Sequence record: PX104380.1 | DNA length: 64,000 nucleotides | Source: a phage | Direction: 5' to 3' (one strand) | In this document: positions 1-64,000 of the stretch, piece after piece | Layout: the number at the start of each line of letters is the position of its first letter | Position numbering within the stretch: position 1 is the stretch's first letter | Program-made: the position numbers and the translations under genes | The notes under the pieces: model-generated | Seen by the model: only the letters and a program-made list of their open reading frames with translations | The model's database searches: none | What the model was told of the DNA's origin: nothing

Positions 1-676
1 TTTTAACTTGCTCATGGTATACCAATTCGCCATCAATTAACACACCTTCTGGATGAATCTGGCGAGCTTCTGCAGTCATTTTGATTAACTCTTCCTTAAG
101 AAGATCTAATCCTAGATATTCATTACCAGCTCGTGATAAAAGACGAACATCATCTAATTCATCACCTCTAACTTCAGCAAAGCACCGAGCTCCATCAGCT
201 TTTAACTGGGCAAAAGCTGGAAATTTGATATTCTTATTAATGCCTTTTTCATCATAAGAACTTGCAAGCATTTGAGGTTGTTCAGGAATTAAACCTGGCC
301 AAACTTTGTTTGCAATAGATACTGATGCACCGCATTCAAGGTCTCGCATCATCACTCGACGCAAAACTTCAACATCATCTTTTTTACCGTCAGTAATATA
401 TCCAGTTAATTCCTCAATTGCCGCATTTCCAGTCAATTTCCGAGTAGCTAACGTGAATTCAATGAAGTCAAGCATATCGGTAAGAGTCAACATTCCAAAA
501 CTCTGGGTAGCAATACCAGGTTTAGGCCATTTCTTGATATAATACTGTAACCCACGAGAATAAGTCAGACGATATACTCGTTTAAGCAATTCATTATCTT
601 TATTCTTTTCAAGAATTGCTTGCTTCTGCTTAGTTGAACCAATAGATGCTATTTCGTTCAGAATTTTAAGAATCAT
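1..676 (-). CDS. 30: ATP-dependent DNA ligase (gene 30), N-terminal ~225 codons; 3' end lies beyond the window start
   Basis: Minus-strand translation from ATG at 676 reads MILKILNEIASIGSTKQKQAILEKNK...; KADGAR adenylation motif encoded near 185-205; no stop before window edge; matches recalled T4 ligase N-terminus. Confidence 0.85.
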   Translation of the reverse strand, partial: MILKILNEIASIGSTKQKQAILEKNKDNELLKRVYRLTYSRGLQYYIKKWPKPGIATQSFGMLTLTDMLDFIEFTLATRKLTGNAAIEELTGYITDGKKDDVEVLRRVMMRDLECGASVSIANKVWPGLIPEQPQMLASSYDEKGINKNIKFPAFAQLKADGARCFAEVRGDELDDVRLLSRAGNEYLGLDLLKEELIKMTAEARQIHPEGVLIDGELVYHEQVK

Positions 677-942
677 TATTCATCCTTCAGAGTTTGGTTT
701 ACAACTCTATTATAAATCAATTCATCATTAAGCTCAGGCAAAGACTTATGATATGTAGTTCTAACTTTATTTCCTTGCATCCAGTGCTTGACGTAAATGA
801 AACCTTGCTCTACACATTTTTTAAAAATTCGTTCGTCTTTTTGAGCTCGGAATTCTGGATTGCATCTAAAAAATTGATTTACGTGACCGTAATCACGTGT
901 AGTATTACCTTCATTTTCATAAATAGTATGAACAACAAACAT
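676..942 (-). CDS. hypothetical protein, 88 aa (position of T4 30.1)
   Basis: ORF track; stop overlaps ligase start (TAATG). Confidence 0.5.
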   Translation of the reverse strand: MFVVHTIYENEGNTTRDYGHVNQFFRCNPEFRAQKDERIFKKCVEQGFIYVKHWMQGNKVRTTYHKSLPELNDELIYNRVVNQTLKDE

Positions 943-1778
943 TAGAATGCTCCTTGGAAAATATTATCACCACTAGTAGGTCTATTATACAAATACTCTA
1001 TGCCACCAGGTTTAATATAGTTCCATGTCTGAAACGGATGTGTCTGATATGGATGATATAGATTATAAGGATTAAATCCAGGAGTTCTCCAGGTAGTGTT
1101 CCAAGGAAAAGAATCGTTTTTAACCATCTTCTCGATTACATCTTTTATAGCTTTTTCACGATCAAAACTTTCTTTATTTTCCTTCGGTGAAAAAAGCTTA
1201 TTCTCTACATCATTCCATGTATAAACTCGCTGTGCAGTTTTTGGAATACTGTCACGCTCCCCTCGAGCCATCCAATAAACAGGAACATTTAATATTTCAC
1301 TCGCGTGATCGCAGTGGTGAGCGAGATCGTCAATATAACAAATTACGTTATATTTCTCTTTTGCTTTTTTGAACAACTCTTCTTTTGAAGAATCATGACC
1401 ACACATCAATACTTCTGAGAAGGCACCAGGAAAAAGAGCATTCAAATTAAATTGACGATTCAGCAGAGCGTCAATAGAATCACCCAGTGCTGTAACAGCT
1501 ACAAAATTATAATCTTCTTTTAATTTGTTAATTACACACAGAGCATCTTTATATGGAGACAAGTAACGAATAAAATCCGAACGATTGTATTTTTCAATTA
1601 ACTTGACGCCAAGTTCTTCGTCGCAATTAAAGAGTTTACCTGGAGAAATAAATTTCTCATCTTGGATCATTTTTAAAATATGTTCTAACGGAAGATTATA
1701 TTTCTGAGCAAAATAAGGAAGGCCTGATTGCCAGCTTAAACATACTCCATCAATATCAGTTAAAATAGTAGGCTTCAT
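942..1778 (-). CDS. HAD-superfamily-like hydrolase-fold protein, 278 aa (position of T4 30.2)
   Basis: N-terminal DIDGV (DxDG[TV]) motif and later IDD acidic motif; function unassigned. Confidence 0.55.
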   Translation of the reverse strand: MKPTILTDIDGVCLSWQSGLPYFAQKYNLPLEHILKMIQDEKFISPGKLFNCDEELGVKLIEKYNRSDFIRYLSPYKDALCVINKLKEDYNFVAVTALGDSIDALLNRQFNLNALFPGAFSEVLMCGHDSSKEELFKKAKEKYNVICYIDDLAHHCDHASEILNVPVYWMARGERDSIPKTAQRVYTWNDVENKLFSPKENKESFDREKAIKDVIEKMVKNDSFPWNTTWRTPGFNPYNLYHPYQTHPFQTWNYIKPGGIEYLYNRPTSGDNIFQGAF

Positions 1779-2233
1779 AGAGAGTCTCTTAATAGGTTTA
1801 ACACATCAATAAATTCAGCTTCGGTTAGTATTGTATCATCTTTTGTTAGACCACTAGCCATGCTATGCTTCAAAATTTTTCCTTTAGAGGCTTGTAAGGC
1901 ATCACGAAACCCCTTGTTTTGAATCGCTGCTTCAAAATATGCATTTGTATACAACTCTTTCCATGCTGCAGAGTATCTTGAAAAGGGAATTCCAAGCCAG
2001 AAAAGCGTCCCACGGTCCGCAGCTCTTGCATAAGCTCTTCCACTTTGCTGGGCGGCCAATCCGGAGAGCCTAAATATACGACGTTGTTGTTCAACATTTT
2101 TCACCTTGCATCCTTGGAGGAATCCTTCAAGACCTCCGAATTGAATACCATCCATGACGAAAGGCCATTGGGCGAAATTACTTAATGCGCATGATGGCCA
2201 TCTAAAATTGCTTCTAATCTCTAACTCAGACAT
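1775..2233 (-). CDS. NADAR / YbiA-like (DUF1768) domain protein, ~152 aa (position of T4 30.3)
   Basis: LSNFAQWPFVMDG...EGFLQGCK resembles recalled E. coli YbiA core FSNFAAWP..DG..E.YFQAQK; track start at 2239 is TTG, first ATG at 2233. Confidence 0.6.
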   Translation of the reverse strand: MSELEIRSNFRWPSCALSNFAQWPFVMDGIQFGGLEGFLQGCKVKNVEQQRRIFRLSGLAAQQSGRAYARAADRGTLFWLGIPFSRYSAAWKELYTNAYFEAAIQNKGFRDALQASKGKILKHSMASGLTKDDTILTEAEFIDVLNLLRDSL

Positions 2234-2432
2234 TTTCAATACTTATAATTTCAACATCAGCCCAATGACCATAGCAAGGAAGACGAAATTCAACTGGCCA
2301 GTTAGGGTCCTTTTCTAATATAATAGACTTAACTTGTGGTTCTTCGTGTTCATCAGTATACGGATTTTTATCTGTTACTTTATATGTGACCTTAATGTAC
2401 TGAATTCCAAAAATCTTATTAATTATATTCAT
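2226..2432 (-). CDS. hypothetical protein, 68 aa
   Basis: ORF track; ATG start verified; overlaps neighbours by a few nt. Confidence 0.45.
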   Translation of the reverse strand: MNIINKIFGIQYIKVTYKVTDKNPYTDEHEEPQVKSIILEKDPNWPVEFRLPCYGHWADVEIISIENV

Positions 2433-2626
2433 ACTAATTCCTTTAATCCGTAGATAGGAGATAATTCATCACCCATACGAAGGTCTTCATTTCCATCTAC
2501 CCAGGAAACAATATAAGCCTCTTTTACTTGAACATCTCCCAATTTAAATGCGGGTAAAACCTTAGAAATTAATCCAGGTATACCAACTCCCTTTAATTCA
2601 ACAGTTTGGCCTAAAAAGAATTTCAT
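2429..2626 (-). CDS. hypothetical protein, 65 aa
   Basis: ORF track; compact array. Confidence 0.45.
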   Translation of the reverse strand: MKFFLGQTVELKGVGIPGLISKVLPAFKLGDVQVKEAYIVSWVDGNEDLRMGDELSPIYGLKELV

Positions 2627-2913
2627 TAAAACCTCATCTGAAAACCATGCGATTTAACATTACCGCCATTAATATCAGAACTATTAATTTCACGTGCAAT
2701 TGAGGGATCAATGTCAATTTCGCCATTAAGTTTAACGATAGCTAAAGTATCGCGCCCATTTACAGTACGGAACTCTAAAGGGCAGACTACATTAACGTAG
2801 TTTTTAATCGATTCACTGGTAGGTTGCAAATGAGCAGGAAGGTCTTTAGGCGCCTTAGAGAAAACCACTTCACAGAAATTTTTGCGGGTATCAAAATAAG
2901 TAGTCATAAACAT
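2626..2913 (-). CDS. hypothetical protein, ~95 aa (track ORF extends to 2964 through an intergenic hairpin)
   Basis: Internal ATG at 2913 preceded by GAGG; upstream extension would translate the GGGGCUUCGGCCCC hairpin. Confidence 0.45.
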   Translation of the reverse strand: MFMTTYFDTRKNFCEVVFSKAPKDLPAHLQPTSESIKNYVNVVCPLEFRTVNGRDTLAIVKLNGEIDIDPSIAREINSSDINGGNVKSHGFQMRF

Positions 2914-2930
2914 AATATTTTCCTCAGTAA

Positions 2931-2955
2931 GGGGCCGAAGCCCCTGTTTTATTTT
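2931..2955. other. intercistronic UUCG-tetraloop hairpin
   Basis: ggggccgaagcccc (minus sense GGGGCUUCGGCCCC); T-run follows on plus strand only. Confidence 0.4.
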
Positions 2956-3319
2956 AAATATCAAATTCGTTAAGAACTACATCAAAGATTGCTTCAAGAT
3001 GCTCAGGTTTAGCTCTATTACTCAGAATATGACGAATCCAAGTTTTAACAAGAAGCTTGCGATTAACGCCATTCCAGCAAGGATGAGCCCCTAAATCACG
3101 TTGACGAAAATCATCATCTAATGCGATTTTAAAAGAAGAACCTTCTTTCGTGATTGAAACTGTAATACCGTTTTCAAATCGCATATACACATAGTTAGGA
3201 GTCATATACTGTTCAATTTCGCATACTGATCCATTTTGATGTTTCCAAAGGCAAATAGTATCAATAGAACCTGCAATACCATTAGAAACATATTTACGTT
3301 CAAAGTTGATGTAGTTCAT
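2954..3319 (-). CDS. hypothetical protein, 121 aa
   Basis: ORF track; early-type promoter immediately upstream. Confidence 0.5.
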   Translation of the reverse strand: MNYINFERKYVSNGIAGSIDTICLWKHQNGSVCEIEQYMTPNYVYMRFENGITVSITKEGSSFKIALDDDFRQRDLGAHPCWNGVNRKLLVKTWIRHILSNRAKPEHLEAIFDVVLNEFDI

Positions 3320-3354
3320 TTTTGTTCTCCGAGATGTTTAATTGCGGTACAGGT

Positions 3355-3385
3355 ATATAATATCATATCCTGTACCAAAGTAAAC
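3355..3385 (-). promoter_or_regulatory. early-type sigma70 promoter (GTTTAC -35 / ~18 nt / TATA-rich -10)
   Basis: Minus sense GTTTAC-N17/18-TATTAT/ATATAT upstream of ORF 2954-3319. Confidence 0.5.
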
Positions 3386-3387
3386 AA

Positions 3388-3720
3388 TTATTTTACTACT
3401 TTCCAGTGCTGCATGTCAAGTTTACCGACTTTTTTCATCTTCTCAATTAAGCGTTCGGCACGTTGGCGAGCTGTAACATAATACCATTCACCTAATTCAT
3501 TTTGTTCAATTTTTCCAACGATTACTGTATTCAATTCATAAATCCAACCAGTAAAGAAATTATGAACTTGAATTGTAAAGGTGAAATCTGTTCCCATACC
3601 TTCTGTTGTTTCTACTTCAATAATATCACCTTCAACTGCCATTAAGAACCACATAGTTTCATCATATTTACCATTGAAGCATTTAGTTTTAACTGCAGCG
3701 TTCAGATTAATCGTTTTCAT
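3388..3720 (-). CDS. hypothetical protein, 110 aa
   Basis: ORF track; preceded by terminator plus early-type promoter. Confidence 0.5.
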   Translation of the reverse strand: MKTINLNAAVKTKCFNGKYDETMWFLMAVEGDIIEVETTEGMGTDFTFTIQVHNFFTGWIYELNTVIVGKIEQNELGEWYYVTARQRAERLIEKMKKVGKLDMQHWKVVK

Positions 3721-3742
3721 TTTATTCTCCTTTGTTTGTGTA

Positions 3743-3777
3743 AGATAATACTATCACAAAGGAACCATACTGTAAAC
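3743..3777 (-). promoter_or_regulatory. early-type promoter
   Basis: GTTTAC...TAGTAT just downstream of terminator 3797-3825, upstream of ORF 3388-3720. Confidence 0.5.
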
Positions 3778-3796
3778 AACTTTGTGCAATCTTTGG

Positions 3797-3825
3797 AAAA
3801 TAAAAAAGGACTCCCGAAGGAGTCC
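3797..3825 (-). terminator. rho-independent terminator (UUCG-tetraloop hairpin + U-run)
   Basis: Minus sense GGACUCC-UUCG-GGAGUCC followed by UUUUUUAUUUU. Confidence 0.65.
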
Positions 3826-3830
3826 TTAAC

Positions 3831-4007
3831 TTATGCTTTCTGCTTACCAAAACGAGAAGCATCATCTCGAAGAACCGCACGTGCTCGGCGCATGATCTTC
3901 TCAACAGTTTGATTGATACGAGAGTTCGACCCACGCTTGTAGCCAGCGCGTTTAGAATCACCAACTTTCTTTTCAACTGCTTTCTTTGCTTTAGCTTGTT
4001 TTGCCAT
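3831..4007 (-). CDS. small lysine/arginine-rich basic protein, 58 aa
   Basis: ATG at 4007 with AAAAGAG upstream; MAKQAKAKKAVEKK...; track ORF has N-terminal extension. Confidence 0.45.
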   Translation of the reverse strand: MAKQAKAKKAVEKKVGDSKRAGYKRGSNSRINQTVEKIMRRARAVLRDDASRFGKQKA

Positions 4008-4251
4008 TATAAATTCTCTTTTAAATGAAAATGCAGGACTTATTGGCATTGCCTGCGAAAGCCCTCAAAGGGGTACTTAGGTTTTGAATATTTACCGACA
4101 GGATAACCATAAACCCGTCATCATTCACATTCAAGAGGTACACCATAAAACTGCCGGGGTCTTAAAACTATAATGATTCGCAAATCATTAATCAGACAGT
4201 TCGACGGCTCCTCGATTTTAGCTCACACTAAGGCAGTGAATCTCCAATAAA

Positions 4252-4500
4252 TTACTTCAGTGTTACCACAAAGTGACGAACTGCTTTTCGTGCAGCAGAA
4301 GCCAGAGGCTTAGCATATTTAAGTTCATCTTTTTCCTGAAGCTCAGCAGCTAATGCAGTTTGAGCAGGATTCAGATGTTTGAAATAACGCAGGATTTCAA
4401 GAGCTTCGGCTTCAACATCAATAGATGCGCCATAGTTTTCGTGACCATTATTCCATGCGTTTCGTTGCAGTTCAAGAGCGTGTTGTAATTGTTTAATCAT
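4252..4500 (-). CDS. rIII: rIII lysis-inhibition accessory protein, 82 aa
   Basis: 82 aa, position between 30.x block and gene 31, sequence matches recalled T4 rIII. Confidence 0.8.
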   Translation of the reverse strand: MIKQLQHALELQRNAWNNGHENYGASIDVEAEALEILRYFKHLNPAQTALAAELQEKDELKYAKPLASAARKAVRHFVVTLK

Positions 4501-4639
4501 TTAAAAATTCTCGTTAGAGATTAAAACTCGGTAGTCACGTTCTTCTGAATTTCATCTTCTTTCGACAGATCTCTCAGTTGTAGACTACCACATAGAATTG
4601 TTCGGTTAACTTATTATTCCGACACCCAATTCATATTAT

Positions 4640-4647
4640 TATTTATA
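4640..4647 (-). promoter_or_regulatory. candidate late promoter (TATAAATA) upstream of rIII
   Basis: Minus-sense TATAAATA immediately after gene 31 stop. Confidence 0.35.
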
Positions 4648-4983
4648 TCACTTATAAAGACACGGAATAGCTTTATAGTGACAAGTAACGAATTTTTGTT
4701 TAATTTCTTTTGGCTGCTTAAGACCCAGAGCTACAAAAGGATGCGGAACATTTCGAATTTGACCAACTGGAAGAGAAGTCAAATCACCGACTTCGCAGAA
4801 ACCTTCAGGAACATCAGGACCAACAGAGTGAACTACACACAGTTCAGGAACTTCACCTTGAACACGTTTACCGATAATAAGTCCTGATTCTGTAACTTCT
4901 TCATCACCGGCTTGTGCAGGTTCAGAAACTAAAATAACATATTCACCGACAGCACGAATTGGTAGCTGTTGTACTTCAGACAT
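4648..4983 (-). CDS. 31: gp31 GroES-like co-chaperonin for capsid protein folding, 111 aa
   Basis: 111 aa, [19 protein letters not shown]...; length and position as T4 gp31. Confidence 0.85.
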
Positions 4984-5013
4984 CGTTTTTCCTTTTTGTT
5001 AACAGATGAATTA

Positions 5014-5040
5014 ATAATAACAAATAATTCTTAAAGCATT
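5014..5040 (-). promoter_or_regulatory. candidate MotA-dependent middle promoter for gene 31
   Basis: Minus sense AAATGCTTTA (MotA box) followed ~12 nt later by TATTAT, ~30 nt upstream of gene 31 ATG. Confidence 0.4.
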
Positions 5041-5348
5041 TATTTACCAATAAATTGAAGCAAATGCTCAACTTTCATACCATTAACGGAAATCAATTTG
5101 TCAATAGAAAAACCTCGCCATGCACCAAGCTCAACATCAAATACTGGAATCATATCCGTAGATTCTTTCCGAGTAGATTCAGTCAATTTACCAGTTTGCA
5201 TGGTTGGCATAAAGTCTGCATCACGAGTACCTTTCATAGTACGAATAGTACCATCAGACTTTTCAAAAACTACGTTTGAAACACCCATGGACAATTTGGT
5301 TTTCAAAATTTCGCGAATTGCTACTTTCTGCTCAGTTGTCAGTTTCAT
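5040..5348 (-). CDS. hypothetical protein, 102 aa
   Basis: ORF track. Confidence 0.5.
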   Translation of the reverse strand: MKLTTEQKVAIREILKTKLSMGVSNVVFEKSDGTIRTMKGTRDADFMPTMQTGKLTESTRKESTDMIPVFDVELGAWRGFSIDKLISVNGMKVEHLLQFIGK

Positions 5349-5585
5349 TTATTTACCTATTACAGTTTTAATATGAGTTGTTCCACGTTCTTTAAGGGTG
5401 GAAAGTAATTTTTGACATTTTTCTAAATCAGATTTCCAACTATATGGTCTATCAATACAAACCCAATTTGTCTTATAATACTGCTTCCATTTAGAGAAAA
5501 AATATTTCTTATACTCTACAGCAAATGAAATATTCTCATTAGAATAAGAACTAATTGCTGTAAGCTTTACCAAACGAAATTTCAT
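5349..5585 (-). CDS. hypothetical protein, 78 aa
   Basis: ORF track. Confidence 0.45.
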   Translation of the reverse strand: MKFRLVKLTAISSYSNENISFAVEYKKYFFSKWKQYYKTNWVCIDRPYSWKSDLEKCQKLLSTLKERGTTHIKTVIGK

Positions 5586-6166
5586 TATTCACCGCAGAAT
5601 TCGTTGATATTTTCCCAGTTTAACTTATTCAAGTTTTTCTTAGGAACATTAAACACTTCAATACCCGCATTTCGCAGAATATCATCCCAGCCAGGTTTAT
5701 TTTTATCGTATGTTTCACAATAAACCAACTTTTTAATACCAGATTGAGCTATCGCTTTTGCACAATCTGGACAAGGAGAAAGTGTTACATACATAGTAGC
5801 ACCTTCAATAGAAGAACCATTTCGTGCAGCAAACAAAATTGCATTTAGTTCAGCATGAATTTCATTTTTAGATGACCATTCCGAGTGAGCACTACGATGT
5901 TCTTTCGCCAAGACAAAACGATCAGTTGAACCAAATGATACGCATTCAGGCTTATGACCTTGAATGATAGTATGTTTAGGTTTATTCAGCAACCAACCTT
6001 GCTCGGCGGCATAATCACAACAGTTCACACCACCGGCAGGCGAACCATTATACCCAGTAGAAATAATACGTCCATTCTTTTCAATTACTGCTCCTACCTT
6101 CCAGGAGCAACATTTTGATTCTTGTGATACTAAATATGCAATTTGAAGTACTGTACTCGCTTTCAT
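5585..6166 (-). CDS. cd: dCMP deaminase, 193 aa
   Basis: Cytidine/dCMP deaminase zinc motifs HAELNAI and SPCPDCAKAI; 193 aa as T4 Cd. Confidence 0.9.
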   Translation of the reverse strand: MKASTVLQIAYLVSQESKCCSWKVGAVIEKNGRIISTGYNGSPAGGVNCCDYAAEQGWLLNKPKHTIIQGHKPECVSFGSTDRFVLAKEHRSAHSEWSSKNEIHAELNAILFAARNGSSIEGATMYVTLSPCPDCAKAIAQSGIKKLVYCETYDKNKPGWDDILRNAGIEVFNVPKKNLNKLNWENINEFCGE

Positions 6167-6501
6167 TTCATAATCACCAGATAAGCAGATTTAGCAGTTT
6201 CAACACGATAAATTTCGTGACGAAGTTTAGTTATACTTTTAATAACAGAACTAATTATATTCTGCCCATCTTTAAAGCGGTTTTTCTTGTCAATAAAAAT
6301 TGCGCCAACCATCTTTTTGTGAAGCTCAACTGGATACTTCGTCACAATAATAGCATCATATACAGAAGGATGAATACTATTTACTAGAGTGTCATTCATT
6401 AAAGTTATTCTAATGAACTGTGCTGTTTCAGAGTCAAGCGCTCTATGATCGCCAGTGTCATTTTCAAGACAATTATCAATTATATCAGTTAAATTCATCA
6501 T
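6163..6501 (-). CDS. hypothetical protein, 112 aa
   Basis: ORF track. Confidence 0.5.
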   Translation of the reverse strand: MMNLTDIIDNCLENDTGDHRALDSETAQFIRITLMNDTLVNSIHPSVYDAIIVTKYPVELHKKMVGAIFIDKKNRFKDGQNIISSVIKSITKLRHEIYRVETAKSAYLVIMK

Positions 6502-6737
6502 AGTACGCCATACACCCTTTGTGCTTCAACTAATCCATCAAAATCTAATTTAAGATGCGATATTTGATCGCCATCGCCTGGATTCACAATTACTAATACT
6601 GAACGAGGAGTTTCGGTAATAACACGAACCGATGTTTCAGGAAATCGTTCAGAAACCTTATTTACCAATTCCTGCGCAAATAGCTTAACTTTTTCTTGGA
6701 ATTCTTTAACAGTAATCGGTTTTTCACTTAGCAGCAT
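6498..6737 (-). CDS. hypothetical protein, 79 aa
   Basis: ORF track; early-type promoter upstream. Confidence 0.5.
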   Translation of the reverse strand: MLLSEKPITVKEFQEKVKLFAQELVNKVSERFPETSVRVITETPRSVLVIVNPGDGDQISHLKLDFDGLVEAQRVYGVL

Positions 6738-6763
6738 TTTGTTTTCCTCATTTGTTTGGTAGA

Positions 6764-6796
6764 GCTATAATATCACAACTCTACCGTAAAGTAAAC
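6764..6796 (-). promoter_or_regulatory. early-type promoter
   Basis: GTTTAC-N18-TATTAT upstream of ORF 6498-6737. Confidence 0.5.
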
Positions 6797-6798
6797 TA

Positions 6799-7074
6799 TT
6801 AAATTGCTTTGAATTCTGCTGTCTGCGATTCAAAACGAATATCGCCTTTGATGACTAGCTCAGCATCAAGACCGAATACAACAATGATATGCGCGGAACC
6901 TGGATACAGCGTAATGGCAATAGAATCCACCTGGTCTGGAAGCAAAGTGTTCAATACATGAGTCACTTGAGCATGAATTCGAAGCTCGGCTGCGTTATCA
7001 AGCTTTTCAAACATATTATTAGCGATAATTTGACTAAACACTACTTCTACGATTTTAGAATAAGTCGGAAACAT
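6799..7074 (-). CDS. hypothetical protein, 91 aa
   Basis: ORF track. Confidence 0.5.
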   Translation of the reverse strand: MFPTYSKIVEVVFSQIIANNMFEKLDNAAELRIHAQVTHVLNTLLPDQVDSIAITLYPGSAHIIVVFGLDAELVIKGDIRFESQTAEFKAI

Positions 7075-7076
7075 AT

Positions 7077-7269
7077 TTACCTCACATAATTTTCTTCAAG
7101 CCAATCGATAACATCCAAAGCGTTATCAAAAGTTGAACCATCTACTTTATCTTCTGTTTCATAGTCAAGAACATCTAAACCTACTCTTCCATTAACAATA
7201 GGCCATAAACAAAACAGGTATTTCTTTTCTTTTTCAATTTTATCACAAAGATGATAAATCTTTTCTAGA

Positions 7270-7277
<8 letters not shown>
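7077..7277 (-). CDS. hypothetical protein, 66 aa
   Basis: ORF track. Confidence 0.45.
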
Positions 7278-8664
<1,387 letters not shown>

Positions 8665-8668
<4 letters not shown>

Positions 8669-8901
8669 TTATTTTTCTCAACCAATGATTGAATATAATC
8701 ATGCAGGTCTTTAGATGCTTTACCCCACTTATTTTGATATTCATTTTTGAGATTAGCACGTGATTGAGCTAATAAAACATCATTAGTTGGAGGTAAAGAT
8801 TCTAACCGCTGAATCTGGCGTCCGTAAATCATTGCAGCCATCTCGGATTCATAAATCAATCCTTTGAGATGTTCAAATTGATGCCATGAAATCATTTGCA
8901 T
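8665..8901 (-). CDS. hypothetical protein, 78 aa
   Basis: ORF track. Confidence 0.45.
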
Positions 8902-9191
8902 TTATCCTCTTTTAACTCTTGACGATAATAACATATCATAGTTTTCTGATCATGTACATATCGTTTTACATCATTAAGCCAAATACGAAATTCCTGGGAA
9001 TCTTCAAATGGCATACCGACCCAAGCTTTACCATCAATAACTTTAACTTGCCAAGATAGTTTAGCTTCGTCATATGACTTTATTTGTACAGGCCAATTAG
9101 GATGAACTGTTTCTTTCTTTACTTCTAGAGGCTTTGTCGAACAACCAACTAGAAGACCAATAGATAATATTACTGCTGATAGTTTAATCAT
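8892..9191 (-). CDS. outer-membrane lipoprotein, candidate o-spanin (Rz1 equivalent), 99 aa
   Basis: Signal peptide with lipobox LLVGC (MIKLSAVILSIGLLVGCSTKP); immediately downstream of the candidate i-spanin. Confidence 0.6.
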   Translation of the reverse strand: MIKLSAVILSIGLLVGCSTKPLEVKKETVHPNWPVQIKSYDEAKLSWQVKVIDGKAWVGMPFEDSQEFRIWLNDVKRYVHDQKTMICYYRQELKEDKCK

Positions 9192-9541
9192 TTAGAAAGG
9201 TCCTGGATGTCTTCTGCGAACTTGTTGAAGGAGTTGTTGATTTGTTTTTCAACCAACCCTGGCTTACGAGCCACCACATCCGCCTTCTTTGTGTCTTTGC
9301 GCAGTTTTTCATTTTCACGCTCAATAGCAGCAATCGCCTCACGATTTTTATTATTCATCGCATCAATATAATTATACTGAATTCGCAAATTATCTAATGC
9401 TAAGGCGTTTTCATTGGCTGTTTTTGTAATTTCAGTAACTGATGTTTCTAATCTTTCTACCTTATTTTTTAAAATAATAGATGTTCCGCCTAATGCTATT
9501 ACAATTAATAGCAAACCTGCTGTAGTATTACTTAATTGCAT
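9188..9541 (-). CDS. candidate i-spanin (Rz equivalent), 117 aa
   Basis: N-terminal transmembrane segment (TAGLLLIVIALGGTSIIL) followed by charged coiled-coil-like region; adjacent to lipoprotein gene. Confidence 0.6.
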   Translation of the reverse strand: MQLSNTTAGLLLIVIALGGTSIILKNKVERLETSVTEITKTANENALALDNLRIQYNYIDAMNNKNREAIAAIERENEKLRKDTKKADVVARKPGLVEKQINNSFNKFAEDIQDLSK

Positions 9542-10038
9542 AAAGTTTTAATAACCTCTACAATATCATCTTGAGAAAGACCGTTAATTAAAATATGATG
9601 TTCAGCCGGAGATTTAGAAATTTTAAAGCATGCCTCAACATCTTCTGCCATATCCGATGCACTACGATTTGGATTACTAATTCCAAGACGATGCTTTCCA
9701 GTCAAAGGATTAACGATGATATAGCATTTGCAGCTATTGATATGAACATTAGGTTGAGTCTGATTAATGAACACTTCACAATCATACTTAGCGAGTTGAT
9801 TTTCTAAAAAGACTTTCATCTCCTCAACCGCATCAGGAAGCATATCACGGGCTTGCTCAAGACGACGATTTCGATATTCTTTAATGGTCGTTTTCCGCTT
9901 GACTTGCTTAGCTAAATCTTTCTTAAGATCGGTGATATATCCAACTCGACGATTTCCTTTAAATACAGAAATCCCATCCGTAGTATCACCGTATGCTTCA
10001 ACAACCATTTCAGTAGTAATAAGCTGCAAATCCATCAT
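9532..10038 (-). CDS. alc: Alc-like transcription termination/host transcription shutoff protein, 168 aa
   Basis: Assigned by size (~167 aa) and position between pseT block and rnlA; sequence identity not verified. Confidence 0.55.
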   Translation of the reverse strand: MMDLQLITTEMVVEAYGDTTDGISVFKGNRRVGYITDLKKDLAKQVKRKTTIKEYRNRRLEQARDMLPDAVEEMKVFLENQLAKYDCEVFINQTQPNVHINSCKCYIIVNPLTGKHRLGISNPNRSASDMAEDVEACFKISKSPAEHHILINGLSQDDIVEVIKTLCN

Positions 10039-10063
10039 AAAGTCCTCATGTTATGTCAGTAAG

Positions 10064-10096
10064 ACTACTATAACACAACACGAGGGACTTGTAAAC
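10064..10096 (-). promoter_or_regulatory. early-type promoter
   Basis: GTTTAC...TTATAGTAG upstream of alc-like ORF. Confidence 0.5.
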
Positions 10097-10099
10097 AGC

Positions 10100-11687
<1,588 letters not shown>

Positions 11688-11694
11688 AATAAAA

Positions 11695-11714
11695 TGGGCC
11701 TTGCGGCCCACTCC
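11695..11714 (-). promoter_or_regulatory. hairpin between Shine-Dalgarno and start codon of denA
   Basis: Minus sense UAA-GGAG-UGGGCC-GCAA-GGCCCA-UUUUAUU-AUG: GNRA-loop hairpin separating GGAG from AUG. Confidence 0.45.
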
Positions 11715-12893
11715 TTAAAAATATTTTTTAAAACTCATCATAACTTTATCATCAACATCATTATCAATCTGTGCAACAAGATAAGATGACAGTTCTACTT
11801 CTTGCGGCGCGGATTGAACATTATCAGAATTAAGGTATTCACGAATCCAAGGATATGGATGTTTAACCGGAGCATCGGTAATTGGACATGGAAGACCGCA
11901 CTGTTTCATACGAGATACAGTTAAGTAATCAATAAAGCTCCACATGCTATTTGTATTTAATCCAGGAACATCGCCATCTTTAAATAAATGAACTGCCCAA
12001 TCTTTTTCTTGGCGGTTAACTTCCATGAAAATATCAACTGCTTCTTGTTCACACTCTTGAGCAATTTTAACCCATTCATCACCATCAGTGCCAAGCTGAA
12101 GTTGACGAATAATATATTGAGTGCCTTTAAGGTGAAGTTGTTCATCACGTGCAATGAACTTCATAATCTTGGCATTACCTTCCATGATTTCCATGTTCTT
12201 ATGGAAGTTAAAGGTACATGCGAAAGATACATAAAAACGAATAGCTTCAAGGGCATTAATAACATGCAGACACAGATAAAGCGACTTCATTAGCTCACGC
12301 TTCCAATATGTCTCATGCTCAATAGCATCTTCAATAACGTCTTCGTCTGCATTAATTTCTTTTTGGTATTCGATATCAGCTTTAGCGTTTTCCCAATAAC
12401 GAGTTTTAATCAGAACGTCATCATAATAACGTCCAATGGATTCAGCGCGTTTCATAATAGCTTCATCTAATACAATCTCATCAAATACCTTTGACGGATC
12501 AGTATAAAGATTTCGCATAATATGAGTGTATGAACGACTGTGAATAGTTTCACTAAAAGTCCATGTAGCAACCCATGTATCAAGACTTGGGTCTGAAATT
12601 AATGACATAAGTACAGCAGATGGCGCACGACCCTGAATGCTATCCAAAAGTGATTGATACTTCAGGTTGTTAGTAAAAATATTTTGCTGGTACTGAGGAA
12701 GCTTATTAAACTGTGCAGCATCCATCATTAAGTTTACTTCTTCAGGACGCCAAAAAAATGATAAAGATTTCTCAATAAGTTCTTCAAATACTCTATGTCG
12801 TTGAATATCATATCGAGCTAAACCCAATCCAGAACCAAAAAACATCGGCTCAGTCAAAATATTAACAGGGGATGTATTAAAAACTGTACTCAT
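11715..12893 (-). CDS. nrdB: ribonucleotide reductase small subunit, 392 aa, uninterrupted
   Basis: Full-length contiguous ORF with RNR R2-like features; position between denA and mobE. Confidence 0.9.
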   Translation of the reverse strand: MSTVFNTSPVNILTEPMFFGSGLGLARYDIQRHRVFEELIEKSLSFFWRPEEVNLMMDAAQFNKLPQYQQNIFTNNLKYQSLLDSIQGRAPSAVLMSLISDPSLDTWVATWTFSETIHSRSYTHIMRNLYTDPSKVFDEIVLDEAIMKRAESIGRYYDDVLIKTRYWENAKADIEYQKEINADEDVIEDAIEHETYWKRELMKSLYLCLHVINALEAIRFYVSFACTFNFHKNMEIMEGNAKIMKFIARDEQLHLKGTQYIIRQLQLGTDGDEWVKIAQECEQEAVDIFMEVNRQEKDWAVHLFKDGDVPGLNTNSMWSFIDYLTVSRMKQCGLPCPITDAPVKHPYPWIREYLNSDNVQSAPQEVELSSYLVAQIDNDVDDKVMMSFKKYF

Positions 12894-13531
12894 TTAGAAT
12901 CCTTAAATTTACATTTATCATAATGCCATCTTAAAGCATTGCCTTTATTAACTTTCTTGCCACAATGCGGACAAGGCGGATACTCTGTACCTTGCTTAGT
13001 TCTCAAAGAAATCAAATCACGGGTTTCTTTAGTATGAGGAACATCTCTTGTCGGAGAAATTGTACCATACATCGGATTAAGCACGCCGACTTTAGCAGCA
13101 GCTATATTCTTTTTAGCTTCTTCGGTTTTAGGTTTTCTCATGCGAGCTAAATGCTCTTTGGTAAATTTCCTTCCTTTAAGAGCTCTACTTATCTTTTCTC
13201 TGGTTTCCATAGAAACTTCACGTCCTATAGCAGCTTCAGATAAACGTCGTCTACCTAATTCGTACAGTTGAGAAGAAATTTTATATGAGCGATTTTTACC
13301 AGTCAAGCACATTAAACCAAAAGCTTTCTTTAATCCTGGGGTGTCATATATTTTACATAAAAGCCAATGAGCTATAAAATGCTCTCTACCTGTTAATTCA
13401 ACTAAATTTTCTTTATCATCAGAACCTCCCATGCATTTAGGGACTATATGATGTGTCTCTTTATATTCGGATAAAGGTTCCCGAGCCTGAGCTCGGGAAA
13501 TTAGGTCATTATAGATTTTTTGATAATTCAT
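12890..13531 (-). CDS. mobE: HNH homing-endonuclease-like protein, 213 aa, between nrdA and nrdB
   Basis: HNH motif ETHHIVPKCMGGSDDKENLVELTGREHFIAHWLL; position matches recalled T4 mobE. Confidence 0.7.
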   Translation of the reverse strand: MNYQKIYNDLISRAQAREPLSEYKETHHIVPKCMGGSDDKENLVELTGREHFIAHWLLCKIYDTPGLKKAFGLMCLTGKNRSYKISSQLYELGRRRLSEAAIGREVSMETREKISRALKGRKFTKEHLARMRKPKTEEAKKNIAAAKVGVLNPMYGTISPTRDVPHTKETRDLISLRTKQGTEYPPCPHCGKKVNKGNALRWHYDKCKFKDSK

Positions 13532-15795
13532 TACAATTTACACGCTGCACAATCGTCGGCTTTAGGAGTTTCTATTTCATAATCATCAGTACCAGAACCA
13601 TCACGGGTATTATGATAATAGAAATTTTTAATGCCATAATACCATCCGTATAACATGTCATCAATCATTATTGACATTGGAACCTTTCCTTTTGGAAAAA
13701 TCTGCGGGTCATAGTATGTATTCGCCGAAGCTGATTGACAAACCCATTTCAGCATAATAGCTACCTGCGTAAGATAAGGTTTATTACCTTTCTTAGCTAA
13801 TTTCCATGTATAATCATAGAGGTCTATGTTATGCTCAATATTGGGCACGACTTGATTAAAGGAGCCCTCTTTTGATTCTTTAACAGAGACTGGTCCACGT
13901 GGAGGCTCGATACCGTTTGTACTGTTAGAAACTTGGGAAGATGACTCACATGGCATAAGTGCTGATAATGTGCTATTACGGATGCCAAAGAGCTTAAGGT
14001 CTTCCCGCAGCGACGACCAGTCACAAACGTATTTTGGAGCTGCGATTTGGTCAATCTTTTTATTGTACCAGTCGATAGGTAATTCGCCTCGAGACCAACG
14101 AGTGTCTGAATAATATTCGCAAGGTCCTTTTTCTTTGGCGAGTTTAATGGATGCTTTAATGAGTCCATACTGTAATCTCTCAAATAGTTCATGTGTTAAA
14201 TCGTTAGCATCTTCATAAGAAGCAAAGTTACTTGCCAGCCAAGCTGCATAGTTAGTAACACCTACACCGAGGTTACGACGCTTTTTAGCTTTTTCTGCTT
14301 CAGGAACTGGATATCCTTGGTAATCCAAAAGATTATCAAGAGCACGAACTTGAACTTCTGCCAATTCATTAATTTTATCTTGGTCTTGCCAATCGAAGTT
14401 ATCCAGCACAAATGCAGATAACGTGCACAATCCAATTTCAGCATCGGGGCTATTCACATCATTTGTTGGAATAGCAATTTCACAGCACAAGTTACTCTGA
14501 CGAATAGGTGCCTTTTCACGAATAAACGGAGTATAGTTATTCGTATTATCAATGAACTGTACATAAATCCTTGCTGTTCCTGAGCGTTCAGTCATGAGCA
14601 ATTCAAATAGTTCACGAGCTTTAATACGCTTTTTACGAATATTAGGGTCTTTTTCTGCTGCTTCGTATAATTCACGGAAACGGTCTTGGTCTTTAAAATA
14701 AGAATAATAAAGCTCTCCACCCATTTCATGCGGACTGAACAAAGTAATGTAGTCGTTCTTTCCAAAACGTTCCATCATTAGGTCATTCAGCTGGACGCCA
14801 TAATCCATATGACGGATACGGTTTTCTTCTACACCTTTGTTATTTTTCAAAACGAGAAGATTTTCAACTTCCAAATGCCAAATAGGATAATAAGCAGTAG
14901 CAGCGCCGCCACGAATTCCACCCTGTGAGCATGATTTAACAGCAGTCTGAAAATGTTTCCAAAAAGGAATAACACCAGTATGACGCACTTCACCCATGCC
15001 AATCTTAGAACCTTCGGCACGAATCATACCAACGTTAATACCAATTCCAGCACGTTTGGAGATATATTCAACAATTGAAGCGGAAGCCTTATTGATAGAC
15101 TTTAATGAATCACCTGCCTCAATAACAACACATGAACTAAACTGCCGAGTCGGAGTACGGCAACCAGCCATAATAGGAGTTGGTAATGAAATCTGTCGAG
15201 TAGATACTGCTTCATAAAAACGAATAACATGTTTTAATCTATCAACAGGTTCATCTTGATGCAATGCCATTCCAATAGTCATAAATGCAAACTGAGGAGT
15301 TTCATAAATTTGACCAGTGGTTTTATCTTTAACTAAATATTTTTCTTTTAATTGCATCGCCCCGGAATAAGTAAATTCCATATCCCGCTCGTGCTTAATT
15401 TTTGATTCTAAAAATGTAATTTCTTCTGCTGAATATTTTGACAATAATTCAGGGTCATATTTACCTTCATTTACACAGTAAGAAATATGGTCAATAAATG
15501 AACGCGGTTCATACTGCCCATAAACATGCTTACGAAGAGCGAACATTAGACAACGTGCAGCTACATATTGATAATCAGGCTCTTCAACCGAAATAGAATT
15601 CGCAGCGGCCTTAATGACAATAGTCTGAATATCATCAGTTGTCATTCCATCACGGAGATAAGATTTAATATTTTCATATAATTCATAAGGATCTACTGAT
15701 GTTCCCTCAGCTGCCCAAGATAAAACTTTAATAATTTTTTGTGGGTCAAAGCTCTGAGAAACACCACTACTTTTGATAACATTAATTAATTGCAT
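13531..15795 (-). CDS. nrdA: ribonucleotide reductase large subunit, 754 aa
   Basis: 754 aa with N-terminal ATP-cone and class I RNR catalytic region; ATG verified. Confidence 0.95.
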   Translation of the reverse strand: MQLINVIKSSGVSQSFDPQKIIKVLSWAAEGTSVDPYELYENIKSYLRDGMTTDDIQTIVIKAAANSISVEEPDYQYVAARCLMFALRKHVYGQYEPRSFIDHISYCVNEGKYDPELLSKYSAEEITFLESKIKHERDMEFTYSGAMQLKEKYLVKDKTTGQIYETPQFAFMTIGMALHQDEPVDRLKHVIRFYEAVSTRQISLPTPIMAGCRTPTRQFSSCVVIEAGDSLKSINKASASIVEYISKRAGIGINVGMIRAEGSKIGMGEVRHTGVIPFWKHFQTAVKSCSQGGIRGGAATAYYPIWHLEVENLLVLKNNKGVEENRIRHMDYGVQLNDLMMERFGKNDYITLFSPHEMGGELYYSYFKDQDRFRELYEAAEKDPNIRKKRIKARELFELLMTERSGTARIYVQFIDNTNNYTPFIREKAPIRQSNLCCEIAIPTNDVNSPDAEIGLCTLSAFVLDNFDWQDQDKINELAEVQVRALDNLLDYQGYPVPEAEKAKKRRNLGVGVTNYAAWLASNFASYEDANDLTHELFERLQYGLIKASIKLAKEKGPCEYYSDTRWSRGELPIDWYNKKIDQIAAPKYVCDWSSLREDLKLFGIRNSTLSALMPCESSSQVSNSTNGIEPPRGPVSVKESKEGSFNQVVPNIEHNIDLYDYTWKLAKKGNKPYLTQVAIMLKWVCQSASANTYYDPQIFPKGKVPMSIMIDDMLYGWYYGIKNFYYHNTRDGSGTDDYEIETPKADDCAACKL

Positions 15796-16112
15796 AAGTC
15801 CTCAACTTGAAAATCGTCTTTAAACAATCGGTTAACTATATGAGCTATTATATCACCATGACACGGCTTTGGTTTACATGTGCATCCTAGCCTCATTCCA
15901 CGTAAAGGCTCTAAATGTGCTTTAGTTATTTCTCCGGATTTAATTCGACGTATAAAATCTTTTTTGAATAATTCAATGGCAGCCTCCCGGCTGCCAGCAT
16001 CTTTACCGACGTAATTTCCCCAAAATGTACCACGGTGAATATTAACATCAAAGTCGGATTTGTATTTATTCACTACCCGACATAGACGGCCCGCGCGGTG
16101 ATAATTCGGCAT
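15786..16112 (-). CDS. hypothetical Cys/His-containing protein, 108 aa (position of T4 nrdA.1)
   Basis: ORF track; [11 protein letters not shown] motif; ATG verified. Confidence 0.5.
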
Positions 16113-16329
16113 ATTGTTTTTCCGTTAAAACAGTAATATCGTAGTAACAGTCAGAAGAAGTTTTAACTGTGGAAATTTTATTATCAAAATACTCACGAGT
16201 CATTTTATGAGTATAATATTTTTTGCCATAAATGATAATAGGCTGATTTGGTCCTGGAACTTCCAGTTCACTTGGATTGGGAAGTTCAAAAAGAACAACA
16301 CCAGAAGTATCTTTAAATCGTAAAATCAT
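16066..16329 (-). CDS. hypothetical protein, ~87 aa (position of T4 nrdA.2)
   Basis: Track start 16341 is TTG; ATG at 16329 preceded by GAGGA; 3' end overlaps next gene by ~47 nt. Confidence 0.4.
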
Positions 16330-16352
16330 ATATCCTCGCAATTAAATTAAAA

Positions 16353-17213
16353 TTATACTGCCATTTTTCCTTTAATTGGCGGGTGAGATACATAGTCGTT
16401 AAGAACAAAATTATGCGGCTTTGCGAATTGACTCAACCAAAATACCTGCGATTCTGTATCCCATTCATCAAATTCATCTGGAAATTTTAATTGTAATTCG
16501 CATAAATCCATAGGTTCACGACGCAAAATTTCTTTACATTGTTCTACGTGATTCATATAGATATGAGTATTACCACCAGAAAATATCAAATCTCCCGGAA
16601 TAAGATTACACATCTTAGCTACAATATGAACTAACGTAGCATATGATGCAATATTAAATGGAAGACCGAGGAAAACATCTACCGAACGTTGATACCACTG
16701 AAGGTCAAGGTATCCATTACGAACATTAAATTGATAGAACATATGACAAGGTGGTAATGCCATCTGCTTGAGTTCAGCTGGATTCCATGCTGAAACAATT
16801 TGACGCCTATCATTTGGCAGTTTTTTAATACGATCAATAACTTCTATAATTTGGTCTACACCACCAAAATCACGCCACTGTTTTCCATAAATTGGACCAA
16901 GTTCACCGCTATGGTATCCTAAATCTTTTGCTTGATTTTCGTAATTTTCATCCCAAACTGTTTTGCCTTGGATTAACGAATCATGTTGAATTAATCGCAA
17001 ATCATTGACATTTGTGCTTCCCGATAAAAACCATATTAACTCAGCAATGCAAGCTTTCCAGGCGAGCTTTTTAGTTGTTACTGCAGGAAAACCTTTAGTT
17101 AAATCCCAGCGTAATTTAGTACCGAACAAAGCAATTGTTCCTGTGCCTGTTCGGTCATCGGTTTCATAACCATTTTCAAAAATGTCTTTAATTAAATCTT
17201 GGTATTGTTTCAT
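16353..17213 (-). CDS. td: thymidylate synthase, 286 aa, uninterrupted
   Basis: Contiguous 286-aa ORF with ThyA features (catalytic Cys region PPCHMFYQF). Confidence 0.95.
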   Translation of the reverse strand: MKQYQDLIKDIFENGYETDDRTGTGTIALFGTKLRWDLTKGFPAVTTKKLAWKACIAELIWFLSGSTNVNDLRLIQHDSLIQGKTVWDENYENQAKDLGYHSGELGPIYGKQWRDFGGVDQIIEVIDRIKKLPNDRRQIVSAWNPAELKQMALPPCHMFYQFNVRNGYLDLQWYQRSVDVFLGLPFNIASYATLVHIVAKMCNLIPGDLIFSGGNTHIYMNHVEQCKEILRREPMDLCELQLKFPDEFDEWDTESQVFWLSQFAKPHNFVLNDYVSHPPIKGKMAV

Positions 17214-17228
17214 TTAACACCTATATAA

Positions 17229-17576
17229 TCAATACGGTTTAGCATCAAATTTTCTCTCAATTTCAGGCGTGAAATATAATTCTTTACCGCGTTTGGAAAA
17301 GCGACCAATAATATGATAATTATTCTCATCAAACGTGATATTACCAATATCCATAGCTTTCAACCAAATATCGATATTTCTATCCAGCTTTATGTCAAAA
17401 TTCCAATACGGAGAACTATTACCGAAAATACTGCAAGCGGATTCAGTGAAACAACTGCTATAAATCTTATCTTTAGGAACTACTAATTGATAGACACCTT
17501 TAATAAACTGAGGACCCTGCCACTTTGGCTGTTTCTCGTCTTTTTCTAATAGAATAGGGTAATAATTAAAATTCAT
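17229..17576 (-). CDS. hypothetical protein, 115 aa, between frd and td
   Basis: ORF track; ATG verified; no recognised motif. Confidence 0.5.
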   Translation of the reverse strand: MNFNYYPILLEKDEKQPKWQGPQFIKGVYQLVVPKDKIYSSCFTESACSIFGNSSPYWNFDIKLDRNIDIWLKAMDIGNITFDENNYHIIGRFSKRGKELYFTPEIERKFDAKPY

Positions 17577-17595
17577 ATTTCCGCCACGCGTTATT

Positions 17596-18422
<827 letters not shown>

Positions 18423-18433
18423 ATTATCTCCTA

Positions 18434-18766
18434 TTAAAAAGGATCAGGAACATATCCGCTAGCTTTAATCATTTTAATTAACGTTAACATTCCTTTGTTA
18501 ACTGCTCGTGAGATTTCATCAAAAACTTCATCACTAAAAAGTTCTAACACGCCCTTCTGAACTTTTAATTTACAGCCAACAATTTCTTCATCGCCTATAG
18601 TAAATTCATTACCACCAATTCCACCGAAAAACTTAATTACACCAGTTAACTGTCTTCCACGAGAATATGGGTCGTGTGATAAAGTAATATGAGTCACCCC
18701 GAGTACAGTTTTAAATTGGCAGCGAATATTTACTTGTGAAATTCCAGTTACATGAATGTCAGACAT
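18434..18766 (-). CDS. hypothetical protein, 110 aa
   Basis: ORF track; ATG verified. Confidence 0.5.
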   Translation of the reverse strand: MSDIHVTGISQVNIRCQFKTVLGVTHITLSHDPYSRGRQLTGVIKFFGGIGGNEFTIGDEEIVGCKLKVQKGVLELFSDEVFDEISRAVNKGMLTLIKMIKASGYVPDPF

Positions 18767-18776
18767 AATATTTTCC

Positions 18777-19019
18777 TCAAATAGACTTTTTCACAATTTT
18801 CCAATCAGCTTTAAACTGATCGACGTCAGAGTGATAAATCCAAAATCCTGCGCTTTCACCGTCTTCATAAAGCGGACACCCATCACATTCATCTTCCCAT
18901 CCCATACCACGTAAAAGATGTTCAGCTTTTTCAACAAGTTCAGAATCTTTACCGATGATATTAAAATACCATTTACCTCTAACTTCTGAATCTTTGATGC
19001 TTTGGCGTTGTAATCTCAT
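18777..19019 (-). CDS. hypothetical protein, 80 aa
   Basis: ATG at 19019 preceded by AGGAGAATAAA; track extension runs through the promoter. Confidence 0.5.
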   Translation of the reverse strand: MRLQRQSIKDSEVRGKWYFNIIGKDSELVEKAEHLLRGMGWEDECDGCPLYEDGESAGFWIYHSDVDQFKADWKIVKKSI

Positions 19020-19048
19020 TTTATTCTCCTCATGTAGTTGATAGGGTA

Positions 19049-19078
19049 ATAGTATCACACTACTACCCTACCGTAAAC
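19049..19078 (-). promoter_or_regulatory. early-type promoter
   Basis: GTTTAC-N18-TACTAT plus conserved leader CTATCAACTAC upstream of ORF 18777-19019. Confidence 0.55.
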
Positions 19079-19443
19079 TACTTTTTGAAAGTTTTTCGCA
19101 AAAGTTCAATGATTTCATCTACATTGTTTTCATCTACAATGCAGTGAATTTTTGTTACGCCAGAAACCGGGTCTTTGACTTCATCTTTTTCAGAAGTCGG
19201 TTCTTTATACTCACGAAAACAATGAAATTCGTCTTCACAAACGTTAAAGTAAAAATGCTTTCCATTTGCGCATTCAATGTGTTTTATTACTCTAAATCCA
19301 TCAACAAAGAAAGCTTCTTTAACTTCAAACCATCCGCCATTTTCTTGAATAATTTTAACTATTGCTGAATTAGAACGTGGGCAATAATTAATAAATGTAT
19401 CAATAAGTCTTGGAACAAGTTCATACTTTTTACCGATATACAT
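19078..19443 (-). CDS. hypothetical Cys-containing protein, 121 aa
   Basis: ORF track; ATG verified. Confidence 0.5.
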   Translation of the reverse strand: MYIGKKYELVPRLIDTFINYCPRSNSAIVKIIQENGGWFEVKEAFFVDGFRVIKHIECANGKHFYFNVCEDEFHCFREYKEPTSEKDEVKDPVSGVTKIHCIVDENNVDEIIELLRKTFKK

Positions 19444-19487
19444 TATGTTTTCCTCATTTTAACGGGGCTGTAATAGCCCCTTGATAA

Positions 19488-19715
19488 TTATTGTTCAATC
19501 AATCCCATGTAAAATTCTGCGTCTTCAGAATCCATACCATCACAATATTCATTAGCCATAAAGCGGGTGAGGTCTTCAAGAGGACCTTCAATAACGATTT
19601 GAATACTCCAAAACTTAGAATCTTGCACGCTTGTGATACTAAGTTCAGGATAACGATTACGAATAATTTCTTCGATATATTCAAAATCAACGATGTCAAT
19701 ATCAACTTTAGCCAT
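19488..19715 (-). CDS. hypothetical acidic protein, 75 aa
   Basis: ATG at 19715 preceded by AAAGAGGAAAATAAT; track extension covers promoter. Confidence 0.45.
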
Positions 19716-19756
19716 ATTATTTTCCTCTTTAATCATCAGCAGTATTGCCGATAGTT

Positions 19757-19788
19757 GTATAGTACCATGGAAGGACAAGGATGTAAAC
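19757..19788 (-). promoter_or_regulatory. early-type promoter
   Basis: GTTTAC...GGTACTATAC after gene 32 terminator. Confidence 0.55.
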
Positions 19789-19811
19789 CGTTTTGTGAAA
19801 AAATTTTTGAA

Positions 19812-19839
19812 ATAAAAAAAGGGGACCCTAGAGGTCCCC
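19812..19839 (-). terminator. rho-independent terminator downstream of gene 32
   Basis: Minus sense GGGGACCUCUAGGGUCCCC followed by UUUUUUUAUUU. Confidence 0.65.
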
Positions 19840-19861
19840 AATTAATTAGTAATATAATCTA

Positions 19862-20770
19862 TTAAAGGTCATTCAAAAGGTCATCTAGGTCCGTGTCATC
19901 AGCACTAGATGAACTGCCAGAGCTTGAGCTCATAAAATCATCTTCAGTTTTTGTATTGAAGTCATCAACATTGAATGCATCCAAATCATCAGCAACTTTA
20001 TCAGCTTTCTTAGCAGCAGTTGCAGCAGCACCGCCCATCACAGCAGTTCCCATAACTTGACCGAATTTAGTGCTCAGTTCTTCAAACGATTTGAATTTAT
20101 CTTTAGAAGTCATTTCAGAAAGGTCAACCATTTGTTCGAACAGTTCTTTCTGGAAAGATTCATCGTCAATGTTTGGAATCGCAGATTGATTCAGGAATTT
20201 AGATTCGTCGTAGTTACTAAAACCAGAAACTTGTTTAACTTTCAGTACAAAGTTAGCACCTTCCCACGGACAAGTTACATCAACCGGAGTTTCACCCATT
20301 TCAACATCAACTGCAATCATTGCATTGATTTTATCCCAGATTTTCTTACCGAAACGGTATTTAAATACTTTACCTTCGTTTTCTGGAGTAGCTGGGTCTT
20401 TTACAACAAGAATGTTAGCCCAGTAAGAAGTTTTGCGTTTAACAAGACTGTACTCTTTATTGTCAGTGTTGTACAGATCATTTTTACTGATGTATTGACA
20501 TACTGGGCAAGAATCGTAATCACCGTGGGTAGATGAACATGTTTCAATATACCATTTACCATTTTTCTTGAAACCGTGATTTACAAGAATTGCGAATGGT
20601 GCTTGTTCATCATTTTTAGACGGAAGAAAACGAATTACTGCTTGACCGTTACCCGCATTATCGAGTTTCAGTTTCCACTCGCCTTTATCTTCAGAAGAAA
20701 AACCACCTTTATTGCCATTCAGTTTAGCCATTTGTGCAGCGAGTTCAGCAGTAGATTTACGTTTAAACAT
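19862..20770 (-). CDS. 32: single-stranded DNA-binding protein gp32, 302 aa
   Basis: 302 aa; zinc-binding Cys/His region and acidic Ser/Asp-rich C-terminal tail; matches recalled T4 gp32. Confidence 0.95.
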
Positions 20771-20824
20771 TTTATTTCCTTTTTAACTTAATTTAATTAA
20801 CAGTTGGTGCTATGACACTTTACC

Positions 20825-21454
20825 TCATAGCTGGCATAATTTGCAATACTCTGGGTCTTCGAGAGGTATCCAACCTGAGTTGAAATACTTTACCATCGAT
20901 TTAGCAGTTGTATCAGTTATATTTATATTACCTTTAACTCTTCGCCATCCAGGAGTTTTACCGTACAGATTAGAAGATAATAACACATAATTCTCGTAAG
21001 CAATATGAGATAATTTCCAAGACTCTATATTAGCTCGTGATGTTTTCCAAGGTCTAAAATCGTCACGGTTCATATAATTAGCCAATCTCATATGCTCTCT
21101 AACTTCCGGGTCTTTGGCTGGATGAGTTTCACCACTCACACCAAATCCGCCGCCAGCATATACCAGATTAAAATAGTCTGGATTATCTCTGGCATTTACT
21201 TCAAGTTGGTATTTTCGTTCTGCTTCAATAACATCCAAGCCATCATCAATTTGAATTATTTTAACGCTCGGTTTTTGAAGCATTACCGCATTCAAAAATC
21301 TTTTTTGTTTACATGAACTCCAATATTCCTTTCCGGAAGAGTCATATATTATTCCGTTCTCAAATGAGCAATTTAATTTACTACCGATATAGTAGTATGG
21401 CGGAGTCTTATTTTTGACACGGTCTTCAAATGTAAACCAATATACTATATTCAT
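20825..21454 (-). CDS. GIY-YIG homing-endonuclease-like protein (Seg-like), 209 aa, between genes 32 and 59
   Basis: N-terminal IVYWFTF...YYYIGSK...ERKYQLEVNARDNPDYFN resembles GIY-YIG catalytic core; occupies the recalled T4 segG position. Confidence 0.5.
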   Translation of the reverse strand: MNIVYWFTFEDRVKNKTPPYYYIGSKLNCSFENGIIYDSSGKEYWSSCKQKRFLNAVMLQKPSVKIIQIDDGLDVIEAERKYQLEVNARDNPDYFNLVYAGGGFGVSGETHPAKDPEVREHMRLANYMNRDDFRPWKTSRANIESWKLSHIAYENYVLLSSNLYGKTPGWRRVKGNINITDTTAKSMVKYFNSGWIPLEDPEYCKLCQL

Positions 21455-21455
21455 A

Positions 21456-22109
21456 TCAATACTTACAAGATTTCACAGTTTCAATGAAAACATTTTTAGC
21501 TTTCTGTGAATCAATATTTAAAATTTTTCTATAAGCCTTTAACTTTATAGAATAATTATTCCAGACTAAATTATCAGTCTGTTCATCATGTTTATCAATT
21601 ATATTTAAAAATGAATCAAGCAAAATAAACGTTTCAAACGAAATTATGTTCGACTGAAGCAGTTTAAAAATATAACTTGATTGAACTTTTGGATTATATT
21701 CAAAGATTTCTTTAAAAGCAGAAACTTCAACTTTCTTACTAAAATAATAAATGTTGCGAATATCTTCTTCAAACTTAAATTTAATTTGCTTTAAGCGTCC
21801 GATATATTCACGATAAAACACAAGTGCATCAGCGTCAGAGATATCACCAATCCAAGCATCTTGGTTAGCAACCAAATTACTTATAAAGATTAAAGCAAGT
21901 TCCTTTAATTTATATTTTTCTGATAACTTCTGGAAAAAATACTTATCCCTTCGCTTTTGATAAGCGGCATCAGACACCCGCATGCACCAATTATACTTAA
22001 TAACATCATACTTTCCATTCATATGTTGTTTTATCATTAAGTATAATTTATAAACTGATTTACCATCAATGTATCTTTCACCACCAGCAGGCATGCGGAG
22101 TTTAATCAT
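21456..22109 (-). CDS. 59: gp59 helicase loader, 217 aa
   Basis: 217 aa; position between gene 32 block and gene 33. Confidence 0.85.
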   Translation of the reverse strand: MIKLRMPAGGERYIDGKSVYKLYLMIKQHMNGKYDVIKYNWCMRVSDAAYQKRRDKYFFQKLSEKYKLKELALIFISNLVANQDAWIGDISDADALVFYREYIGRLKQIKFKFEEDIRNIYYFSKKVEVSAFKEIFEYNPKVQSSYIFKLLQSNIISFETFILLDSFLNIIDKHDEQTDNLVWNNYSIKLKAYRKILNIDSQKAKNVFIETVKSCKY

Positions 22110-22444
22110 AGCAGAAAATCTAATGTATTAGTTTTTTCACAACGAACAACAGAAGGACGTAAAAGATTTTCGTCAATAGCTTCCGACTGAATTTTTTCAA
22201 TTATACCCGAAGGAATAAATTTAGCAAATTGAGTTTCAGGAATAGAGTTTTCTTCCAAGAATGCTGTTGTAGCTTCAAGATAACTCATTCCAAACTCTTC
22301 TACCATTTTTTCAATAATAAATCCATTTTCTTGACGATCAAGAAGCTTTGCTATTTCATCCTTTTCTTTCTTGATTGAAAGTTCTTTTTCTGAAAGCCCG
22401 GCCTCATCGACCGGGCGAATATCATTTAGAGAAAACTGTGTCAT
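22106..22444 (-). CDS. 33: gp33 late transcription co-activator, ~112 aa
   Basis: MTQFSLNDIRPVDE... from ATG at 22444; track begins 3 codons upstream; overlaps dsbA 3' end. Confidence 0.75.
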   Translation of the reverse strand: MTQFSLNDIRPVDEAGLSEKELSIKKEKDEIAKLLDRQENGFIIEKMVEEFGMSYLEATTAFLEENSIPETQFAKFIPSGIIEKIQSEAIDENLLRPSVVRCEKTNTLDFLL

Positions 22445-22691
22445 AAAGTTCAACTACCTCTTCAGTTTCAGCTTCAAACACATCACGGTTATCTTTATGA
22501 TACAAAGCTAATAGACGATTAAACATCTTGCCATCAACACCAAGTTCATCTTTAGCACGAATTCGAATATCTTTAATCAGTTCATTATAACCGGAAATTT
22601 TCAGTTTATGATCAGATGCTTCTTTAATAAATTTAGCCAAGTCTTCGCCGTGGATAGCTTCATCAAATTCAACCATTTCTTTTTTAGCCAT
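22422..22691 (-). CDS. dsbA: DsbA double-stranded DNA-binding protein, 89 aa
   Basis: 89 aa; position between rnh and gene 33. Confidence 0.8.
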   Translation of the reverse strand: MAKKEMVEFDEAIHGEDLAKFIKEASDHKLKISGYNELIKDIRIRAKDELGVDGKMFNRLLALYHKDNRDVFEAETEEVVELYDTVFSK

Positions 22692-22699
22692 TATTCACC

Positions 22700-23617
22700 T
22701 CAAAATTCATTAATGCTATTAGTTAATTTAGAAAGACCCGCTTTTACAAAATATGAATAAATTTTGCCACGCGGTGGTAATTTATATGAATTATAGTAAT
22801 TCACAATGTTTGAAGCAATATTATCAGGAATATAATCAAAATCAATTAGAACTAAATTTTCTTTATAACGATTATATTCAGATTCTGTAAGAAGCACCTT
22901 AGCTTGCTCACGGTCATTAGCAATAGCTTCAACGATTGAAGTTTTCATTGAAGGAGTTCGTTCACCTTCAACTCTGGTAAACCAAAAGTCAGATCGTACT
23001 TTAACTGAAGCAACGTTATCCTTTTTGTCGCCTTTAAGGATTTTAGTCATACAGTCAATTTCAGCAGAACCGCTTTTAATTTTAACCCATTTCTTATGCA
23101 TCGGTGACCATTGCTTAACATTTGGGTATTTGTGAAGCTGTGTAAAGTCACCATCCGATGAAATGATTAAAATCTTGTGTCCTTCTAAAGAGAATTTTTT
23201 AACAAGAACAGCAATGTGGTCATCTGCTTCATACTTATCAATATCCATAACAATGTATGGCATATAAGCTTTCAATTCATCTATAACTTTATGACTGGAT
23301 TCAAAATAACCTTCCCAGTCCCAAGTAGATTCTTCTCGTGCTTTTCCACGGTTTTTCTTGTAATAGTAAGCAAAATCACGACGCCAGTATCCAGATTTCG
23401 CGTTATCAATACACAGTACAATTTTAGTGTATCCAAGCGTTTTTGCTTTTTTGACATTAAACTTAATTGAGTTCAATATCAAATGACGAACCATTGATAA
23501 ATTAATTTTTTCTTTATCTGGGAAGTTTACTAAAGCAGTTGAAAGCGCAATTTGACTAAAGTCAATAAAGCAAATTCCTTCTTTGTAATCTTCATCCAGC
23601 ATCATTTCTAAATCCAT
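22700..23617 (-). CDS. rnh: RNase H (5'-3' exonuclease / flap endonuclease), 305 aa
   Basis: ATG at 23617 (MDLEMMLDEDYKEG...); acidic catalytic residues in a FEN-like fold. Confidence 0.9.
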   Translation of the reverse strand: MDLEMMLDEDYKEGICFIDFSQIALSTALVNFPDKEKINLSMVRHLILNSIKFNVKKAKTLGYTKIVLCIDNAKSGYWRRDFAYYYKKNRGKAREESTWDWEGYFESSHKVIDELKAYMPYIVMDIDKYEADDHIAVLVKKFSLEGHKILIISSDGDFTQLHKYPNVKQWSPMHKKWVKIKSGSAEIDCMTKILKGDKKDNVASVKVRSDFWFTRVEGERTPSMKTSIVEAIANDREQAKVLLTESEYNRYKENLVLIDFDYIPDNIASNIVNYYNSYKLPPRGKIYSYFVKAGLSKLTNSINEF

Positions 23618-23646
23618 ATGAACCTCGTTCAATTAGTGAGATTTCT

Positions 23647-23676
23647 ATTATATACCATCCAAATCTTAAAGTAAAC
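23647..23676 (-). promoter_or_regulatory. early-type promoter upstream of rnh
   Basis: GTTTAC-N18-TATAAT, ~30 nt upstream of rnh ATG. Confidence 0.5.
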
Positions 23677-23679
23677 AAG

Positions 23680-23687
23680 TATAAATA
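23680..23687 (+). promoter_or_regulatory. late promoter (TATAAATA) for gene 34
   Basis: Exact TATAAATA ~35 nt upstream of gene 34 ATG. Confidence 0.7.
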
Positions 23688-23721
23688 CTTATTATTGAAA
23701 ACACAATAGGAGCCCGGGAGA

Positions 23722-26700
23722 ATGGCCGAGATTAAAAGAAAGTTCAGAGCAGAAGACGGTCTGGACGCAGGTGGTGATAAAATAATCAACGTAGCTTTAG
23801 CTGATCGTACCGTAGGAACTGACGGTGTTAACGTTGATTACTTAATTCAAGAAAACACAGTTCAGCAATATGATCCAACTCGTGGATATTTAAAAGATTT
23901 TGTAATCATTTATGATAACCGCTTTTGGGCTGCTATAAATGATATTCCAAAACCAGCAGGAGCTTTTAATAGCGTACGATGGAGAGCGTTACGTACTGAT
24001 GCTAACTGGATTACGGTTTCATCTGGTTCATATCAATTAAAATCTGGTGAAGCTATTTCGGTTAACACCGCAGCTGGTAATGATATTACATTTACTTTAC
24101 CATCTACCCCAATTGATGGTGATACTATCGTTCTCCAAGATATTGGAGGAAAACCAGGAGTTAACCAAGTTTTAATTGTAGCTCCGGTGCAAAGTATTGT
24201 AAACTTCAGAGGTCAACAAGTACGTTCAGTACTAATGACTCATCCAAAATCGCAGATAGTTTTAATTTTTAGTAATCGTCTGTGGCAAATGTATGTTGCT
24301 GATTATAGTAGAGAAGCTGTAGTTGTAACGCCTGCGAGTCTCTATCAGGCGCAATCAAACGATTTTATCGTACGTAGATTTACTTCTGCTTCAGCAATTA
24401 ATATTAAACTTCCTAGATTTGCTAATCATGGGGATATTATTAATTTTGTTGATTTAGATAAATTAAATCCGTTATATCATACTATCGTTACTACATACGA
24501 TGAAACGACTTCAGTACAAGAAGTTGGAACTCATTCCATTGAAGGCCGTACAACGATTGACGGTTTCTTAATGTTTGATGATAATGAGAAATTGTGGAGA
24601 TTATTTGACGGGGATAGTAAAGCACGTTTACGCATTATAATAACTAATTCTAATATTCGTCCAAACGAAGAAGTTATGGTATTTGGTGCGAATAACGGAA
24701 CAACTCAAACAATTGAGCTTCAGCTTCCAACTAATATTTCTGTTGGTGATACTGTTAAAATTTCCATGAATTACATGAGAAAAGGACAAACAGTTAAAAT
24801 CAAAGCTGCCGGTGAAGATAAAATTGCTTCTTCAGTTCAATTGCTGCAATTCCCAAAACGTTCAGAATATCCGCCTGAAACTAAATGGGTGACTGTCCAA
24901 GAATTAGTTTTTAACGGTGAAACTAATTATGTTCCAGTTTTACAGCTTGCTTATATAGAAGATTCTGATGGAAAATACTGGGTTGTACAGCAAAACGTTC
25001 CAACTGTAGAAAGAGTAGATTCTTTAAATGATTCTACTAGAGCAAGATTAGGCGTAATTGCTTTAGCTACACAGGCTCAAGCTAATGTCGATTTAGAAAA
25101 TTCTCCACAAAAAGAATTAGCAATTACTCCAGAAACATTAGCTAACCGTACTGCTACAGAAACTCGTAGAGGTATCGCAAGAATAGCAACTACTGCTCAA
25201 GTGAATCAGAACACCACATTCTCTTTTGCAGATGATATTATCATCACTCCTAAAAAGCTGAATGAAAGAACTGCTACAGAAACTCGTAGAGGCGTCGCTG
25301 AAATTGCTACACAGCAAGAAACTAATGCAGGAACCGATGATACTACAATCATCACTCCTAAAAAACTTCAAGCTCGCCAAGGTTCTGAATCATTATCTGG
25401 TATTGTAACTTTTGTATCTACTGCAGGTGCTACTCCAGCTTCTAGCCGTGAATTAAATGGTACGAATGTTTATAATAAAAACACTAATAACTTGGTTGTT
25501 TCGCCTAAAGCTTTGGATCAGTATAAAGCTACTCCAACGCAACAAGGTGCAGTAATTTTAGCAGTTGAAAGTGAAGTAATTGCTGGACAAAGCCAAGAAG
25601 GATGGGCAAATGCTGTTGTAACGCCAGAAACGTTACATAAAAAGACATCAACTGATGGAAGAATAGGATTAATTGAAATTGCTACGCAAAATGAAGTTAA
25701 TACAGGAACTGATTATACTCGTGCAGTCACTCCTAAAACTTTAAATGACCGTAGAGCAACTGAAAGTTTAAGTGGTATAGCTGAAATTGCTACACAAGTT
25801 GAATTCGACGCAGGCGTCGACGATACTCGTATCTCTACACCATTAAAAATTAAAACCAGATTTAATAGTACTGATCGTACTTCTGTTGTTGCTCTATCTG
25901 GATTAGTTGAATCAGGAACTCTCTGGGACCATTATACCCTTAATATTCTTGAAGCAAATGAGACGCAACGTGGTACACTTCGTGTAGCTACACAGGTCGA
26001 AGCTGCTGCAGGAAAATTAGATAATGTTTTAATAACTCCTAAAAAGCTTTTAGGTACTAAATCTACTGAAGCACAAGAAGGTGTTATTAAAGTTGCAACT
26101 CAGTCTGAAACTGTGACTGGAACGTCAGCAAATACTGCTGTATCTCCAAAAAATTTAAAATGGATTGTGCAGAGTGAACCTACCTGGGCAGCTACTACTG
26201 CAGTAAGAGGCTTTGTTAAAACTTCATCTGGTTCAATTACATTTGTCGGTAATGATACAGTCGGTTCTACCCAAGATTTAGAACTGTATGAGAAAAATAG
26301 TTATGCAGTATCACCATATGAATTAAACCGTGTATTAGCAAATTATTTGCCATTAAAAGCAAAAGCTGCAGATAGTAATTTATTGGATGGTCTAGATTCA
26401 TCTCAGTTCATTCGTAGGGATATTGCGCAGACGGTTAATGGTTCACTAACCTTAACTCAACAAACGAATCTGAGTGCCCCTCTTGTATCATCTAGTACTG
26501 CTACGTTTGGTGGTTCAGTTACAGCAAATAGTGTACTAACAATTTCTAATACTGGAACAGCAACTCGATTGATTTTTGAGAAAGGACCTCAAACTGGAAC
26601 AAACCCAGCCCAAACGATGACTGTTAGAGTGTGGGGAAATCAATTTAGTGGGGAATCAGATACAACACGTTCTACCGTATTTGAAGTTAGTGATGAAACA

Positions 26701-27591
26701 TCTAGTCATTTTTATTCTCAGCGCAATAAAGCCGGAAATATAACATTTAATATCAACGGTACAGTAACACCGATAAATGTTAATGCTTCAGGAACATTGA
26801 ATGCAAATGGCGTAGCAACATTTGGTAATTCAGTCACTGCAACCGGTGAAATTATTTCTCGAAGCGCAAATGCTTTCCGTGCTATTAACGGAAATTATGG
26901 TTTCATTGTTCGCAACGATGGATCAGTAACGAATTTTATGCTTACTGCATCGGGTGATCAGACTGGTGGATTCAACGGATTACGCCCATTAGCTATTAAT
27001 AATGCATCTGGTCAAGTAACGATTGGTGAAAGCTTAATCATCGCCAAAGGTGCTACTATAAATTCAGGTGGTTTAACTGTTAACTCGAGAATTCGTTCTC
27101 AGGGTACTAAAACCGCTGATTTATACACCCGTGCACCGACATCTGATACTGTAGGATTCTGGTCAATCGATATTAATGATTCAGCTACTTATAACCAATT
27201 CCCGGGTTATTTTAAAATGGTTGAAAAAACTAATGAAGTGACTGGACTTCCATATTTAGAACGTGGCGAAGAAGTTAAATCTCCTGGTACATTGACTCAG
27301 TTTGGTAACACACTTGATTCGCTTTACCAAGATTGGATTACTTATCCAACAACCCCAGAAGCGCGTACCACTCGTTGGACCCGCACATGGCAGAAAACCA
27401 AAAATTCCTGGTCAAGTTTTGTTCAGGTATTTGATGGAGGTAACCCTCCTCAACCGTCTGATATCGGTGCTTTACCATCTGATAATGCTACAATGGGTAA
27501 TCTTACTATTCGTGATTTCTTACGAATTGGTAATGTTCGCATTATTCCTGACCCAGTGAATAAAACTGTTAAATTTGAATGGGTTGAATAA
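23722..27591 (+). CDS. 34: long tail fibre proximal subunit gp34, 1289 aa
   Basis: 1289 aa, internal ~38-aa repeats (TATETRRGIA.IAT...TPKKL); late promoter upstream. Confidence 0.95.
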   Translation: MAEIKRKFRAEDGLDAGGDKIINVALADRTVGTDGVNVDYLIQENTVQQYDPTRGYLKDFVIIYDNRFWAAINDIPKPAGAFNSVRWRALRTDANWITVSSGSYQLKSGEAISVNTAAGNDITFTLPSTPIDGDTIVLQDIGGKPGVNQVLIVAPVQSIVNFRGQQVRSVLMTHPKSQIVLIFSNRLWQMYVADYSREAVVVTPASLYQAQSNDFIVRRFTSASAINIKLPRFANHGDIINFVDLDKLNPLYHTIVTTYDETTSVQEVGTHSIEGRTTIDGFLMFDDNEKLWRLFDGDSKARLRIIITNSNIRPNEEVMVFGANNGTTQTIELQLPTNISVGDTVKISMNYMRKGQTVKIKAAGEDKIASSVQLLQFPKRSEYPPETKWVTVQELVFNGETNYVPVLQLAYIEDSDGKYWVVQQNVPTVERVDSLNDSTRARLGVIALATQAQANVDLENSPQKELAITPETLANRTATETRRGIARIATTAQVNQNTTFSFADDIIITPKKLNERTATETRRGVAEIATQQETNAGTDDTTIITPKKLQARQGSESLSGIVTFVSTAGATPASSRELNGTNVYNKNTNNLVVSPKALDQYKATPTQQGAVILAVESEVIAGQSQEGWANAVVTPETLHKKTSTDGRIGLIEIATQNEVNTGTDYTRAVTPKTLNDRRATESLSGIAEIATQVEFDAGVDDTRISTPLKIKTRFNSTDRTSVVALSGLVESGTLWDHYTLNILEANETQRGTLRVATQVEAAAGKLDNVLITPKKLLGTKSTEAQEGVIKVATQSETVTGTSANTAVSPKNLKWIVQSEPTWAATTAVRGFVKTSSGSITFVGNDTVGSTQDLELYEKNSYAVSPYELNRVLANYLPLKAKAADSNLLDGLDSSQFIRRDIAQTVNGSLTLTQQTNLSAPLVSSSTATFGGSVTANSVLTISNTGTATRLIFEKGPQTGTNPAQTMTVRVWGNQFSGESDTTRSTVFEVSDETSSHFYSQRNKAGNITFNINGTVTPINVNASGTLNANGVATFGNSVTATGEIISRSANAFRAINGNYGFIVRNDGSVTNFMLTASGDQTGGFNGLRPLAINNASGQVTIGESLIIAKGATINSGGLTVNSRIRSQGTKTADLYTRAPTSDTVGFWSIDINDSATYNQFPGYFKMVEKTNEVTGLPYLERGEEVKSPGTLTQFGNTLDSLYQDWITYPTTPEARTTRWTRTWQKTKNSWSSFVQVFDGGNPPQPSDIGALPSDNATMGNLTIRDFLRIGNVRIIPDPVNKTVKFEWVE

Positions 27592-27599
27592 GAGGTATT

Positions 27600-28715
27600 A
27601 TGGAAAAATTTATGGCAAAGTTTGGACAAGGATATGTCCAAACGCCATTTTTATCGGAAAGCAATTCAGTAAGATACAAAATAAGTATAGCGGGTTCTTG
27701 CCCGCTTTCTACCGCAGGACCATACGTTAAATTTCAAGATAATCCTGTAGGAAGTCAAACATTTAGTGCAGGTCTTCATTTAAGAGTTTTTGACCCTTCC
27801 ACGGGAGCATTGGTTGATAGTAAGTCATATGTTTTTTCGACTTCAAATGATACTACATCAGCTGCTTTTGTTAGTTTCATGAATTCTTTTTCAAACAACA
27901 GACTTGTTGCCATATTAACTAGCGGAAAGGTTAATTTTCCTCCTGAAGTAGTATCTTGGTTAAGAACGGCAGGAACATCTGCTTTTCCATCTGATTCTTT
28001 ATTGTCAAGATTTGATGTATCATATGCTGCCTTTTACACTTCTTCTAAAAGAGCTATCGCACTAGAGCATGTTAAACTGAGTAACAGAAAAAGCACAGAT
28101 GACTATCAAACTATATTAGATGTAGTATTTGACAGTTTAGAAGATGTTGGAGCGACAGGATTTCCTAAAAGAACATATGAAAGCGTTGAGCAATTTATGT
28201 CAGCTGTTGGTGGAACTAATAACGAAATTGCACGTCTACCTACAGCATCTGCAATAAGTAAACTTTCTGACTATAATTTAATTCCTGGAGATGTTCTTTA
28301 TCTTAAAGCACAACTATATGCTGATGCTGATTTACTTGCTCTTGGAACTACAAATATATCTATCCGTTTTTATAATGCGTCGAATGGATATATTTCCTCG
28401 ACACAAGCTGAGTTTACTGGACAGGCTGGGTCTTGGGAATTAAAGGAAGATTATGTAGTTGTTCCTGAAAACGCTGTAGGATTTACGATATACGCACAGA
28501 GAACTGCACAAGCGGGTCAAGGCGGTATGAGAAATTTAAGCTTTTCTGAAGTGTCAAGAAATGGCGGCATTTCAAAACCTGCTGAGTTTGGCGTCAATGG
28601 TATTCGAGTTAATTATATCTGCGAATCTGCTTCACCTCCAGATATAATGGTACTTCCTACGCAAGCATCGTCTAAAACTGGTAAAGTGTTTGGACAAGAA
28701 TTTAGAGAAGTTTAA
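27600..28715 (+). CDS. 35: long tail fibre hinge protein gp35, 371 aa
   Basis: Immediately downstream of 34; length and sequence as recalled T4 gp35. Confidence 0.9.
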   Translation: MEKFMAKFGQGYVQTPFLSESNSVRYKISIAGSCPLSTAGPYVKFQDNPVGSQTFSAGLHLRVFDPSTGALVDSKSYVFSTSNDTTSAAFVSFMNSFSNNRLVAILTSGKVNFPPEVVSWLRTAGTSAFPSDSLLSRFDVSYAAFYTSSKRAIALEHVKLSNRKSTDDYQTILDVVFDSLEDVGATGFPKRTYESVEQFMSAVGGTNNEIARLPTASAISKLSDYNLIPGDVLYLKAQLYADADLLALGTTNISIRFYNASNGYISSTQAEFTGQAGSWELKEDYVVVPENAVGFTIYAQRTAQAGQGGMRNLSFSEVSRNGGISKPAEFGVNGIRVNYICESASPPDIMVLPTQASSKTGKVFGQEFREV

Positions 28716-28720
28716 ACTGA

Positions 28721-28747
28721 GGGAGCCTTCGGGTTCCCTTTTTCTTT
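28721..28747 (+). terminator. hairpin plus U-run between genes 35 and 36
   Basis: Plus sense GGGAGCC-UUCG-GGUUCCC followed by UUUUUCUUU, then late promoter. Confidence 0.5.
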
Positions 28748-28754
28748 ATAAATA
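28747..28754 (+). promoter_or_regulatory. late promoter (TATAAATA) for gene 36
   Basis: Exact TATAAATA ~25 nt upstream of gene 36 ATG, directly after hairpin. Confidence 0.7.
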
Positions 28755-28777
28755 CTATTAAAATAAAGGGGCATACA

Positions 28778-29434
28778 ATGGCTGATTTAAAAGTAGGTTC
28801 AACAATCGGAGGCTCTGTCATTTGGCATCAAGGAAATTTTCCATTGAATCCAGCCGGTGACGATGTACTCTATAAATCATTTAAAATATATTCAGAATAT
28901 AATAAACCACAAGCAACTGATAACGATTTCGTTTCTAAAGCTAATGGTGGTACTTATTTAAATAAAGTAATTTTTAATAAAGGAATGACTGTTCCTGGTG
29001 CTGGGTCAGGTGACAACGGTATTTTTGCCGGTCCTGGTGATAATGCCACATATGATACTACAAATATGGATATTGTTTCATGGTATGGTATCGGCTTTAA
29101 ATCATCACAAGGAGCAGCAGGTAGAACTGTAGTAATTAACACACGAAACGGAGATATTAGCTCAAAGGGTGTAATTGAAGCATCACAAATACGCGCAACT
29201 TCGCTATCACCAGTAAATAATTATGACCTTACGAGAAAAGATTATGTTGATGGAGCAATAAATATTGTTACAACAAATGCAAACTCTAGAGTATTACGCT
29301 CTGGAGACACTATGACAGGAAATTTAACTGCGCCAAACCTTTTTTCACAGAATCCTGCATCTCAACCCTCGCATGTTCCGCGATTTGACCAAATCGTAAT
29401 TAAGGATTCTGTTCAAGATTTCGGCTATTATTAA
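28778..29434 (+). CDS. 36: long tail fibre distal connector gp36, 218 aa
   Basis: Position, size; own late promoter upstream. Confidence 0.85.
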   Translation: MADLKVGSTIGGSVIWHQGNFPLNPAGDDVLYKSFKIYSEYNKPQATDNDFVSKANGGTYLNKVIFNKGMTVPGAGSGDNGIFAGPGDNATYDTTNMDIVSWYGIGFKSSQGAAGRTVVINTRNGDISSKGVIEASQIRATSLSPVNNYDLTRKDYVDGAINIVTTNANSRVLRSGDTMTGNLTAPNLFSQNPASQPSHVPRFDQIVIKDSVQDFGYY

Positions 29435-29442
29435 GAGGACTT

Positions 29443-33562
<4,120 letters not shown>

Positions 33563-33594
33563 TTTTTGAATAAATATCCTTAAAAGGAGGGTCT

Positions 33595-34251
33595 ATGGCA
33601 GCACCTAGAATATCATTTTCGCCCTCTGATATTCTATTTGGTGTTCTAGATCGCTTGTTCAAAGATAACGCTACCGGGAAAGTTCTTGCTTCCCGGGTAG
33701 CTGTCGTAATTCTTTTGTTTATGATGGCGATTGTTTGGTATAGGGGAGATAGTTTCTTTGAGTACTATAAGCAATCAAAGTATGAAACATACAGTGAAAT
33801 TATTGAAAAGGAAAGAAATGCACGCTTTGAATCTGTCGCCCTGGAACAACTCCAGATAGTTCACATATCATCTGAGGCAGACTTTAGTGCGGTGTATTCT
33901 TTCCGCCCTAAAAACTTAAACTATTTTGTCGATATTATAGCATATGAAGGAAAATTACCTTCAACAATAAGTGAAAAATCACTTGGAGGATATCCTGTTG
34001 ATAAAACTATGGATGAATATGCAGTTCATTTAAATGGACGTCATTATTATTCCAACTCAAAATTTGCTTTTTTACCAACTAAAAAGCCTACTCCCGAAAT
34101 AAACTACATATACAGTTGTCCATATTTTAATTTGGATAATATCTATGCTGGAACGATAACCATGTACTGGTATAGAAATGATCATATAAGTAATGACCGC
34201 CTTGAATCAATATGCGCCCAGGCGGCCAGAATATTAGGAAGGGCTAAATAA
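33595..34251 (+). CDS. t: holin t, 218 aa
   Basis: 218 aa; short cytoplasmic N-terminus, one TM segment (VAVVILLFMMAIVWY), large periplasmic domain; matches recalled T4 T. Confidence 0.9.
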   Translation: MAAPRISFSPSDILFGVLDRLFKDNATGKVLASRVAVVILLFMMAIVWYRGDSFFEYYKQSKYETYSEIIEKERNARFESVALEQLQIVHISSEADFSAVYSFRPKNLNYFVDIIAYEGKLPSTISEKSLGGYPVDKTMDEYAVHLNGRHYYSNSKFAFLPTKKPTPEINYIYSCPYFNLDNIYAGTITMYWYRNDHISNDRLESICAQAARILGRAK

Positions 34252-34524
34252 TTATTTGTTCGTATACATCTCTAGATATCGATATACACCCTCAAAACCC
34301 TCGTTGAATTCGTCGATGAGGGTTTTCTTATCTTCTTGAGTTAATTCAGAAACAATTTTACGGAATGAATTCTGATTTAATTTTCTACCTTCATGTGTTA
34401 CTCCAATCTCATTCAGAAATGCAATAAAATTAGCACGATTTTCAACAATATCTTCTCTGGAAAATTTAATTAAAATAGACGCAACAGTAATAATTTCACG
34501 AACTGTATCAATATTTTTATTCAT
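34252..34524 (-). CDS. asiA: AsiA anti-sigma-70 factor, 90 aa
   Basis: 90 aa, MNKNIDTVREIITVASILIKFSREDIVENRANFIAFLNEIG... matches recalled T4 AsiA. Confidence 0.9.
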   Translation of the reverse strand: MNKNIDTVREIITVASILIKFSREDIVENRANFIAFLNEIGVTHEGRKLNQNSFRKIVSELTQEDKKTLIDEFNEGFEGVYRYLEMYTNK

Positions 34525-34530
34525 TAACTA

Positions 34531-34689
34531 TACCACTCAATTAGTTGACTTTGTTATAATATCATCAGACGCTTGATTTGTAAACTGGTCTGTGTTATTT
34601 TCTTCAAAAATTTTTTCTACGAATTCCTTGAACGACTTACGTTCCTGAGCTACATTATGCTCGATTACTTTTTCAAGATTATGACTCAT
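34531..34689 (-). CDS. hypothetical small acidic protein, 52 aa
   Basis: ATG at 34689 overlapping arn stop; below track size cutoff. Confidence 0.35.
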
Positions 34690-34964
34690 TCGAAATAATC
34701 TTCAATTTCATAATCATGGACGTAAATCATTATAGTTTTTAATACATCATCAATACTTTTTCCTGGTGCTGGAATTACGTAGAAATATCCTGCTTTTGAA
34801 AGGTCTTTATAAGTTCCAATCAAGAAATCATTATTCTCGAGATGTAATTCTTCAACTAATTCATTAACAATTGAGTGGTATAAATTTGGTAGAAACTTAT
34901 ATAGCTTTTCTAGAATATCAATTTTGATTGTGTATTGAACCACAGACTGAGAATCAATAATCAT
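34686..34964 (-). CDS. arn: Arn anti-restriction protein (McrBC inhibitor), 92 aa
   Basis: 92 aa, position between asiA and motA; matches recalled T4 Arn. Confidence 0.75.
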   Translation of the reverse strand: MIIDSQSVVQYTIKIDILEKLYKFLPNLYHSIVNELVEELHLENNDFLIGTYKDLSKAGYFYVIPAPGKSIDDVLKTIMIYVHDYEIEDYFE

Positions 34965-35047
34965 AGACCTTCCCCTTATGTTTCTGTTTACGATTAGAAT
35001 CTTTAAACGCTTTCTTCTTATCTTTATGAACAGAAGCTTTATTAAAA

Positions 35048-35266
35048 TTATGTTTTGCGACTAAATTGTTCATAGTGCTGAATTACCTCTCTTAAACATT
35101 TGCATGTAAATGAGAACTTTTTAGCTACACCACATTCAAATATATGTTCTCTTAAATCACGCGTATCAGTATATCCCATCTCAACAATAAAATGCCTTAT
35201 TAGATTTTTATCTTTATCATTGAGAGAATTAAAATAATCAGATTTTGAATTAATTTCCCTGGCCAA
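35048..35266 (-). CDS. hypothetical protein, 72 aa
   Basis: ORF track. Confidence 0.45.
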   Translation of the reverse strand: MAREINSKSDYFNSLNDKDKNLIRHFIVEMGYTDTRDLREHIFECGVAKKFSFTCKCLREVIQHYEQFSRKT

Positions 35267-35546
35267 ATTGAATCACCTTCAGTTGACGTTTTAATTCTTT
35301 TATCATTTCTTCGTTCATCGCAATATAAAGATCGCGTAAAGCAGGTTTTAGCATGTCATTTATTATAGAACTAAATGGACATACATAATCTTTTCCTACG
35401 AGCTTTTTGGTGAATTCCATATCACAGAACTTAAATCCCGGCTCATTGGTATAAATTCCCCAATTAGTTGACATCATTTTATTGGCATATTCTAGTGCCT
35501 GGATTTGATTCATAATTCCATCAATTTGAAACTTTTTAATATTCAT
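35250..35546 (-). CDS. hypothetical protein, 98 aa
   Basis: ORF track. Confidence 0.45.
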   Translation of the reverse strand: MNIKKFQIDGIMNQIQALEYANKMMSTNWGIYTNEPGFKFCDMEFTKKLVGKDYVCPFSSIINDMLKPALRDLYIAMNEEMIKELKRQLKVIQFGQGN

Positions 35547-36007
35547 TAGTAAAGGTCCTCAGAGTAAAGTTCTTTTTCACTACCACCACGTTCAATACGT
35601 ACTTGTCCAGCGTAAGTTGCAATAATCATTGCTTCTTCACGTGTCCAATAATTACTATATTGGTCAATAAACCCTTGGTCATCATCACAAACTTGTTGAG
35701 TAACTAATTGAGGTTTAACTACATCTAAAACTTCTGCCATATCTTTAGAATAATGACGAGCACCTGGAATAATAAGAGTTCGTCCATCTTTTAATTTAAA
35801 ACGATTAGCTGCACAGACAATTCGTCGTTGATACTTTTGGTTTTCATCCCAGTACGCAGTCTGCCAACAGATTTCAGGAACTTCTTTCAGAATATCTTCT
35901 TCTGTGCATTTATAACCATGCGCTTTAAATTTTTGAACAAGACTCTCCGGAGTCTCACGAGATAAAGGCACATTCAGCATTTTTAAACGATTAATAAATG
36001 GGTTCAT
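35546..36007 (-). CDS. hypothetical protein, 153 aa
   Basis: ORF track. Confidence 0.5.
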
Positions 36008-36333
36008 TTAAACCATCCTTTAATACGCTGCCACAAAGTTTTCTGCTGAGCTTTGTTGACACCAATTGAACGAATAACTGGTTGAGATTCCTGGAATTCT
36101 TTATAATCGGCAAGGTAAATTTCGTAAGCTGCATCCGTAAATGAACTTATCGCTGCCATAAAATTATTGCGAATACCTACTGGAGCATCTTTACTTTCAC
36201 GAATAATCATGTATTTACCAGTCTTAATCTTTACAATAGTTCCAAGATAAGCTCCATGATACCAGATGTCCCAACCCTCTTGAGTAGGTTCTGCACAACG
36301 ACGAAGTTCATTAACAATTTCTAACTTGTTCAT
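36004..36333 (-). CDS. hypothetical protein, 109 aa
   Basis: ORF track. Confidence 0.5.
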
Positions 36334-36343
36334 TATTTATTCC

Positions 36344-36979
36344 TCACAGTTCAGATGCTACAGTGATTACTGCTTCAATGTTTTCTGCCGAGCGTTTAAT
36401 GTCAAGATAAACATTACCGTTTTTAGCGATTTTACAAGACATTCCGATATCAGTAAATTTCTGAATATGATGTTCCATCATTTTGTATCCAAAAATTCGC
36501 ATATTTCCATTGTTGTTAATTTCAAAATTACGAATTCCGTGAGTGCGTTTTTCTAAAATAGCGAGATAGTTACTGCGATAAGTTTCAACCTTTTTAAGAA
36601 CAAATCCATTTTCATCTAAAAGTTTTAACATGAGGTCTTTATCTTCTTCCATATCAGAAGTAATCTCACGAGCTTTACGAGTTGCTCGTTTTTTCAGTAG
36701 TTCCGGAGCATTTTCCTGTGCGTATAAAGTTGCTGCATTTGAAATAATATCCTGGGCTTCACCTGTAATGATTAATCCATCACCAGATTTCTCCACCAGG
36801 CCTTTTTTAATCAATACCCCAATATTACTATTAACTACTGCGTTACCTAAATCTGGATGCACCCCACGAACTTCTGCGGCTGTAATGAAATCTTTCTTAG
36901 CAATGGTAATTAAAATCGCAGCAGTTTTTTCATTCAGAACATCGTTAGAAGCTTTGATGATGTAAGTTACTTTAGACAT
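36344..36979 (-). CDS. motA: MotA middle-transcription activator, 211 aa
   Basis: 211 aa, MSKVTYIIKASNDVLNEKTAAILITIAKKDF...; early-type promoter upstream. Confidence 0.9.
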   Translation of the reverse strand: MSKVTYIIKASNDVLNEKTAAILITIAKKDFITAAEVRGVHPDLGNAVVNSNIGVLIKKGLVEKSGDGLIITGEAQDIISNAATLYAQENAPELLKKRATRKAREITSDMEEDKDLMLKLLDENGFVLKKVETYRSNYLAILEKRTHGIRNFEINNNGNMRIFGYKMMEHHIQKFTDIGMSCKIAKNGNVYLDIKRSAENIEAVITVASEL

Positions 36980-37017
36980 TTTCTAATCTCCGTAATTCTG
37001 TATCAGTAGTTGATAGT

Positions 37018-37050
37018 TGTATAGTACCACAGTATGCTTTGGTTGTAAAC
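37018..37050 (-). promoter_or_regulatory. early-type promoter upstream of motA
   Basis: GTTTAC-N18-TACTAT with A/T-rich upstream tract and conserved leader. Confidence 0.6.
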
Positions 37051-37070
37051 CGTTTTATGAAAAAAATTTT

Positions 37071-37100
37071 AAAATAAAAAGGGAGAGCCTCGGCTCTCCC
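37071..37100 (-). terminator. rho-independent terminator upstream of motA promoter
   Basis: Minus sense GGGAGAGCCGAGGCUCUCCC followed by UUUUUAUUUU. Confidence 0.65.
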
Positions 37101-37105
37101 TAAAA

Positions 37106-37255
37106 TTACTGCATGACTGTGATAACTGTCATGATAACACGTTGAATTCCGAACGCAAGAAGACCTCCTGCTACGGCTGGAACAACACCTAAACCCGCCA
37201 GTAAAATGCTACCGGATACTAATGCAGCGCTTGTAATACCAATGAATGGACTCAT
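37106..37255 (-). CDS. small hydrophobic membrane protein, 49 aa
   Basis: MSPFIGITSAALVSGSILLAGLGVVPAVAGGLLAFGIQRVIMTVITVMQ; ATG overlaps gp52 stop (ATGA); below track cutoff. Confidence 0.4.
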   Translation of the reverse strand: MSPFIGITSAALVSGSILLAGLGVVPAVAGGLLAFGIQRVIMTVITVMQ

Positions 37256-38580
37256 TTGATTTCCTCTAAATCTTTAGTGTATTCTGTAACTACATCAGTA
37301 GTTTTCCAATATTCGTTTTCTTCTTTTTTAGCTTTAGCTTCTTCAGCAAGTTTCTTTGCTTCGTCGGAAGTCATATGAAAAATATTCATTCCGACTAGTT
37401 TATCGACATAAGAAGAATACATCTCAATTTTAGAAAGTTCTTCGGTCAGTTCTTTGCGAGTTTTACCCTGTACAACAATTTCACCTGAAATTACTTTCTT
37501 AATGAAATGCGCCTTGGCAAAGGCTAAACGAAAAGCTGACTCAGTTTCTTTGATTTTGTTATCAATTCGTTTTTGGACATAAGTTTTACGAACTTCAACG
37601 AAGTCTTTGATTAAATCAACTACGTTATCGTAAACTTGTAGCTTTCCTTTCTCATTAATAACGGTAATATTTTGGGAACGACGCTCAATCAACCCAAAGT
37701 CTTTCATAATTTTTGCATGGCGTTCTTCTTCGTTATCGCTCAAAGAATATTCTTTGCGGAATTTAACTTTGAAGCCAAAACCATGCTCACCACAAGCATC
37801 ATCCCATGTAATGAAGCCTTTATCTTCAAGTGGATCTAAAATTTTGCTCACATAAGTTTCACGATCATACTTATACGGAATCTCAGTGATATGCATTTGC
37901 GTTCGTGAAGTAAACTTATATGTTCCACGAATTTCATATTGACCGTCAATCTCAACGACTTCACCACGAAATTCTGGGAATTCTACCTTCGGTTTAGTTA
38001 CTTTCTTTCCTTGAAGAGCTTGCAGTACAGCTTTCTTGACAGAAGAAACACTATGAGGAAGAATGTAAGTTGCATAACCAGTTGCAATACCGGAAACACC
38101 ATTAAGAAGAACAGTAGGAATAATAGGCAAATAGAAAGCAGGCGGAATGTGTTCTTTATCTTGATGTACCGGAGCATATTCAGTATCTTTATATACGTTA
38201 TAGAAATTTTTACTTACACGAGCAAAAATATAACGACTTGCTGCTGCTTTTTGAACGGTACGAGAACCAAAGTTTCCTTGACCATCTAACAAAGGAAAGT
38301 TATTATTCCAAGTGTTAGCCATCAAAGCCCCCGCATCTTGTGCAGAGTTTTCACCATGATGATATCCAAGGTCCGCTACACCACCTGCAATAGAAGCGAG
38401 TTTGTGAAACTTATCTTTATTTCCTCGTGCCAAATCAAGAGCTCGAGCAATAACAAATCGTTGAACTGGCTTAAATCCGTCAATCATATTTGGAATGGCA
38501 CGATTTTCAACCGTGTACATAGCATAAGCCAATGCTTCATTATCAATGATACTTTTTAAATCGCGATTATTCAGTTGCAT
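37252..38580 (-). CDS. 52: DNA topoisomerase II medium subunit gp52 (GyrA-like), 442 aa
   Basis: 442 aa; GyrA-type catalytic region (ASRYIFARV). Confidence 0.9.
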   Translation of the reverse strand: MQLNNRDLKSIIDNEALAYAMYTVENRAIPNMIDGFKPVQRFVIARALDLARGNKDKFHKLASIAGGVADLGYHHGENSAQDAGALMANTWNNNFPLLDGQGNFGSRTVQKAAASRYIFARVSKNFYNVYKDTEYAPVHQDKEHIPPAFYLPIIPTVLLNGVSGIATGYATYILPHSVSSVKKAVLQALQGKKVTKPKVEFPEFRGEVVEIDGQYEIRGTYKFTSRTQMHITEIPYKYDRETYVSKILDPLEDKGFITWDDACGEHGFGFKVKFRKEYSLSDNEEERHAKIMKDFGLIERRSQNITVINEKGKLQVYDNVVDLIKDFVEVRKTYVQKRIDNKIKETESAFRLAFAKAHFIKKVISGEIVVQGKTRKELTEELSKIEMYSSYVDKLVGMNIFHMTSDEAKKLAEEAKAKKEENEYWKTTDVVTEYTKDLEEIK

Positions 38581-38584
38581 AAAT

Positions 38585-38725
38585 TTACCATACTAGTGAA
38601 TGTAGTGCCATAATAACATCAGAAATGAAAAGCACGACTTGAATTAATCCGAACATTACTCCATAATATAGTGCTACTAATAAAGTAGCAAGGGCTAATG
38701 AATAGCCCAAGATTTTCTTAATCAT
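38585..38725 (-). CDS. small hydrophobic protein, 46 aa
   Basis: MIKKILGYSLALATLLVALYYGVMFGLIQVVLFISDVIMALHSLVW; below track cutoff. Confidence 0.35.
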   Translation of the reverse strand: MIKKILGYSLALATLLVALYYGVMFGLIQVVLFISDVIMALHSLVW

Positions 38726-38876
38726 TAGTAGATAACAACACAAATGTTAAATATGCACACATACCCTGAGCTAAAGCTTGCGAAAACACACTGCTGGCAT
38801 CAATACAGATAGTTAAAACACATGCTACTATCCAACAAATAAATGAAATAACTCCTAATAATTTTGCAATATTCAT
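38718..38876 (-). CDS. small hydrophobic Cys-rich membrane protein, 52 aa
   Basis: MNIAKLLGVISFICWIVACVLTICIDASS...; below track cutoff. Confidence 0.35.
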   Translation of the reverse strand: MNIAKLLGVISFICWIVACVLTICIDASSVFSQALAQGMCAYLTFVLLSTND

Positions 38877-38883
38877 ATTTTCC

Positions 38884-38997
38884 TCACATAAATCCAAAGT
38901 AAACGTTTAATACATCAATCATTAAAACGATTGGGAATATACTCAAAACTACTAGTATTATAACTACATTCCATATAGCTTTAACAATCTTTTTCAT
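38884..38997 (-). CDS. small membrane protein, 37 aa
   Basis: ATG at 38997 after GGAGGAACAG; MKKIVKAIWNVVIILVVLSIFPIVLMIDVLNVYFGFM; track extension covers promoter. Confidence 0.4.
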   Translation of the reverse strand: MKKIVKAIWNVVIILVVLSIFPIVLMIDVLNVYFGFM

Positions 38998-39023
38998 TTT
39001 CTGTTCCTCCGTAGTTGATAGGG

Positions 39024-39055
39024 TAATAGTACCACGGAAGAACAGTCTTGTAAAC
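39024..39055 (-). promoter_or_regulatory. early-type promoter
   Basis: GTTTAC...GGTACTATTACCC; leader plus RBS nearly identical to cassette at 39530. Confidence 0.55.
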
Positions 39056-39062
39056 AGCTTTT

Positions 39063-39161
39063 TTAAAAATATTCGTAATAAATGTGAATACCAACTACTA
39101 CCGCTGAAACCTGTGCAACCCACCACGCACAAGCAATAAGTACAGAATTCAAAATTTTCAT
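39063..39161 (-). CDS. small hydrophobic peptide, 32 aa
   Basis: MKILNSVLIACAWWVAQVSAVVVGIHIYYEYF; overlapping ATG/TGA with next mini-ORF. Confidence 0.3.
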   Translation of the reverse strand: MKILNSVLIACAWWVAQVSAVVVGIHIYYEYF

Positions 39162-39244
39162 AATAACCTCATTACAAAAGTAAATGTTAAACAAATTACT
39201 GGAATACTAATTAACCAAACAAAACACCACCATAGTGAACTCAT
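39158..39244 (-). CDS. small hydrophobic peptide, 28 aa
   Basis: MSSLWWCFVWLISIPVICLTFTFVMRLL; start overlaps stop of upstream ORF. Confidence 0.3.
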   Translation of the reverse strand: MSSLWWCFVWLISIPVICLTFTFVMRLL

Positions 39245-39504
39245 AGCTCAATCTCAGCGATTTTCATTTCATTACTATTAATAGCCGCTTTAAGACTATC
39301 TGAAAGAATTACATTCCAATGGTCATTCATATGACCATTAACTAAGCGTGTAATTTCTTCGGGAGTTGAAAAATAAGGCTGATCAGACTCCCAATGCGAT
39401 AGTCCCAAGCGAGTATAAATCATACCTTCATCATCGCTAGAATATTCAACTGACACAAACTCATCAGTTATTTTATGTTTAGCGTAATAAAATTTAAATT
39501 TCAT
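39241..39504 (-). CDS. hypothetical protein, 87 aa
   Basis: ORF track; early-type promoter upstream. Confidence 0.5.
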   Translation of the reverse strand: MKFKFYYAKHKITDEFVSVEYSSDDEGMIYTRLGLSHWESDQPYFSTPEEITRLVNGHMNDHWNVILSDSLKAAINSNEMKIAEIEL

Positions 39505-39529
39505 TTTCTGTTCCTCCGTAGTTGATAGT

Positions 39530-39562
39530 TATATAGTACCACGGTCCTTGTGGTGTGTAAAC
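39530..39562 (-). promoter_or_regulatory. early-type promoter
   Basis: GTTTAC...GGTACTATATAAC; near-identical to cassette at 39024. Confidence 0.55.
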
Positions 39563-39580
39563 CATTTTGTGAAAAATTTT

Positions 39581-40138
39581 TTAAATGGAAAGATACCATC
39601 CGTTGTAGTTGCTTTTTCGCACTACCTTACGAAGGTCTTCTCTGTCACCGATGAACTTCGGAGTGTACTGGATGACACCTGGATGAATTTCTTTAGTGTT
39701 GAATATAATTATACAGTCCGCGACTTGATGATTTAGAATGGGCCCTAGATTTATTCCAGAACCATATGGATACTCTCCGCTGCATCCCGTTGTTACCGAA
39801 ATCCAACGCGAGTCAGTTTGATGTGTCTTAACTTCTACACGGAGCCCACAGTATTTTGGATGTGCTAAAACATCCCATGCATACGTGTACGGATCATCGG
39901 CATCTTCTTGACCTTTGTTAACATATCCACTCAACCAATCTGCTACCACATACTCGGCATACACAGCAATACGGCATCTTTCGATAACTTCTGCCTTATC
40001 CTGATTTGGGTTTTGTTTTAAAGAGTATCTTGCAGTATCAGCAATTTTGGCCTTCATTTCACTAGTCAAGTCACTGTTAGATAGTGTAAATGACGGAATC
40101 TGAAATAGTCTCTGCAAACCCGGATTCGTTTTCTGCAT
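39581..40138 (-). CDS. denB: endonuclease IV-like protein, 185 aa
   Basis: 185 aa, position upstream of rIIB; assignment by size and synteny. Confidence 0.7.
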   Translation of the reverse strand: MQKTNPGLQRLFQIPSFTLSNSDLTSEMKAKIADTARYSLKQNPNQDKAEVIERCRIAVYAEYVVADWLSGYVNKGQEDADDPYTYAWDVLAHPKYCGLRVEVKTHQTDSRWISVTTGCSGEYPYGSGINLGPILNHQVADCIIIFNTKEIHPGVIQYTPKFIGDREDLRKVVRKSNYNGWYLSI

Positions 40139-40175
40139 TTAAACTTTCCTTTATGTCGGAATCATAATTTCTCTT

Positions 40176-40208
40176 AAAACAAAAGGGCCGAAGCCCTTAT
40201 TTTATTTG
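40176..40208. terminator. bidirectional terminator-like hairpin between denB and upstream ORF
   Basis: GGGCCGAAGCCC hairpin (UUCG loop on minus sense) flanked by A-run on one side and T-run on the other. Confidence 0.45.
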
Positions 40209-40396
40209 AATTGTGCAATTCTTTTTTCTAAACAATCTGCGTAAGATTTCATTGAGATGAACTGTGAAAGCAGTAATTCTTGCTCAACTGCATTAACTGT
40301 TAGAAACTTTGCGCTTTCTAAAAATTTACTCAGTGCATTAATTTTGAGCATTAATTGATCGTATTCTTCTTTTACTCGTGCTTGATAACCTAACAT
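40202..40396 (-). CDS. hypothetical protein, 64 aa
   Basis: ORF track; flanked by tetraloop hairpins. Confidence 0.45.
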   Translation of the reverse strand: MLGYQARVKEEYDQLMLKINALSKFLESAKFLTVNAVEQELLLSQFISMKSYADCLEKRIAQFK

Positions 40397-40428
40397 AATT
40401 TTCCTTAATGTGATAAGGGACGAAGCCC

Positions 40429-41367
40429 TTATTTAAATTGTTCTGTAACGTCTTCAACTACTTCGTATTGGCAGGTACGCATTTTAGCATCGTTGTAATC
40501 AATCGGAATTGATACTACATCACGCGGATGTACTTTAACTTTTACAACTCGGCTAGTTGAACTGCCAAAGTGACGAATATAAGATTTAGAACACACATGC
40601 AGACCGCGAGAACAAGTTTGTGTATCATCGTCATTCACACGAGTACGTGGCATTTTAACTACTTTACCAGGGCTGTTATCAAAAGTATTTGAATGACAGT
40701 CAAAGTAATTGCTGCGAACTACTTTCCAAGCATAGAAGTAACCGTCTTCTGTAATTTCAATATCGTTTGCTACCAAGAAATCAAAGAGTCGAGATACCGC
40801 TTTTTGGCTTGGGTTTTCCAGCAGATTTTCCAAGAACGGAAAATAGAATTCAAAGTTTTCGCCTTTTTCCATCGAGTCAAGAATACGATCAACCAAACCA
40901 GACCGTAATTCGATATTTTGATAGAACAAGCTTCCACCTTCAATTCGAACATCGCCGGAAATATATTTTTCAACAGCGCGGCGAACATTAATTTTTTGCG
41001 CAGCTTCTTCCAGCTTATCTGCTACAAGCAGATTAAGAATTTCCTGGAAGTTTGAATGAGTATTAGGAGTTGCGTTATAAGTTACACCGTCAACAGTAAT
41101 TGAAATGAATTTTTTAGATGCATTCCAAATAATGTCAGATTTAGCAACTGGAGCAATAGCTACATCACTCTTAACTTCAACTGTAATGTCACCGCTAATA
41201 GTAACTTTGGAGCGTTTAGCTTCTTCAGCATTTTTCAAAACACGACGGATTGTGTCAACCGATACACCTTGCCAATCAGCCAATTCCTGTTGGGTGTAAT
41301 TACCACTTGAATACAGCTTAACAATTTCAGCTTGTTCGTTTTTGGTCAGGCATTTAATATTGTACAT
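40429..41367 (-). CDS. rIIB: rIIB, 312 aa
   Basis: 312 aa, immediately downstream of rIIA; N-terminal HTH-like region (YTQQELADWQGVSVDTIRR). Confidence 0.9.
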   Translation of the reverse strand: MYNIKCLTKNEQAEIVKLYSSGNYTQQELADWQGVSVDTIRRVLKNAEEAKRSKVTISGDITVEVKSDVAIAPVAKSDIIWNASKKFISITVDGVTYNATPNTHSNFQEILNLLVADKLEEAAQKINVRRAVEKYISGDVRIEGGSLFYQNIELRSGLVDRILDSMEKGENFEFYFPFLENLLENPSQKAVSRLFDFLVANDIEITEDGYFYAWKVVRSNYFDCHSNTFDNSPGKVVKMPRTRVNDDDTQTCSRGLHVCSKSYIRHFGSSTSRVVKVKVHPRDVVSIPIDYNDAKMRTCQYEVVEDVTEQFK

Positions 41368-41378
41368 AATTTTCCTTA

Positions 41379-43556
41379 TTAGGCCGCAAGGGCCTTCATA
41401 GTTTTAGCGATTTGAGAAACTTCATCATCACTTAAAGAGTTGCGATATCCGATGAAGTCGGAAACAATACGGAATTTCTTGGTAAACTCAGCAACCATTT
41501 TATCACTGTTTTTTGAAGCATTATTTGATAATACATCAAAAAGATTAGTTACTGTCCAGATGTCATGACCGATGGTATCTTTTCCACCATTAAAATACAC
41601 ACCCTGCAATGAACTAACCATATTAGCGAGTCGTGTATATTCTTCAGAAACTTCATCTGTACTGAAGTACTTCATCATAAAATCTAGTTCAGGATGCTTG
41701 ATAATTTTATCAATATATCGTTGAGCTGAACTTGAATAACCTACATACTTATCATAATCTACATCATCAAAAGCATCTACATATAAATCACGTAAAGCTT
41801 CAAAAATACATTGGCACTGACCAAGCTCTTTTACCTTTTTCTGCAAAAGCGGACGAATAACATAAAATTCATTAATGCCAATAAGATTAGCCATACGAAT
41901 CAAAATATTCATAGATGGATGACAAAGCGATGTAGTACCATCCATAGAGAAAATATCAGAACGATGCATATACGCTACATACCCAGTAATTTCATCTGCT
42001 TCTGATGTGAGCGTAAATAATTCCTCTTTTTCCCAGCGCCCGTCTTTAATTTCAAACTTAAATGCTGTAGCAGCTTTAGGACGAGGAGCTTTACTTTTAA
42101 CTACCTTTGGAATATAGCTTTTAACTAAAGCTTCAATTTCTGACAAATAATGAATGTTAACTTCATCACTTTCAAACATCGCCATAATATCAGGAAGCAA
42201 ATCAATCTGCGATTCTACTTCTGGATTAATAAACAGAAGGCGTTCGTTGTGATGAATATTTAAGGTGTTATTAAATTCACTATCATCTAACGCATGTGCT
42301 AATCCACGGACAATATTAACACGATTTTTAATATTATCAATAACGATATTAATTTTTGTTGCATTAATACCAAACAGACGATAACTTGATGCAACGGCTG
42401 AAGTTTCATGACTTTGCTTAATGCGTTTCAGTCGAGGGTCAAGATTTACTTCATACACAACTCCTGCATTGCATAACTTACTATCAGGTTCAAACATACT
42501 CTGCATCTTTTTATATGACAGATTTTTAGTCGTGAATTTGACTGAATTACTAATCATATAATCTCGAGCAGAATACCCCATCTTCATCAATTCACGATAT
42601 GTGTGACGAGGAGATGTAGATTCTTTAAATCGTTTTACATCTTCATTAAATGCTTTCTCACTGAGTTCTTTAACTCGTTCAATAATATTTTTACGAGTAC
42701 GATCATCCAGTGAAAGAGCCTCACGAGATGGAGCAATATCAAGTGAACCCATTGGAAACTTAATGTAATTCACTTCATTGCGAATGCTTAGCCAGTTACG
42801 GTCTCTAATAACACCGTCGATAGGATAAACAATACCGCCATAGATAGCATATAATCCGCCGCGATCTGGCCAGTATCTTTCTGGATTTACACCGTAATAA
42901 TCATCAAAATCCGGAAAATAATCAATTTCGCGGTCAAGACCGTTAATGATAGCCAAATCTTTGAACGGTCGCATGATATAAGAAACTTCATAAGCAAAGT
43001 TTCTAAAGTCTTTTTCTTCAACTGGAACTACGATTTCAATACCAGTTTTATCATCTGGATCCATTTCTTTTACGAATGTAGGTTTAATCTGTGGACCATC
43101 ACCATCCATGTAAGCTACATAACCACGAATTTCACCTTTATGATACGAAGTAATACTAAACGTATCAGTATAACTAAACGGAGATTTAGAACCTAAACCA
43201 AATCCACCAATGAAATCATTAGATTCAGCTTTAGATGAACTGAAATATGAATTATACAGACCAGGAGAATTATCATCACCCTGAATATCAAAATCACTCA
43301 TACCCGGACCAAAATCTCGACAAACAAATCGTGGATCTAAACGTCCAGGAACTTGAATGATAAATTTTTCAGGATTTCCATTGAGAGAATGGGCATCAAT
43401 CATGTTGGTAATCAATTCACGGACTACTGCGCGAATCTTGTTTGTATACAAATCAGACGACAGAATTTTAAATACTTTAGGAGATGCTGTGATGCTAAAT
43501 GCTTTTGATTTAGAACCATTGCCAAGAATTGTTTCTTTTTCAGTGGTGATAATCAT
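41379..43556 (-). CDS. rIIA: rIIA, 725 aa
   Basis: 725 aa; N-terminal GHKL-ATPase-like motifs ([10 protein letters not shown]..., GFGLGSKS). Confidence 0.9.
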
Positions 43557-43566
43557 AATTTCCTCA

Positions 43567-43770
43567 TTAATTCATATTACGCTTAATAACTTCAGCAACT
43601 TCTAGTAATTCATCTTTAGTTGCAGTGTCGGATTGAATTTTATCTCTAATATCTTTAAAGCGGTTTTTAAATTCTTCGGCTTCTCCCATATCGAAAAAGC
43701 GTTGAATGATTCTATATTCTCGATGAACTGCTTTATCAAAAAGTTCTAAATTTACTTTATATGATTTCAT
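43567..43770 (-). CDS. hypothetical protein, 67 aa
   Basis: ORF track; early-type promoter upstream. Confidence 0.5.
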
Positions 43771-43795
43771 TTCAATATCCTCATTTGCCCAATTA

Positions 43796-43825
43796 ATTAT
43801 ACCACATCCTTGTGGTAAAGTAAAC
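43796..43825 (-). promoter_or_regulatory. early-type promoter
   Basis: GTTTAC-N18-TATAAT upstream of ORF 43567-43770. Confidence 0.55.
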
Positions 43826-45642
43826 TACTGGCTCATCCATTCTTTACGAAGGTCAGCATTATCTCCCATGAGCATTTCAAAAAGCTCATTCCAGTTCTCA
43901 GGAAGTTTAACAACATCATATACCGGATTTTGAATCATCTCACGATATTCAGATTTTTCCAAAGAGCCAAGTCCCTTAATATAACGGATGCTATGTTTAG
44001 GTAGAGCATCTTTAGCACTCTCATATTCAGCGACTGTATAAAACCATTCTTGTTTTTTACCGACCTGAGCGATGATTACAGGAGTTTTGACAAAGCGAAT
44101 TCTTCCTTGTTCAAACAGTTCTGGCCAATTACTAAAAAATCCGAGCAGAGAAGGATAAATGCTTCCTAGACCATCATGGTCAGCATCGGTCATAATAGCA
44201 ATATTATGATAATTCAAGTTTTCAGCTTTTTCACCAAGAACTAATCCAGTGATTGCGCAAATATCAAACAGTTCTTTGTTTTTAAGCATATCAGCATATG
44301 ACATACCCCAACTGTTGAGAACTTTACCGCGCAATGGATAGCCACCATGAAGTTCTTTATCACGAACATCGATTAAATAACCAATTGCAGAATCACCCTC
44401 AGTCAAGAAAAGAGTAGTGTCAGCATCTTTACCACAAAGATTCGCTTTGATATGTTTATGAACCTTAGCTTTAGAAGCCTTTTTAGCTGCTTTAGTTTCT
44501 GCTGCTTTTTCTGCCGCCAATTTACGAGCCAAGGCAGCTTCAATAATCGGCATTAAAATTGCTTCATTATTTAGAATAGCGCGTGAAATCTTTTTAGCAT
44601 CAAGTTGAATATGACTACGAATTTCGCCAAATGGAGAAGTCAAACGCTCTTTAGTTTGAGAATCAAATCGCATGTTTTTCATATCACGGACAAACATAAC
44701 GATAGTCAAACATTCTTTAACGCGTGCTTTAGTCACATCAATTTTGAACTTACGTTTGATTTGTGGAATAAGGTCTTCACAAATATCATCCATAACACAG
44801 TCAATGTGATGGCCACCATTCTTAGTGTGAATGTTATTCACATAAGTTAATTGACGAAAACCATCCGGTGAACGACCAACCGCAATAGAGCAATTTTCTT
44901 GTTCTTGAACGATAGCATGCTCATCATATTGGCGTGCATATTTCTTAAAATTGCCCTGAACCTTTTTACCATTAAAGGTAAATTGAATATCAGGATAAAC
45001 TACTGCAAGTGTCTGGAGACGATCTAGTGTAATGTCAAGATAAACTTGGGACAGCTCATTAGTTTCAAATGACATAAAATCAGGAATGAAAGTAACACGA
45101 GTTCCTTTCCATTTTCCAGGAATAGTTTCCCATGATTTATTTTCCATGCCATTTGAACAACGAACTACAATATTATTTTGACCATCACCAGTTTCACCGA
45201 CAAACATCACAGAAAAAATGTTTGTCAAACTAGAACCAACACCATTCATACCGCCAGTGACGCGTTCTTTATCATCACCGAAGTTACCACCTGCTTTTGG
45301 AATAGTCCAGGCAGCAACAGGACCAGGAATTTCTTCACCGGTAGGTGTTTTGACCATCGCTTGTGGAATACCGCGACCGTTATCTTCAACTGTTACCTGA
45401 TTATTTTTAATGGTAACATTAATTTTATTCGCGAATTTAAACTTAGTACGAATACCTTCATCTACTGAGTTATCGATAATTTCATCAATAAGCTTAACAA
45501 GACCAGGTACATACTGAACACTTTCCCATTTACCAAACAGAAAGCGCTCATGCATTTCATTAGCAGAAGAGCCAATATACATGCCGCTACGCTTTTTGAT
45601 ATGTTCAATATCGCTCAGAATTTTAATTTCATTCTTAATCAT
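43825..45642 (-). CDS. 39: DNA topoisomerase II large subunit gp39 (GyrB-like), contiguous 605 aa
   Basis: GHKL ATPase N-terminus (IDEIIDNSVDE, GRGIP), TOPRIM region; single uninterrupted ORF. Confidence 0.9.
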   Translation of the reverse strand: MIKNEIKILSDIEHIKKRSGMYIGSSANEMHERFLFGKWESVQYVPGLVKLIDEIIDNSVDEGIRTKFKFANKINVTIKNNQVTVEDNGRGIPQAMVKTPTGEEIPGPVAAWTIPKAGGNFGDDKERVTGGMNGVGSSLTNIFSVMFVGETGDGQNNIVVRCSNGMENKSWETIPGKWKGTRVTFIPDFMSFETNELSQVYLDITLDRLQTLAVVYPDIQFTFNGKKVQGNFKKYARQYDEHAIVQEQENCSIAVGRSPDGFRQLTYVNNIHTKNGGHHIDCVMDDICEDLIPQIKRKFKIDVTKARVKECLTIVMFVRDMKNMRFDSQTKERLTSPFGEIRSHIQLDAKKISRAILNNEAILMPIIEAALARKLAAEKAAETKAAKKASKAKVHKHIKANLCGKDADTTLFLTEGDSAIGYLIDVRDKELHGGYPLRGKVLNSWGMSYADMLKNKELFDICAITGLVLGEKAENLNYHNIAIMTDADHDGLGSIYPSLLGFFSNWPELFEQGRIRFVKTPVIIAQVGKKQEWFYTVAEYESAKDALPKHSIRYIKGLGSLEKSEYREMIQNPVYDVVKLPENWNELFEMLMGDNADLRKEWMSQ

Positions 45643-45696
45643 TACTTATCCTCGTTTGGTTTCGGGAATATTATACTCCAATAATCATAAAGCTAA

Positions 45697-45714
45697 AGGC
45701 CCGAAGGCCTTTTA
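45697..45714. other. UUCG-tetraloop hairpin overlapping stop of lipoprotein ORF
   Basis: aaaggcccgaaggccttt; minus sense GGCC-UUCG-GGCC. Confidence 0.4.
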
Positions 45715-45972
45715 TTTAAAACGAATAGTTGAATCCTTAAAGAACAGCCCAGAACATACTGTTCCTTCTACTTTCTGCCCGGTAGGTCCAATAGCACGAA
45801 ATCCAGTATGCTGGAAATCATTTTCAGAGCAACCGAACCAATTATATCCAGTGATTTCAATATTAGTAAAACCACTTGAAGACAAAACTTTGGTTGCATT
45901 ATCAGCATCAGTACATCCTACTAAAGATACTGCTAATACTAATGCCGCGATAGAACGATTAACATATTTCAT
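45712..45972 (-). CDS. small lipoprotein, 86 aa
   Basis: Signal peptide with lipobox LVGC (MKYVNRSIAALVLAVSLVGCTDA). Confidence 0.5.
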   Translation of the reverse strand: MKYVNRSIAALVLAVSLVGCTDADNATKVLSSSGFTNIEITGYNWFGCSENDFQHTGFRAIGPTGQKVEGTVCSGLFFKDSTIRFK

Positions 45973-45976
45973 AATT

Positions 45977-46354
45977 TCACTTAAATTTAATGGCTTGAAG
46001 GAGACTAATAATTCTTAAACGGCTTCTTTCATCTTTAACTGTAAAGGAAAGAGGGTCACCAGATTTCATAGTGATAGTGCATCCAAAATCAAAATTTTCG
46101 GAAACTTCTTCGAAGAAGTCAAATTCTTCAGCATAAATTAGAACATTACTCTGCATACTGTGAAGAATTTTTCCATCATTTCCAGATGCTGTACTAATCA
46201 TCGTAACATTATGACCTTTCATATCTTCAACGATAAATTCGCTTGTAGATATTACAGCATTAATAGAACCATTCCTATAAATAGCAGACATTAGATATTT
46301 CTTTTCTTCACCTTCGCGAACACGATATTTCTTACCGATTTTAAACATAATCAC
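45977..46354 (-). CDS. hypothetical protein, 125 aa
   Basis: ORF track. Confidence 0.5.
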   Translation of the reverse strand: MIMFKIGKKYRVREGEEKKYLMSAIYRNGSINAVISTSEFIVEDMKGHNVTMISTASGNDGKILHSMQSNVLIYAEEFDFFEEVSENFDFGCTITMKSGDPLSFTVKDERSRLRIISLLQAIKFK

Positions 46355-46527
46355 CCTTTAAGTAAATCGTAAAAACCACCATTCACATGCTTAGGAGCAG
46401 AAGGCCGACGAGTAGACAAACGATGACATTTAGGGCAAACATCATTTTCTCGTTCAGAAATCTTTTTAATTTTTTCATATTCATGCCCGCAGTCTTCAGA
46501 TTGGCATTTATAATCATACATTGGCAT
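46351..46527 (-). CDS. small zinc-ribbon protein, 58 aa
   Basis: MPMYDYKCQSEDCGHEYEKIKKISERENDVCPKCHRLSTRR: CxxC...CPKC; below track cutoff. Confidence 0.4.
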   Translation of the reverse strand: MPMYDYKCQSEDCGHEYEKIKKISERENDVCPKCHRLSTRRPSAPKHVNGGFYDLLKG

Positions 46528-46529
46528 AA

Positions 46530-46934
46530 TTATTCCTTAAAGTGTGCTTTCAACATCTGATACAAGGACCATGCTTGTTCATTATTTTCAATAGTAACTT
46601 TCATTACCGGGAATTCTGAGAAATCTTCTATCTGTTCTTGCTCTTCAGAAGCTTGGTATGGATTTTCAACTTCATCAAAGAACCCAGCTTCGTTAGTAGA
46701 GAGCCAGATAAAGTTTTCGTCAAGGATATCACCGCCGGCACAACGTTTGAGTACACCTGTGGATGTCATAATTTTAGTAGGACGCCCAAGATAATCAGCA
46801 TCTAAAATTTTAAAAGGCTCCATACCTAAACGTCGTGCATAGATTCCGTTATCAGTATGGTCTTTAATAAAATTTTCTTGAGCTTGTTTATTTTTAAATT
46901 GATACCATTTATTAACTTCAAATTTAATAGCCAT
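46530..46934 (-). CDS. hypothetical protein, 134 aa
   Basis: ORF track. Confidence 0.5.
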
Positions 46935-47149
46935 TAATAAATTTCCTTCCAGTAAGTTGTGCCGTCTTCAGTAATTTCACGGAATACACCATAAATCGGT
47001 TGTTTATCACCGACTTTCTCATACACATAAACCGAAGTCAAGTGAGTAAACTTAACGGTATGTTCCTTTTGAACCACTACCAAATCTGGATCGAATAATA
47101 CATCTTCAAATTCGTCATTAGTACAGTTCTGAACAATTTTACGTTTCAT
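46934..47149 (-). CDS. hypothetical protein, 71 aa
   Basis: ORF track. Confidence 0.45.
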
Positions 47150-47162
47150 TACAATTTCCTCA

Positions 47163-47432
47163 TTAATTGAACAGCGGAGCGATACGTTTCAGAAGAGTAG
47201 CAGCACCTTTAGCGAATTTTACATCATGAAAAACAGTTTCTTCTTCTGTAACAACTCGAACTTTAATATTTTCACAATCCCAATTTTTACGAACAATCTT
47301 CAAAAGCTGCAGTAAATCTTTACATTCAGCAATATCGATAACACATCCACGAGAATCTTCCATTATCGCACGATAACCGTAAGCCATACCATAATCGTTG
47401 AAAGATTGCTCGATGATAATTAAGTTTTCCAT
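47163..47432 (-). CDS. hypothetical protein, ~89 aa
   Basis: Second ATG at 47432 has GGAG at correct spacing. Confidence 0.45.
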   Translation of the reverse strand: MENLIIIEQSFNDYGMAYGYRAIMEDSRGCVIDIAECKDLLQLLKIVRKNWDCENIKVRVVTEEETVFHDVKFAKGAATLLKRIAPLFN

Positions 47433-47529
47433 TTTATTCTCCAAGTTGTTTTCTGTATCAGTAGTTGATATTGATATAGTACCATAATCAACTACTGATG
47501 TATATAGTTTTATGAAAAAATTTTAAACT

Positions 47530-48027
47530 TTATGCATAGCGAGCTTTGCTGTAGTGTTTAATCCAACTTTCAGGAATGACTTTGTATGTTCCCAAAAATA
47601 CCACGTTGTACAACTTAACACCATCTTCTACCCACTGATCGGTAATGTATGCACACATAGCACGAGTATGATGTTTTTGAACAACCCCTTCCTCATCTTC
47701 AGTAAATTCGAATTCATAAGGAGCAACGAACTTAATAGCTTGACCGAGTTTCCACTTAAAGTCTACACCTACATGTGAAGTATCAATCGTTTCAATTCCT
47801 TTAGCAGGAACAGCTTTCAAAAACGCAGACTCAAGAAATTTCGCACGAACATAGCCAAACTGAGGTTTAGACTTTCCATCTTTAGGAATGATACGCACTT
47901 TTACTTCAGAATCTTCATCTTTAACACCATGTTTAAGCTGAATGCTTACAATTTCGACCAATTTTCCTGCTGCTTTAGAACGGGATTTATCAGATACACG
48001 AGCAATTTCACCAATATTAATAATCAT
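47530..48027 (-). CDS. hypothetical protein, 165 aa; paralog of the next gene
   Basis: C-terminal AYITDQWVEDGVKLYNVVFLG similar to GWVTDQWIEDGVELLNVVHAG of 48104-48649. Confidence 0.5.
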   Translation of the reverse strand: MIINIGEIARVSDKSRSKAAGKLVEIVSIQLKHGVKDEDSEVKVRIIPKDGKSKPQFGYVRAKFLESAFLKAVPAKGIETIDTSHVGVDFKWKLGQAIKFVAPYEFEFTEDEEGVVQKHHTRAMCAYITDQWVEDGVKLYNVVFLGTYKVIPESWIKHYSKARYA

Positions 48028-48071
48028 AGTTATCTCTCACTTGTTAAAAAGATTTTATACTCCACGGGACC

Positions 48072-48101
48072 AGAGTATAATGGTCCCAAGAGTTTGTAAA
48101 C
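48072..48101 (-). promoter_or_regulatory. possible early-type promoter
   Basis: GTTTAC present; -10 less clear (TTATAC/TACTCT); flanking inverted repeat GGGACCA/TGGTCCC. Confidence 0.35.
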
Positions 48102-48103
48102 TA

Positions 48104-48649
48104 TTAATTTAAAATAGCTACCACCGCACTACGAGGTACTACACTAAAATCACCTGCATGAACAACGTTCAGAAGTTCAACACCATCTTCAATCCACTGG
48201 TCTGTTACCCAACCACAGATAGGATTATCAAAAGGACGACGGATAGACACAGCAGCACACAACAGGTCTGTAGGGTCTTGTTCTTCAACTTCTTGGAACA
48301 GGATGAACTCATCTTCATAAACCAGGTTTTTCTTTATTTTGTTATTATCTAACCGGCGACCGTGGATGACGTAAGATTTGTCAAACCACTCACTTTTGGC
48401 AAATTCTTCAACAATAAATTCGCCTTCGCCAAAAACATCAGTCAGAGTTTTATGACCAGAAATCAAGGCATTAGTTTTAATTTTAGGTTCAACCAGTTTG
48501 TAGGTTTTGCCGATTTCAATAGCGATAGTCATAGTAGGTTCCTTAATTTCCAGTGGTTTAACAGGGCATACATAAGTGCTTACAACATCAAAATCAATCA
48601 GTTTAGCTACCGGATTTGGTATGTATTCAGGATTATAATTAAATTTCAT
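48104..48649 (-). CDS. hypothetical protein, 181 aa; paralog of previous gene
   Basis: Shared C-terminal motif with 47530-48027. Confidence 0.5.
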   Translation of the reverse strand: MKFNYNPEYIPNPVAKLIDFDVVSTYVCPVKPLEIKEPTMTIAIEIGKTYKLVEPKIKTNALISGHKTLTDVFGEGEFIVEEFAKSEWFDKSYVIHGRRLDNNKIKKNLVYEDEFILFQEVEEQDPTDLLCAAVSIRRPFDNPICGWVTDQWIEDGVELLNVVHAGDFSVVPRSAVVAILN

Positions 48650-48651
48650 AA

Positions 48652-49152
48652 TTATCTCATTTCAATAAAATCTACGAGTTCAGCATGCGATTTGCGGAAC
48701 ATTACTTGGTGCCCACCAATGATAACTTCATCTTCAGGAACTTCGTATACAGCGAGATAAAATCCTTTAGAAGATAATTCTTCCCGCTCTTCTCGTGTGA
48801 ACCATCTCATCATATCATACTCACTAGCGAAAGCAAAATGATAAAGAGCTATAAACCATCCTGGAATATGATATTCTACTCCAACATAATCTTTCTTGAA
48901 CTTAGTATTAATTACTATATTAGCGTTTTTAACTAATAGTTTATCTTCGTGTGGTAAAGGAATTCTTTTATTATTATCGCTATGATGCATAAAATTAGGT
49001 CTGTCATAACCTACGTGTAATAGCCACTCTTCGCTCCATGAATCTATTATACTCCTGTACGGAGTTATTTGAACACAAAGATTTCGACGTATTGTTATAG
49101 CATCTTCATAATCAAGAATACTAAACGATGATTCAACACGATAAATTTTCAT
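48652..49152 (-). CDS. hypothetical protein, 166 aa
   Basis: ORF track; ATG verified; early-type promoter upstream. Confidence 0.5.
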   Translation of the reverse strand: MKIYRVESSFSILDYEDAITIRRNLCVQITPYRSIIDSWSEEWLLHVGYDRPNFMHHSDNNKRIPLPHEDKLLVKNANIVINTKFKKDYVGVEYHIPGWFIALYHFAFASEYDMMRWFTREEREELSSKGFYLAVYEVPEDEVIIGGHQVMFRKSHAELVDFIEMR

Positions 49153-49176
49153 TTTATTATCCTCAGTAGCTATGGT

Positions 49177-49209
49177 GTTATAATACCATAACTAACCGAG
49201 GAAGTAAAC
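49177..49209 (-). promoter_or_regulatory. early-type promoter
   Basis: GTTTAC...GGTATTATAAC upstream of ORF 48652-49152. Confidence 0.5.
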
Positions 49210-49215
49210 AACTTT

Positions 49216-49899
49216 TTATCGTTTTGTTGGAAGAGATAGAGGATCACACTCTTCCTCTGACGGAGCATCTTCAAGACCCATAGCATATCGCAAAGCATAC
49301 TTCATCATCAGGATGTCTTTCGCACAGTCATGAATAGAATCATGCGCAACGAATCCATTTAAGGTTCCCTTCGGAAGAGGACACGTGGTCATATCACGAA
49401 CAAGGAGAAGTGCTTCAATTCTAGTACGAATATCACGCTGATTCCAAAATTTACAAGGTTCTAACTTAAATGTATCAAGCTCATTCTCGGAAACGCCGTT
49501 AAGACGTTGAATATCGCGAATGAGATCGACTAAAATTGGAAAATCAAACGACATTCCACGGCACCAGCCTTGAGATTTCCAAGGATCGATATTATGTGCA
49601 TTGATGTAATCATTGAATTTTGCAATACCATCAATGGTGCTTACATCTTCATCTGATGGTGCAATATTTTTTCTAGCTTCAGGCGATTGATTTTTCCACC
49701 ATTCAATAGTGCTTTTAGTAAAAAGACGGTGTCCTTTTTGACTTTTTAAGTCAAATTTAATTTTAATGCCACGTGAAACTAGTTCATCGAATGTTTCAAC
49801 AACTTCCGGGTTAGGGTCAAAGGCAATAACAGCCAAATCAATAACAGCTGCCTTTTCACCGCTTCCCATTGTTTCAAAATCTATAATAAAATCAAACAT
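49216..49899 (-). CDS. dexA: exonuclease A (DnaQ-like 3'-5' exonuclease), 227 aa
   Basis: 227 aa; MFDFIIDFETMG exo I motif; matches recalled T4 DexA. Confidence 0.9.
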   Translation of the reverse strand: MFDFIIDFETMGSGEKAAVIDLAVIAFDPNPEVVETFDELVSRGIKIKFDLKSQKGHRLFTKSTIEWWKNQSPEARKNIAPSDEDVSTIDGIAKFNDYINAHNIDPWKSQGWCRGMSFDFPILVDLIRDIQRLNGVSENELDTFKLEPCKFWNQRDIRTRIEALLLVRDMTTCPLPKGTLNGFVAHDSIHDCAKDILMMKYALRYAMGLEDAPSEEECDPLSLPTKR

Positions 49900-50141
49900 T
49901 AAACTTTCCTCGCTAAATCGCGAATTTGACCTACAGTATAATCTTGAATATAAACTTTATTAATAGGCTCATCCATAAATTTTGCCATAGATTCAATATC
50001 TTTTTGCATCTCTTCAAGACTGTATACTATCTTTGAAGCTTTTTCACGAATAGTTACATTTTCAGGTCCTGGATTTTCTTCAATGACAGCTTTAACATTT
50101 GCCATAAGAGATTTAAACTGATACCAACTTAATTCAATCAT
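49899..50141 (-). CDS. hypothetical protein, ~81 aa
   Basis: Internal ATG at 50141 with AAGGCGG upstream. Confidence 0.4.
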   Translation of the reverse strand: MIELSWYQFKSLMANVKAVIEENPGPENVTIREKASKIVYSLEEMQKDIESMAKFMDEPINKVYIQDYTVGQIRDLARKV

Positions 50142-50394
50142 TAATAACCGCCTTATAAAGATGGTTAATTTCACCCAAAACATAATCACTTATTGTAACA
50201 GTTTTTACTTCACCACAAAAGAATTCTAACGCAATTAAATCTCGTTCAATTTCTTCTAATTGAAGCATTAACTTGCCAGATTCAATTTTTACATTTCTAC
50301 GATTTTTACTATAAGCTATTTCATAAATTTCGCTCACTTTATCTTGAAGAAGATAAAACTGGTCTTTAGTTATTTCCACGAATAGCTTCCTCAA
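50134..50394 (-). CDS. hypothetical protein, 86 aa
   Basis: ORF track. Confidence 0.4.
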   Translation of the reverse strand: MRKLFVEITKDQFYLLQDKVSEIYEIAYSKNRRNVKIESGKLMLQLEEIERDLIALEFFCGEVKTVTISDYVLGEINHLYKAVIND

Positions 50395-50626
50395 ATTTAA
50401 TTAGTAATTTACAGACACTTTCATCTAGTGTAATTACCGTATCTGTATTACTGTGATATGATTGTTTTTCAATTCGTTTAATTGCTAATATAGTATCACT
50501 TATAAGATAAAGCTTATGAAGGAGCTCAGCTCCTGTTACCATAACATCGAGATTATCTTGCTTATTAGTATGCTTCCTTATACCATCTATTAGACGATTT
50601 AAATATTTTGAATTGATGTTAATCAT
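50366..50626 (-). CDS. hypothetical protein, 86 aa
   Basis: ORF track. Confidence 0.4.
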   Translation of the reverse strand: MININSKYLNRLIDGIRKHTNKQDNLDVMVTGAELLHKLYLISDTILAIKRIEKQSYHSNTDTVITLDESVCKLLIKFEEAIRGNN

Positions 50627-50632
50627 ATAGCC

Positions 50633-51952
50633 TCACACATAAAATACATCATAACGACCACGAGTTACACCAACATAAAGAAGTTGTTGGGCCAATTCAG
50701 CATCTGCATAATGAATACAAGGCGTATAAATGAAAGCACGGTCTACAGACATACCCTGAGCTTTATGGAATGTTGATGCAGGAAGTGCTTTCACTTTACT
50801 AAACTGTGATTTAGCATCCCAAAAATCACTCCATGGAGCTTTTCCGCCTTTGTTCCAATTTTTATAAGTTTCTGCCGTTTTACCTAAAAATAGGTTAAAC
50901 TTATACAATTCTTCATCAGATGAAATTATTTTAATCTTTTCACGATAATATTCATCATCGCCGTAAGTTTCTACTGTTAAATCCCAATGACGAATTAAGT
51001 ATTCTCCAGGAACACCACGAGCTTTAACAAACGTCGATGTATACTCTGCTTCTATAATACGAACTAATTGTCCGTTATTAAAAATAATTTCTGACACAGG
51101 CTTTCCATCAATTTTATATGTTTTAATTAATGGTTCCTGCATTACAATAATTTCACCAACAATAAAATCTTTATCAGTTTCAAAAATCTTTTTACGAATA
51201 ATGCTATTTAACTTGTCAACAGATTTATTCGTAAATGCCATTACGCGATTTTCAAACAAATCATCTAAAGATTTGACGATTGAAAAATAATTTACCATAA
51301 AATCGCGTAAAGCGGTATCACCAGTAAATCCACGTACTCCATGCCCGTCAACAACTTTATCATAAATCCACTTACCGTTACGAACATCAGTAGCTACATC
51401 AATAATAGGAGCATTACTGCGTTTAACTTCAGTAAGTTCACACTGATAAAAATCTTTGTGTGTAAAGAATGGACTGATATAAGCAGTATTTTCTCCTGGG
51501 TCAACAGGTCTAATTTGCTTATTATCGCCTATTCCAATTATAGTACACCACGGTGGGATAGTTGAAAGCAAAATTTTGAAGAGCTTTCTATCATACATTG
51601 ACACTTCGTCGCAGATTAATACCCTGCATTTAGCTAAATCTGGTACTTCTTTTTGTTCAAAAAGAACGTTTTCTTCATACGTAACTGGGTTAATTTTAAG
51701 AATACTGTGAATAGTACTCGCTTCTTTCCCCGACAGTTTTGAAAGAATCTTTTTAGCTGCATGAGTAGGAGCTGCTAAAATAATACCAGTTTCACCCGTA
51801 GATATTAAAGCTTCAATGATGAACTTAGTAAGAGTAGTCTTACCAGTACCAGCAGGTCCATTAATAGTTACATGATGTTTCTTTTCTTTAATAGCCCTCA
51901 TAACGATGTTAAAGGCATTTTTCTGGCCTTCTGTCAAATCATCAAATGTCAT
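50633..51952 (-). CDS. dda: Dda SF1 DNA helicase, 439 aa
   Basis: Walker A GPAGTGKTT, Walker B LICDEVSM; 439 aa. Confidence 0.9.
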   Translation of the reverse strand: MTFDDLTEGQKNAFNIVMRAIKEKKHHVTINGPAGTGKTTLTKFIIEALISTGETGIILAAPTHAAKKILSKLSGKEASTIHSILKINPVTYEENVLFEQKEVPDLAKCRVLICDEVSMYDRKLFKILLSTIPPWCTIIGIGDNKQIRPVDPGENTAYISPFFTHKDFYQCELTEVKRSNAPIIDVATDVRNGKWIYDKVVDGHGVRGFTGDTALRDFMVNYFSIVKSLDDLFENRVMAFTNKSVDKLNSIIRKKIFETDKDFIVGEIIVMQEPLIKTYKIDGKPVSEIIFNNGQLVRIIEAEYTSTFVKARGVPGEYLIRHWDLTVETYGDDEYYREKIKIISSDEELYKFNLFLGKTAETYKNWNKGGKAPWSDFWDAKSQFSKVKALPASTFHKAQGMSVDRAFIYTPCIHYADAELAQQLLYVGVTRGRYDVFYV

Positions 51953-52260
51953 CGGAAAGCCCCTGCAATTGGAATACTAACAATACGCCCAGTATCTAGA
52001 ATTCGTTGATATAATCTTTGTGTATCTACATCAGGCTTAACATGTTTAACTTCTATTTTATTAAACCAAAACTTGCGTGGAGTCTCAACTAATCTTGGAA
52101 TTCCCTTACCTAAAGCTAGTTGATACTGCTCTTTAAGAGTGGTAAATACTTTATCAGCAATCTCTCTTTCAAAAAATACAGCAGGACGATGTTCATCAAG
52201 TGGAACTGGCGCCGTAAATCCGTCTTTGTCTCGGTAAACTATCGCATATACATAAACCAT
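51949..52260 (-). CDS. hypothetical protein, 103 aa
   Basis: ORF track. Confidence 0.5.
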   Translation of the reverse strand: MVYVYAIVYRDKDGFTAPVPLDEHRPAVFFEREIADKVFTTLKEQYQLALGKGIPRLVETPRKFWFNKIEVKHVKPDVDTQRLYQRILDTGRIVSIPIAGAFR

Positions 52261-52261
52261 A

Positions 52262-53008
52262 TTATCCTCGGATAAGTTTAAAAATTGAACAATTTAGCGG
52301 GTATCCTCTTTTCAGTTTAAGTTTATCAATAAAAGACAAGTTTTGATACCGCTCTACACCTTGAATAATTTTATCACACATATCATATTGCATTTCTGCT
52401 TCTGACAACTTTTTCACAGTTTTCCAATCCGAGCCTTTAAGAAGAACGTTCAATTTAACAACTTCAGCGCCTTCTGCTATGCGAGAACCATCAATACGAG
52501 CTTTAAGTGCTATAATCGTTAGCTTAACGTCAGAAGTTTGTTTTGATTTAGAAAGCTGAGAAATGTGTTCAATTCGGTTTTCACGTTTTTTCTGTATAGC
52601 TTTAATTTGATTATAAGTCTTTTTGATTTTAGCCCATTTCTTTTCATCTAAATTTAGTTTATGAACTTTTTTCGCAGATGAACGACCAATTCGCAAAGCA
52701 AATAAATCACGTTTTTCAATTAACTCCTCTAAAGTATAATCAGAACGAAATGTATTATACTTTTTCTTTACTGCAATAACATTCCCTTTAATGTATCCAA
52801 TGTTATTATCAAAACGTTCTAATGATAATTTCTCTCCTTCAATACGATTATCAAAAGGTTCTCCTGAATAGGCACAAACTTTTTGATCTAAAATGTTCTT
52901 AATGTAATTGAAGTCTAAGTTAAAATCTTTAGAACGTCTTTTTGCAGATGCCTGAGTATGCTCTAAACGACGTTTAATTTTACGAATTTGATTATTAGAC
53001 AGTTTCAT
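52262..53008 (-). CDS. srd: Srd-like protein, 248 aa
   Basis: Assigned by size and position between dda and modA; sequence not independently verified. Confidence 0.5.
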   Translation of the reverse strand: MKLSNNQIRKIKRRLEHTQASAKRRSKDFNLDFNYIKNILDQKVCAYSGEPFDNRIEGEKLSLERFDNNIGYIKGNVIAVKKKYNTFRSDYTLEELIEKRDLFALRIGRSSAKKVHKLNLDEKKWAKIKKTYNQIKAIQKKRENRIEHISQLSKSKQTSDVKLTIIALKARIDGSRIAEGAEVVKLNVLLKGSDWKTVKKLSEAEMQYDMCDKIIQGVERYQNLSFIDKLKLKRGYPLNCSIFKLIRG

Positions 53009-53029
53009 ATTTTTCTCACATCTTACGGA

Positions 53030-53063
53030 CGATTGACTACTATACTATAACATTTTTACCTTA
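53030..53063 (-). promoter_or_regulatory. early-type promoter
   Basis: GTTTAC...TTATAGTATAG upstream of srd-like ORF. Confidence 0.5.
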
Positions 53064-53130
53064 GCTTGTAAACAACTTTATGTAAAAATGCTTTAAAAAT
53101 TTCATGGTATAATGAATCTAAGTCCTTCCA

Positions 53131-53733
53131 TTATAGATTAAATCCTTCAAAATCAAGAGTATAGATAGTGTATGTTGAATACTTTTTATACTCATATCTA
53201 TCTGCAATTCTAAATACACTTCCAGCTGGTATCATTACTTCTTGTTCATCTGAAACTAATTCCATATTACGATAACGATGGCTATCCGGAAACTTAAAGT
53301 TTGGATTGTATTCTTTACAGCGTAGAGCTTTTATAGCATACTCCTGGAAATTGAATACCATAGGAGCTTTGAATTCAAAAATAACCTGTGTGCTATACTC
53401 TAAACCAGAAGCAAAATGTAGAGCTATATTTTTATCATATGAAGCTGATACGACTTTATCAAATGTAATAATATCAATTCCTTGATTTAACACCTGCTTA
53501 GTCTCAGCTGGAACACCTCTCCAAAGAGGTTTATCGTTTGGTTCCAAACGAGATTTGATTATTTCATTTAACCAAGTATGGTCATCTGGCTTATTAGTAA
53601 TACAATGAATTAAAAGTTCAATTTCAGATAAATTAAACCCTTCAGAAAGTAATTCTTCACGAATAGAAGCACGCACCGATGCATCCATTGATTTTATTTT
53701 AAAATCTTTTAGTTGCATTACTGAGTATTTCAT
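53131..53733 (-). CDS. modA: ADP-ribosyltransferase ModA, 200 aa
   Basis: 200 aa; tandem with 207-aa paralog; ATG verified. Confidence 0.8.
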   Translation of the reverse strand: MKYSVMQLKDFKIKSMDASVRASIREELLSEGFNLSEIELLIHCITNKPDDHTWLNEIIKSRLEPNDKPLWRGVPAETKQVLNQGIDIITFDKVVSASYDKNIALHFASGLEYSTQVIFEFKAPMVFNFQEYAIKALRCKEYNPNFKFPDSHRYRNMELVSDEQEVMIPAGSVFRIADRYEYKKYSTYTIYTLDFEGFNL

Positions 53734-54353
53734 TCAACTACCTCAATATCATAAACTTTAAATGTTCCAAACGAATCGTGTAATTTTTCTTTTGAAATAG
53801 AAGTTATTTTATACTTTCCAATTGGAATCATCCATTCTTGTTCACGCACGATCATCATTAAGTTATCAGTACGCTCTGAATCTAATCCATCAGTATCTTC
53901 ATATGTATACTTAAACTCAGTATTAGGAGAAGAAAGTATAATATCGCTGATATGGTCAGAGTAATTAAAAGCTTTATCAGTTTTTAAGCGGAATATTATT
54001 TCAGTGAAATATTCAGCATAAGAAAAAGAACACGCTGTGTGTAAACTAGTAGTAAATGAATCTACCCTATTCGTTGAAAACACATCTCCAACCTGTAAAT
54101 TTTCTATTATTTCTTTTGTTGTTTTTGATATACCACGATATAACTGATAAGGCGATTTAGTTAAATGCTTTTTAATGATTTTATTCAACTGTCTGTGAAG
54201 AGCTTCATTCTTTTTGGCTTCCATACATTGCCAAAGAATTGATTGTTCAAAATCAGTAAACTTTTCACAAACCTTTTTATACATATCATATTGAAAATCA
54301 ACGCTTTCAGCTTTTATAGATAACTGTTCAACATCTGCAAGATTAATAATCAT
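53730..54353 (-). CDS. modB: ADP-ribosyltransferase ModB, 207 aa
   Basis: 207 aa, upstream of modA, shared architecture. Confidence 0.8.
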   Translation of the reverse strand: MIINLADVEQLSIKAESVDFQYDMYKKVCEKFTDFEQSILWQCMEAKKNEALHRQLNKIIKKHLTKSPYQLYRGISKTTKEIIENLQVGDVFSTNRVDSFTTSLHTACSFSYAEYFTEIIFRLKTDKAFNYSDHISDIILSSPNTEFKYTYEDTDGLDSERTDNLMMIVREQEWMIPIGKYKITSISKEKLHDSFGTFKVYDIEVVE

Positions 54354-54376
54354 GATAGCCTCCGTATACTTCAGAA

Positions 54377-54409
54377 GCTATCATATCATTGTTAGAAAGG
54401 AAAGTAAAC
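54377..54409 (-). promoter_or_regulatory. early-type promoter
   Basis: GTTTAC-N18-TATGAT upstream of modB. Confidence 0.5.
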
Positions 54410-54420
54410 AACTTTTTGAA

Positions 54421-54603
54421 TTATTTTGCCCAGGGAGCCCAAGGCGGAGGGTCAAGATGGTATGAAGCCAGTTCTTCTAGAAGAGCATCTGGGGCTTCAA
54501 TTCCATAATTCTGTAATACTATACGGTATTCTTTCTTATAATCACTAGAATCATTCTGGATATTCGTAGAATGATTATCTTCTAACATCTCAAATAAATC
54601 CAT
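54421..54603 (-). CDS. hypothetical protein, 60 aa
   Basis: ORF track. Confidence 0.4.
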   Translation of the reverse strand: MDLFEMLEDNHSTNIQNDSSDYKKEYRIVLQNYGIEAPDALLEELASYHLDPPPWAPWAK

Positions 54604-54611
54604 ACTAATTC

Positions 54612-55082
54612 CTAGCGATAAAAACCAAATTGACGATTAGCTTCAATAATCTTTCTTTCTTCTTCGGACATTCTCCAGCGTAGTCCAACATCAAAATGAG
54701 CCCAGACCATCTTAACAAATGCATTTATATCTTTAATATCTTCAATAATGAATGTTTTACTTTTAGAAGGTTGACTCGCTAATTTAACTTTATCATCTTC
54801 AAATAGGTCAAAAAGACCATATTCATGAGCTCTTTTATAGCCTTTAATAGTTAAAGCTTCAGAAGAAGAAAACGGTGAATCGGTATTATGCAAAATATCT
54901 TCAGTATGCTTTATAATTAGAATAACATTTTCTGGATATTTTCTTTCTTTTATATCTTTAATTAAAAAATCCGGATTTTCTGCTAAAGGAATAATTAATG
55001 AGCATTTTTTATCAAGTGTATTTACTGATTTACCTTCTTTAGACATAAATTCTATTGAATATAATTTTGCTACTTCAATCAT
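54612..55082 (-). CDS. hypothetical protein, 156 aa
   Basis: ORF track; ATG verified. Confidence 0.5.
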
Positions 55083-55239
55083 GTGATTTCCTTTTGCCTA
55101 CTAATGGACCGTCAGGAACTTTGTTTTCCTGAATGTATTTCTCATTTTCTTCCATCATTTTACTACCAATTTTAAGAAGCAAATCCATTGCTTCATTTGC
55201 TTTTGCTTTAGCCTCTTCCAATGTCATATCTTTGCTCAT
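55075..55239 (-). CDS. hypothetical small protein, 54 aa
   Basis: ATG at 55239 overlapping upstream stop; below track cutoff. Confidence 0.35.
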
Positions 55240-55439
55240 GATTTATCACCATAGATGTCTCTCATCAATTTAAGCGCTGAGCGTTCTAATTTCTTTTCTT
55301 TCTCAGCACTAATCATTGATTTCATCCATTCTTCTGATTCGTTCTGCATTTCTTTATTTGCTTGTTCAACCCAACCATCATCAATATACATTGAGTTTGG
55401 TCTATTGAACCATTCAAGAATCTTCTTGAGAGCTTTCAT
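55236..55439 (-). CDS. hypothetical protein, 67 aa
   Basis: ORF track. Confidence 0.45.
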
Positions 55440-55911
55440 TTATTTTACCTAAAACAATAGTATGGACACCGTCAAATTTATGAATTTTTAGCAAATTAGG
55501 ATTTAAATTATTCCATAAAGAGGTAATAAAATATGATAGTGCATTTTCTTCTGTAATTATAAATTTATTTCCCTTATCTATTTTCCAGTCATATATTGAA
55601 TCGTATGAATATAATGGCAATGGTTTATTGTTATAATATGATTCAGCAACATCAATATAGTTAGATTTAGTAAATGCTTGAATTGACATAAATGGAGAAT
55701 TTCGTACAGTTTCAATAATTCCGATCTTTTTAAGTTTTATTTCAACATCTTCTGGAACTGGCATTGAAATAAAATCTTCTACTAGATACATGTTATTATC
55801 ATATCTTTTATCAATCATTACTGCTACTGTAATTGGAATATCTTTAGCAAACGCCATGCTATCACTATTGATAGACATTTCAAACAAAATCGCTTCCATA
55901 ATTTTCCTCAA
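55414..55911 (-). CDS. hypothetical protein, 165 aa
   Basis: ORF track. Confidence 0.5.
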
Positions 55912-56249
55912 TCACAAGATGTAGATGAACAACCAGAATCACAAGAACTTCCACATGAATCGCCCGTCCATACATGAACAGGAACATTAGTGTCATATGA
56001 ATCAGAACTAGACTGTGTATTCTGCGTATTAGATGATGTAGTAGGTGTTGACCAGCGCCAAGGATTTTTATAATATTCTTGGGCTTCTTCATAAGTCATA
56101 GTAACTGCTTCTACTGTTCCATCTCCCATATAAACATATTCAACTACAGTTAAAGGAAGGTAGTCATTTGAAATAGGAACTACACCTTCTCCGGGAGTTG
56201 TAGAGAAAAAATCCGTAAAGAAACTTTTAAACCAATTAAAGATAAACAT
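55908..56249 (-). CDS. hypothetical protein with Ser/Thr-rich linker and Cys-rich C-terminus, 113 aa
   Basis: C-terminus [18 protein letters not shown] after [15 protein letters not shown] low-complexity stretch. Confidence 0.45.
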
Positions 56250-56461
56250 TACAAAAAGCCTCTCTTAAATTCGATTCTTTGAAATCCACCCCAGTCAGTG
56301 TATCGCATTTCAGCATTGAACTCGACTGAACCATCTGCATGCATCATGAATGAATGCGTGACGATATCACAATCCCAGCTTTTCATACCCCATTTATCAG
56401 AGATAGCTTTATCAAGAACCTTCTGGAGGTCTTCATTTGGTTTAATCCAACGATTTAACAT
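56249..56461 (-). CDS. hypothetical protein, 70 aa
   Basis: ORF track. Confidence 0.45.
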   Translation of the reverse strand: MLNRWIKPNEDLQKVLDKAISDKWGMKSWDCDIVTHSFMMHADGSVEFNAEMRYTDWGGFQRIEFKRGFL

Positions 56462-56485
56462 AGTGCTCTCCTCTATAAGATAATT

Positions 56486-56517
56486 CTATTATACCATACT
56501 CATTTTGGAAAGTAAAC
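56486..56517 (-). promoter_or_regulatory. early-type promoter
   Basis: GTTTAC-N18-TATAAT directly after soc terminator. Confidence 0.55.
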
Positions 56518-56526
56518 CAGTAAAAT

Positions 56527-56551
56527 GAAAAAAGGACTCCCGAAGGAGTCC
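56527..56551 (-). terminator. rho-independent terminator downstream of soc
   Basis: Same 18-nt hairpin GGACUCCUUCGGGAGUCC as at 3808-3825, followed by UUUUUUCAUUUUA. Confidence 0.65.
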
Positions 56552-56559
56552 TTGAATTA

Positions 56560-56796
56560 TTAACCACCTATTTGTGTAGGCGTAAACATTGCAGCATTCT
56601 TAGTTTTCCAAGTTGCTGCATCAGAAACTACAGTAGAATATGCCGCCTTTTCAGAAGGAAAGGTCTGATAATGAGAATCTGCAATACGATGCTCGTTAGA
56701 ATAAATTTCAAACGGAACAGAAACTTCCATACCTTTAACTTCTTTGCCTTCACCTGCTGGATGAGTAAAGGTCTTGATGTTAACGAAACCACCCAT
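56560..56796 (-). CDS. soc: Soc small outer capsid protein, 78 aa
   Basis: ...VNIKTF...HYQTFPSEKAAYSTV... matches recalled T4 Soc; TATAAATA late promoter upstream. Confidence 0.85.
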   Translation of the reverse strand: MGGFVNIKTFTHPAGEGKEVKGMEVSVPFEIYSNEHRIADSHYQTFPSEKAAYSTVVSDAATWKTKNAAMFTPTQIGG

Positions 56797-56827
56797 AATA
56801 AACTCCTTTATTGTTTAATTACAAGTG

Positions 56828-56835
56828 TATTTATA
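56828..56835 (-). promoter_or_regulatory. late promoter (TATAAATA) for soc
   Basis: Minus-sense TATAAATA ~30 nt upstream of soc ATG, overlapping the 3' end of the HNH ORF. Confidence 0.65.
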
Positions 56836-57667
56836 ATCCATTTTCAAATCTCTTTATCATGTTTATATAATTTTCGTCAGGATAACCTAGGCTAACTGCT
56901 AGTTTTCTAAAATTGACATATTTAGGTTTGTTGTTATTAATCCATAATTCTCTAAGCTCTTTTTCATAATTCCATTTAAGTTGATTTCTGCGTGCAGTTT
57001 TGCTTAAAGTTTTTCCTTTAGCTTTTAAAGCTTTTTCAGATGACTGTTTTAATTTTTGAATATTTAAAACTTCTTCTATAGATAAATTATTTTCCTTTGA
57101 ATATCTTATGCAAAAATCTTTTACTGCGGCTATTAGGCAATTTTTGTGAGTACCTAAAATTTCTGGGTTATTTTCTTCAACTAAAATTCCCCAATATCTT
57201 CGGTAGCGAGGCATATCTCTTGAAATCCAGTCATTATACCAAAAATCAAAGTTGGAATACATGAAAGATTTTCTTTTACGAAGAGTATCTTGGTTTATCC
57301 ATTGCTCACGTTTATCAGCCCATAACTTAATAGTAAAGTCTTTTTCTGAGTCAGAAAGCTTCTTAAATTGCGAGCTATTTACTGAGGTCATTCTCTGGAA
57401 TGCATTCAGCAATCCAAATCTTCCAGTTGAACATAAGAGATAGTGAACATATATGTGTTGATATATTGGGAGATATACTCTATTCCAAGGATGTATTTTA
57501 AAATCACTATACTCAGGAAATGCGCATTTAGGAAGTATATGATGGGCTTCTGTTTTAGATTTGATGTGAGTGTTTAACTTATATTTATCTATAATTTTTA
57601 AGTACTCATCTAAAAGTTCCCATTGCGGGAACTTTTCTTTAAGAGCAGATTTGAAATTAATATCCAT
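56831..57667 (-). CDS. HNH homing-endonuclease-like protein, ~278 aa, between soc and gene 56
   Basis: HNH motif EAHHILPKCAFPEYSDFKIHPWNRVYLPIYQHIYVHYLL, similar to the mobE ORF; track start 57682 is TTG, ATG at 57667. Confidence 0.6.
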   Translation of the reverse strand: MDINFKSALKEKFPQWELLDEYLKIIDKYKLNTHIKSKTEAHHILPKCAFPEYSDFKIHPWNRVYLPIYQHIYVHYLLCSTGRFGLLNAFQRMTSVNSSQFKKLSDSEKDFTIKLWADKREQWINQDTLRKRKSFMYSNFDFWYNDWISRDMPRYRRYWGILVEENNPEILGTHKNCLIAAVKDFCIRYSKENNLSIEEVLNIQKLKQSSEKALKAKGKTLSKTARRNQLKWNYEKELRELWINNNKPKYVNFRKLAVSLGYPDENYINMIKRFENGL

Positions 57668-58175
57668 TATCTTGACGTTCAAAATTATGCTTGTTCTTCA
57701 GATAATAAAGTTTAAAGATTTCTTCAGCAGTAAGGCCGAGACCTTGGAACATGTTCAGAACGAAATGAAGAATATCAATCATTTCGAATTTAATTTCCAA
57801 CTGGTCTTGTGGAGACAAATCAGTAATCAGAGTTTCACGACGTTCACCATGCTGCGACTTCCAAGGCTTCCATACAGCAGATGCATCTTTTTCACCATTG
57901 CTCATACCACCAAGAGAAGTCAGAAGTTCACGGAATTCATCATCAATGTAATCTTTCTGATTACGCAGCCAATCGACAACTTCACCTGCAGTAGCCAAAT
58001 CATCAGGATGACGGTTATATTCAGGTTTATCTTTAGCTAAACGAACCTGCAGAGATTTCTGCATATCAAGCATAACTTGCAGTGGGTCTTTTTCATCACC
58101 GAGAATATCCCAGTATTCATTTTGAGCTTTATCAGCACCAGCGATCAGATGACTACATTCGTTGAAATGTGGCAT
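57657..58175 (-). CDS. 56: dCTP pyrophosphatase (dCTPase/dUTPase) gp56, 172 aa
   Basis: 172 aa MazG-like; position upstream of soc. Confidence 0.85.
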   Translation of the reverse strand: MPHFNECSHLIAGADKAQNEYWDILGDEKDPLQVMLDMQKSLQVRLAKDKPEYNRHPDDLATAGEVVDWLRNQKDYIDDEFRELLTSLGGMSNGEKDASAVWKPWKSQHGERRETLITDLSPQDQLEIKFEMIDILHFVLNMFQGLGLTAEEIFKLYYLKNKHNFERQDNGY

Positions 58176-58248
58176 GTTATTTTTCCTTTCAATTCATGGG
58201 TTAGTAGATTAATTATACAATAAATATATAAAGCAATAAGGAGGACAT

Positions 58249-58449
58249 ATGGTACAAAAATTAATGGCACTTGTTAATGCCATAAAAGGTAATAAAAAAC
58301 GTATAGCTTTTACTATTTCTGCTATGGTAGGAATTTTACTCTGGAACTTTATTTTATCACCTGTTGCAATTGCACATGGTGTTAATATTCCAGTAGTTAC
58401 TCTTGATACATTTGTAGATTTAGCATTTGCTTTAGTTGGGTTAATTTAA
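58249..58449 (+). CDS. small membrane protein, 66 aa, plus strand
   Basis: ATG at 58249 preceded by AAGGAGG; two predicted TM segments (IAFTISAMVGILLWNFIL, LVGLI). Confidence 0.45.
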   Translation: MVQKLMALVNAIKGNKKRIAFTISAMVGILLWNFILSPVAIAHGVNIPVVTLDTFVDLAFALVGLI

Positions 58450-59474
58450 ATCTTAGCATATTTAGATAACCGCATTTTAGCCATTAACCCCTGGGCAATA
58501 TTATTTTTCATATATTCCATAATTTGTTCAGGGGTTGCACCTTCCTTTCTAATCATATCATTAACATCTTTTGATTTCCAGGGAGATTTATCCCAAAACA
58601 TAACCCTTTCTCCTGCATCAACTAATTTAGTCATTCGCTTGATAGTGTCAGGATGACGAGGTTCATTATCTAAAACCCACACTCGTCTATCTTTAAATGG
58701 AACAACTTCTAGGTCTAATTGACCACCCGTAATAGCTATACCATTTTCAATGAAAAGGGAATCGATAGGTCCTTCTAGAACATATACATCGCCATCTTTA
58801 ACTCGTTCAACTCCATAGATTTTTGTTGCCTCAGGATAAGCTTTAATGGTGATATATTTTTGAGGAGCATCTTTCTTTAATGCGCGTCCTTGAAAAGACT
58901 CAGCCTTTCCGTCAGCATTATAAATTGGAATAACAAGACGAGGCTCAGAAATTTCCTTTTTGTATGTTCCCGGTGCGATGCTATTAACTAATTTAGGCCA
59001 TTCGGTTGTAAACCAAAGATATTTCCATTTATCCTTTGGAATACAACGAGCTTTTACATATTTTATAATTGGATGGTCTTCCGCCAGTTTATCTAATCTA
59101 ACACATGACGGAAGAGATTTAATTATTTTCTTCTCAGGTTGTTTAGGAAGTTCTTTAGGTTTTTCTACTGAACGACTTTTACCTTTTTCTTTTCTTATTT
59201 CAAAGATATACTCACGATATAAATCAGGTTCAAACTCCTTTAAATATATTCCGATTGGTGCATGATAGTTACAGTTATAACAATGAATATTTCCTTCATT
59301 ATTATCACCATAATACCATCCACGGGCTTTATTCTGGTCGGTTTTTGAATCTCCACAAACTGGGCATCTAAACCGTAATTTAAAAGTTGAACTATTATTT
59401 ACTTGTGTGAATTTAGGTAAATGAGCTAATGCACGGTATGCAAACTCATTATCAATCCAAGGTATTGATGACAT
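58446..59474 (-). CDS. 61: DNA primase gp61, 342 aa
   Basis: N-terminal zinc ribbon CPVCGDS...CYNC; TOPRIM region; 342 aa. Confidence 0.9.
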   Translation of the reverse strand: MSSIPWIDNEFAYRALAHLPKFTQVNNSSTFKLRFRCPVCGDSKTDQNKARGWYYGDNNEGNIHCYNCNYHAPIGIYLKEFEPDLYREYIFEIRKEKGKSRSVEKPKELPKQPEKKIIKSLPSCVRLDKLAEDHPIIKYVKARCIPKDKWKYLWFTTEWPKLVNSIAPGTYKKEISEPRLVIPIYNADGKAESFQGRALKKDAPQKYITIKAYPEATKIYGVERVKDGDVYVLEGPIDSLFIENGIAITGGQLDLEVVPFKDRRVWVLDNEPRHPDTIKRMTKLVDAGERVMFWDKSPWKSKDVNDMIRKEGATPEQIMEYMKNNIAQGLMAKMRLSKYAKI

Positions 59475-59476
59475 TT

Positions 59477-59641
59477 TTACTCTTCTTTTTCTTTAGATTC
59501 CTCTTTTTTCTTTTTAGGAATCTGTTCAGGACCTTTATTTACTATAGCACCTGATGTTGTTCCAGTAGAGATATTTTCAGGATTACCACCTGAATCTCCA
59601 GCAACCATATCTTCTTTAATAAATTCTTTATATGTTTTCAT
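59477..59641 (-). CDS. hypothetical small lysine/glutamate-rich protein, 54 aa
   Basis: ATG at 59641; below track cutoff. Confidence 0.35.
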   Translation of the reverse strand: MKTYKEFIKEDMVAGDSGGNPENISTGTTSGAIVNKGPEQIPKKKKEESKEKEE

Positions 59642-59642
59642 A

Positions 59643-60290
59643 TTAACCTCTATTCATAAAAGCATTAAAAATTTGATCGTCAATAGAAACTTTTACTTTA
59701 GGCTGTTCTTCAAACGGTAATTCATATCCACATATTACAATTTTGTGATCGATACCAAAATACACAGAAGCAATATGATTAATATTATTTTCAGTGAAAT
59801 CTAAATCAACATCAACATCTTTTTGACTAACGCTCAAAGGATAATTAATACGAATAATTCGATTATCTTTAACAAAGATTCCACCGACATACTCTGTGTT
59901 GCGTTTAAAGTTTACACGTTTCCTAAATGAAAAATATTCAGGTTCTTTATGAGCCCGACTCATAGGACACAATGAGTAGCTAGAATAAGAGATGTCAAAT
60001 CCTACACCTTCAATATGAATATGAGCCAACGTGTCATGATTAAACCAATTATAATCATATGCCAAATCCATTATATTGTAATATGTGAAAGGCACCGGAT
60101 TAACATCATGTGTTGTACCTTTAAAATCTGCCCAGGCAACGATTTCGTTATCTTTAACAATTACAAAAATTGTGCCAATAAGATATCCACGGTTATTTTC
60201 ATCAGGCGTTATAGTATAACATTGTGCATCAGGAAATTTACCGTATTTAAACGGTGGATTTTTGTGCATATAATAAATCATATTATTCAC
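59643..60290 (-). CDS. hypothetical protein, 215 aa
   Basis: ORF track. Confidence 0.5.
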   Translation of the reverse strand: MNNMIYYMHKNPPFKYGKFPDAQCYTITPDENNRGYLIGTIFVIVKDNEIVAWADFKGTTHDVNPVPFTYYNIMDLAYDYNWFNHDTLAHIHIEGVGFDISYSSYSLCPMSRAHKEPEYFSFRKRVNFKRNTEYVGGIFVKDNRIIRINYPLSVSQKDVDVDLDFTENNINHIASVYFGIDHKIVICGYELPFEEQPKVKVSIDDQIFNAFMNRG

Positions 60291-60576
60291 CTGTGATTTC
60301 GGTTACGATATTTTTGTTATTAAAGTTTTTATCGCAATACAGAACATAATTATACTGCATTACACCACCAGACTTAAGCTGTTTTTGTACTTCAGCTTTC
60401 ATTTCAGGACGATCGCGCTCAACAATATTCATAATATCCGCTTCAATTTGAGTTTCAACTTCAGTCTGATCTGCAGTCATAGACCATTCACACAAATCTT
60501 TATCATATCCTGCCATAGCAGGCTGAGCAGCACAAGAAGCCAAAGTAAAAATTGTAGCAAAAATAAATTTTTTCAT
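60283..60576 (-). CDS. secreted/periplasmic protein, 97 aa
   Basis: N-terminal signal peptide MKKFIFATIFTLASCAAQPAMA. Confidence 0.5.
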   Translation of the reverse strand: MKKFIFATIFTLASCAAQPAMAGYDKDLCEWSMTADQTEVETQIEADIMNIVERDRPEMKAEVQKQLKSGGVMQYNYVLYCDKNFNNKNIVTEITGE

Positions 60577-60602
60577 GATAATCTCCTCAGTAGTTTATGT
60601 TT

Positions 60603-60634
60603 ATATAGTATCTCAATTTCCAACAAAAGTAAAC
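60603..60634 (-). promoter_or_regulatory. early-type promoter
   Basis: GTTTAC...TACTATATA upstream of ORF 60283-60576. Confidence 0.5.
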
Positions 60635-60636
60635 AG

Positions 60637-60894
60637 CTATTTTAAAACTTCTGTATAATCACATGTTACAAACTGTTTCTCTAACTTGACGATTTTACGA
60701 AAATACCTTTTACACTGACGAATCTGTCGCTTCGTAGGACGTACAGCAAACTTAATAAATTCCACTCGACCAAATGGAGGACTTTCTTCTGCTGGAATAT
60801 CTAGCACCAATTCCCACGTATCTGCAATAAGTGCTTTGAATTGAGTATTTTTCCTGACGTTATACGGAGTAGGTTTAAATAAAACAATATGCAT
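60637..60894 (-). CDS. hypothetical protein, 85 aa
   Basis: ORF track. Confidence 0.5.
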   Translation of the reverse strand: MHIVLFKPTPYNVRKNTQFKALIADTWELVLDIPAEESPPFGRVEFIKFAVRPTKRQIRQCKRYFRKIVKLEKQFVTCDYTEVLK

Positions 60895-60895
60895 A

Positions 60896-61078
60896 TTATC
60901 CTCGGCAATCTACTTCACATACTTTCTTGTCATCAATGAAAGCTTTAACTAATGCTGTATTAACTTCAGCATATTGAGTAGTAGCCCATTGAACGTCATC
61001 TTTCATCATTGTGATTTCTTTAGTAAACGTACTTTCATTCTTAAACCACCCCATAAAAACTACCTTTACCAATTCCAT
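60896..61078 (-). CDS. dmd: Dmd (discriminator of mRNA degradation; antitoxin against host RnlA/LsoA), 60 aa
   Basis: 60 aa MELVKVVFMGWFKNES...; matches recalled T4 Dmd; immediately downstream of gene 41. Confidence 0.75.
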   Translation of the reverse strand: MELVKVVFMGWFKNESTFTKEITMMKDDVQWATTQYAEVNTALVKAFIDDKKVCEVDCRG

Positions 61079-61104
61079 AACAATCTCCTCATTTAACCAA
61101 CAAG

Positions 61105-61137
61105 ACTACTATACCATAGTCTTGTCAGCTTGTAAAC
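61105..61137 (-). promoter_or_regulatory. early-type promoter
   Basis: GTTTAC-N18-TATAGT upstream of dmd, overlapping gene 41 stop. Confidence 0.5.
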
Positions 61138-62564
61138 TAAAATTTTAATTCATTTGCCAAAGCATCTAACTGAGCTCGAGCTGATTCGTTTCTTTGATAG
61201 CGATTCTGTTCAGCCTGAATCTGCTGTGAACCTGCTACTTCACTCACTTCGGTTGGAGTAGAATCTTGTTCAATTTCTACCCATTTTTGATTTCCTTTTT
61301 GAACACCCATCAAAAACTTATTCCACTTATTCTTATCGCCATAACGTGATTTGATTTGCTTAATGAGTTGTTGTTCAGCAGCTGCTAGCTCCTCGGTTTC
61401 AATGACCGCAAGCATAAAATCAGCTGTTGCTGGAAGACCAGCAGATTCTGCAATATCGCTCATGTTAACATCGGAAGAGTCCCAAGCTTGTTTACCAACC
61501 TGTGCTGCAGTCCAAAGAACAGTTTCGGTTTCAACAGCCAGAGCACGCAATTCCTCTGCAATAGCTTTAACAGTTGTGTAACTATTTTCTGAGTAAACTC
61601 TGATGCGGCAAGATTTACAAATACCTAGATAGTCGACAATAATGATTGTTGGAACAAAATTCTTCTTGAGCTTTAATTCATTTAAAAGTGATCGAAATGT
61701 ATTAGCGTCTGCTCCACCAGTAGGATATTGCTTAACGATTAAACGACCGAGAGTAGATTTCTCACGCCATTTTTCCATTTTTCCTTTATACTCGGCATAA
61801 GAAATATGTCCATCATCAATGTCATCAAGAGAAACATCAAGCATGTTAGCGTCAATACGTTTAGCGCAGACTTCTTCTGCCATTTCCATGGAGATATAAA
61901 GAACGTTATGACCAAGCTGTAAATAATCCGCTGCTAATGAACACAATCCTAATGACTTACCAACGTTAACGCCAGCCATTAAAACGTTCAGTGTTCCTGT
62001 TTCAGCTCCGCCTTTTGTAATTTTATTCAAAATACGGAGTTTAAATGGAACCTTACGAGCTTTATTCATATAAGATAGCCAGCGTGCTTCGTAGTCATCC
62101 ATCCAATCATGACCAACGTAGCTATCAAATGAAATTGATAATGCTTGACGCATGATGTCAGGAATAGCACCAACATCCGGCATTTTCTTATTTCGTTTTT
62201 CCGGAGGAAGCTCAGCATTAGTTTGAATTTCAATTATTTTAGACGTAGCATTAAACATCGCCCTTTGCTGAACATATTTTTCTGTTTCTTTTATTAACCA
62301 ACTGTGGTCTTCTGGAGAATCAGCTAGTTTTGAAATAAGTGTTTTTACACCAGAATATTCTGTTTCAGTAAATGAACTATTTTCTAATGCAACATTTAAC
62401 GCATTAATAGATGGAACGCTATGGTACTCATTAACATGAGATTTAATTAATTTGAATGTATTTTTAGCTGGACCACTTTCAAAATATTCTGAATCCATAT
62501 ATGGCCAAACTTTTGAAAAATAAGCTTGATCAAATATGAGATGAGAAAGAATAATTTCTACCAC
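61137..62564 (-). CDS. 41: replicative DnaB-like helicase gp41, 475 aa
   Basis: Walker A GVNVGKS, RecA-like core; 475 aa; apparent GTG start with AAGGAG 5 nt upstream. Confidence 0.95.
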   Translation of the reverse strand: MVEIILSHLIFDQAYFSKVWPYMDSEYFESGPAKNTFKLIKSHVNEYHSVPSINALNVALENSSFTETEYSGVKTLISKLADSPEDHSWLIKETEKYVQQRAMFNATSKIIEIQTNAELPPEKRNKKMPDVGAIPDIMRQALSISFDSYVGHDWMDDYEARWLSYMNKARKVPFKLRILNKITKGGAETGTLNVLMAGVNVGKSLGLCSLAADYLQLGHNVLYISMEMAEEVCAKRIDANMLDVSLDDIDDGHISYAEYKGKMEKWREKSTLGRLIVKQYPTGGADANTFRSLLNELKLKKNFVPTIIIVDYLGICKSCRIRVYSENSYTTVKAIAEELRALAVETETVLWTAAQVGKQAWDSSDVNMSDIAESAGLPATADFMLAVIETEELAAAEQQLIKQIKSRYGDKNKWNKFLMGVQKGNQKWVEIEQDSTPTEVSEVAGSQQIQAEQNRYQRNESARAQLDALANELKF

Positions 62565-62573
62565 ACTTACTCC

Positions 62574-62918
62574 TTAAAAGAATTTAAATTTTTTCTTTGA
62601 CCTTTTATTAAATGCATCTTGTAGTTGCATTGTAATACATTTTTCTACATGAGGAGCTAACTCAGCTTTTCTTTCTTGGTCAAGAACAGCAAAGTCCATT
62701 ACGACTTTTCCATCAACCCAATCTAATTTTGTCACATACACAATGTGTGTAGAACCATCTTCTAGTTTAATGACAATCTCCTGGATAACATTTTCCATGG
62801 CAGATTTAATTATCTTAAGAGATTCATTAAAAAGACGTTCTTTTCTTTCTTCTTCCCCCTCCGAAGAGGGGGATTCATCGATAATTTCTAGATCTAAATC
62901 TAAATCATCTTTATTCAT
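62574..62918 (-). CDS. 40: gp40 head-vertex assembly protein, ~114 aa
   Basis: Track start 62936 is GTG; ATG at 62918 overlaps uvsX 3' end; assignment by position between uvsX and 41. Confidence 0.5.
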   Translation of the reverse strand: MNKDDLDLDLEIIDESPSSEGEEERKERLFNESLKIIKSAMENVIQEIVIKLEDGSTHIVYVTKLDWVDGKVVMDFAVLDQERKAELAPHVEKCITMQLQDAFNKRSKKKFKFF

Positions 62919-64000
62919 TAAATTCTTCCATATCACTTAACTGCTCGAGGTCAGTTTCTAAATCAGCAGCTGATTTACTTTTACTTTCTGAAGATTTAAA
63001 TTTTTCAACTTTTGAGTTAATTAATTCATCAACTTCAGCTTCAACAATTTCATTACTATCAATAGCACCTAACTGATAAGCACGTTTAATAGCATCTCGG
63101 AATGGTTGATGCTTAAATAAAGGACCCCAGAATGTAGTGCAGTTGGTATCTTTTGCACGCCAAGATTTTTCTTCGCGAATCATCTCACCGGTTTCTTCAT
63201 CAAGAAATTCACGAGCATACCAACCATTTTTAGGTTTTACCACGAATCCTAATTCTAGAGCCATATCTAACAATCCAGAATAAGGATCAATACCACCGTC
63301 AAATTTAACATCAATAAAGAATTTACTTTTTTCTTTAACGGTACGAGATTTTTCTACATTTAGAACAAATTGATACCCCTGAAGATCAGAGCCATCTTTA
63401 ATCTGACGTTTACCGATAATGAATACGGTATCAGCCGAATACATTACGCCTGTACCACCTGTCATCACGGTTTTACTAAACATTTCAATTGTTTCAATTG
63501 TATGGTTAACCGCAACACATGGAATATTTTTAATGCTAAAGTAAGGAGTAACAATACGGAATAATGACTTCAGTGATTTAGCACGAGTCATATCTGCCAC
63601 AGATTTTTCATTCAAGGCATCTTCCGTTTCTTTCTTAGAAGCCATATTACCAATTGAGTCGATGAATACAATAACCTTTTCACCACGCTCAATAGCTTCA
63701 AGCTGATTCACCATATCAATTTTCAGCTGTTCAACTGACTGAATTGGCGTATGAATTACTCGTTCCGGGTCAACTCCCATGGATCGCAAATAAGCTGGAG
63801 TAATACCAAATTCGCTATCATAGAATAGACAAACCGCGTCAGGATATTTGTTCAAATATGCCGCAACCATAGTCAAAGACATATTTGATTTAAAGTGTTT
63901 AGAAGGTCCTGCGAAAATAGTTAAACCAGACTGCATACCGCCATCAATCGCACCAGAAATAGCAATATTAAGCATTGGGATTTTTGTACGAATTACATCC
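62911..64000 (-). CDS. uvsX: UvsX RecA-like recombinase, C-terminal ~360 codons; N-terminus beyond window end
   Basis: Walker A GPSKHFKSN, RecA-fold core, acidic C-terminal tail; ORF open to window edge. Confidence 0.9.
   Translation of the reverse strand, partial: DVIRTKIPMLNIAISGAIDGGMQSGLTIFAGPSKHFKSNMSLTMVAAYLNKYPDAVCLFYDSEFGITPAYLRSMGVDPERVIHTPIQSVEQLKIDMVNQLEAIERGEKVIVFIDSIGNMASKKETEDALNEKSVADMTRAKSLKSLFRIVTPYFSIKNIPCVAVNHTIETIEMFSKTVMTGGTGVMYSADTVFIIGKRQIKDGSDLQGYQFVLNVEKSRTVKEKSKFFIDVKFDGGIDPYSGLLDMALELGFVVKPKNGWYAREFLDEETGEMIREEKSWRAKDTNCTTFWGPLFKHQPFRDAIKRAYQLGAIDSNEIVEAEVDELINSKVEKFKSSESKSKSAADLETDLEQLSDMEEFNE

Follow-up and report, generated by a model that had tools for sequence, protein, structure and literature searches.

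Our analysis identifies a small open reading frame (ORF) in a 64,000-nucleotide stretch of phage DNA (sequence record PX104380.1, hereafter the window) as the ortholog of the T4-type gene 39.2 (nwgI), an early gene for a 58-residue, single-domain FmdB zinc-ribbon protein that acts on GroEL/GroES, a reading to which we assign a probability of about 0.85. Orthology with 39.2, membership in the FmdB family, and conservation of the reading frame and metal ligands were established directly for the window copy. The window is from a Tequatrovirus, and the ORF is not an overlooked gene but an accessory gene that is already known and widely annotated in T4-like phages. The initial annotation had called the protein unannotated, which holds for the gene track that accompanied that first reading but not for the databases, as most related GenBank records annotate the gene. 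The finding of a zinc ribbon was correct but ordinary, since the gene is the already described 39.2 (nwgI) of T4-type phages.

The ORF list of the window contains the ORF on the minus strand, running from an ATG start to a TGA stop and encoding the 58-residue product MPMYDYKCQSEDCGHEYEKIKKISERENDVCPKCHRLSTRRPSAPKHVNGGFYDLLKG; its coordinates and those of its features are collected in Table 1. The cysteine motifs quoted in the initial annotation (CQSEDCGH...CPKCH) are present and supply four ligands, C8, C13, C31, and C34, with the first knuckle of the CX4C and not the CX2C type. The 17 residues from 14 to 30 separate the two Cys pairs, and M1, P2, Y4, and Y6 are present together with all four cysteines. 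Residues 43 to 58 form a C-terminal tail that is a candidate partner-binding segment of the window protein.

Table 1. Features of gene 39.2 and of the co-chaperonin gene in the window
Feature	Position	Strand	Basis
CDS, gene 39.2 (nwgI) ortholog	46351..46527	-	ORF list, identity to RB69/T4, map position, codon-position pattern
First zinc knuckle, C8-QSED-C13 (CX4C)	46489..46506	-	conservation in 147 relatives
Second zinc knuckle, C31-PK-C34 (CX2C), 17 residues past C13	46426..46437	-	conservation in 147 relatives
C-terminal tail, S43-APKHVNGGFYDLLKG-58, conserved S-A-P ... G-[FW]-Y	46354..46401	-	column conservation, alignment, lower pLDDT
Shine-Dalgarno AAGGA, 6 nt 5' of the 39.2 ATG	46534..46538	-	sequence reading
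Gene 31, co-chaperonin gp31 (GroES analogue), 111 aa	4648..4983	-	PDB 1g31/2cgt 'GP31', E = 5.5e-72, full length

The window protein is identical to RB69 39.2 at 53 of 57 residues (93%) and to the gp39.2 of T4T and resequenced T4 at 81% of 58 residues in an ungapped alignment. A T4 reference corrected by a single base gave 74% identity and was replaced by the resequenced T4 genomes. The T4 and RB69 proteins (gp39.2, NwgI) share with the window protein the length of 58 residues, the map position, the CX4C...CX2C ligands, and the ...SAPKHVNGGFYDLLKG tail. The T4 protein differs by a handful of substitutions, including K, A, and K at the positions of E11, G14, and H15 in the window, and T4 lacks the gene of 123/125 codons that stands between 39.2 and 39.1 in the window; nothing suggests a different function from these differences. 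The gene order in the window is cef (Pfam T4_Cef, E = 5.5e-35), a goF homolog, 39.2, the 123/125-aa ORF, a 39.1 homolog, and the gene for the topoisomerase large subunit. T4 has cef, goF, 39.2, 39.1, and 39, with similar orders in RB69, T4T, and JoYop. The arrangement of cef, goF, 39.2, (39.1), and topoisomerase gene 39 is found in Mosigvirus, Tegunavirus, and Dhakavirus as well, and in Krischvirus the 39.2 homolog adjoins the topoisomerase gene. The gene was reportedly first selected from RB69 in the 2012 work of Ang and Georgopoulos, and its T4, RB43, and RB49 homologs are said to behave alike.

Several features of the surrounding region were observed in passing. The two ORFs on either side of 39.2, the 123/125-aa ORF (45977-46354, minus strand) and the goF homolog (46530-46934, minus strand), both match phrog_622, with E-values of 1e-28 and 2e-40, respectively. 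A pairwise comparison of the two found no significant similarity, and we therefore do not claim a recent duplication. In RB69, the slot between 39.2 and 39.1 holds a gene of 140 codons. The 86-aa ortholog of gp39.1 in the window (45712-45972, minus strand) is 98% identical to T4T gp39.1, and its N-terminus, MKYVNRSIAALVLAVSLVGCTD, resembles, by eye, the signal peptide of a lipoprotein, including a lipobox (LVGC); the T4 reference annotation of gp39.1 lacks this lipoprotein-like N-terminus. The large subunit of topoisomerase II is encoded by a single continuous ORF of 605 residues (43825-45642, minus strand). In T4 the corresponding sequence is divided between genes 39 and 60, which are separated by a mobA remnant and a 50-nt translational bypass, and the window phage has neither the gene 60 insertion nor the bypass arrangement.

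The length of the ORF is in itself weak evidence for a gene, because shuffling the 5-kb surroundings (36% G+C) yields on average 2.4 ATG-started ORFs of at least 58 codons per 5 kb. This chance frequency means that gene status must rest on homology, as detected with profile hidden Markov models (HMMs), and on conservation. Matches to the 1.5-kb stretch around 39.2 were found in 558 phage records, reaching at most 96% identity. A tblastn search with the 58-aa product matched 886 phage records, at least 852 of which cover 80% or more of the protein and 216 of which are at least 99% identical; annotations among these matches include '39.2', 'FmdB-like transcriptional regulator', 'zinc ribbon domain protein', and 'hypothetical protein'. 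The initial annotation had put forward conservation in related phages as a check on the ORF, and the result is in its favor: the full-length frame is retained over the genera of the Tevenvirinae, down to 36 to 47% identity, and the Cys ligands are kept in 139 to 147 of 147 relatives. Differences from the window gene at codon positions 1, 2, and 3 number 11, 9, and 22 in T4; 9, 5, and 22 in fPS-90; 10, 4, and 23 in Bp7; and 4, 2, and 11 in a Mosigvirus. Substitutions thus fall mostly at third positions, and synonymous codon changes outnumber non-synonymous ones. That the ORF might be a chance, untranslated frame in AT-rich sequence would fit its unremarkable length and the failure of one proteome study to see the T4 protein (PMC9697503). 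Conservation of the frame has already refuted this reading, to which we give practically no weight; the preponderance of third-position substitutions, an HMM match at E ~7e-12, a good Shine-Dalgarno sequence, and the genetics of the T4 gene described in PMC5153855 all speak against it as well.

In two relatives, Shigella phage vB_SsoM_113 (LR746311) and Salmonella phage Manna (PP987310), 39.2 carries a frameshift after residue ~31-32, ahead of the second CxxC (proteins P0005 and P0007), from which translation enters an alternative frame, …VCLLVGLLLLSM. The same alternative frame, VCLLVGLLLLSM, also exists in the window as an overlapping ORF of 44 codons (46383-46517). The frameshifted copies are either sequencing errors or inactivated genes.

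The initial annotation had also proposed that the ORF overlaps both of its neighbors by a few nucleotides and is translationally coupled to them. We found no overlaps. The stop codon of the goF-like ORF (TAA, 46530-46532) is followed by a 2-nt spacer and the 39.2 start (46525-46527), and the 39.2 stop (TGA, 46351-46353) by a 2-nt spacer and the next ATG (46346-46348), giving TAA-TT-ATG and TGA-TT-ATG, respectively. Neither junction has the stop/start overlap of the ATGA or TGATG type by which translationally coupled genes are recognized. The only start of the downstream gene that would overlap 39.2 is a GTG (46352-46354) in the mechanical ORF list, which we rejected: it has no counterpart in relatives (GTAA in JoYop, GTAG in T4), and in annotated relatives the downstream gene begins at the ATG equivalent to 46346-46348. 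The AAGGA sequence ahead of 39.2 lies within the goF-like gene upstream, in its final codons, and this Shine-Dalgarno stretch is identical in the window, T4, and JoYop (alignment columns 1 to 16); the last codons of 39.2, AAA GGG (46354-46358), in turn make up the Shine-Dalgarno sequence of the next gene. Because the spacers are only 2 nt long and each Shine-Dalgarno sequence lies inside the preceding gene, translational coupling of the goF-like gene, 39.2, and the next gene is possible even with the genes merely adjacent. A scan for promoters and terminators returned 8 promoter-like sites against 10.4 expected, that is, at or below chance, and is therefore uninformative as to promoters. A search of both strands of 45500-47500 against Rfam detected no structured RNA, its single match (E = 0.48) falling far under the gathering cut-off.

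Profile scores, ligand conservation, and a predicted model bear out the initial suggestion of a four-ligand zinc ribbon of the FmdB type. In the search of zinc-ribbon families that had been recommended along with it, the window protein matches Pfam PF09723 (Zn_ribbon_8) at 45.7 bits (cut-off 34.4; E = 6.7e-12) and NCBIfam TIGR02605, 'FmdB family zinc ribbon protein' (CxxC_CxxC_SSSS), at 44.9 bits (cut-off 31.3; E = 8.7e-12), with both scores exceeding the curated cut-offs, and it also matches phrog_1076. A word-indexed protein search retrieved only 7 near-identical clusters, and an exhaustive HMMER search was used for depth. Among 1.84 billion cluster representatives, this search found 155 at E <= 1e-3, which span many phyla; most have lengths of 50 to 130 residues and alignments that begin at residue 1. 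Column conservation was computed on an alignment of 147 small proteins drawn from these matches, where C8 is present in 144, C13 in 139 (with His in 5 more), C31 in 146, and C34 in all 147; M1 is kept in 139, P2 in 137, Y4 in 142, Y6 in 132, and P32 in 135. The tail motif S43-A44-P45 ... G51-[FW]52-Y53 is likewise common to the family. Like its relatives, the window protein is small, opens at the initiator Met with MPxYxYxC, has its Cys pairs 17 residues apart, and bears a G-x-[FW]-Y-type tail. It differs in its first knuckle, which is CX2C in about two-thirds of relatives and CX4C in the T4-type and jumbo-phage copies, and in lacking the long Ser/Gly-rich C-terminal extension of many cellular members.

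Ligand variants occur among phage homologs. In a Krischvirus (RB49-like) homolog (L004, 2501-2674), C-EE-H replaces the first Cys pair, and its His may serve as a ligand; homologs in Vequintavirinae (L005, L008, and L010) have C-x-C at the second knuckle in place of CPxC. All of these variants retain the SAP...GG[FY][YC][DE] tail.

The AlphaFold2 model, built on an alignment of 93 sequences, has a mean pLDDT of 82, with values of about 90 and four short strands in residues 1 to 40 and block means of 67 and 61 in the tail (residues 41 to 58). Taken with the family profile and the conservation of the ligands, the model suggests that residues 1 to 40 most likely fold as a four-stranded ribbon around a single Zn2+ with C8, C13, C31, and C34 as its ligands. 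Against predicted viral structures, the top match of the model is UniProt Q01434, the T4 39.2 entry (TM 0.89, rmsd 1.3 Å), followed by many phage proteins of the FmdB family. Against the PDB, Foldseek returned nothing significant (best E = 0.25), and its weak matches (E >= 0.25) are all zinc-ribbon modules, from the MCM N-terminal domain, RpoP/Rpb12, RbpA, S27e, and Sir2. A sequence search of the PDB also gave nothing significant (best bL31, E = 0.78), and we detected no solved structure of an FmdB-family protein in the PDB by either sequence or fold.

The label 'regulator' of the FmdB family was inherited from the untested annotation of one bacterial gene. It raises the alternative that the zinc ribbon binds DNA or RNA polymerase and controls phage or host genes, which we consider improbable. 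The family name carried by TIGR02605 and phrog_1076 has been copied into many phage records; the neighbors goF, cef, and motB concern RNA and transcription; and the weak Foldseek matches include the RNA polymerase-binding ribbons RbpA and RpoP/Rpb12, at a nonsignificant E of 0.28 to 1.0. Pfam, however, shows no DNA-binding domain beside the 40-residue ribbon, and Foldseek found no significant structural match between the window model and a DNA- or RNA polymerase-binding protein in the PDB. A full-text literature search found no functional study of FmdB zinc ribbons, and the sole experimental phenotypes of the orthologs, as related in PMC5153855 and PMC4396842, concern GroEL/GroES. The initial annotation had likened the protein to FmdB-type regulators; we found no experimental basis for that part of the comparison, the only tested function of the orthologs being modulation of GroEL/GroES.

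We thus favor an action on the chaperonin. PMC5153855 and PMC4396842 describe T4 39.2 as a 58-aa peptide and a 'subtle' modulator of GroES/GroEL, both citing Ang & Georgopoulos 2012 (Genetics 190:989, PMID 22234860); the summary in PMC5153855 was written by the senior author of that study. According to the same accounts, genetic and biochemical data suggest that T4 gp39.2 moves GroEL to an open form that binds the host or phage co-chaperonin (PMC5153855; PMC4396842), and specific groEL mutant hosts permit no growth at all of T4 deleted for 39.2 (PMC5153855). A time-resolved omics study of T4 assigns the 39.2 transcript to the early class (PMC9697503, Table S2), and the protein is undetected in the time-resolved proteome (Class_P = NA), where the entry listed is the 45-aa Q01434 (PMC9697503). 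By orthology with T4, we propose a model in which 39.2 of the window would be made early as a small zinc-ribbon protein with less ordered residues 43 to 58 and would act on the host GroEL/GroES. It would shift GroEL to an open conformation able to bind GroES or gp31, and this shift would allow GroEL-dependent phage proteins to be folded on hosts with a suboptimal chaperonin. Zinc binding, direct contact with GroEL, a role for the tail, and the transfer of this function to the window copy are what we infer in this model. Gene 31 is present elsewhere in the 64-kb window, not adjacent to 39.2, and it provides functional context only. Its product gp31 resembles GroES and Cpn10 in acting on GroEL, the machine that gp39.2 reportedly modulates. 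Unlike gp31 and GroES, which are heptameric lids (gp31 replacing GroES), gp39.2 is a small modulator reported to favor the binding of a lid and not to serve as one (PMC5153855), and it has no sequence or fold relationship to either.

A chaperonin link is consistent with the gene order in two jumbo phages, Klebsiella phage fENko-Kae01 (L009, 601-1094) and Yersinia phage fHe-Yen9-04 (L012, 1501-2017), in which a 39.2-like gene immediately precedes the gene for a phage GroES (Cpn10, E = 2e-18), overlapping it by 1 nt in fENko-Kae01 and ending 19 nt upstream in fHe-Yen9-04. The jumbo-phage homolog is 50 to 53% identical to the window protein in the N-terminal 35 residues. Its first knuckle is likewise CX4C, but the GGFYD tail is absent. 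The GroES proteins of the two phages match each other at E ~3e-41, which suggests that the phages are closely related, so the adjacency probably represents one event and counts once. GroES adjacency was found at none of 80 other viral-contig loci and at none of 120 cellular loci (874 kb in total) with an MPIYEYKC-type FmdB gene, the latter collected with a back-translated MPIYEYKC pattern and hence a sample biased toward canonical CX2C members. On these counts, we reject the notion that FmdB genes generally adjoin GroES.

The same surveys bear on whether gp39.2 is instead a small zinc-ribbon adaptor whose main natural target, in the host or the phage, is another protein and not GroEL, with the GroEL phenotypes being indirect or a side activity of overproduction. 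The ribbon and the S-A-P ... G-[FW]-Y tail are common to a very broad cellular family of many phyla, the cellular FmdB genes surveyed are not near groES, and the T4 effect is termed 'subtle' by its author in PMC5153855, all of which would suit such an adaptor. This explanation nevertheless appears unlikely to us, as that same account describes a groEL-allele-specific block in a T4 deletion mutant and not on overexpression alone (PMC5153855), and the jumbo-phage homolog directly adjoins a GroES gene.

The FmdB family (PF09723/TIGR02605) is very large and without an established function, and gp39.2 is apparently its sole member with experimental phenotypes. Since gp39.2 is also a full-length member of the family, the entire family, bacterial and phage, could be imagined to consist of modulators of the GroEL/GroES chaperonin. 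The zinc-ribbon gene immediately before GroES in two jumbo phages speaks for this idea, which we nonetheless regard as a long shot: the adjacency did not recur at the 80 other viral loci, groES is absent beside the 120 cellular members, and the idea has little support. We speculate, by analogy, that the conserved G-G/x-[FW]-Y tail might be a docking segment for GroEL comparable to G-G-I-V-L in the mobile loop of GroES.

Comparison of the window with T4 records also brought to light errors in the T4 reference. In T4 RefSeq (NC_000866/AF158101), the product of 39.2 has 45 aa and that of 39.1 has 65 aa, and the entries for both genes in RefSeq and UniProt are cut short by legacy sequence errors, as seen when T4 NC_000866 (L002, 5398-5839) and T4T HM137666 (L214, 422-861) are compared with 45712-46527 of the window. 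Over 221 nt, 11 T4-named records (HM137666, KJ477684-6, MT984581, OL964735, OL964745, MZ375356, OZ209023, OZ209057, and OZ035787) are 95.5 to 96.4% identical to the reference and 1 to 3 nt shorter, with 96.4% identity and 1 nt missing in nine of them and 95.5% identity and 3 nt missing in the other two. We translated HM137666 and OL964735, which encode products of 58 and 86 aa, like the window. The reference version of this stretch is common only to old records derived from M89919. UniProt Q01434 (5.1 kDa), the entry used in the T4 omics table, carries the reference error. Because the T4 entries for 39.2 and 39.1 are too short, the proteins can escape proteomic searches.

For the window itself little is at stake, and the value of these results is mainly corrective, for gene labels and for the T4 entries. 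The label 'FmdB-like transcriptional regulator' is spreading through phage annotations without experimental support, while the function that has been tested is chaperonin modulation. Beyond these corrections, a phage protein with known phenotypes inside a huge, uncharacterized bacterial family provides a testable lead for the family as a whole.

Follow-up and report, generated by a model that had tools for sequence, protein, structure and literature searches.

T4-like phages are already known to embed their early promoters in stem-loops, and they do so widely. In RB49 and phi1, early promoters carry stem-loops (PeSLs) that lie mostly between the -35 and -10 elements or over the -10 (Arbiol et al. 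2010, PMC2839356). These stem-loops have been interpreted as acting in termination or attenuation and in recombination, attenuation having been proposed and shown in one case (PMC2839356). PeSLs were later extended to the phage pairs PST/T4 and nt-1/KVP40, where the PST/T4 stem-loops are said to be situated immediately upstream of the promoter (Comeau et al. 2014, PMC4122927). At the IP locus of T-even phages, the stem-loops that accompany T4 early promoters are weaker, AT-rich and variable in size (Repoila et al. 1994, as summarized in PMC2839356). A further arrangement is known from the T4 genes e, soc, 49 and I-TevI, where hairpins form only in the longer transcripts (PMC3014915), and the accessible part of a preprint on sigma-54 promoters describes a short sequence that lowers downstream expression from read-through transcripts (bioRxiv 10.1101/086108). 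T4 early transcription is textbook material, yet its early-promoter spacers are commonly regarded as free of constraint. Repeats at early promoters are not mentioned in the accessible portions of the Hinton 2010 review and of Nolan et al. 2006.

The element considered here is an inverted repeat at 47457-47499, on the minus strand of a 64,000-nt stretch of phage DNA (record PX104380.1; "the window" refers to this whole stretch). Its placement is that of a PeSL: the arms occupy -30 to -18 and +1 to +13 of the predicted promoter, the -10 sits in the loop, and the whole lies within one intergenic cassette. Like the PeSLs, it is part of an intergenic cassette of A/T tract, early promoter, stem-loop, Shine-Dalgarno (SD) sequence and start codon, and in both cases such cassettes are repeated along the early regions beside variable small ORFs. 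The RB49 stems, however, are G/C-rich (GGGG...CCCC) and accompany near-perfect sigma-70 promoters, whereas the stem at 47457-47499 is AT-rich, is not followed by a U-tract, brackets the -10 and uses the conserved leader as its 3' arm. Lacking the G/C-rich (polyG/polyC) stem of the PeSLs, it is of the AT-rich T-even type instead. It shares with the IP-locus elements, as far as the summary of that work describes them, the combination of a T4 early promoter with an AT-rich stem-loop, but it is located in the motB-cef region. With e, soc, 49 and I-TevI it shares a promoter inside the hairpin region and a fold expected only of the longer, upstream-initiated RNA; in those genes, however, the 3' arm overlies the SD or AUG and the embedded promoter belongs to the late or middle class, whereas here the promoter is early and the SD is left uncovered. 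Insulation at sigma-54 promoters, to judge from the available part of that source, is the same idea in a different promoter class and organism.

Anatomy of the promoter and its repeat

The region 46900-48200 is best matched by Tequatrovirus (T4/T2-like) phages at 97.7% identity (megablast; 624 phage records matched), and the window evidently derives from a T2-like Tequatrovirus. Its fused gp39 (43825-45642, minus strand) is one 605-aa protein, unsplit in the T2 manner; T4 instead shows the 39/60 split together with the gene 60 bypass. The repeat lies among minus-strand genes that include goF (46530-46934), cef (46934-47149), an 89-aa ORF of unassigned function (phrog_3720; 47163-47432), motB (47530-48027), a motB.1-like gene, motB.2 and dexA, with motB upstream of the element and the 89-aa ORF served by the early promoter. 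T4 has no intact 89-aa ORF: an internal deletion between near-identical octamers, ATGGAAAA at the start and ATGTAAAA near the end, spares an 11-codon remnant (window 47163-47432 versus T4 6483-6652), and as a result the same early promoter precedes cef in T4. Since a query of IMG/VR with the 89-aa protein returned one locus only, the orthologue set for this ORF was drawn from GenBank phages.

The sequence between motB and the 89-aa ORF corresponds to T4's cef promoter and has the features of a T4-type early promoter cassette, all on the minus strand. The -10 hexamer TACTAT (47476-47481) matches the T4 early consensus TAcTAT and is preceded by an extended -10, TGG (TGn; 47482-47484), in line with the consensus cTGTGgTA. 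At a distance of 17 nt is a degenerate -35, TATACA (47499-47504), where the T4 consensus has TTTACA within GTTTACA, and beyond it an A/T-rich, UP-like tract (AAGTTTAAAATTTTTTCATAAAAC, 47505-47529; A/T tract TAAAATTTTTTCATAAAAC) begins immediately after the motB stop codon. Downstream, and in the same orientation, are the SD sequence GGAG (47439-47442), which is separated from the 3' arm by 14 nt and lies within GGAGAATAAAA (47432-47442), and the ATG start codon of the 89-aa ORF (47430-47432). Counting 7 nt on from the -10, transcription would start at the A in position 47469. Read along the sense strand, the layout is TAA(motB stop)-AGTTTAAAATTTTTTCATAAAAC-TATACA-TCAGTAGTTGATTATGG-TACTAT-ATCAAT-ATCAACTACTGAT-ACAGAAAACAACTT-GGAG-AATAAA-ATG.

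This assignment is consistent with a weight-matrix profile built from 27 T4 early promoters (-50 to +26), whose consensus is ...TTTcA.AAAgttGTTTACAt...acTGTGgTAcTATa.aacTATcaAcTA and includes cTATcaAcTA. The promoter at 47457-47529 scores 37.8; leave-one-out scoring of the T4 promoters gives a median of 39.5 (range -10.3 to 63.1), and only 7 of 27,924 background positions score as high as 37.8. Its -35 does not match GTTTAC(A/T), since ATATACA agrees at 4/6 positions with GTTTAC and at 5/6 with TTTACA, and this weak -35 explains why a generic sigma-70 scan misses the promoter. No MotA box was seen by eye upstream of the -10 in 47457-47529. Promoter and repeat are identical in T4 (T4 6582-6624), where the arms occupy 6612-6624 and 6582-6594 and the -10 occupies 6601-6606, and a promoter feature is absent from GenBank record M89919.

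On the plus strand, ATCAGTAGTTGAT at 47457-47469 is matched by its exact reverse complement, ATCAACTACTGAT, at 47487-47499, as found both by reading the sequence and with a repeat finder. The sequence-only reading that preceded this analysis had recognized the perfect 13-bp repeat and placed its first arm correctly, but had put the second at 47486-47498, off by one. The arms are perfect over 13 bp and extend imperfectly to 20-nt arms at 85%. In the sense orientation, the 5' arm (ATCAGTAGTTGAT, 47487-47499) lies in the promoter spacer from about -30 to -18, and the 3' arm (ATCAACTACTGAT, 47457-47469) is the conserved T4 early leader motif, at a putative +1 to +13. The 17-nt loop between them (TATGGTACTATATCAAT, 47470-47486) contains the -10 and the extended -10, so that the repeat does bracket the -10 as had been proposed. 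The upstream arm does not, however, lie where the -35 would be expected, as that reading also had it; it occupies the spacer and has only its first base in common with TATACA. The identification of one arm as a conserved leader motif is borne out by cTATcaAcTA in the T4 early consensus and by an exact second copy behind the motA early promoter, where the arm (37002-37014) and the bases that follow it recur as ATCAACTACTGATACAGAA; the motA early cassette and the 47457-47529 cassette are homologous and align from the A/T tract through the leader.

Perfect inverted repeats whose arms measure at least 13 bp and whose loops measure 3-40 nt number two in the window, compared with a mean of 0.05 in 60 dinucleotide-preserving shuffles (centre-expansion count). 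The second of them, AATTATACTTAAT / ATTAAGTATAATT at 21989-22048, has a 34-nt loop and TATAAT in one arm, and apparently lies within coding sequence. The sense RNA is predicted to fold at -23.6 kcal/mol (z = -4.56) into the 13-bp stem, a 2x2 internal loop, a 5-bp inner helix formed within the loop at 47470-47486 (UGGUA/UAUCA, with one G.U pair) and a closing CUA triloop. A scan of 46800-48300 with Rfam 15 covariance models gave no match with E<=1.

Situated 30 nt past the stop codon of motB, and with a T-rich stretch on the plus strand 8 nt after the stem, this stable hairpin might be taken for a canonical intrinsic terminator, either of motB or of plus-strand antisense transcription. We consider this highly improbable. 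There is no U-tract 3' of the hairpin on the sense strand, where ACAGAAAAC follows the stem, and the hairpin is therefore not a canonical intrinsic terminator; only 5 of the 13 stem pairs are G-C, with no runs of G or C, and a terminator scan calls neither strand at 47457-47499. A generic scan likewise found no terminator-like site between motB and its downstream early promoter. Simple masking of the SD is also inapplicable here, since the 3' arm stops at 47457, leaving 14 nt to the SD at 47439-47442. The predicted fold reaches this SD only through a weak outer helix of 7 bp, three of whose pairs are G.U. The sequence around this SD, GGAGAATAAAA, fits the strong RegB cleavage consensus GG*AGRAYARAA (PMC3014915).

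Spacer-leader pairing across T-even early promoters

The shorter repeats previously noticed at four other cassettes are all present: GGTACAGG/CCTGTACC at 3362, GGTAGAG/CTCTACC at 6772, GGGACCA/TGGTCCC in the 48070s and ACAAGACT/AGTCTTGT at 61105. For a broader comparison, early promoters were listed in the window (16), in T4 (30) and in a 40-kb piece of RB69, which belongs to a different genus (17), and the most stable RNA duplex that the 24 nt upstream of the -10 can form with the 45 nt downstream was computed for each promoter with itself and against every other, a design that keeps composition and shared consensus in the control. Own pairs were consistently the more stable, at -11.8 versus -8.6 kcal/mol for cross pairs in the window (permutation p<5e-5), -12.4 versus -8.3 kcal/mol in T4 (p=2e-5) and -11.6 versus -8.4 kcal/mol in RB69 (p=2e-5). 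The 15 T4 promoters outside the part homologous to the window gave the same result (-12.6 versus -8.3 kcal/mol, permutation p=2e-5). The expectation that such repeats would be commoner than chance thus holds: a spacer/leader duplex of -17 kcal/mol or lower occurs in 30% of T4 early promoters versus 1.2% of random positions, and 11 of the 30 T4 promoters fall below the 5th percentile of cross pairs. The duplex at 47457-47499 (-19.3 kcal/mol) is in the 0.4% tail of 4500 random genomic positions.

The position of this pairing is also specific. When -90 to +90 was folded by partition function, the expected number of enclosing pairs peaked exactly on the -10 hexamer, at 11.0 in T4 and 11.7 in RB69, compared with about 3 at -30 and +25. 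Around -60 there is a further, lower peak, which represents upstream terminators. These data show that about a third of the early promoters of T4, the window phage and RB69 hold their -10 in the loop of a predicted spacer/leader hairpin. Repeats that tightly bracket the -10 occur at the T4 ipI, ipII and ipIII promoters, for example CCTAGAATTGTGA/TCACAATTCTAGG at ipIII, and the T4 57B promoter has arms TGATGAGGTA/TACCTCATCA.

From promoter to promoter the arms are unrelated, as in GGTACAGG/CCTGTACC, GGTAGAG/CTCTACC and TAGGGTA/TACCCTA. Furthermore, at promoters orthologous between T4 and RB69 the hairpin enclosing the -10 is kept while the arm sequences differ, with T4 and RB69 values of -22.4 and -21.6 kcal/mol at regB, -17.4 and -16.8 at 57B, -12.1 and -11.1 at ipI, and -19.4 and -14.2 at nrdC.9. 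Pairing is thus kept across genera while sequence changes, which argues for a structure rather than for a shared operator. An operator had been suggested by the sequence-only reading: a dimeric phage or host protein would bind both copies of the leader motif and control the promoter, and a perfect 13-bp dyad over a promoter, with a half-site that is a conserved motif found in single copy at several other early promoters, is what such a site could look like. It is nonetheless improbable here, as the inverted leader motif is found at no other promoter, the repeats of sister promoters have unrelated arms that keep their complementarity, and the half-sites at 47457-47499 are 30 bp apart, centre to centre. 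In addition, the accessible sections of PMC2988021 attribute the shut-off of early promoters to ADP-ribosylation and other mechanisms and describe no operator-binding repressor.

The promoter hairpins fall into two classes, one with a 3' arm that lies over the SD and a helix that includes G.U pairs, and one with a perfect repeat that hugs the -10, to which 47457-47499 belongs. Hairpins of the SD-covering class are much more stable as sense than as antisense RNA (-23.1 versus -13.1 kcal/mol at motB.2, -23.3 versus -15.5 at regB and -21.5 versus -12.3 at T4 166783). Among the 11 strong T4 repeats, 6 are more stable by over 3 kcal/mol as sense RNA and none as antisense, and the sense-minus-antisense difference is -1.75 for own pairs versus -0.82 for cross pairs (p=0.012). 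This bias is partly compositional, however: strong cross pairs are sense-biased too (29 versus 7), so that the sense advantage of own pairs is only suggestive. Since the hairpin at 47457-47499 is perfect, the test is uninformative for it (-19.3 versus -20.3). Promoters with an upstream intrinsic terminator were not poorer in repeats (7 versus 23 promoters, p=0.35), contrary to what a role in read-through RNA would predict.

In the window, the SD is covered by the 3' arm at the sister promoters 39031, 49185 and 3753. Their anti-SD spacers (39001-39045, 49160-49202 and the 3753 cassette at about 3720-3770; examples are CTGTTCTTCCGT/ACGGAGGAACAG and TCCTCGGTTAGTTATGGT/ACCATAGCTACTGAGGA) form helices with G.U pairs that are about 10 kcal/mol more stable as sense than as antisense RNA, and the same design is found at regB in T4 and RB69. 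Two other arrangements were observed along the way. The T4 early promoters at T4 55360 and 146851 share a spacer with a perfect 14-bp palindrome, CATAAAGCTTTATG, which is a stem-loop lying wholly between the -35 and -10 elements. At the motB promoter (window 48066-48087 versus T4 7170-7200), both phages keep the GGGACC/GGTCCC repeat, while the sequence between the arms is TTATACTC here and AGAGTATAAT in T4, indicating that the -10 has been rearranged within a conserved stem.

Conservation and loop inversion

The 77-bp core of the element is identical in 336 of 534 phage records, and the region is at least 95% identical in nearly all of them. Among 12 sampled Tequatrovirus variants there are about 11 distinct changes, none of which falls in the 26 arm bases (the 5' arm at 47487-47499 is identical in all 12): at least 4 are in the A/T tract, 1 is in the internal loop and 6 are in the 14-15 nt linker between the 3' arm and the SD. 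The internal-loop change, in HY01, is 47485 A>G and produces TGTGG, a better extended -10. With changes spread uniformly across some 90 nt, the arms would escape all of them with a probability of about 0.02, although the low diversity of Tequatrovirus weakens this conservation argument. The sampled Tequatrovirus copies all carry the hairpin unchanged, which leaves no covariation to score at 47457-47499. Proteins homologous to the 89-aa product (about 42% identity) are encoded behind an orthologous promoter in Klebsiella phages of the genus Jiaodavirus, where the cassette has a different genomic context and adjoins tRNA genes. The first 9-11 nt of the 5' arm, ACATCAGTAGT, are shared with the -35/spacer of the orthologous promoter in KPV15 (L008 620-660; also L009). 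The leader of the Klebsiella-phage promoter differs and forms no comparable repeat (-6.3 kcal/mol), which makes the repeat at 47457-47499 lineage-specific.

These observations bear on the possibility that the repeat is a neutral by-product, its spacer having become complementary to the leader by chance, by templated (quasipalindrome) mutation or by gene conversion, and having been kept only through the high similarity of Tequatrovirus genomes. Such an origin would fit the near-uniformity of the region, the status of the 3' arm as a family-wide consensus, the presence of 9-11 bases of the 5' arm in a Klebsiella-phage spacer that lacks a strong repeat, and the template-switch events at the element itself that are described below. 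We nevertheless regard it as unlikely, since the promoter-wide enrichment, its replication in the other half of T4 and in RB69, the positioning on the -10 and the covariation between orthologues are hard to explain without selection, and since the arms are free of the polymorphisms found on either side although spacer sequence is normally unconstrained.

One natural isolate carries a different form of the element. In Escherichia phage Pinarejo (PP925831.1, about 445-461), the 17-nt loop is exactly inverted while the arms and flanks are unchanged. In a search with the loop reverse-complemented between unchanged arms, Pinarejo matched at 99% over 104 nt and all other records at about 91%. The two loop orientations are TGGTACTAT and TGATATAGT; the inverted loop in Pinarejo reads TGATATAGT at the same position and spacing and preserves TGn and TAnnnT, so that the promoter may tolerate the inversion. 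A comparable case involves Pe133295, the cassette at window 6758-6785 with its -10 at 6772, where the exact loop between GGTAGAG and CTCTACC is TTGTGATATTATAG. These 14 nt are noted in the T4 RefSeq record as formerly reported as their inverted complement (T4 133293-133321; L007 14293-14321), and the inverted loop is found only in the 1985 T4 record X03007, where it may be either a sequencing error or a stock variant. Overall, inverted loops occur in 1 of 531 records at the 47457-47499 element and 1 of 663 at Pe133295, and none was found among 682 records at the 30.7 promoter.

Template-switch mutations and inversions at quasipalindromes are a mutational mechanism and not a function. We presume that such switching accounts for the exact loop inversions in Pinarejo and X03007. 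The inversions indicate that the arms do interact at the DNA level now and then, if rarely, most simply by template switching. Alternatively, action at the DNA level could be what the repeat is for, with a hairpin or cruciform, or pairing during replication, creating a hot spot for recombination and rearrangement, a role suggested for the shuffling of PeSL cassettes, or else modulating promoter melting. PeSLs do recombine, with crossovers in or beside the stem-loop (PMC2839356), the locus is plastic in that some relatives have the 89-aa ORF and others lack it, two promoters have exactly inverted loops in Pinarejo and X03007, and the 47457-47499 repeat folds as DNA at -11.5 kcal/mol (z = -5.5). 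The inversions are rare, however; the T4 deletion ends at ATGGAAAA/ATGTAAAA, inside the ORF and outside the stem-loop; and loops of 12-35 nt and helices containing G.T pairs make poor cruciforms. T4 endonuclease VII, moreover, cuts cruciforms. A DNA-level role is therefore distinctly unlikely in our judgement. The earlier idea of a cruciform was right in spirit, in that a structure is supported, but the G.U helices, the sense bias and the 12-35 nt loops favour a hairpin in RNA, and we consider the structure more likely to act there than in DNA.

Read-through RNA and the stem-loop

The reading we prefer, with about an even chance of being correct, is that the repeat is a PeSL-like, promoter-embedded stem-loop that folds only in RNA reading through from motB. 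The 5' arm would lie in the spacer between -35 and -10, upstream of the predicted start site, and the 3' arm would form the opening 13 nt of the transcript made from this promoter. RNA initiated at the promoter would lack the 5' arm and so stay open. With no terminator between motB and the element, motB transcripts should cross it and carry both arms, and this read-through RNA would fold into the 13+5 bp hairpin, its loop holding the -10 sequence. Since only read-through RNA would have both arms, the hairpin could serve as a conditional mark of read-through transcripts. The most likely effect would be that read-through is attenuated or paused, or that the 3' end of the motB message is protected after cleavage at the downstream GGAG, with RegB as the cleaving activity; a more general insulation of the downstream cistron is another plausible effect. 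At sister promoters, the same hairpin design would hide the SD.

A more speculative and on balance doubtful extension is that T-even early promoters are self-insulating modules, in which the spacer encodes the antisense of the promoter's own leader or SD. Read-through RNA would fold and hide the leader or SD while promoter-initiated RNA stays open, and for each cistron this would determine the transcripts open to translation and the GGAG sites open to RegB cleavage. The 47457-47499 element would be a tight, non-SD variant of this design, with a quasi-symmetric loop that lets the -10 survive inversion. Self-insulation, if true, could explain how RegB inactivates early mRNAs yet spares longer transcripts with the same sites.

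Several of these features may be new for T-even phages, namely the peak of pairing on the -10 with its replication and covariation across genera, the anti-SD spacers and the loop inversion. The 47457-47499 element itself is the smaller gain, as a clear and well-conserved example with one natural isolate in which the loop is inverted. For phage engineering, moving or reusing such promoters would alter more than initiation. If the hairpins act on read-through RNA, they would be a compact way to free tandem early genes from upstream transcription, and may explain transcript-specific sensitivity to RegB and ribosomes.

Follow-up and report, generated by a model that had tools for sequence, protein, structure and literature searches.

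MotB and the product of the gene directly upstream of it share one small C-terminal beta-barrel module, which stands behind unrelated N-terminal domains in the two proteins. The pair lies in a 64,000-nucleotide stretch of phage DNA (sequence record PX104380.1; hereafter the window), which represents the genome of a T4-like coliphage (Tequatrovirus) with coding on the minus strand in this region. It comprises a T4-type motB gene (47530..48027, minus strand; 165 aa plus stop), the ortholog of T4 motB, and a motB.1-branch gene (48104..48649, minus strand; 181 aa plus stop; hereafter ORF2), which occupies the slot of T4 motB.1; both belong to the early genes of T4-like phages. One ancestral C-terminal barrel is present in both products, and its core of ~38 residues, comprising three strands, is the only part that is still recognisable by sequence. 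A preliminary description of this DNA had pointed to two adjacent ORFs of 165 and 181 aa with a conserved C-terminal segment in common, and had guessed that they lie in the T4 MotB locus. Both ORFs are present with the quoted peptides, and the guess is borne out by 90% identity to T4 MotB and by a T4-like gene order.

The region is closely related to known phage genomes, as a 2.2-kb query around the gene pair is 93.9-97% identical over its full length to the best 25 of 682 matching GenBank phage records, with Salmonella phage Jbel as the top match (97%). In the order of transcription, the locus contains dda, three small ORFs, dexA, a motB.2 homologue, ORF2, motB, a 93-aa ORF, cef, goF, a 58-aa zinc-ribbon-like ORF (CxxC...CxxC) at the position of T4 39.2, a 125-aa GoF-like ORF, an 86-aa ORF and gene 39. 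The motB.2 homologue (48652..49152, minus strand; 166 aa, phrog_1106), which agrees with T4 motB.2 in position and length, is located directly upstream of ORF2 at 2 nt from its start. ORF2 in turn precedes motB, with the ORF2 stop at 48104 and the motB start at 48027, so that all three genes stand in the T4 order. Searches of NCBIfam and PADLOC gave zero hits, and thus connect the pair with no curated bacterial family and no known defence system. PDB sequence searches with MotB and ORF2 returned single weak matches only (E 0.72 and 0.17, respectively).

The 165-aa protein is identical to T4 MotB at 148 of 165 positions (90%) over the full length (E 3e-110), scores 334.3 bits with Pfam PF17613 over profile positions 1-162, and matches phrog_1671 with E 1e-76. 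Likeness to T4 MotB in the KOW N-terminal domain and the C-terminal domain alike defines MotB proper (Category 1) in the classification of Patterson-West et al. (2021), and is found in the 165-aa but not in the 181-aa protein. The AF2 model of MotB (mean pLDDT 79.8) consists of a predicted KOW/SH3-like small barrel at residues 1-67 (47827..48027, minus strand), which is basic (pI 9.75), an inter-domain linker at residues 68-89 (47761..47826, minus strand), which is predicted to be disordered (pLDDT <50 at residues 69-83), and an all-beta C-terminal domain at residues 90-165 (47533..47760, minus strand; pLDDT 84-95) with a 3-10 turn ahead of the last strand. The linker varies in length among homologues, and the MotB family alignment has large insertions and deletions there. 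The protein is basic overall (pI 9.0) and its C-terminal domain is roughly neutral (pI 7.0). The KOW motif profile Pfam PF00467 gave no sequence match to the N-terminal domain. As described in PMC6070864 and PMC7827196, T4 MotB, a protein that remodels the nucleoid, is a tight DNA binder without sequence preference. It copurifies with H-NS and StpA, alters H-NS footprints, derepresses part of the H-NS regulon, is toxic when expressed, and doubles the burst size. The 90% identity suggests that the window MotB has the same activities. Nucleoid-associated, non-specific DNA binding is doubtful for the 181-aa protein, judging from its acidic composition (pI 4.8).

Evidence for the common C-terminal module comes from pairwise and profile comparisons. 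BLASTP aligns MotB residues 116-154 with ORF2 residues 136-174 without gaps, with 17 of 39 positions identical and 27 of 39 positive (E 6e-12), and the Smith-Waterman score of 109 compares with 30.1 +/- 4.9 (maximum 59) in 2000 shuffles (z = 16). The alignment of a 20-sequence ORF2 family with a 32-sequence MotB family by hhalign covers 38 columns with a probability of 98.6% (E 5.9e-16). An HMM built from MotB homologues alone matches ORF2 residues 142-178 through HMM positions 122-158 only (45 bits, E 1e-14). The Pfam motB model recognises ORF2 residues 140-176 with 34.6 bits, which is above its 25-bit gathering cut-off, and the PHROG 1671 profile likewise detects the ORF2 C-terminus. The match to PF17613 is partial, covering profile positions 117-153 of 162, which correspond to the C-terminal core. 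The core maps to 47566..47682 in motB (...MCAYITDQWVEDGVKLYNVVFLGTYKVIPES) and to 48128..48244 in ORF2 (...ICGWVTDQWIEDGVELLNVVHAGDFSVVPRS), both on the minus strand, and carries a net charge of -1 in MotB and -4 in ORF2. A six-frame scan of the window with the C-terminal-domain HMM found two copies only, those of MotB and ORF2. The two proteins showed no alignment outside the core and none over the full length, and the comparison of their N-terminal domains was not significant (Smith-Waterman score of 29, equalled by 29% of the shuffles, p ~0.29).

The preliminary description would have given up the relationship for a similarity restricted to a short low-complexity stretch with no significant full-length alignment. 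The shared stretch is indeed short (~37-39 residues) and nothing aligns full length; however, it is non-repetitive, not low-complexity, and highly significant. Its shortness and the presence of a 13-nt DNA match within it could be taken to mean that the likeness arose by chance, from composition, as a by-product of a conserved DNA element, or by recent gene conversion, an explanation that we consider extremely improbable. The chance reading is already refuted by the shuffle, profile and DNA-identity statistics, as the z value and the hhalign probability given above are accompanied by matches from the independent Pfam and PHROG profiles, and the motif persists in MotB homologues that are as little as 37% identical. 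The 57% DNA identity of the two cores, with many synonymous differences, and the fact that a single 13-nt match in the EDGV codons is the sole DNA repeat between the two genes rule out a repeat or conversion tract of recent origin in the DNA. The similarity of the cores is therefore old and held at the protein level. The description of the segment as an unassigned domain has to be corrected, since it corresponds to the C-terminal portion of Pfam PF17613 / PHROG 1671.

The ORF2 protein matches phrog_2333 over its full length (E 5e-89). In a protein search with ORF2, 233 proteins scored E<=1e-3; identity to ORF2 is 72-95% across the best 120 clusters listed, which derive largely from T4-like coliphage genomes and contigs. 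The AF2 model of ORF2 is of moderate confidence (mean pLDDT 62). Because the ATG of T4 motB.1 aligns with Met40 of ORF2, residues 1-39 (48533..48649, minus strand; motif DFDVVSTYVCPVKPL) form an N-terminal extension, which is absent from T4 MotB.1. Residues 1-41 have pLDDT <50 and are predicted to be disordered. Residues 19-33 follow the motif D-x-D-[VI]-x-S-x-Y-x-x-P-[IV]-K-P-L, which is found again as a linker, at other positions, in longer or rearranged relatives; thus, the extension is translated and conserved as a peptide despite its predicted disorder. In addition, the first 39 codons are near-invariant in DNA among 181-aa alleles whose N-terminal domains have dS of 0.3-0.56, which suggests either a recombination boundary or a constraint at the nucleic acid level.

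The C-terminal domain of ORF2 (residues 125-181; 48107..48277, minus strand) is of the MotB.1 type and acidic, with pI 4.2 compared to 4.8 for the entire protein. In the AF2 model, this domain spans residues 133-178 and has strands at 133-136, 144-154, 157-164 and 167-172, a 3-10 turn and a last strand. The segment CGWVTDQW-EDGVELLNVVHAG is invariant in the 20-sequence ORF2 alignment, with I, V or F at position 153. Strands followed by a short 3-10 turn and a last strand are found in both C-terminal domains and in the N-terminal domain of MotB, which corresponds to the strand order of an SH3-like small barrel. The MotB C-terminal domain was previously termed an OB-fold, and either MotB domain was considered capable of binding DNA (PMC7827196). 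In our models, both domains of both proteins look SH3/Tudor/KOW-like rather than OB-fold.

The N-terminal domain of ORF2 (residues 40-124; 48278..48532, minus strand) is a putative GoF/Frd.2-type LSm-like/SH3-like barrel, as indicated by the AF2 model, phrog_622 and BLASTP. The N-terminal domains of MotB.1, GoF and Frd.2 were described as an LSm-like family with SH3 topology by Kim et al. 2025 (PMC12152347), so that the fold family of the MotB.1 N-terminal domain is already known. LSm-like proteins of this layout have an N-terminal bent five-stranded antiparallel beta-sheet, a flexible linker and a variable C-terminal domain. The ORF2 model, with moderate confidence, has five predicted strands within residues 49-121 (49-52, 77-85, 92-99, 104-111 and 118-121; pLDDT about 55-80), a linker and the C-terminal domain. 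One LSm-like N-terminal-domain relative is encoded in the same gene block, namely the 134-aa goF homologue (46530..46934, minus strand; phrog_622 E 2e-40), whose homologues are named mRNA metabolism modulator or GoF. The 125-aa GoF/Frd.2-like ORF (45977..46354, minus strand; phrog_622 E 1e-28, phrog_2333 E 1e-3) is the window protein most similar to the N-terminal domain of ORF2. The family of these two proteins, phrog_622, matches ORF2 residues 44-125 (E 3e-4), and BLASTP aligns ORF2 residues 42-151 with the 125-aa ORF over 117 columns (E 4e-4). The sequence link of the ORF2 N-terminal domain to GoF is thus weak (E about 1e-4). The hhalign comparison of the ORF2 family with a GoF alignment was not significant (probability 0.5%) with narrow profiles (Neff 1.4 for the query and 1.2 for the GoF template), and that of the MotB family with the GoF family was also not significant, again with narrow alignments (Neff 1.2-2.1). 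In reporter assays, wild-type GoF and MotB.1 had a far smaller effect than GoF(D25Y) (PMC12152347). Deletion and amber mutants of T4 motB.1 had no phenotype under laboratory conditions (PMC12152347), hence any MotB.1 function is conditional.

In the classification of Patterson-West et al. (2021), the MotB.1 branch (Categories 2-4) includes proteins with a C-terminal domain that is nearer to MotB.1 than to MotB and with a non-MotB N-terminal domain. The C-terminal domain of ORF2 is identical to T4 MotB.1 at 51 of 57 positions versus 17 of 39 to MotB, and its N-terminal domain is not KOW-like by sequence, as judged by the shuffle test and the MotB HMM. The T4-type N-terminal domain that characterises Category 2 was not found in ORF2: BLASTP against the N-terminal region of T4 MotB.1 aligns only residues 103-153 with 64-115, which correspond to the last strand and the helix. 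Given this partial alignment and a dN of 0.92, ORF2 is assigned by sequence to another N-terminal-domain class than T4 MotB.1. The 180-aa window-type form is a widespread allele. At least 80% of the 2.2-kb window query is covered in 388 GenBank phage records, compared with 106 for a 518-nt T4 motB.1 query, numbers that give a rough guide to allele frequency, since the queries differ in length.

Comparison of substitution rates shows how unevenly the two parts of the gene have diverged. Between the window and T4, dN reaches saturation at 0.92 for the N-terminal domain, compared with 0.08 for the C-terminal domain. The core codons 144-181 (n=38) contain 12 synonymous and 5 nonsynonymous differences (dS 0.67, dN 0.06, dN/dS about 0.09). 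When 181-aa alleles are compared with one another, synonymous differences in the core number 0-5 and nonsynonymous ones 0-1; for the N-terminal domain, dN/dS is about 0.1-0.4 in diverged pairs and 0 for the two closest alleles. Although the underlying counts are small, it is clear that the core is under the strongest constraint and evolves under purifying selection (dN/dS about 0-0.2 with dS up to 0.67).

When the ORF2 profile was searched against 1.84 billion cluster representatives, 21 hits with shuffled architectures were obtained. These include the window type, the T4 type and a third N-terminal-domain type (P0245), as well as a protein with two LSm-like domains (P0242) and forms of 245-250 aa that carry an additional N-terminal domain (P0243, also P0036 and others). 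Several proteins in the range P0248-P0256 combine a MotB-like KOW N-terminal domain (MKIGSRVYVS.LS.SKVAGE) with the MotB.1-type core; with the exception of P0248, these align to the MotB HMM over their full length. P0252 (1459 aa, 12 matched stretches) was rejected as spurious; it is a Calx-beta-like repeat protein, and its score was inflated by the repeats. A 43-aa protein, P0257, consists of the first 17 residues of MotB.2 fused to GVELLNVVHAG... and represents a natural deletion in which most of motB.2 and motB.1 has been lost.

These observations bear on how the pair arose. We propose an old duplication of a MotB-like gene that would have been followed by replacement of the N-terminal domain, with N-terminal domain exchange probably continuing among the alleles of T4-like phages; the order of these events is our inference. 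According to the preliminary description, a gene was duplicated in tandem and the N-terminal halves then diverged in place past recognition, a course of events that we regard as improbable. In its favour, the two genes are neighbours on the same strand, and the N-terminal domains, each a small SH3-like beta-barrel, have similar sizes and may go back to a very deep common origin. The KOW proteins with a MotB.1-type C-terminal domain also reveal that there was once a duplicate of the whole gene. However, no sequence signal was found between the two N-terminal domains, and that of ORF2 has a detectable affinity to another family (GoF/phrog_622). Furthermore, at least three very different N-terminal types occur on near-identical C-terminal domains at the same locus, which, together with the contrast in dN between the two domains of the window and T4 proteins, is the signature of module exchange. 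The KOW relatives with a MotB.1-type C-terminal domain would also fit duplication with N-terminal replacement better than divergence in place. The claimed paralogy thus holds for the C-terminal module but not for a copy of the whole gene, being of domain level with N-terminal domain exchange. The N-terminal halves do not look like diverged copies of one another, with a KOW-like barrel in MotB and a putative GoF/Frd.2-type LSm-like barrel with a 39-residue extension in ORF2.

With regard to function, MotB and ORF2 are two-domain proteins of opposite net charge in which small beta-barrels are carried on flexible linkers. In MotB, the shared C-terminal barrel is joined to the basic KOW-like barrel, through which the protein would contact its DNA ligand. 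In ORF2, the same barrel is joined to the putative GoF/Frd.2-type LSm-like barrel and the disordered 39-residue extension, and the ligand would be RNA or a protein. The shared barrel would most likely dock on the same partner or nucleoprotein complex in both cases. We give slightly better than even chances to this reading, in which docking or oligomerisation would be the common role of the barrel and the choice of ligand would fall to the N-terminal domain; the idea of a docking module is inferred from charge and conservation. The 2021 proposal implies instead that the shared barrel is itself a nucleic acid binder of OB-fold or cold-shock-like type, so that both proteins bind DNA or RNA and the N-terminal domain is accessory, which seems unlikely to us. 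Both the charge pattern and the fold matches speak against the shared module as the part of MotB that binds DNA. A more specific version of the docking model, which we put forward as speculative and of rather low probability, is that the DQW-EDGV barrel is an acidic SH3/Tudor-like docking or oligomerisation module rather than the OB-fold of 2021, and that MotB and the MotB.1-type protein use it to bind one another or a host partner that they have in common, e.g. H-NS/StpA on DNA. If this is true, the ORF2-type neighbour would modulate MotB or compete with it, and the MotB.1 experiments that were published with negative results would have to be repeated, as they were done with a reference-derived protein without half of the module.

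The latter point arises from a frameshift in the T4 reference genome. NC_000866.4 / AF158101.6 read GACCAATGGATTGGAAGATGG, whereas MT984581, HM137666, KJ477684, OZ209023 and RB55 all read ...ATTGAAGATGG, and nine further T4 and RB59 records have 517-nt rather than 518-nt matches. The sequence without the extra G, at position ~7.2 kb of NC_000866, is ATTGAAGAT. The additional G in the reference shifts the frame exactly between DQWI and EDGV and results in an annotated 119-aa protein that ends in GRWR; without it, MotB.1 has 143 aa and an intact C-terminal domain. Programmed frameshifting was considered as an explanation and dropped, as five other T4-type records lack the extra base. The computed masses of the 119-aa and 143-aa forms are 13.8 kDa and 16.2 kDa, respectively. 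In PMC12152347, the MotB.1 monomer is given as 13.8-kDa, gene synthesis and plasmid construction are credited to GenScript except where stated otherwise, and NC_000866.4 coordinates are cited for the recombination-donor fragments. The MotB.1 expressed in that study was probably missing the last 28 residues of the shared module, and the sole functional tests of MotB.1 appear to have used the 13.8-kDa form. The T4 reference thus cuts MotB.1 inside the very motif that the preliminary description had flagged, which may help workers on these proteins.

The spacer between ORF2 and motB contains a hairpin (48059..48093, minus strand) with arms at 48081-48093 and 48059-72 and a loop at 48073-48080. 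The 83-nt spacer folds with -23.5 kcal/mol (z -4.1), and the hairpin overlaps the predicted early promoter of motB, with TTTACA at 48095-48100. The 8-nt loop of the window, TTATACTC, is the exact reverse complement of the GAGTATAA loop that is present in T4 and five other phages examined. In the T4 orientation, TTTACA-17-TATAAT points towards motB, whereas in the window orientation TATAAT is on the opposite strand and TTTATA-16-TATAAT is found on the plus strand. The window loop orientation occurs in about 10 of 447 phage records of the GenBank phage collection. Its carriers include KIT03, G4507 and fPS-2, the last of which has a predicted early promoter annotated at this spot. A generic scan for sigma-70 promoters and terminators at 46900-49400 detected no more sites than in shuffled sequence, and exact-pattern scans of IMG/VR for either hairpin orientation found nothing. 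This natural loop inversion is a ready-made test of how motB is transcribed.

The C-terminal relationship of MotB and MotB.1, their differing N-terminal domains and the duplication hypothesis were already known. Patterson-West et al. 2021 (PMC7827196, section 3.2) reported that T4 MotB and MotB.1 have a conserved C-terminal domain in common and different N-terminal domains, considered that one of the two genes is perhaps a duplicate of the other, and recognised four categories of MotB homologues; in two of these, the N-terminal domains are distinct and not of the MotB type. Table S4 of that work includes ECML134_009, which is 94% identical to ORF2 and belongs to the same allele class, and the consensus in Fig. 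S1 contains MKFNYNPEYTPNPVAKLIDFDV... (MKFNYNPEY...). The value of the present finding lies in the fact that a real paralogy at the domain level was correctly recognised blind in a host-takeover locus; the reference-frameshift and promoter-loop observations add modestly to this value.

In comparison with T4, the gene order of the window follows the T4 map save for a few insertions, one of which is the 93-aa ORF between motB and cef that is absent from T4. The window MotB resembles T4 MotB in length class, in its position downstream of motB.1 and upstream of cef, and in the two-domain layout; it differs by a 3-residue insertion and several substitutions in the C-terminal-domain hairpin at residues 104-120, and, compared with T4, the loop in the motB promoter hairpin has the reverse orientation. 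[quoted passage not shown] ORF2 agrees with T4 MotB.1, which is 143 aa long in re-sequenced T4 (QPI17238, ADJ39729) and 119 aa in NC_000866.4, in its locus, its acidic character and its C-terminal domain including DPTDLLC and CGWVTDQWIEDGVELLNVVHAG. T4 MotB.1 is annotated in OZ209023 as phrog 2333, the family matched by ORF2, and ORF2 differs from it by the extra 39-residue N-terminal extension with the DFDV..Y..P.KPL motif. The closest fold class for the predicted barrels is that of the KOW/Tudor/chromo/PWWP SH3-like small beta-barrels, as represented by the Spt5 KOW domain (5ohq), the tandem Tudor domains of 53BP1 (3lgf) and the tandem SH3-like domains of KIN17 (9coj).

The reference genome of T4 (NC_000866.4) carries, at ~7.2 kb, an extra G in motB.1 (ATTGGAAGAT versus ATTGAAGAT), which falls after the DQWI codons and before those for EDGV in the C-terminal module shared with MotB, at the equivalent of window positions 48180-48190. 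As a result, the annotated T4 MotB.1 is a protein of 119 aa and 13.8 kDa. The extra G is absent from five other T4-type records (MT984581, HM137666, KJ477684, OZ209023 and RB55), the motB.1 product of which has 143 aa and a complete C-terminal domain. Kim et al. 2025 (PMC12152347) gave a mass of 13.8 kDa for MotB.1, named GenScript as the source of gene synthesis unless otherwise indicated, and cited NC_000866.4 for their donor fragments; therefore, the MotB.1 tested in that study was probably a form truncated inside the shared module.

The motB.1 locus is a hotspot of domain accretion and exchange. In some alleles an additional domain of ~80 residues (MNTFDPNAKYI..ILKKMTKGNEFRILSI..) precedes the linker motif, giving rise to three-domain proteins, and the extra-domain relatives of 245-250 aa include the database proteins P0036, P0072, P0083, P0092, P0111, P0112, P0120 and P0243, while another relative, P0242, has two LSm-like domains in tandem. 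The linker motif itself, DFDVVSTYVCPVKPL, is borne in the window by the disordered N-terminal extension of ORF2, the 181-aa motB.1-branch gene (aa 1-39, 48533-48649), and reappears at other positions as an inter-domain linker in P0242, P0245, P0247, P0249 and others. Synonymous variation among the 181-aa alleles is close to nil in the segment encoding this extension, and dS in the adjoining domain is 0.3-0.56. The extension may mark a recombination boundary, may act as a short linear motif for interaction, or may do both. At Met40 of ORF2 there is an internal AAGGA-N7-ATG, from which a shorter isoform could be produced.

The 43-aa database protein P0257 is the product of a natural deletion, in which residues 1-17 of MotB.2 (MKIYRVESSFSILDYED) are fused to GVELLNVVHAGDFSVVPRSAVVAILN; its counterparts in the window are found at 48107-48190 and 49102-49152. 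Most of motB.2 and motB.1 has therefore been lost in some phages, and the 29-aa 'Category 3' peptide of RB69 (PMC7827196) may be a similar remnant.

Within 48059-48100 (minus strand), the spacer between ORF2 and motB contains a strong hairpin, which overlaps with the early promoter predicted for motB. In T4 and most relatives the loop of this hairpin reads GAGTATAA, and the window has the reverse complement of it, the 8-nt loop TTATACTC; by this inversion TATAAT disappears from the motB strand and is placed on the opposite one. The loop orientation of the window was found in about 10 of 447 phage records, including KIT03, G4507, KMB42, fPS-2, NiC89 and MLF4. On the other side of motB, an AT-rich inverted repeat (47457-47499; 20-nt arms, 85% complementary, 3-nt loop) lies between the stop codon and the next ORF; no T-run follows it, and it may have a role in the processing or stability of RNA or in termination.

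Comparison with T4 revealed two ORFs in the window that are missing from that phage at these positions. The 93-aa ORF between motB and cef (47163-47444, phrog_3720) probably has a real length of 89 aa, starting from the ATG at 47432. The 125-aa GoF/Frd.2-like ORF (45977-46354, phrog_622, with a weak match to Pfam FRD2) is flanked by an 86-aa ORF beside gene 39 and a 58-aa zinc-ribbon-like ORF beside goF, and thus at least three paralogues of the LSm-like N-terminal domain are encoded within 3 kb of the window. Gene 39, encoding the large subunit of topoisomerase II, is a single ORF of 605 aa (43825-45642), whereas the annotated T4 gene 39 product has only 516 aa and gene 60 of T4 is separate, located upstream of gene 39 with mobA in between.

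Follow-up and report, generated by a model that had tools for sequence, protein, structure and literature searches.

The 64,000-nucleotide stretch of phage DNA analysed here (record PX104380.1; hereafter the window) carries on its minus strand a short open reading frame of 113 codons at 55908–56249. It runs from an ATG to a TGA stop at 55908–55910, and a sequence-only reading of the same DNA had placed it at exactly these coordinates. That reading pointed to a low-complexity linker and a Cys-rich C-terminal tail, both of which are present in the protein as written (residues 70–84 and 96–113), and thereby raised two questions: does a sequence of such odd composition belong to a genuine gene and, if so, what is the tail for? 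The composition is indeed unusual. The window contains 219 ATG-initiated ORFs of at least 40 amino acids, and no other among them has four Cys in its last 15 residues or so high a fraction of Ser, Thr, Asp and Gly over that span (0.73 here). By chance, four out of four Cys would fall within the last 15 of the 113 residues with a probability of 2e-4; if any 14-residue span is allowed, the value is about 0.016.

The most sceptical answer to the first question is that the ORF is not a gene but a chance reading frame, the low-complexity composition of which mimics a protein. Two observations could be enlisted for it, namely that the sequence is partly low-complexity and that the T4 counterpart, mrh.1, was assigned to no protein class in a T4 proteome time course, but the latter is accounted for by the properties of its peptides (see below). 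Everything else speaks against a chance ORF. The codon-usage check that the sequence-only reading had proposed came out in favour of genuine coding: the score is +0.32 bits per codon in the mrh.1 frame and positive in no other frame. The pN/pS ratio lies far below 1, the tail included, at 0.05 among the Tequatrovirus sequences and 0.24 among the Dhaka-like ones. Homologs remain recognisable down to 34–44% identity, and their stop codon always follows immediately after a Cys-Asp dipeptide. Curated Pfam and PHROG families exist, and knockdown in T4 has a phenotype. We therefore consider the chance-ORF reading effectively refuted.

Conservation in related phages, which the earlier description had left to a homology search, is extensive. 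The homologs fall into 146 clusters, with 502–777 phage records containing a match; they are found in hundreds of T-even phage genomes, the hosts of which are almost all enterobacterial. No relatives were found in 185,579 bacterial and archaeal species genomes. mrh.1 is thus a coding, conserved and phage-restricted gene. All family statistics below refer to 128 full-length homologs, and residue conservation refers to an alignment of 70 sequences. A repeat-rich protein of 1152 amino acids returned by the exhaustive search (P0027) was a spurious low-complexity match and was left out of the family. Two fused or extended members of 194–201 amino acids (P0114 and P0117) carry no extra Pfam domain and have no match in cultured phages; their 60-kb contig shows no T4 synteny, and nothing informative adjoins the gene.

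As to identity, the protein encoded in the window is equal in length to T4 Mrh.1 (gene T4p027, UniProt P20706) and identical to it at 111 of 113 positions (98%), the only differences being the substitutions T95A and G106S (relative to T4). Both genes lie downstream of soc, flanked by mrh.2 and mrh, and both proteins match the family model over their full length. Residues 3–113 of the window protein cover positions 1–107 of the 107-position Pfam profile PF23836 (DUF7206) with 103.8 bits and E = 9.9e-30, well beyond the curated gathering threshold of 25.6 bits; this is the sole Pfam match, and no catalytic domain is present. The protein also matches phrog_2031 (E = 3.8e-33), and the annotation of related phages names the ortholog mrh.1. 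Three motifs that we derived from the family are all found in the window protein: an N-terminal motif, M-[IF]-x-[WF]-[LI]-K-x-[LF]-F (118 of 128 members), a near-universal core, E-Y-V-Y-x-G-D-G-x-x-E-x-V, and a Ser/Asp tail with at least two Cys that ends in Cys-Asp-COOH (the Cys-Asp end being shared by 126 of 128). We regard it as close to certain that the ORF is the ortholog of T4 mrh.1, a genuine early-transcribed T-even accessory gene and a full-length member of the functionally unassigned DUF7206 family. The gene is an already catalogued and annotated T4-like phage gene, known before this work. The sequence-only reading had not recognised it as such, and full-text literature searches found mrh.1 and DUF7206 in no relevant main text.

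The genomic setting is that of T4. Gene order in the window is soc, mrh.2, mrh.1, mrh, srh, modA.4, modA.3, modA.2, modB and modA, and the same cassette order, from soc to mrh, the modA.x genes and the Mod ADP-ribosyltransferase genes, is found in T4 and in distant relatives; the flanking mobile element differs, being an HNH-type homing endonuclease gene in the window and the GIY-YIG segF in T4. Upstream of mrh.1 lies mrh.2 (56249–56461, minus strand; 70 amino acids, phrog_1873 of unknown function), which adjoins mrh.1 in both Tequatrovirus and Dhaka-like loci. Its TAA stop overlaps the ATG of mrh.1 (TAATG), which suggests translational coupling. A Shine-Dalgarno-like GAGAGG at 56259–56264 on the minus strand, within the 3' end of mrh.2, precedes the mrh.1 ATG by 9 nt; read directly, the upstream sequence is TTTAAGAGAGGCTTTTTGTA, followed by the ATG. 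Further upstream, a consensus scan of 56488–56553 yielded, as consensus matches, an intrinsic-terminator-like hairpin after soc (56553–56532, minus strand; 9-bp stem with five GC pairs, followed by a T-run) and, just upstream of mrh.2, a putative sigma-70-like extended –10 promoter (TTTACT-17-TATAAT at 56516–56488, minus strand; 10/12 match). Directly downstream, the ATG of mrh (55414–55899, minus strand; 161 amino acids, Pfam T4_MRH, PF24070, E = 9e-40; annotated in T4 and relatives) lies 8 nt past the mrh.1 stop.

In agreement with the putative promoter upstream of mrh.2, the RNA of T4 mrh.1 is classed as 'early' (PMC9697503 supplement). The same omics supplement gives T4 Mrh.1 no protein class (PMC9697503). 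The protein, with an unmodified mass of about 12.62 kDa, yields a single tryptic peptide of 7–30 amino acids, compared with three to nine for its neighbours, and it is this shortage of usable tryptic peptides that accounts for the missing protein class and explains why shotgun proteomics would miss Mrh.1. In a genome-wide CRISPRi-ART knockdown screen of T4, mrh.1 was rated 'Semi-Fit' (score 0.79, statistic 0.069), while the flanking mrh.2, mrh, srh and soc were scored 'Not Fit' (PMC11879866 supplement). This effect is small and of borderline statistical significance; mrh.1 is one of only five purely unknown-function genes with the 'Semi-Fit' rating in that screen (PMC11879866). For translation, evidence of which the sequence-only reading had asked for, there is indirect support from purifying selection, codon usage, translational coupling and the knockdown phenotype.

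What does the protein look like? Two AlphaFold runs, one on the T4-type protein and one on a typical family member, both returned low-confidence and mostly unstructured models, and Mrh.1 is accordingly predicted to be mostly disordered. Its only confidently predicted structural element is a beta-hairpin followed by a short helix at residues 34–61 (56067–56150, minus strand), with strands at 34–40 and 46–52 and the helix at 53–61 (pLDDT 75–85). Within the hairpin, Y40, G42, D43, G44 and E47 never vary, conservation of E37 and V49 is at least 90%, and the same hairpin is predicted by AlphaFold for a distant family member. With models of such low confidence, no function can be inferred from the fold. 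A profile search with Mrh.1 against PDB sequences gave no match at E ≤ 10, and a Foldseek search of the AlphaFold model against the PDB gave none with E < 1; the top rows of the latter, which include a ribonucleotide reductase (E = 1.8), must be taken as noise, the model having a pTM of 0.28.

Upstream of the hairpin, residues 1–15 (56205–56249, minus strand; family consensus M-I-x-W-L-K-x-L-F) form a predicted amphipathic helix, which AlphaFold places at residues 3–15 with low confidence (pLDDT 54–58, or 54–61 over the two models). Both K8 and F15 show at least 90% conservation in the family, and the hydrophobic moment of the N-terminus is 0.56, compared with 0.29 ± 0.14 for shuffled sequences. 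Between helix and hairpin lies the short motif PGEGVVPI (residues 19–26; 56172–56195, minus strand), for which two alignments gave the consensus P-x-E-G-x-V-P-I and in which P25 is at least 90% conserved. A short N-terminal helix of about 10 residues with alternating bulky hydrophobic residues and Lys is reminiscent of the amphipathic helices by which bacterial cytoskeletal and targeting proteins such as SepF, MreB and FtsY are directed to the membrane, and hydrophobic moments of 0.41–0.80 for Mrh.1 compare with 0.39–0.58 for the N-termini of SepF and MreB by the same computation. There is no homology to these three proteins, and the helix of T4-group Mrh.1 differs from theirs in being unusually Phe-rich and in containing Asp13.

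The sequence-only reading had called this N-terminus hydrophobic and had suggested a secreted or membrane-anchored peptide. The first half of this description holds in so far as the segment is rich in aromatic residues, but it does not extend to a segment of the signal-peptide or transmembrane type. If the N-terminus were a signal peptide or transmembrane anchor, the Cys tail would lie in the periplasm; the abundance of Phe, Ile and Trp could be read this way, as could the short hydrophobic stretch that many relatives have before the tail, e.g. TPIVVAAAVSSW. However, this stretch spans only about eight residues, and the T4 group lacks it. The membrane and signal call rests on hydropathy, with a 19-residue Kyte-Doolittle mean of about 1.6 as the transmembrane threshold: the maximum is 0.76 in the window protein and 1.34 across the 128 members (median 0.66), so that none of them (0 of 128) is hydrophobic enough for a transmembrane span. 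Nor does the layout resemble that of a signal peptide, since the N-terminal motif is interrupted by a conserved Lys and directly followed by Pro-Gly, with no visible signal-peptidase site. A secreted or integral-membrane Mrh.1 thus appears very improbable, and peripheral binding to a membrane or to a partner through the amphipathic helix is the most that can be proposed.

The hairpin is connected to the C-terminus by a Ser/Thr/Asn/Gln-rich linker (residues 67–95; 55965–56051, minus strand) that is predicted to be disordered, with pLDDT below 50 over most of residues 71–98; the 15-residue low-complexity string described earlier (55998–56042) lies within it. The region is poorly conserved and variable in length, with 35–100 residues separating the GDG motif from the final 20 across the family. 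In one natural variant (P0003) an insertion of about 50 amino acids in the linker leaves the tail in frame.

The tail itself (residues 96–113; 55911–55964, minus strand) is acidic and rich in Ser and Cys. It had been credited with six Cys in 18 residues; our count is four, C99, C103, C107 and C112, and these are all the Cys of the window protein. Their spacing is C-x3-C-x3-C-x4-C, with no CxC or CxxC. C103 and C112 are conserved across the family, while C99 and C107 occur as extras in the T4 group. In the alignment C112 is invariant, and S102, C103, D104, S105 and D113 are at least 90% conserved. The Cys-tail pattern is kept in all 128 full-length homologs examined, each of which has at least two Cys in its last 30 residues; 109 have only two tail Cys, and only eight have a Cys anywhere else. 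The near-invariant C-terminal dipeptide is CD in 126 members and CN in the remaining two. The last two Cys are spaced 4–12 residues apart, and the residue after the penultimate one is Asp in 101 of 128. No member has a Lys or Arg in its tail, and the net charge is –3 to –4. No part of mrh.1 is under stronger constraint than the tail, where pN/pS is 0.06 (at a pS of 0.39); over the remainder of the gene it is about 0.26. The pLDDT of the tail is about 50 or below, and it is therefore probably disordered.

We infer from this anatomy, as our best guess, that Mrh.1 displays a tethered thiol/carboxylate tail that would bind metal or a host partner. In such an 'anchor – tether – tail' arrangement, the N-terminal amphipathic helix and the invariant hairpin would hold the protein to a partner or to the inner surface of the membrane, and the variable-length linker, predicted to be disordered, would act as the tether. 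The functional tip would be the tail, with its two conserved thiols (the T4 group has four), the carboxylates of its Asp residues and the free C-terminal carboxylate at the Cys-Asp end. During takeover this arm might engage a host factor, by chelating a soft metal (of the Zn/Fe type) or through thiol-dependent binding. We put the probability that Mrh.1 is a largely disordered effector of this kind at roughly 35–40%; the docking, the metal or thiol chemistry and the host target itself are all inferred.

A conserved acidic tail that is rich in Cys and Asp and free of Lys and Arg fits cation chelation, and metal binding, which the sequence-only reading had also raised, stands as a reasonable idea. 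With just two conserved Cys, a canonical tetrahedral site would need further ligands from Asp, the C-terminal carboxylate or a second chain. The tail, which is without predicted structure, matches no known metal-binding motif. A zinc ribbon or zinc finger was rejected: there are no two CxxC knuckles, only C103 and C112 are present family-wide, tail pLDDT is about 50 or below, and there is no Pfam zinc-domain match. A metallothionein-like protein was rejected as well, given four Cys in 113 residues, only two tail Cys in most relatives and no CxC or CxxC. The N-terminal domain of E. coli ZntA holds its metal at a DCxxC site with fixed CxxC spacing, within a folded ferredoxin-like domain. Thiolate and carboxylate ligands in a short motif, in acidic surroundings that suit divalent cations, are what the Mrh.1 tail has in common with it; in contrast to ZntA, the tail is predicted to be disordered and variably spaced, and the two have no sequence relationship.

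A terminal Cys-Asp that hardly ever changes, preceded by a spacing of anything from 4 to 12 residues, is the pattern typically seen where a peptide is recognised through its C-terminus, and this raises the possibility that the tail, without any metal, is a disordered peptide ligand or an acidic-tail or nucleic-acid mimic that is read by a host or phage protein, the Cys serving shape or contact. The predicted disorder of the tail is consistent with this, as is the Ser/Asp-rich acidic tail of gp32 of the same phage. A candidate partner is at hand in the T4_MRH-family gene that lies within about 1 kb downstream of mrh.1 in most loci; purified Mrh forms a very large complex (PMC8076793). The proposal must, however, contend with the fact that in a Ser-dominated tail the two Cys are never swapped for Ser, from which they are one nucleotide apart, and that the T4 group has gained two extra Cys, which together points to thiol-specific selection. 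Recognition through Mrh is further weakened by the Dhaka-like loci, where mrh does not adjoin mrh.1, and by the Serratia-phage locus L021, where no T4_MRH gene was found. An obligate pairing of Mrh.1 and Mrh was rejected on the same loci: in the Dhaka-like ones mrh.1 is directly followed by srh, with only the paralog modA.3 farther downstream, and L021 shows no T4_MRH gene at all. We consider a pure recognition tail possible, if rather unlikely.

An alternative is redox chemistry, with the two conserved Cys forming a reversible disulfide and the tail acting as substrate, decoy or shuttle for thioredoxin/glutaredoxin systems. The likeness is to NrdA, the large subunit of class Ia ribonucleotide reductase, the flexible C-terminal tail of which carries a redox-active dithiol that re-reduces the active-site disulfide and is in turn reduced by thioredoxin or glutaredoxin. 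The NrdA encoded in the window ends in ADDCAACKL, so that both proteins have a Cys pair with acidic flanks within the last 10–15 or so residues, and in Mrh.1 the pair (C103 and C112) likewise sits near the extreme C-terminus of a tail predicted to be disordered. Variable Cys-Cys spacing would be compatible with a loop disulfide, but at 4–12 residues it is much looser than the C-x2-C of the window NrdA. The Mrh.1 tail is, moreover, Ser-rich and ends in Cys-Asp, and the enzyme domain that an arm of the ribonucleotide reductase type would serve is absent, there being no attached catalytic domain. On chemical grounds, all-acidic surroundings without Lys, Arg or His would be expected to raise the thiol pKa and to disfavour reactive thiolates. 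Nothing was found that links mrh.1 to thioredoxin or glutaredoxin genes. The resemblance to NrdA is best treated as an analogy of form without homology, and a redox arm seems unlikely.

The division into a conserved N-terminal part and a short C-terminal part rich in Cys, Ser, Thr and Gly is also the architecture of RiPP precursors such as the FxLD lanthipeptides (TIGR04363) and microcin B17 McbA, in which case an N-terminal 'leader' would precede a 'core' into which an enzyme of phage or host introduces lanthionine, azole or thioether groups. Residues 95–109 do match the core of the TIGR04363 precursor model in NCBIfam, with E = 0.038, but at 14 bits against a 30-bit cutoff the match is below threshold and compositional. 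No LanB/C/M, YcaO or radical SAM enzyme is encoded within 3–5 kb in the window, in T4 or in more than 20 related loci; the conserved neighbourhood consists instead of soc, mrh.2, mrh, srh, modA.x and the Mod ADP-ribosyltransferase genes. Nor, to our knowledge, is a lanthipeptide synthetase, a YcaO-type cyclodehydratase or a peptide-modifying radical-SAM enzyme annotated in T4. No bacterial genome was found in which an mrh.1 relative lies beside modifying enzymes, and an early antibacterial peptide made by a lytic phage would lack an obvious rationale. A RiPP precursor is therefore highly unlikely.

About 130 of the 289 T4 proteins have been described as poorly characterised (PMC8076793), and the present analysis gives the Mrh.1 family a concrete anatomy: a helix, a hairpin, a variable linker that is predicted to be disordered and a constrained Cys-Asp tail. 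Should the tail turn out not to be a metal- or thiol-dependent arm, mrh.1 would be one more conserved accessory ORF. A bolder and, in our judgement, improbable extension of the tethered-tail model is that DUF7206/Mrh.1 represents an unrecognised class of takeover effector, disordered and possibly membrane-tethered, the tail of which acts by thiol chemistry, e.g. by capture or delivery of metal or Fe-S or by a covalent or coordinate bond to a host protein. If true, this would explain the mild fitness cost of the T4 knockdown, and a T4 early protein would be seen to act in a new way, with DUF7206 gaining a function. A metal- or thiol-dependent arm at the tip of Mrh.1, if that is what the tail is, would be a new way in which T-even phages manipulate their enterobacterial hosts.

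The window is a genome segment of a Tequatrovirus (T4-like phage), and the ORF at 55908-56249 on the minus strand (113 codons, ATG start, TGA stop) is almost certainly the ortholog of T4 mrh.1 (T4p027, P20706). The surrounding 1.4 kb match 684 phage records, with identities reaching 97%. Both T4 and annotated relatives call the ORF mrh.1; it is flanked by mrh.2 and mrh, with soc just upstream. The protein is identical to T4 Mrh.1 at 111 of 113 positions (the differences being T95A and G106S), and its exact sequence belongs to a 515-member cluster at 90% identity. Pfam DUF7206 (PF23836) aligns with the full-length protein at 103.8 bits (cutoff 25.6), and phrog_2031 matches as well; neither family has an assigned function. 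All available tests place the protein in the T4 Mrh.1 / DUF7206 family: this is a real gene, already annotated and without an assigned function, and nothing here demonstrates new biology. Note that in some records (Escherichia phage BW-1; T6 RefSeq NC_054907.1) mrh.1 orthologs are named 'prohead assembly scaffold protein'. Since neither sequence, genomic context nor family models support this name, it is probably a propagated mis-annotation.

Codon usage supports that the ORF is genuinely coding, a point raised by the sequence-only reading: in a model trained on the long ORFs of the window the annotated frame scores +0.32 bits/codon, similar to its neighbours, and the remaining five frames are all negative. 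Pairwise pN/pS is 0.05 in Tequatrovirus orthologs and 0.24 in Dhaka-like orthologs, and homologs with as little as 34-44% identity stay in frame and carry the stop codon right behind Cys-Asp. The mrh.1 start has GAGAGG 9 nt upstream and overlaps the mrh.2 stop (TAATG), and mrh starts 8 nt past the mrh.1 stop. mrh.1 is a real gene, and the probability of a chance ORF is negligible.

The sequence-only reading described the ORF accurately for the most part, the cysteine count excepted. Translation places its Ser/Thr-rich linker at residues 70-84 and its tail at residues 96-113, but instead of six tail cysteines there are four (C99, C103, C107 and C112), the sole cysteines of the protein. Their clustering is non-trivial: the chance of all four falling within the last 15 residues is P = 2e-4, and of the window's 219 ATG-ORFs with 40 aa or more, only mrh.1 has four cysteines there; it also ranks top in the S/T/D/G fraction of these residues (0.73).

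An exhaustive HMMER search over 1.84 billion representatives, together with a profile search, recovered 146 homolog clusters, nearly all with PF23836. The conservation in related phages that the first reading had left to homology searches is therefore present: cultured-phage matches are T4-like phages of ten enterobacterial host genera (Escherichia, Shigella, Yersinia, Klebsiella, Salmonella, Citrobacter, Enterobacter, Serratia, Erwinia and Edwardsiella). Among 185,579 species genomes of bacteria and archaea, none carries a homolog. An extended member, P0117 (194 aa, N-terminal extension of ~90 residues; L004:4001-4585), is encoded on the 60-kb Logan contig SRR28523263_385 next to a DNA-polymerase fragment (phrog_8888) and ORFs without assigned function. 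Since this contig has no T4 synteny and no match among cultured phages, the DUF7206 range may extend beyond classical T-even phages.

mrh.1 is a conserved, phage-restricted early gene with three constrained modules: an N-terminal helix motif, a hairpin and a Cys-Asp tail. Of 128 full-length members, 118 carry the motif M-[IF]-x-[WF]-[LI]-K-x-[LF]-F, which is followed by P-G-E-G-x-V-P-I; the core E-Y-V-Y-x-G-D-G-M-M-E-E-V is near-universal, with Y40, G42, D43, G44 and E47 invariant. The linker is poorly conserved, with 35-100 residues between the GDG motif and the final 20 positions. Family-wide, the composition of the last 25 residues includes Ser (41%), Asp (14%), Gly (13%), Cys (9%) and Tyr (7%), and the last 20 contain no Lys or Arg, their net charge being -3 to -4. 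The C-terminal dipeptide is Cys-Asp in 126 members and Cys-Asn in two. Only two cysteines are conserved throughout, in window numbering C103 (at least 90%, mostly embedded in S-C-D-S) and C112 (invariant), spaced by 4-12 residues; C99 and C107 are lineage-specific additions of the T4 group. Accordingly, the tail holds two cysteines in 109 members, three in 2 and four in 17, and cysteines outside the tail occur in only 8 of 128.

Among Dhaka-like phages, no other region of the gene is as constrained as the tail (pN/pS 0.06 versus ~0.26 elsewhere, pS 0.39). P0003, a 164-aa homolog from Escherichia phage 235Ecol030PP, is a natural mosaic: its N-terminus and four-Cys tail are T4-type, and its middle insert (…EEIIRQPEKAGNVGAGALPLNSKKLKEHLDSRR…TAPIITATAVSSW) matches the Dhaka-type linker (compare the related loci L013-L020), which suggests recombination between Mrh.1 types from different genera. 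Given this constraint, and given that the ~50-residue insertion ahead of the P0003 tail preserves its frame, the tail is a functional element under selection rather than low-complexity filler.

An AlphaFold2 model built from a 70-sequence alignment (mean pLDDT 58.7, pTM 0.28) predicts that Mrh.1 is mostly disordered. A beta-hairpin (34-40 / 46-52) and a helix (53-61) reach pLDDT 75-85, the helix at 3-15 is of low confidence, and pLDDT falls below 50 for most of residues 71-98 and part of the tail. The model of P0047, a typical, longer member, shows a hairpin, a single linker helix and an unstructured tail. A PDB sequence search gave no match and a fold comparison no meaningful one. The N-terminus, earlier called hydrophobic, is indeed aromatic-rich, but no 19-residue stretch exceeds a Kyte-Doolittle mean of 0.76, far under transmembrane values. 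With a family maximum of 1.34, none of the 128 members reaches transmembrane hydropathy, so the secreted or membrane-anchored peptide envisaged from sequence fails and is highly improbable. The helical hydrophobic moment of residues 1-11 is 0.56 (shuffles 0.29 +/- 0.14), comparable under the same scoring to that of known membrane-targeting helices, an analogy of form without homology.

The gene lies in an early cassette of conserved order: soc, (mrh.2), mrh.1, [mrh], [srh, modA.4], modA.3, modA.2, Mod ADP-ribosyltransferase(s), srd, dda. As modA.3 (54612-55082, minus strand, 156 aa; T4_MRH, PF24070, E = 9.5e-39) is a clear paralog of Mrh, the cassette holds two Mrh-family proteins. Obligatory adjacency to mrh was rejected: in Dhaka-like phages srh directly follows mrh.1 and only the modA.3-type copy is nearby, and one Serratia-phage locus carrying mrh.1 has no detectable T4_MRH gene. 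mrh.2 (56249-56461, minus strand, 70 aa), whose product has a single cysteine (W-D-C-D) and no Pfam match, is co-conserved with mrh.1 in Tequatrovirus and Dhaka-like phages; the gene arrangement suggests translational coupling of the two. Directly 3' of soc, at 56488-56553 (minus strand), a strong terminator-like hairpin (AAGGACTCC-TTCG-GGAGTCCTT) and a T-run are followed, ahead of mrh.2, by a promoter-like consensus match (TTTACT-17-TATAAT, extended -10 TG) that would start a mrh.2-mrh.1-mrh early transcript. The interval from soc to the dCTPase gene 56 holds a putative homing endonuclease ORF (56831-57682, minus strand, 283 aa; phrog_655 and an HNH-endonuclease PHROG, no Pfam match); T4 has the unrelated GIY-YIG endonuclease gene segF here, so that one intergenic slot houses different mobile endonucleases. 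The gap from gene 56 to primase gene 61 contains a plus-strand ORF (58249-58449, 66 aa; phrog_2024, without assigned function; RB32ORF030w in a relative) whose strongly hydrophobic product (…AFTISAMVGILLWNFILSPVAIAHG…FVDLAFALVGLI) resembles a small membrane protein.

No peptide-modifying enzyme is found near mrh.1 in the conserved cassette, in T4 or at related loci. Lacking a nearby maturase, and with a 14-bit sub-threshold match to the FxLD lanthipeptide model as its sole support, a RiPP-like precursor is very improbable. Mrh.1 fails the defining features of zinc ribbons, metallothioneins, signal-peptide proteins and RiPP precursors alike.

In a time-resolved omics table for T4 (PMC9697503), mrh.1 has RNA class 'early' and protein class 'NA'; protein classes are listed for mrh.2, mrh, srh and modA.4, and the essential dCTPase gp56 is also 'NA'. 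Trypsin would yield MFIFNWFK, a 53-mer, NPWR and a 48-mer, i.e. one peptide of 7-30 residues versus 3-9 for neighbours, so a missing protein class is technically expected. In the CRISPRi-ART translational knockdown dataset (PMC11879866), mrh.1 is listed as 'Semi-Fit' (mean score 0.79, statistic 0.069, 5 guides), among five such T4 genes 'with purely unknown function'. The genes on either side (mrh.2, mrh, srh and soc) score 'Not Fit', which speaks against polarity as the source of the signal; the data hint at a mild fitness contribution in T4. Full-text searches turned up no main-text treatment of mrh.1 or DUF7206.

We propose that the N-terminal helix and hairpin dock Mrh.1 on a membrane surface or partner and that the linker serves as a tether. 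The flexible tail would present a ligand set of two thiolates, or four in the T4 group, together with several Asp side-chain carboxylates and that of the free C-terminus; this set may bind a divalent metal or contact a host protein through its thiols. A thiol-specific function is argued for by the cysteines never being swapped for Ser, despite a Ser-dominated tail and a one-nucleotide distance, by the additional cysteines gained by the T4 group and by the complete exclusion of basic residues from the tail; a metal-free C-terminal recognition motif is unlikely. Metal binding, suggested by the sequence-only reading, is kept as a hypothesis, the tail resembling Cys/Asp metal sites in form and not by homology. 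Acidic flexible C-terminal tails recur in this genome: NrdA (13531-15795, minus strand) ends in …KADDCAACKL with an acidic Cys pair, and gp32 (19862-20770, minus strand) has a Ser/Asp-rich acidic tail. By analogy with the ...ADDCAACKL end of NrdA, Mrh.1 could carry an RNR-like redox arm, a quite doubtful reading in which the likeness is again one of form, not homology. To the docked, tethered tail as a whole we assign a probability of roughly 35-40%. mrh.1 is a tractable T4 gene without assigned function; its Cys-Asp tail is strikingly conserved, and there is some indication of a fitness effect.

Follow-up and report, generated by a model that had tools for sequence, protein, structure and literature searches.

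The window, a 64,000-nucleotide stretch of phage DNA (PX104380.1), contains an open reading frame (ORF) for a predicted Mob-type HNH homing endonuclease between gene 56 and soc. The ORF occupies positions 56831–57667 of the minus strand, starts with ATG at 57667 and ends with TAA at 56831–56833, and its 837 nt encode 278 aa. The ORF listing also offers an upstream start, TTG at 57682, that would give a protein of 283 aa; we prefer the ATG because it is the start used in every annotated orthologue. On the 5' side is gene 56 (dCTPase/dUTPase; 57657–58175, minus strand), a 172-aa ORF recognized by its identity to annotated gp56 proteins, which is 95–99% for those of fPS-2, SA20RB and 4E10 and 76% for that of T4. 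The last 11 nt of gene 56, ATGGATATTAA (57657–57667, minus strand), include the start codon of the HNH ORF, and the overlap is therefore exactly 11 nt. No Shine-Dalgarno sequence is evident before this start in the overlap region. On the 3' side is soc (56560–56796, minus strand, ATG at 56796), which encodes a small outer capsid protein of 78 aa and of a non-T4 type. An intrinsic terminator 3' of soc (56532–56553, minus strand), with a nine base-pair stem, five GC pairs and a T run, closes the transcription unit and is also annotated in fPS-2 and SA20RB. All three genes lie on the minus strand, with the HNH ORF in between and outside any intron. The initial annotation had described an ORF of ~278 aa, an overlap of ~11 nt between its 5' end and gene 56, and an endonuclease gene embedded between gene 56 and soc; all of this is borne out, and the ORF wedged there is intact.

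An HNH endonuclease of the Mob family

The HNH motif of the protein is EAHHILPKCAFPEY...WN...H...H. Its residues H42, H43, P46, N62, H71 and H75 fall within a predicted beta-beta-alpha metal-finger core (residues 39–81; 57425–57553, minus strand) and are invariant in 141 representatives, so that the expected catalytic residues are indeed present on alignment. In alignments A1 and A2, the latter of which took in the MobE protein of the window, the same six residues are invariant or at least 90% conserved. An AF2 model of the N-terminal domain (pLDDT 96.3) has strands at residues 39–43 and 63–67 and a helix at 68–81, and this predicted beta-beta-alpha element bears the motif residues. The motif had been likened to that of the mobE ORF elsewhere in the window (12890–13531, minus strand), and the comparison holds. 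The mobE ORF passes the Pfam HNH (PF01844; 23.1 bits, cut-off 21.4) and NUMOD3 models, and BLASTP finds 37% identity between the two proteins over 67 aa (E = 5e-6), with the motif aligned residue for residue.

An HNH profile search, proposed as a check on the ORF, succeeded in part. PHROG 655 ('homing endonuclease') matches at 2.6e-32 and phrog_12434 ('HNH endonuclease') at 4e-10. However, Pfam and NCBIfam scans of the ORF itself matched no model, and PF01844 is reached by only two of 100 relatives of the protein. Searches of PDB sequences with the protein (phmmer) and with the family profile (hmmsearch) returned chance matches only, and no structural neighbour was found. The family emerged from an exhaustive search of representatives, which yielded 774 relatives; a word-indexed homologue search gave three proteins only. 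DNA-binding modules among these relatives are NUMOD3, I-HmuI-NUMOD and I-TevI. In the window protein, approximately residues 195–278 (56834–57085, minus strand) form a C-terminal module of the MobD type that is presumed to bind DNA.

The Mob family is defined by an N-terminal HNH region shared by MobA-E and a distinct C-terminal region (PMC2790892), and the protein has both. The dN/dS ratio of the gene is 0.05–0.15, which indicates selection on the protein. The HNH assignment is based on three lines of evidence, namely the invariant residues, the similarity to Mob proteins and the PHROG profiles, and by these measures the ORF is a Mob-family HNH endonuclease.

Predicted regulatory elements around and within the gene

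A T4-type late promoter motif for soc, TATAAATA (56828–56835, minus strand), is an exact match 31 nt upstream of the soc ATG. [quoted passage not shown] The motif is where it was said to be, but only five of its eight bases lie within the ORF, the TAA stop among them. Rather than lying within the coding sequence it thus straddles the stop codon, and the comparisons given below indicate that it marks the 3' edge of a mobile block. The window contains seven such motifs where 9.7 are expected, which is not above chance, and the significance of this copy therefore lies in its conserved position. Of 40 related loci, 32 have it 26–34 nt before soc and the remaining eight have a one-mismatch variant; the position is kept regardless of upstream gene content. 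A late promoter is annotated at the homologous site in SA20RB. [quoted passage not shown]

A MotA-type middle-promoter-like sequence (TTGCTT, 13 nt, TATAAT), recognized by consensus match only, is located 5' of gene 56 (58212–58236, minus strand). At the homologous position in SA20RB a T4 middle promoter is annotated. The transcript that carries the HNH ORF probably starts from this sequence.

Codons 11–19 of the HNH ORF contain a hairpin, AAAAGUUCCC-GCAAU-GGGAACUUUU (57612–57636, minus strand), that resembles a weak intrinsic terminator whose U tract is short. It consists of a ten base-pair stem with three G-C pairs at the top and a five-nucleotide loop, and has a predicted energy of -12.8 kcal/mol (z = -3.9). 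The U tract has only four U's, which also make up the base of the stem, and on account of this short run a generic terminator scan does not call the hairpin. The annotation of fPS-2 lists it as a terminator. Among seven orthologues, which have 185 variable sites in 837 nt, ORF nucleotides 24–62 are the sole stretch without a variable site, and the hairpin falls within it. T4 segF and mobE are both promoter-less with an internal 5' terminator, and segF overlaps its upstream gene by 11 bp (PMC2988022, PMC2790892). Judged from these elements, the predicted regulatory layout of the HNH ORF is a copy of the published segF layout.

Distribution and boundaries of the mobile block

Orthologues, annotated as HNH or homing endonucleases, are found in ~31 phage records, that is, in ~31 of ~748 T-even-type records from at least four genera. 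Among Klebsiella phages, three of ~137 records carry it. The gene is always at this locus, where it directly follows gene 56 and overlaps it by 11 nt. Other IMG/VR loci have nothing in the interval between gene 56 and soc, or carry soc.1/soc.2, a 46-aa ORF, segF or other ORFs there. The comparison of locus occupancy across T-even genomes that had been suggested shows sporadic presence.

The HNH gene is more similar between genera than are the genes around it. Between the window and the Klebsiella Jiaodavirus phage JIPh_Kp122 (Kp122), the HNH gene is 97.3% identical, in contrast to 66% for gene 61, 78% for gene 56 and 71% for soc. The corresponding values are 91.8% against 67–79% for genes 61, 56 and soc in KM16, and 85% against 68–82% in DK-13. 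By these comparisons the gene is mobile, occurring sporadically at one homologous site and transferred laterally relative to its flanks. The edges of the transferred block can be read from Kp122 and its HNH-free sister LilPanda. The 5' joint is 36–52 nt before the end of gene 56, so that the foreign block of Kp122 includes, on its 5' side, a 36-nt gene 56 tail, and the 3' joint is inside TATAAATA. In KM16 the block has the same edges, and identity among HNH-positive genera stops at TATAAATA. What moved between phage genera, as judged from these alignments, is the block bounded by these 5' and 3' joints. The copy in vB_EcoM_005 is rearranged and frameshifted.

The 36-nt tail that ends gene 56, AAGCATAATTTTGAACGTCAAGATAATGGATATTAA (57657–57692, minus strand), encodes KHNFERQDNGY and the stop codon. 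It moves together with the endonuclease gene, whose ATG it supplies. Endonuclease-free phages have the consensus tail AENFARQDRGY and stop, which differs from AAGCATAATTTTGAACGTCAAGATAATGGATATTAA at ~12 positions. In contrast, the tail linked to T4 segF is identical at 36 of 36 positions to those of fPS-2 and Kp122 and at 35 of 36 to that of the window, the one difference being a synonymous base (AAG for AAA). T4 and the HNH-positive phages thus have a common gene 56 tail and a common start, ATGGATATTAA, and both endonucleases begin with MDI. Two endonuclease-free loci (L008 and L015) bear the similar tail QHNFERQDNGY, which shows that this type of tail is not exclusive to endonuclease carriers. 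A 69-nt megablast query for carriers of the gene 56 tail returned mixed partial matches and no clean counts.

Comparison with known endonucleases

The expectation that T4 has another type of endonuclease at this locus proved correct, as the interval between gene 56 and soc there contains segF, a member of the GIY-YIG family. The two genes agree in the 11-nt overlap ATGGATATTAA, in the 36-nt tail (identical in fPS-2 and Kp122), in a TAA stop inside TATAAATA and in a terminator-like hairpin within the first ~25 codons. However, DNA similarity is absent past the gene 56 stop codon, and the GIY-YIG catalytic domain is unrelated to HNH, with no N-terminal similarity beyond the MDI start. The C-terminal modules are distantly homologous; pairwise BLASTP between the two proteins is marginal (E = 0.07), and the relationship becomes significant with a profile and via MobD. 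We rejected the notion that this shared domain means a shared target with SegF, since Mob proteins encoded at other loci also have the module, of which the SegF copy is the most divergent. SegF (gene 69) cuts gene 56 of T2 (Belle et al. 2002, as cited in PMC2330249 and PMC2988022). The primase genes of Pu-Krd-SF6, which carries segF, and Pu-Krd-SF4, which carries the HNH gene, are identical. In Pu-Krd-SF6 a T4-like tract extends from approximately nucleotide 120 of gene 56 through soc, and is long in comparison with the tight HNH block.

Against the Mob proteins, BLASTP gives MobD (1e-9, full length), MobE (3e-5), MobB (7e-4) and MobC (0.03). MobD is the closest T4 paralogue, with 25% identity over 259 aa and the best match among MobB, MobC and MobD. 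It shares both the N-terminal HH...N...H...H motif and the C-terminal module ...LW..N.PK....F.....LGYP...Y....F. MobD differs in being located at another locus, free-standing between nrdC.11 and mobD.1, and it has no known target (PMC2988022 Table 1). The loop 'HHILPK-FPEY...WN' of the HNH ORF is seven residues longer than 'HHIIP-C-GG-DD--NL' of T4 MobB, C, D and E.

T4 mobE resembles the HNH ORF in lacking a promoter, overlapping its upstream gene and having a weak intrinsic terminator, or in the HNH ORF a hairpin that resembles one, in the 5' coding region, although the locus and target gene differ. The MobE protein of the window has NUMOD3 repeats and a Zn-finger-like end rather than the helical linker and MobD-like end seen here. 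T4 MobE nicks nrdB of T2 (Wilson & Edgell 2009, PMC2790892), and it is the best experimental model for the HNH ORF product, which probably works through a strand-specific nick and subsequent co-conversion. Among the T4 Mob enzymes, only MobE and MobA have a demonstrated activity, namely nicking, and the MobA target, gene 39, is listed from a personal communication (PMC2988022). I-HmuI, encoded in an intron of Bacillus phage SPO1, is a monomeric HNH enzyme with an extended DNA-binding region that makes a strand-specific nick and homes with co-conversion (PMC2790892). Although intron-encoded, unlike the HNH ORF, it shows the general mechanism expected here. Five relatives of the protein have the Pfam I-HmuI NUMOD-like domain; the protein itself has no detectable sequence or structure match to I-HmuI.

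Different endonucleases at one site have a precedent. SegH and Hef replace mobC and mobE in T4 relatives (Sandegren, Nord & Sjoberg 2005, as cited in PMC2988022), which as described there places nucleases of different families at one intergenic site with one target gene. Those loci are in the nrd genes, unlike the one described here.

A proposed homing mechanism and its alternatives

The gene probably encodes a free-standing Mob homing endonuclease, with the following expression, action, target and origin. The gene would be free-standing and intron-less, and its product would consist of an HNH nuclease domain at the N terminus, a helical linker and, at the C terminus, a DNA-binding module like that of MobD. 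Without a promoter of its own, the ORF would be co-transcribed with gene 56 and translated poorly, by re-initiation at the ATG within the 11-nt overlap. The weak terminator hairpin in codons 11–19 would further limit the transcript. With the stop codon of the ORF inside the late promoter of soc, expression of soc would be left intact. By analogy with MobE and MobA, we infer that the enzyme acts in mixed infections, where it would nick or cut the endonuclease-free allele of the co-infecting phage, and that this phage would acquire the endonuclease gene during recombinational repair.

Because the block is tightly bounded, the break would most likely be within it. In naive phages the conserved gene 56 terminus (AENFARQDRGY and stop) would be the best candidate target, and the substituted tail would guard the host phage against self-cutting. 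Free-standing T4 endonucleases often cut hundreds of base pairs from their own gene (PMC2988022), which argues against a target as close as this. The sharp boundaries could instead arise because crossovers between diverged genomes are confined to the only short blocks with perfect conservation (GAAGAAATCTTTAAAC... and TATAAATA), or could come from later erosion of longer tracts. As to origin, the tail common to T4 segF and the HNH phages makes it probable that segF and the HNH gene have taken each other's place between one pair of anchors.

This exchange can be extended, tentatively, to a possibility that we consider less likely than not, namely that the 36-nt gene 56 tail and the TATAAATA of soc act as a docking pair through which nuclease cassettes of unrelated families, segF and HNH, are exchanged across genera. 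If so, the tail could be an allele resistant to cutting by both enzymes, HNH phages would be immune to SegF exclusion and segF phages to the HNH enzyme, and the invariant 5' hairpin would belong to the portable unit; a duplication junction in vB_EcoM_005 hints that this hairpin may double as a recombination joint.

It is quite unlikely that the gene is instead a passive passenger, a Mob-like gene that no longer transfers itself and is spread by phage recombination or by an endonuclease cutting nearby in trans. General recombination is very active in T-even phages, and the joints of the block coincide with the sole short sequences that are perfectly conserved, a pattern that ordinary homologous crossovers between diverged genomes would also produce. 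Trans-homing of a defunct endonuclease by MobE has been documented (PMC2790892). Moreover, fPS-2 and PYPS2T hold a second Mob-like gene, with a related C-terminal domain, directly 5' of gene 56, and the g030c-type gene of fPS-2, upstream of gene 56, is one candidate for the trans enzyme. However, the window and Kp122 carry the HNH gene without a g030c-type neighbour. The catalytic-motif residues are all intact, the dN/dS of 0.05–0.15 speaks for selection on the protein, and across genera the gene is far more conserved than its flanks.

That strong purifying selection would also be expected of a domesticated gene, kept mainly for damaging co-infecting relatives through marker or phage exclusion or for local regulation or DNA processing, with self-propagation not the main reason for its retention. 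SegF gives localized exclusion of T2 gene 56 (PMC2330249), the T4 record puts oriA in gene 56 with a transcript through segF, and SegB is described as aiding immune evasion via amplification of anti-defence loci (PMC13096335). We consider domestication very unlikely, as the gene is present in only ~4% of related phages, which fits a selfish element better, the vB_EcoM_005 copy is rearranged and frameshifted, and exclusion follows from homing and is not an alternative mechanism. It is hardly credible that the ORF is open by chance or through overlapping signals, or encodes an inactive pseudo-nuclease, as the lack of Pfam or NCBIfam matches and of a structural neighbour might suggest, given that 837 nt of AT-rich DNA stay in frame in at least five genomes at dS up to 0.88 and dN/dS below 0.15 and that there are 774 homologues, with the HH-N-H-H motif invariant in the 141 representatives.

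Implications for T-even phages

Free-standing homing endonucleases shape recombination and marker exclusion in T-even phages. The HNH gene is an ordinary, uncharacterised member of this well-known kind of phage mobile element. It is an expected feature of T4-like genomes, and annotation pipelines already label it as an HNH or homing endonuclease. The locus offers a natural comparison at a single site, where an HNH and a GIY-YIG enzyme share start context and gene 56 tail, yet their conversion tracts are very different. The short length and sharp bounds of the HNH block narrow the candidate target site to ~70 bp, and Pu-Krd-SF4 and Pu-Krd-SF6 provide closely related isolates with either occupant.

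Organization of the gene 56-soc interval

We found an intact putative Mob-type HNH endonuclease gene between gene 56 and soc; it is under selection and has moved between phage genera as a block with defined edges. All three genes lie on the minus strand: gene 56 (57657-58175), encoding a 172-aa dCTPase, the 278-aa HNH ORF (ATG at 57667, TAA at 56831-56833), and soc (56560-56796; 78 aa). Because the ORF, its overlap and the promoter motif were found where the initial annotation had placed them, all of its coordinates are correct, including an overlap of about 11 nt, as the ORF starts within the final 11 nt of gene 56 (ATGGATATTAA). [quoted passage not shown] This motif (56828-56835, the sole minus-strand copy in the region) does hold the stop codon, but only five of its eight bases lie within the ORF; the soc ATG follows 31 nt further downstream.

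Copies of TATAAATA in the window are at chance level (seven found versus 9.7 expected), and the soc-proximal copy takes its meaning from position, not copy number. In 32 of 40 related loci the motif is 26-34 nt upstream of soc, and the other eight have a one-mismatch variant there; the sequence upstream of it is unrelated between locus types. In DK-13 (L047, 2776-3009) an extra 77-aa ORF, overlapping the HNH stop codon by 8 nt, lies between the HNH gene and TATAAATA, so that the endonuclease gene does not adjoin the soc promoter.

The soc leader (56793-56827, minus strand) has a possible fold in which CACUUGUAAU...AAAC pairs with GUUU...AUUAUGGGUG, enclosing the AUG and placing the Shine-Dalgarno sequence in a loop (-10 kcal/mol). 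It is similar to the translational control published for T4 soc, but with z = -1.3 it is not significant versus shuffles. A late transcript beginning a few nucleotides past TATAAATA would be missing some of the 5' arm. Between genes 56 and 61, where T4 carries dam, the window has only 270 nt (58176-58445). A 66-aa plus-strand ORF (58249-58449) overlaps the 3' end of the primase gene by 4 nt at the stop codon, and this small ORF is also annotated, on the opposite strand, in fPS-2, SA20RB and Pu-Krd phages.

Identity of the encoded protein

Profile searches for HNH and DNA-binding domains, proposed in the initial annotation, succeeded with PHROG (655, 'homing endonuclease', 2.6e-32; 12434, 'HNH endonuclease', 4e-10) and gave no match in Pfam or NCBIfam; PDB sequence searches likewise returned no match. 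An exhaustive search of 1.84 billion representatives yielded 774 relatives, most sharing residues 4-130 and a subset residues 200-276. Among the relatives, DNA-binding modules of the NUMOD3, I-HmuI-NUMOD-like or I-TevI kind occur. Residues H42, H43, P46, N62, H71 and H75 are constant in 141 of 141 representatives. The proposed resemblance to the mobE ORF of the window (12890-13531) holds, as the motif aligns at 37% identity (E = 5e-6) with that ORF, which exceeds the Pfam HNH and NUMOD3 thresholds. Of the T4 proteins tested (MobB, MobC and MobD), MobD is closest (25% identity over 259 aa, E = 1e-9) and has the same C-terminal module. In the mobE-type ORF (minus strand, 213 aa, between nrdA and nrdB), a Pfam HNH domain is accompanied by three NUMOD3 repeats, and the C terminus resembles a Cys/His zinc finger. 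The loop of this protein follows the canonical 'HHIVPKCMGGSDD-NL' pattern, in contrast to the 'FPEY...WN' type of the HNH ORF protein.

In the AlphaFold models, which are confident (pLDDT 88 for the full length and 96.3 for the N-domain), H42/H43 end a strand, N62 lies just before the second strand (63-67), and H71/H75 are on the next helix. Because structure-database searches with the models returned helical proteins only, we base the predicted HNH assignment on motif and homology, not on fold. Values of dN/dS are 0.05-0.15 in five orthologues with dS up to 0.88, and the protein is therefore under purifying selection.

Distribution and lateral transfer

The 1.7-kb region is matched by 748 phage records, with full coverage in only 29, and 31 records contain an orthologue at 80% identity or more (tblastn). 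Carriers belong to Tequatrovirus, Jiaodavirus, Moonvirus and Gaprivervirus, and the gene is present in only 3 of about 137 Klebsiella phage records. It directly follows gene 56 at every orthologue locus inspected (n = 6: fPS-2, Pu-Krd-SF4, JIPh_Kp122, KM16, DK-13 and vB_EcoM_005), and the 11-nt overlap appears in the CDS tables of the first five. Comparison of locus occupancy across T-even phages, also raised earlier, thus shows a sporadic gene; phages that lack it have either nothing in the interval or soc.1/soc.2, a 46-aa ORF, further small ORFs, or segF (about 50 records). As the initial annotation stated, T4 has a different endonuclease type here, SegF, whose catalytic domain is unrelated.

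In JIPh_Kp122 (Jiaodavirus) the HNH gene is 97.3% identical in nucleotide sequence to that of the window, versus 66% for gene 61, 78% for gene 56 and 71% for soc. The corresponding values are 91.8%, 67%, 79% and 78% in KM16 (Moonvirus), and 85%, 68%, 73% and 82% in DK-13 (Gaprivervirus). Lateral transfer of the HNH gene is shown by these identities relative to the flanking genes. That the ORF both belongs to the Mob HNH family and is mobile is highly probable.

In fPS-2 (g030c; L001, 4178-4828) and PYPS2T, two endonuclease genes flank gene 56 because a second Mob-like HNH gene lies directly upstream of it. Over its C-terminal 49 residues, g030c shares 47% identity with the C terminus of the window HNH protein; no such gene is present in the window (58176-58445). 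The locus of vB_EcoM_005 (IMG/VR copy; L030, 2062-3736) is rearranged. A first, T4-like gene 56 copy has an internal deletion, the next ORF has codons 1-20 of the HNH gene fused in-frame to gp56 residues ~49-172, and a second HNH copy then carries a 5-nt frameshifting insertion. Fusion junction and insertion both lie immediately after the conserved hairpin described below.

Edges of the mobile block

Block edges were read from an alignment of JIPh_Kp122 and LilPanda, a sister phage that lacks the HNH gene and has ~98% identity to JIPh_Kp122 in the flanks. The foreign DNA, which displaced a 45-aa ORF, begins 52 to 36 nt ahead of the 3' end of gene 56 and ends within TATAAATA; the edges are the same in KM16. 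With the 36 nt that moved along with the HNH gene, gp56 ends in KHNFERQDNGY* in place of the consensus AENFARQDRGY*, and this change creates the endonuclease ATG. In T4, these 36 nt and ATGGATATTAA likewise precede segF; fPS-2 and Kp122 match T4 at 36 of 36 positions, and the window at all except one synonymous base (AAG for AAA). SegF and the HNH protein both start with MDI, and the DNA similarity ends entirely at the gene 56 stop codon. Distant segF homologues (L035, L039) have other tails with the overlapping start position unchanged.

Two IMG/VR loci with no gene between 56 and soc (L008, L015) have the tail QHNFERQDNGY*, which is akin to the endonuclease-linked tail and unlike the consensus. 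This could be the footprint of a lost endonuclease, a resistant allele, or the ancestral source of the tail.

Pu-Krd-SF4 (L052; HNH) and Pu-Krd-SF6 (L051; segF) have 100% identical primase genes and alternative occupants. These same-source isolates also differ in soc, which is T4-type in SF6 and non-T4 in SF4. In SF6 a T4-like tract begins at about nt 120 of gene 56 and extends through soc, far longer than the HNH block, and its start may indicate the region in which SegF makes its break. Klebsiella phage phi1_146055 (L050) has a segF copy 90% identical to that of T4 and a mosaic gene 56 of T4-like and non-T4-like segments; its T4-like identity stops right after TATAAATA, as for the HNH block.

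Regulatory layout

Upstream of gene 56 there is a MotA-type middle-promoter-like sequence (58212-58236, minus strand); SA20RB has an annotated T4 middle promoter at the homologous site. No promoter-like site of the HNH ORF's own stands out, and no Shine-Dalgarno sequence precedes its ATG. Codons 11-19 contain a hairpin (57612-57636, minus strand; -12.8 kcal/mol, z = -3.9) that is annotated as a terminator in fPS-2. Nucleotides 24-62 of the ORF form the only stretch without a variable site in seven orthologues (185 variable sites in 837 nt). Because the encoded residues are not conserved across the wider family, this points to constraint at the level of the nucleic acid.

A hairpin analogous to this one occurs at the corresponding place in T4 segF. 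That gene is a promoter-less cassette, probably translated by inefficient re-initiation given its 11 bp overlap with gene 56 (PMC2988022), and intrinsic terminators occur in the 5' coding regions of T4 segF and mobE (PMC2988022, PMC2790892). The HNH gene repeats the segF layout, but with an unrelated catalytic domain.

Predicted mechanism and target

Single-strand nicking of their targets by MobE and MobA promotes co-conversion (PMC2790892). By analogy, in a mixed infection the HNH enzyme would nick or cut the HNH-free allele, and repair would copy the block into it. Break repair converts all DNA between the break and the insertion. In four genus backgrounds, at most 36-52 nt were converted on one side and none beyond TATAAATA on the other. 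Because the tracts are this short, the break most likely falls between these limits, a location that we propose tentatively. The best candidate target would be the gene 56 tail that naive phages conserve, followed by a site across the junction of the gene 56 stop codon and TATAAATA in empty alleles. Free-standing enzymes usually make their cuts at a distance of hundreds of bp (PMC2988022), which counts against so near a target. Two caveats apply to the location: the block edges coincide with the only perfectly conserved short blocks, and an endonuclease-free tail similar to KHNFERQDNGY* exists (L008, L015).

Relation to known systems

GenBank and RefSeq entries already name orthologues as HNH or homing endonucleases; our literature search found no paper on the HNH gene of this interval in particular. 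PMC2988022 documents different-family nucleases at one T-even locus, with SegH and Hef in place of mobC and mobE, as well as different endonuclease classes targeting the same gene. Promoters of downstream genes within the coding regions of T4 segG, segA, segE, mobB and mobC, and internal terminators with overlapping starts in segF and mobE, are likewise known (PMC2988022). Modestly new are three points: a 36-nt tail identical to that of segF, a hairpin that does not vary, and block edges that are very tight.
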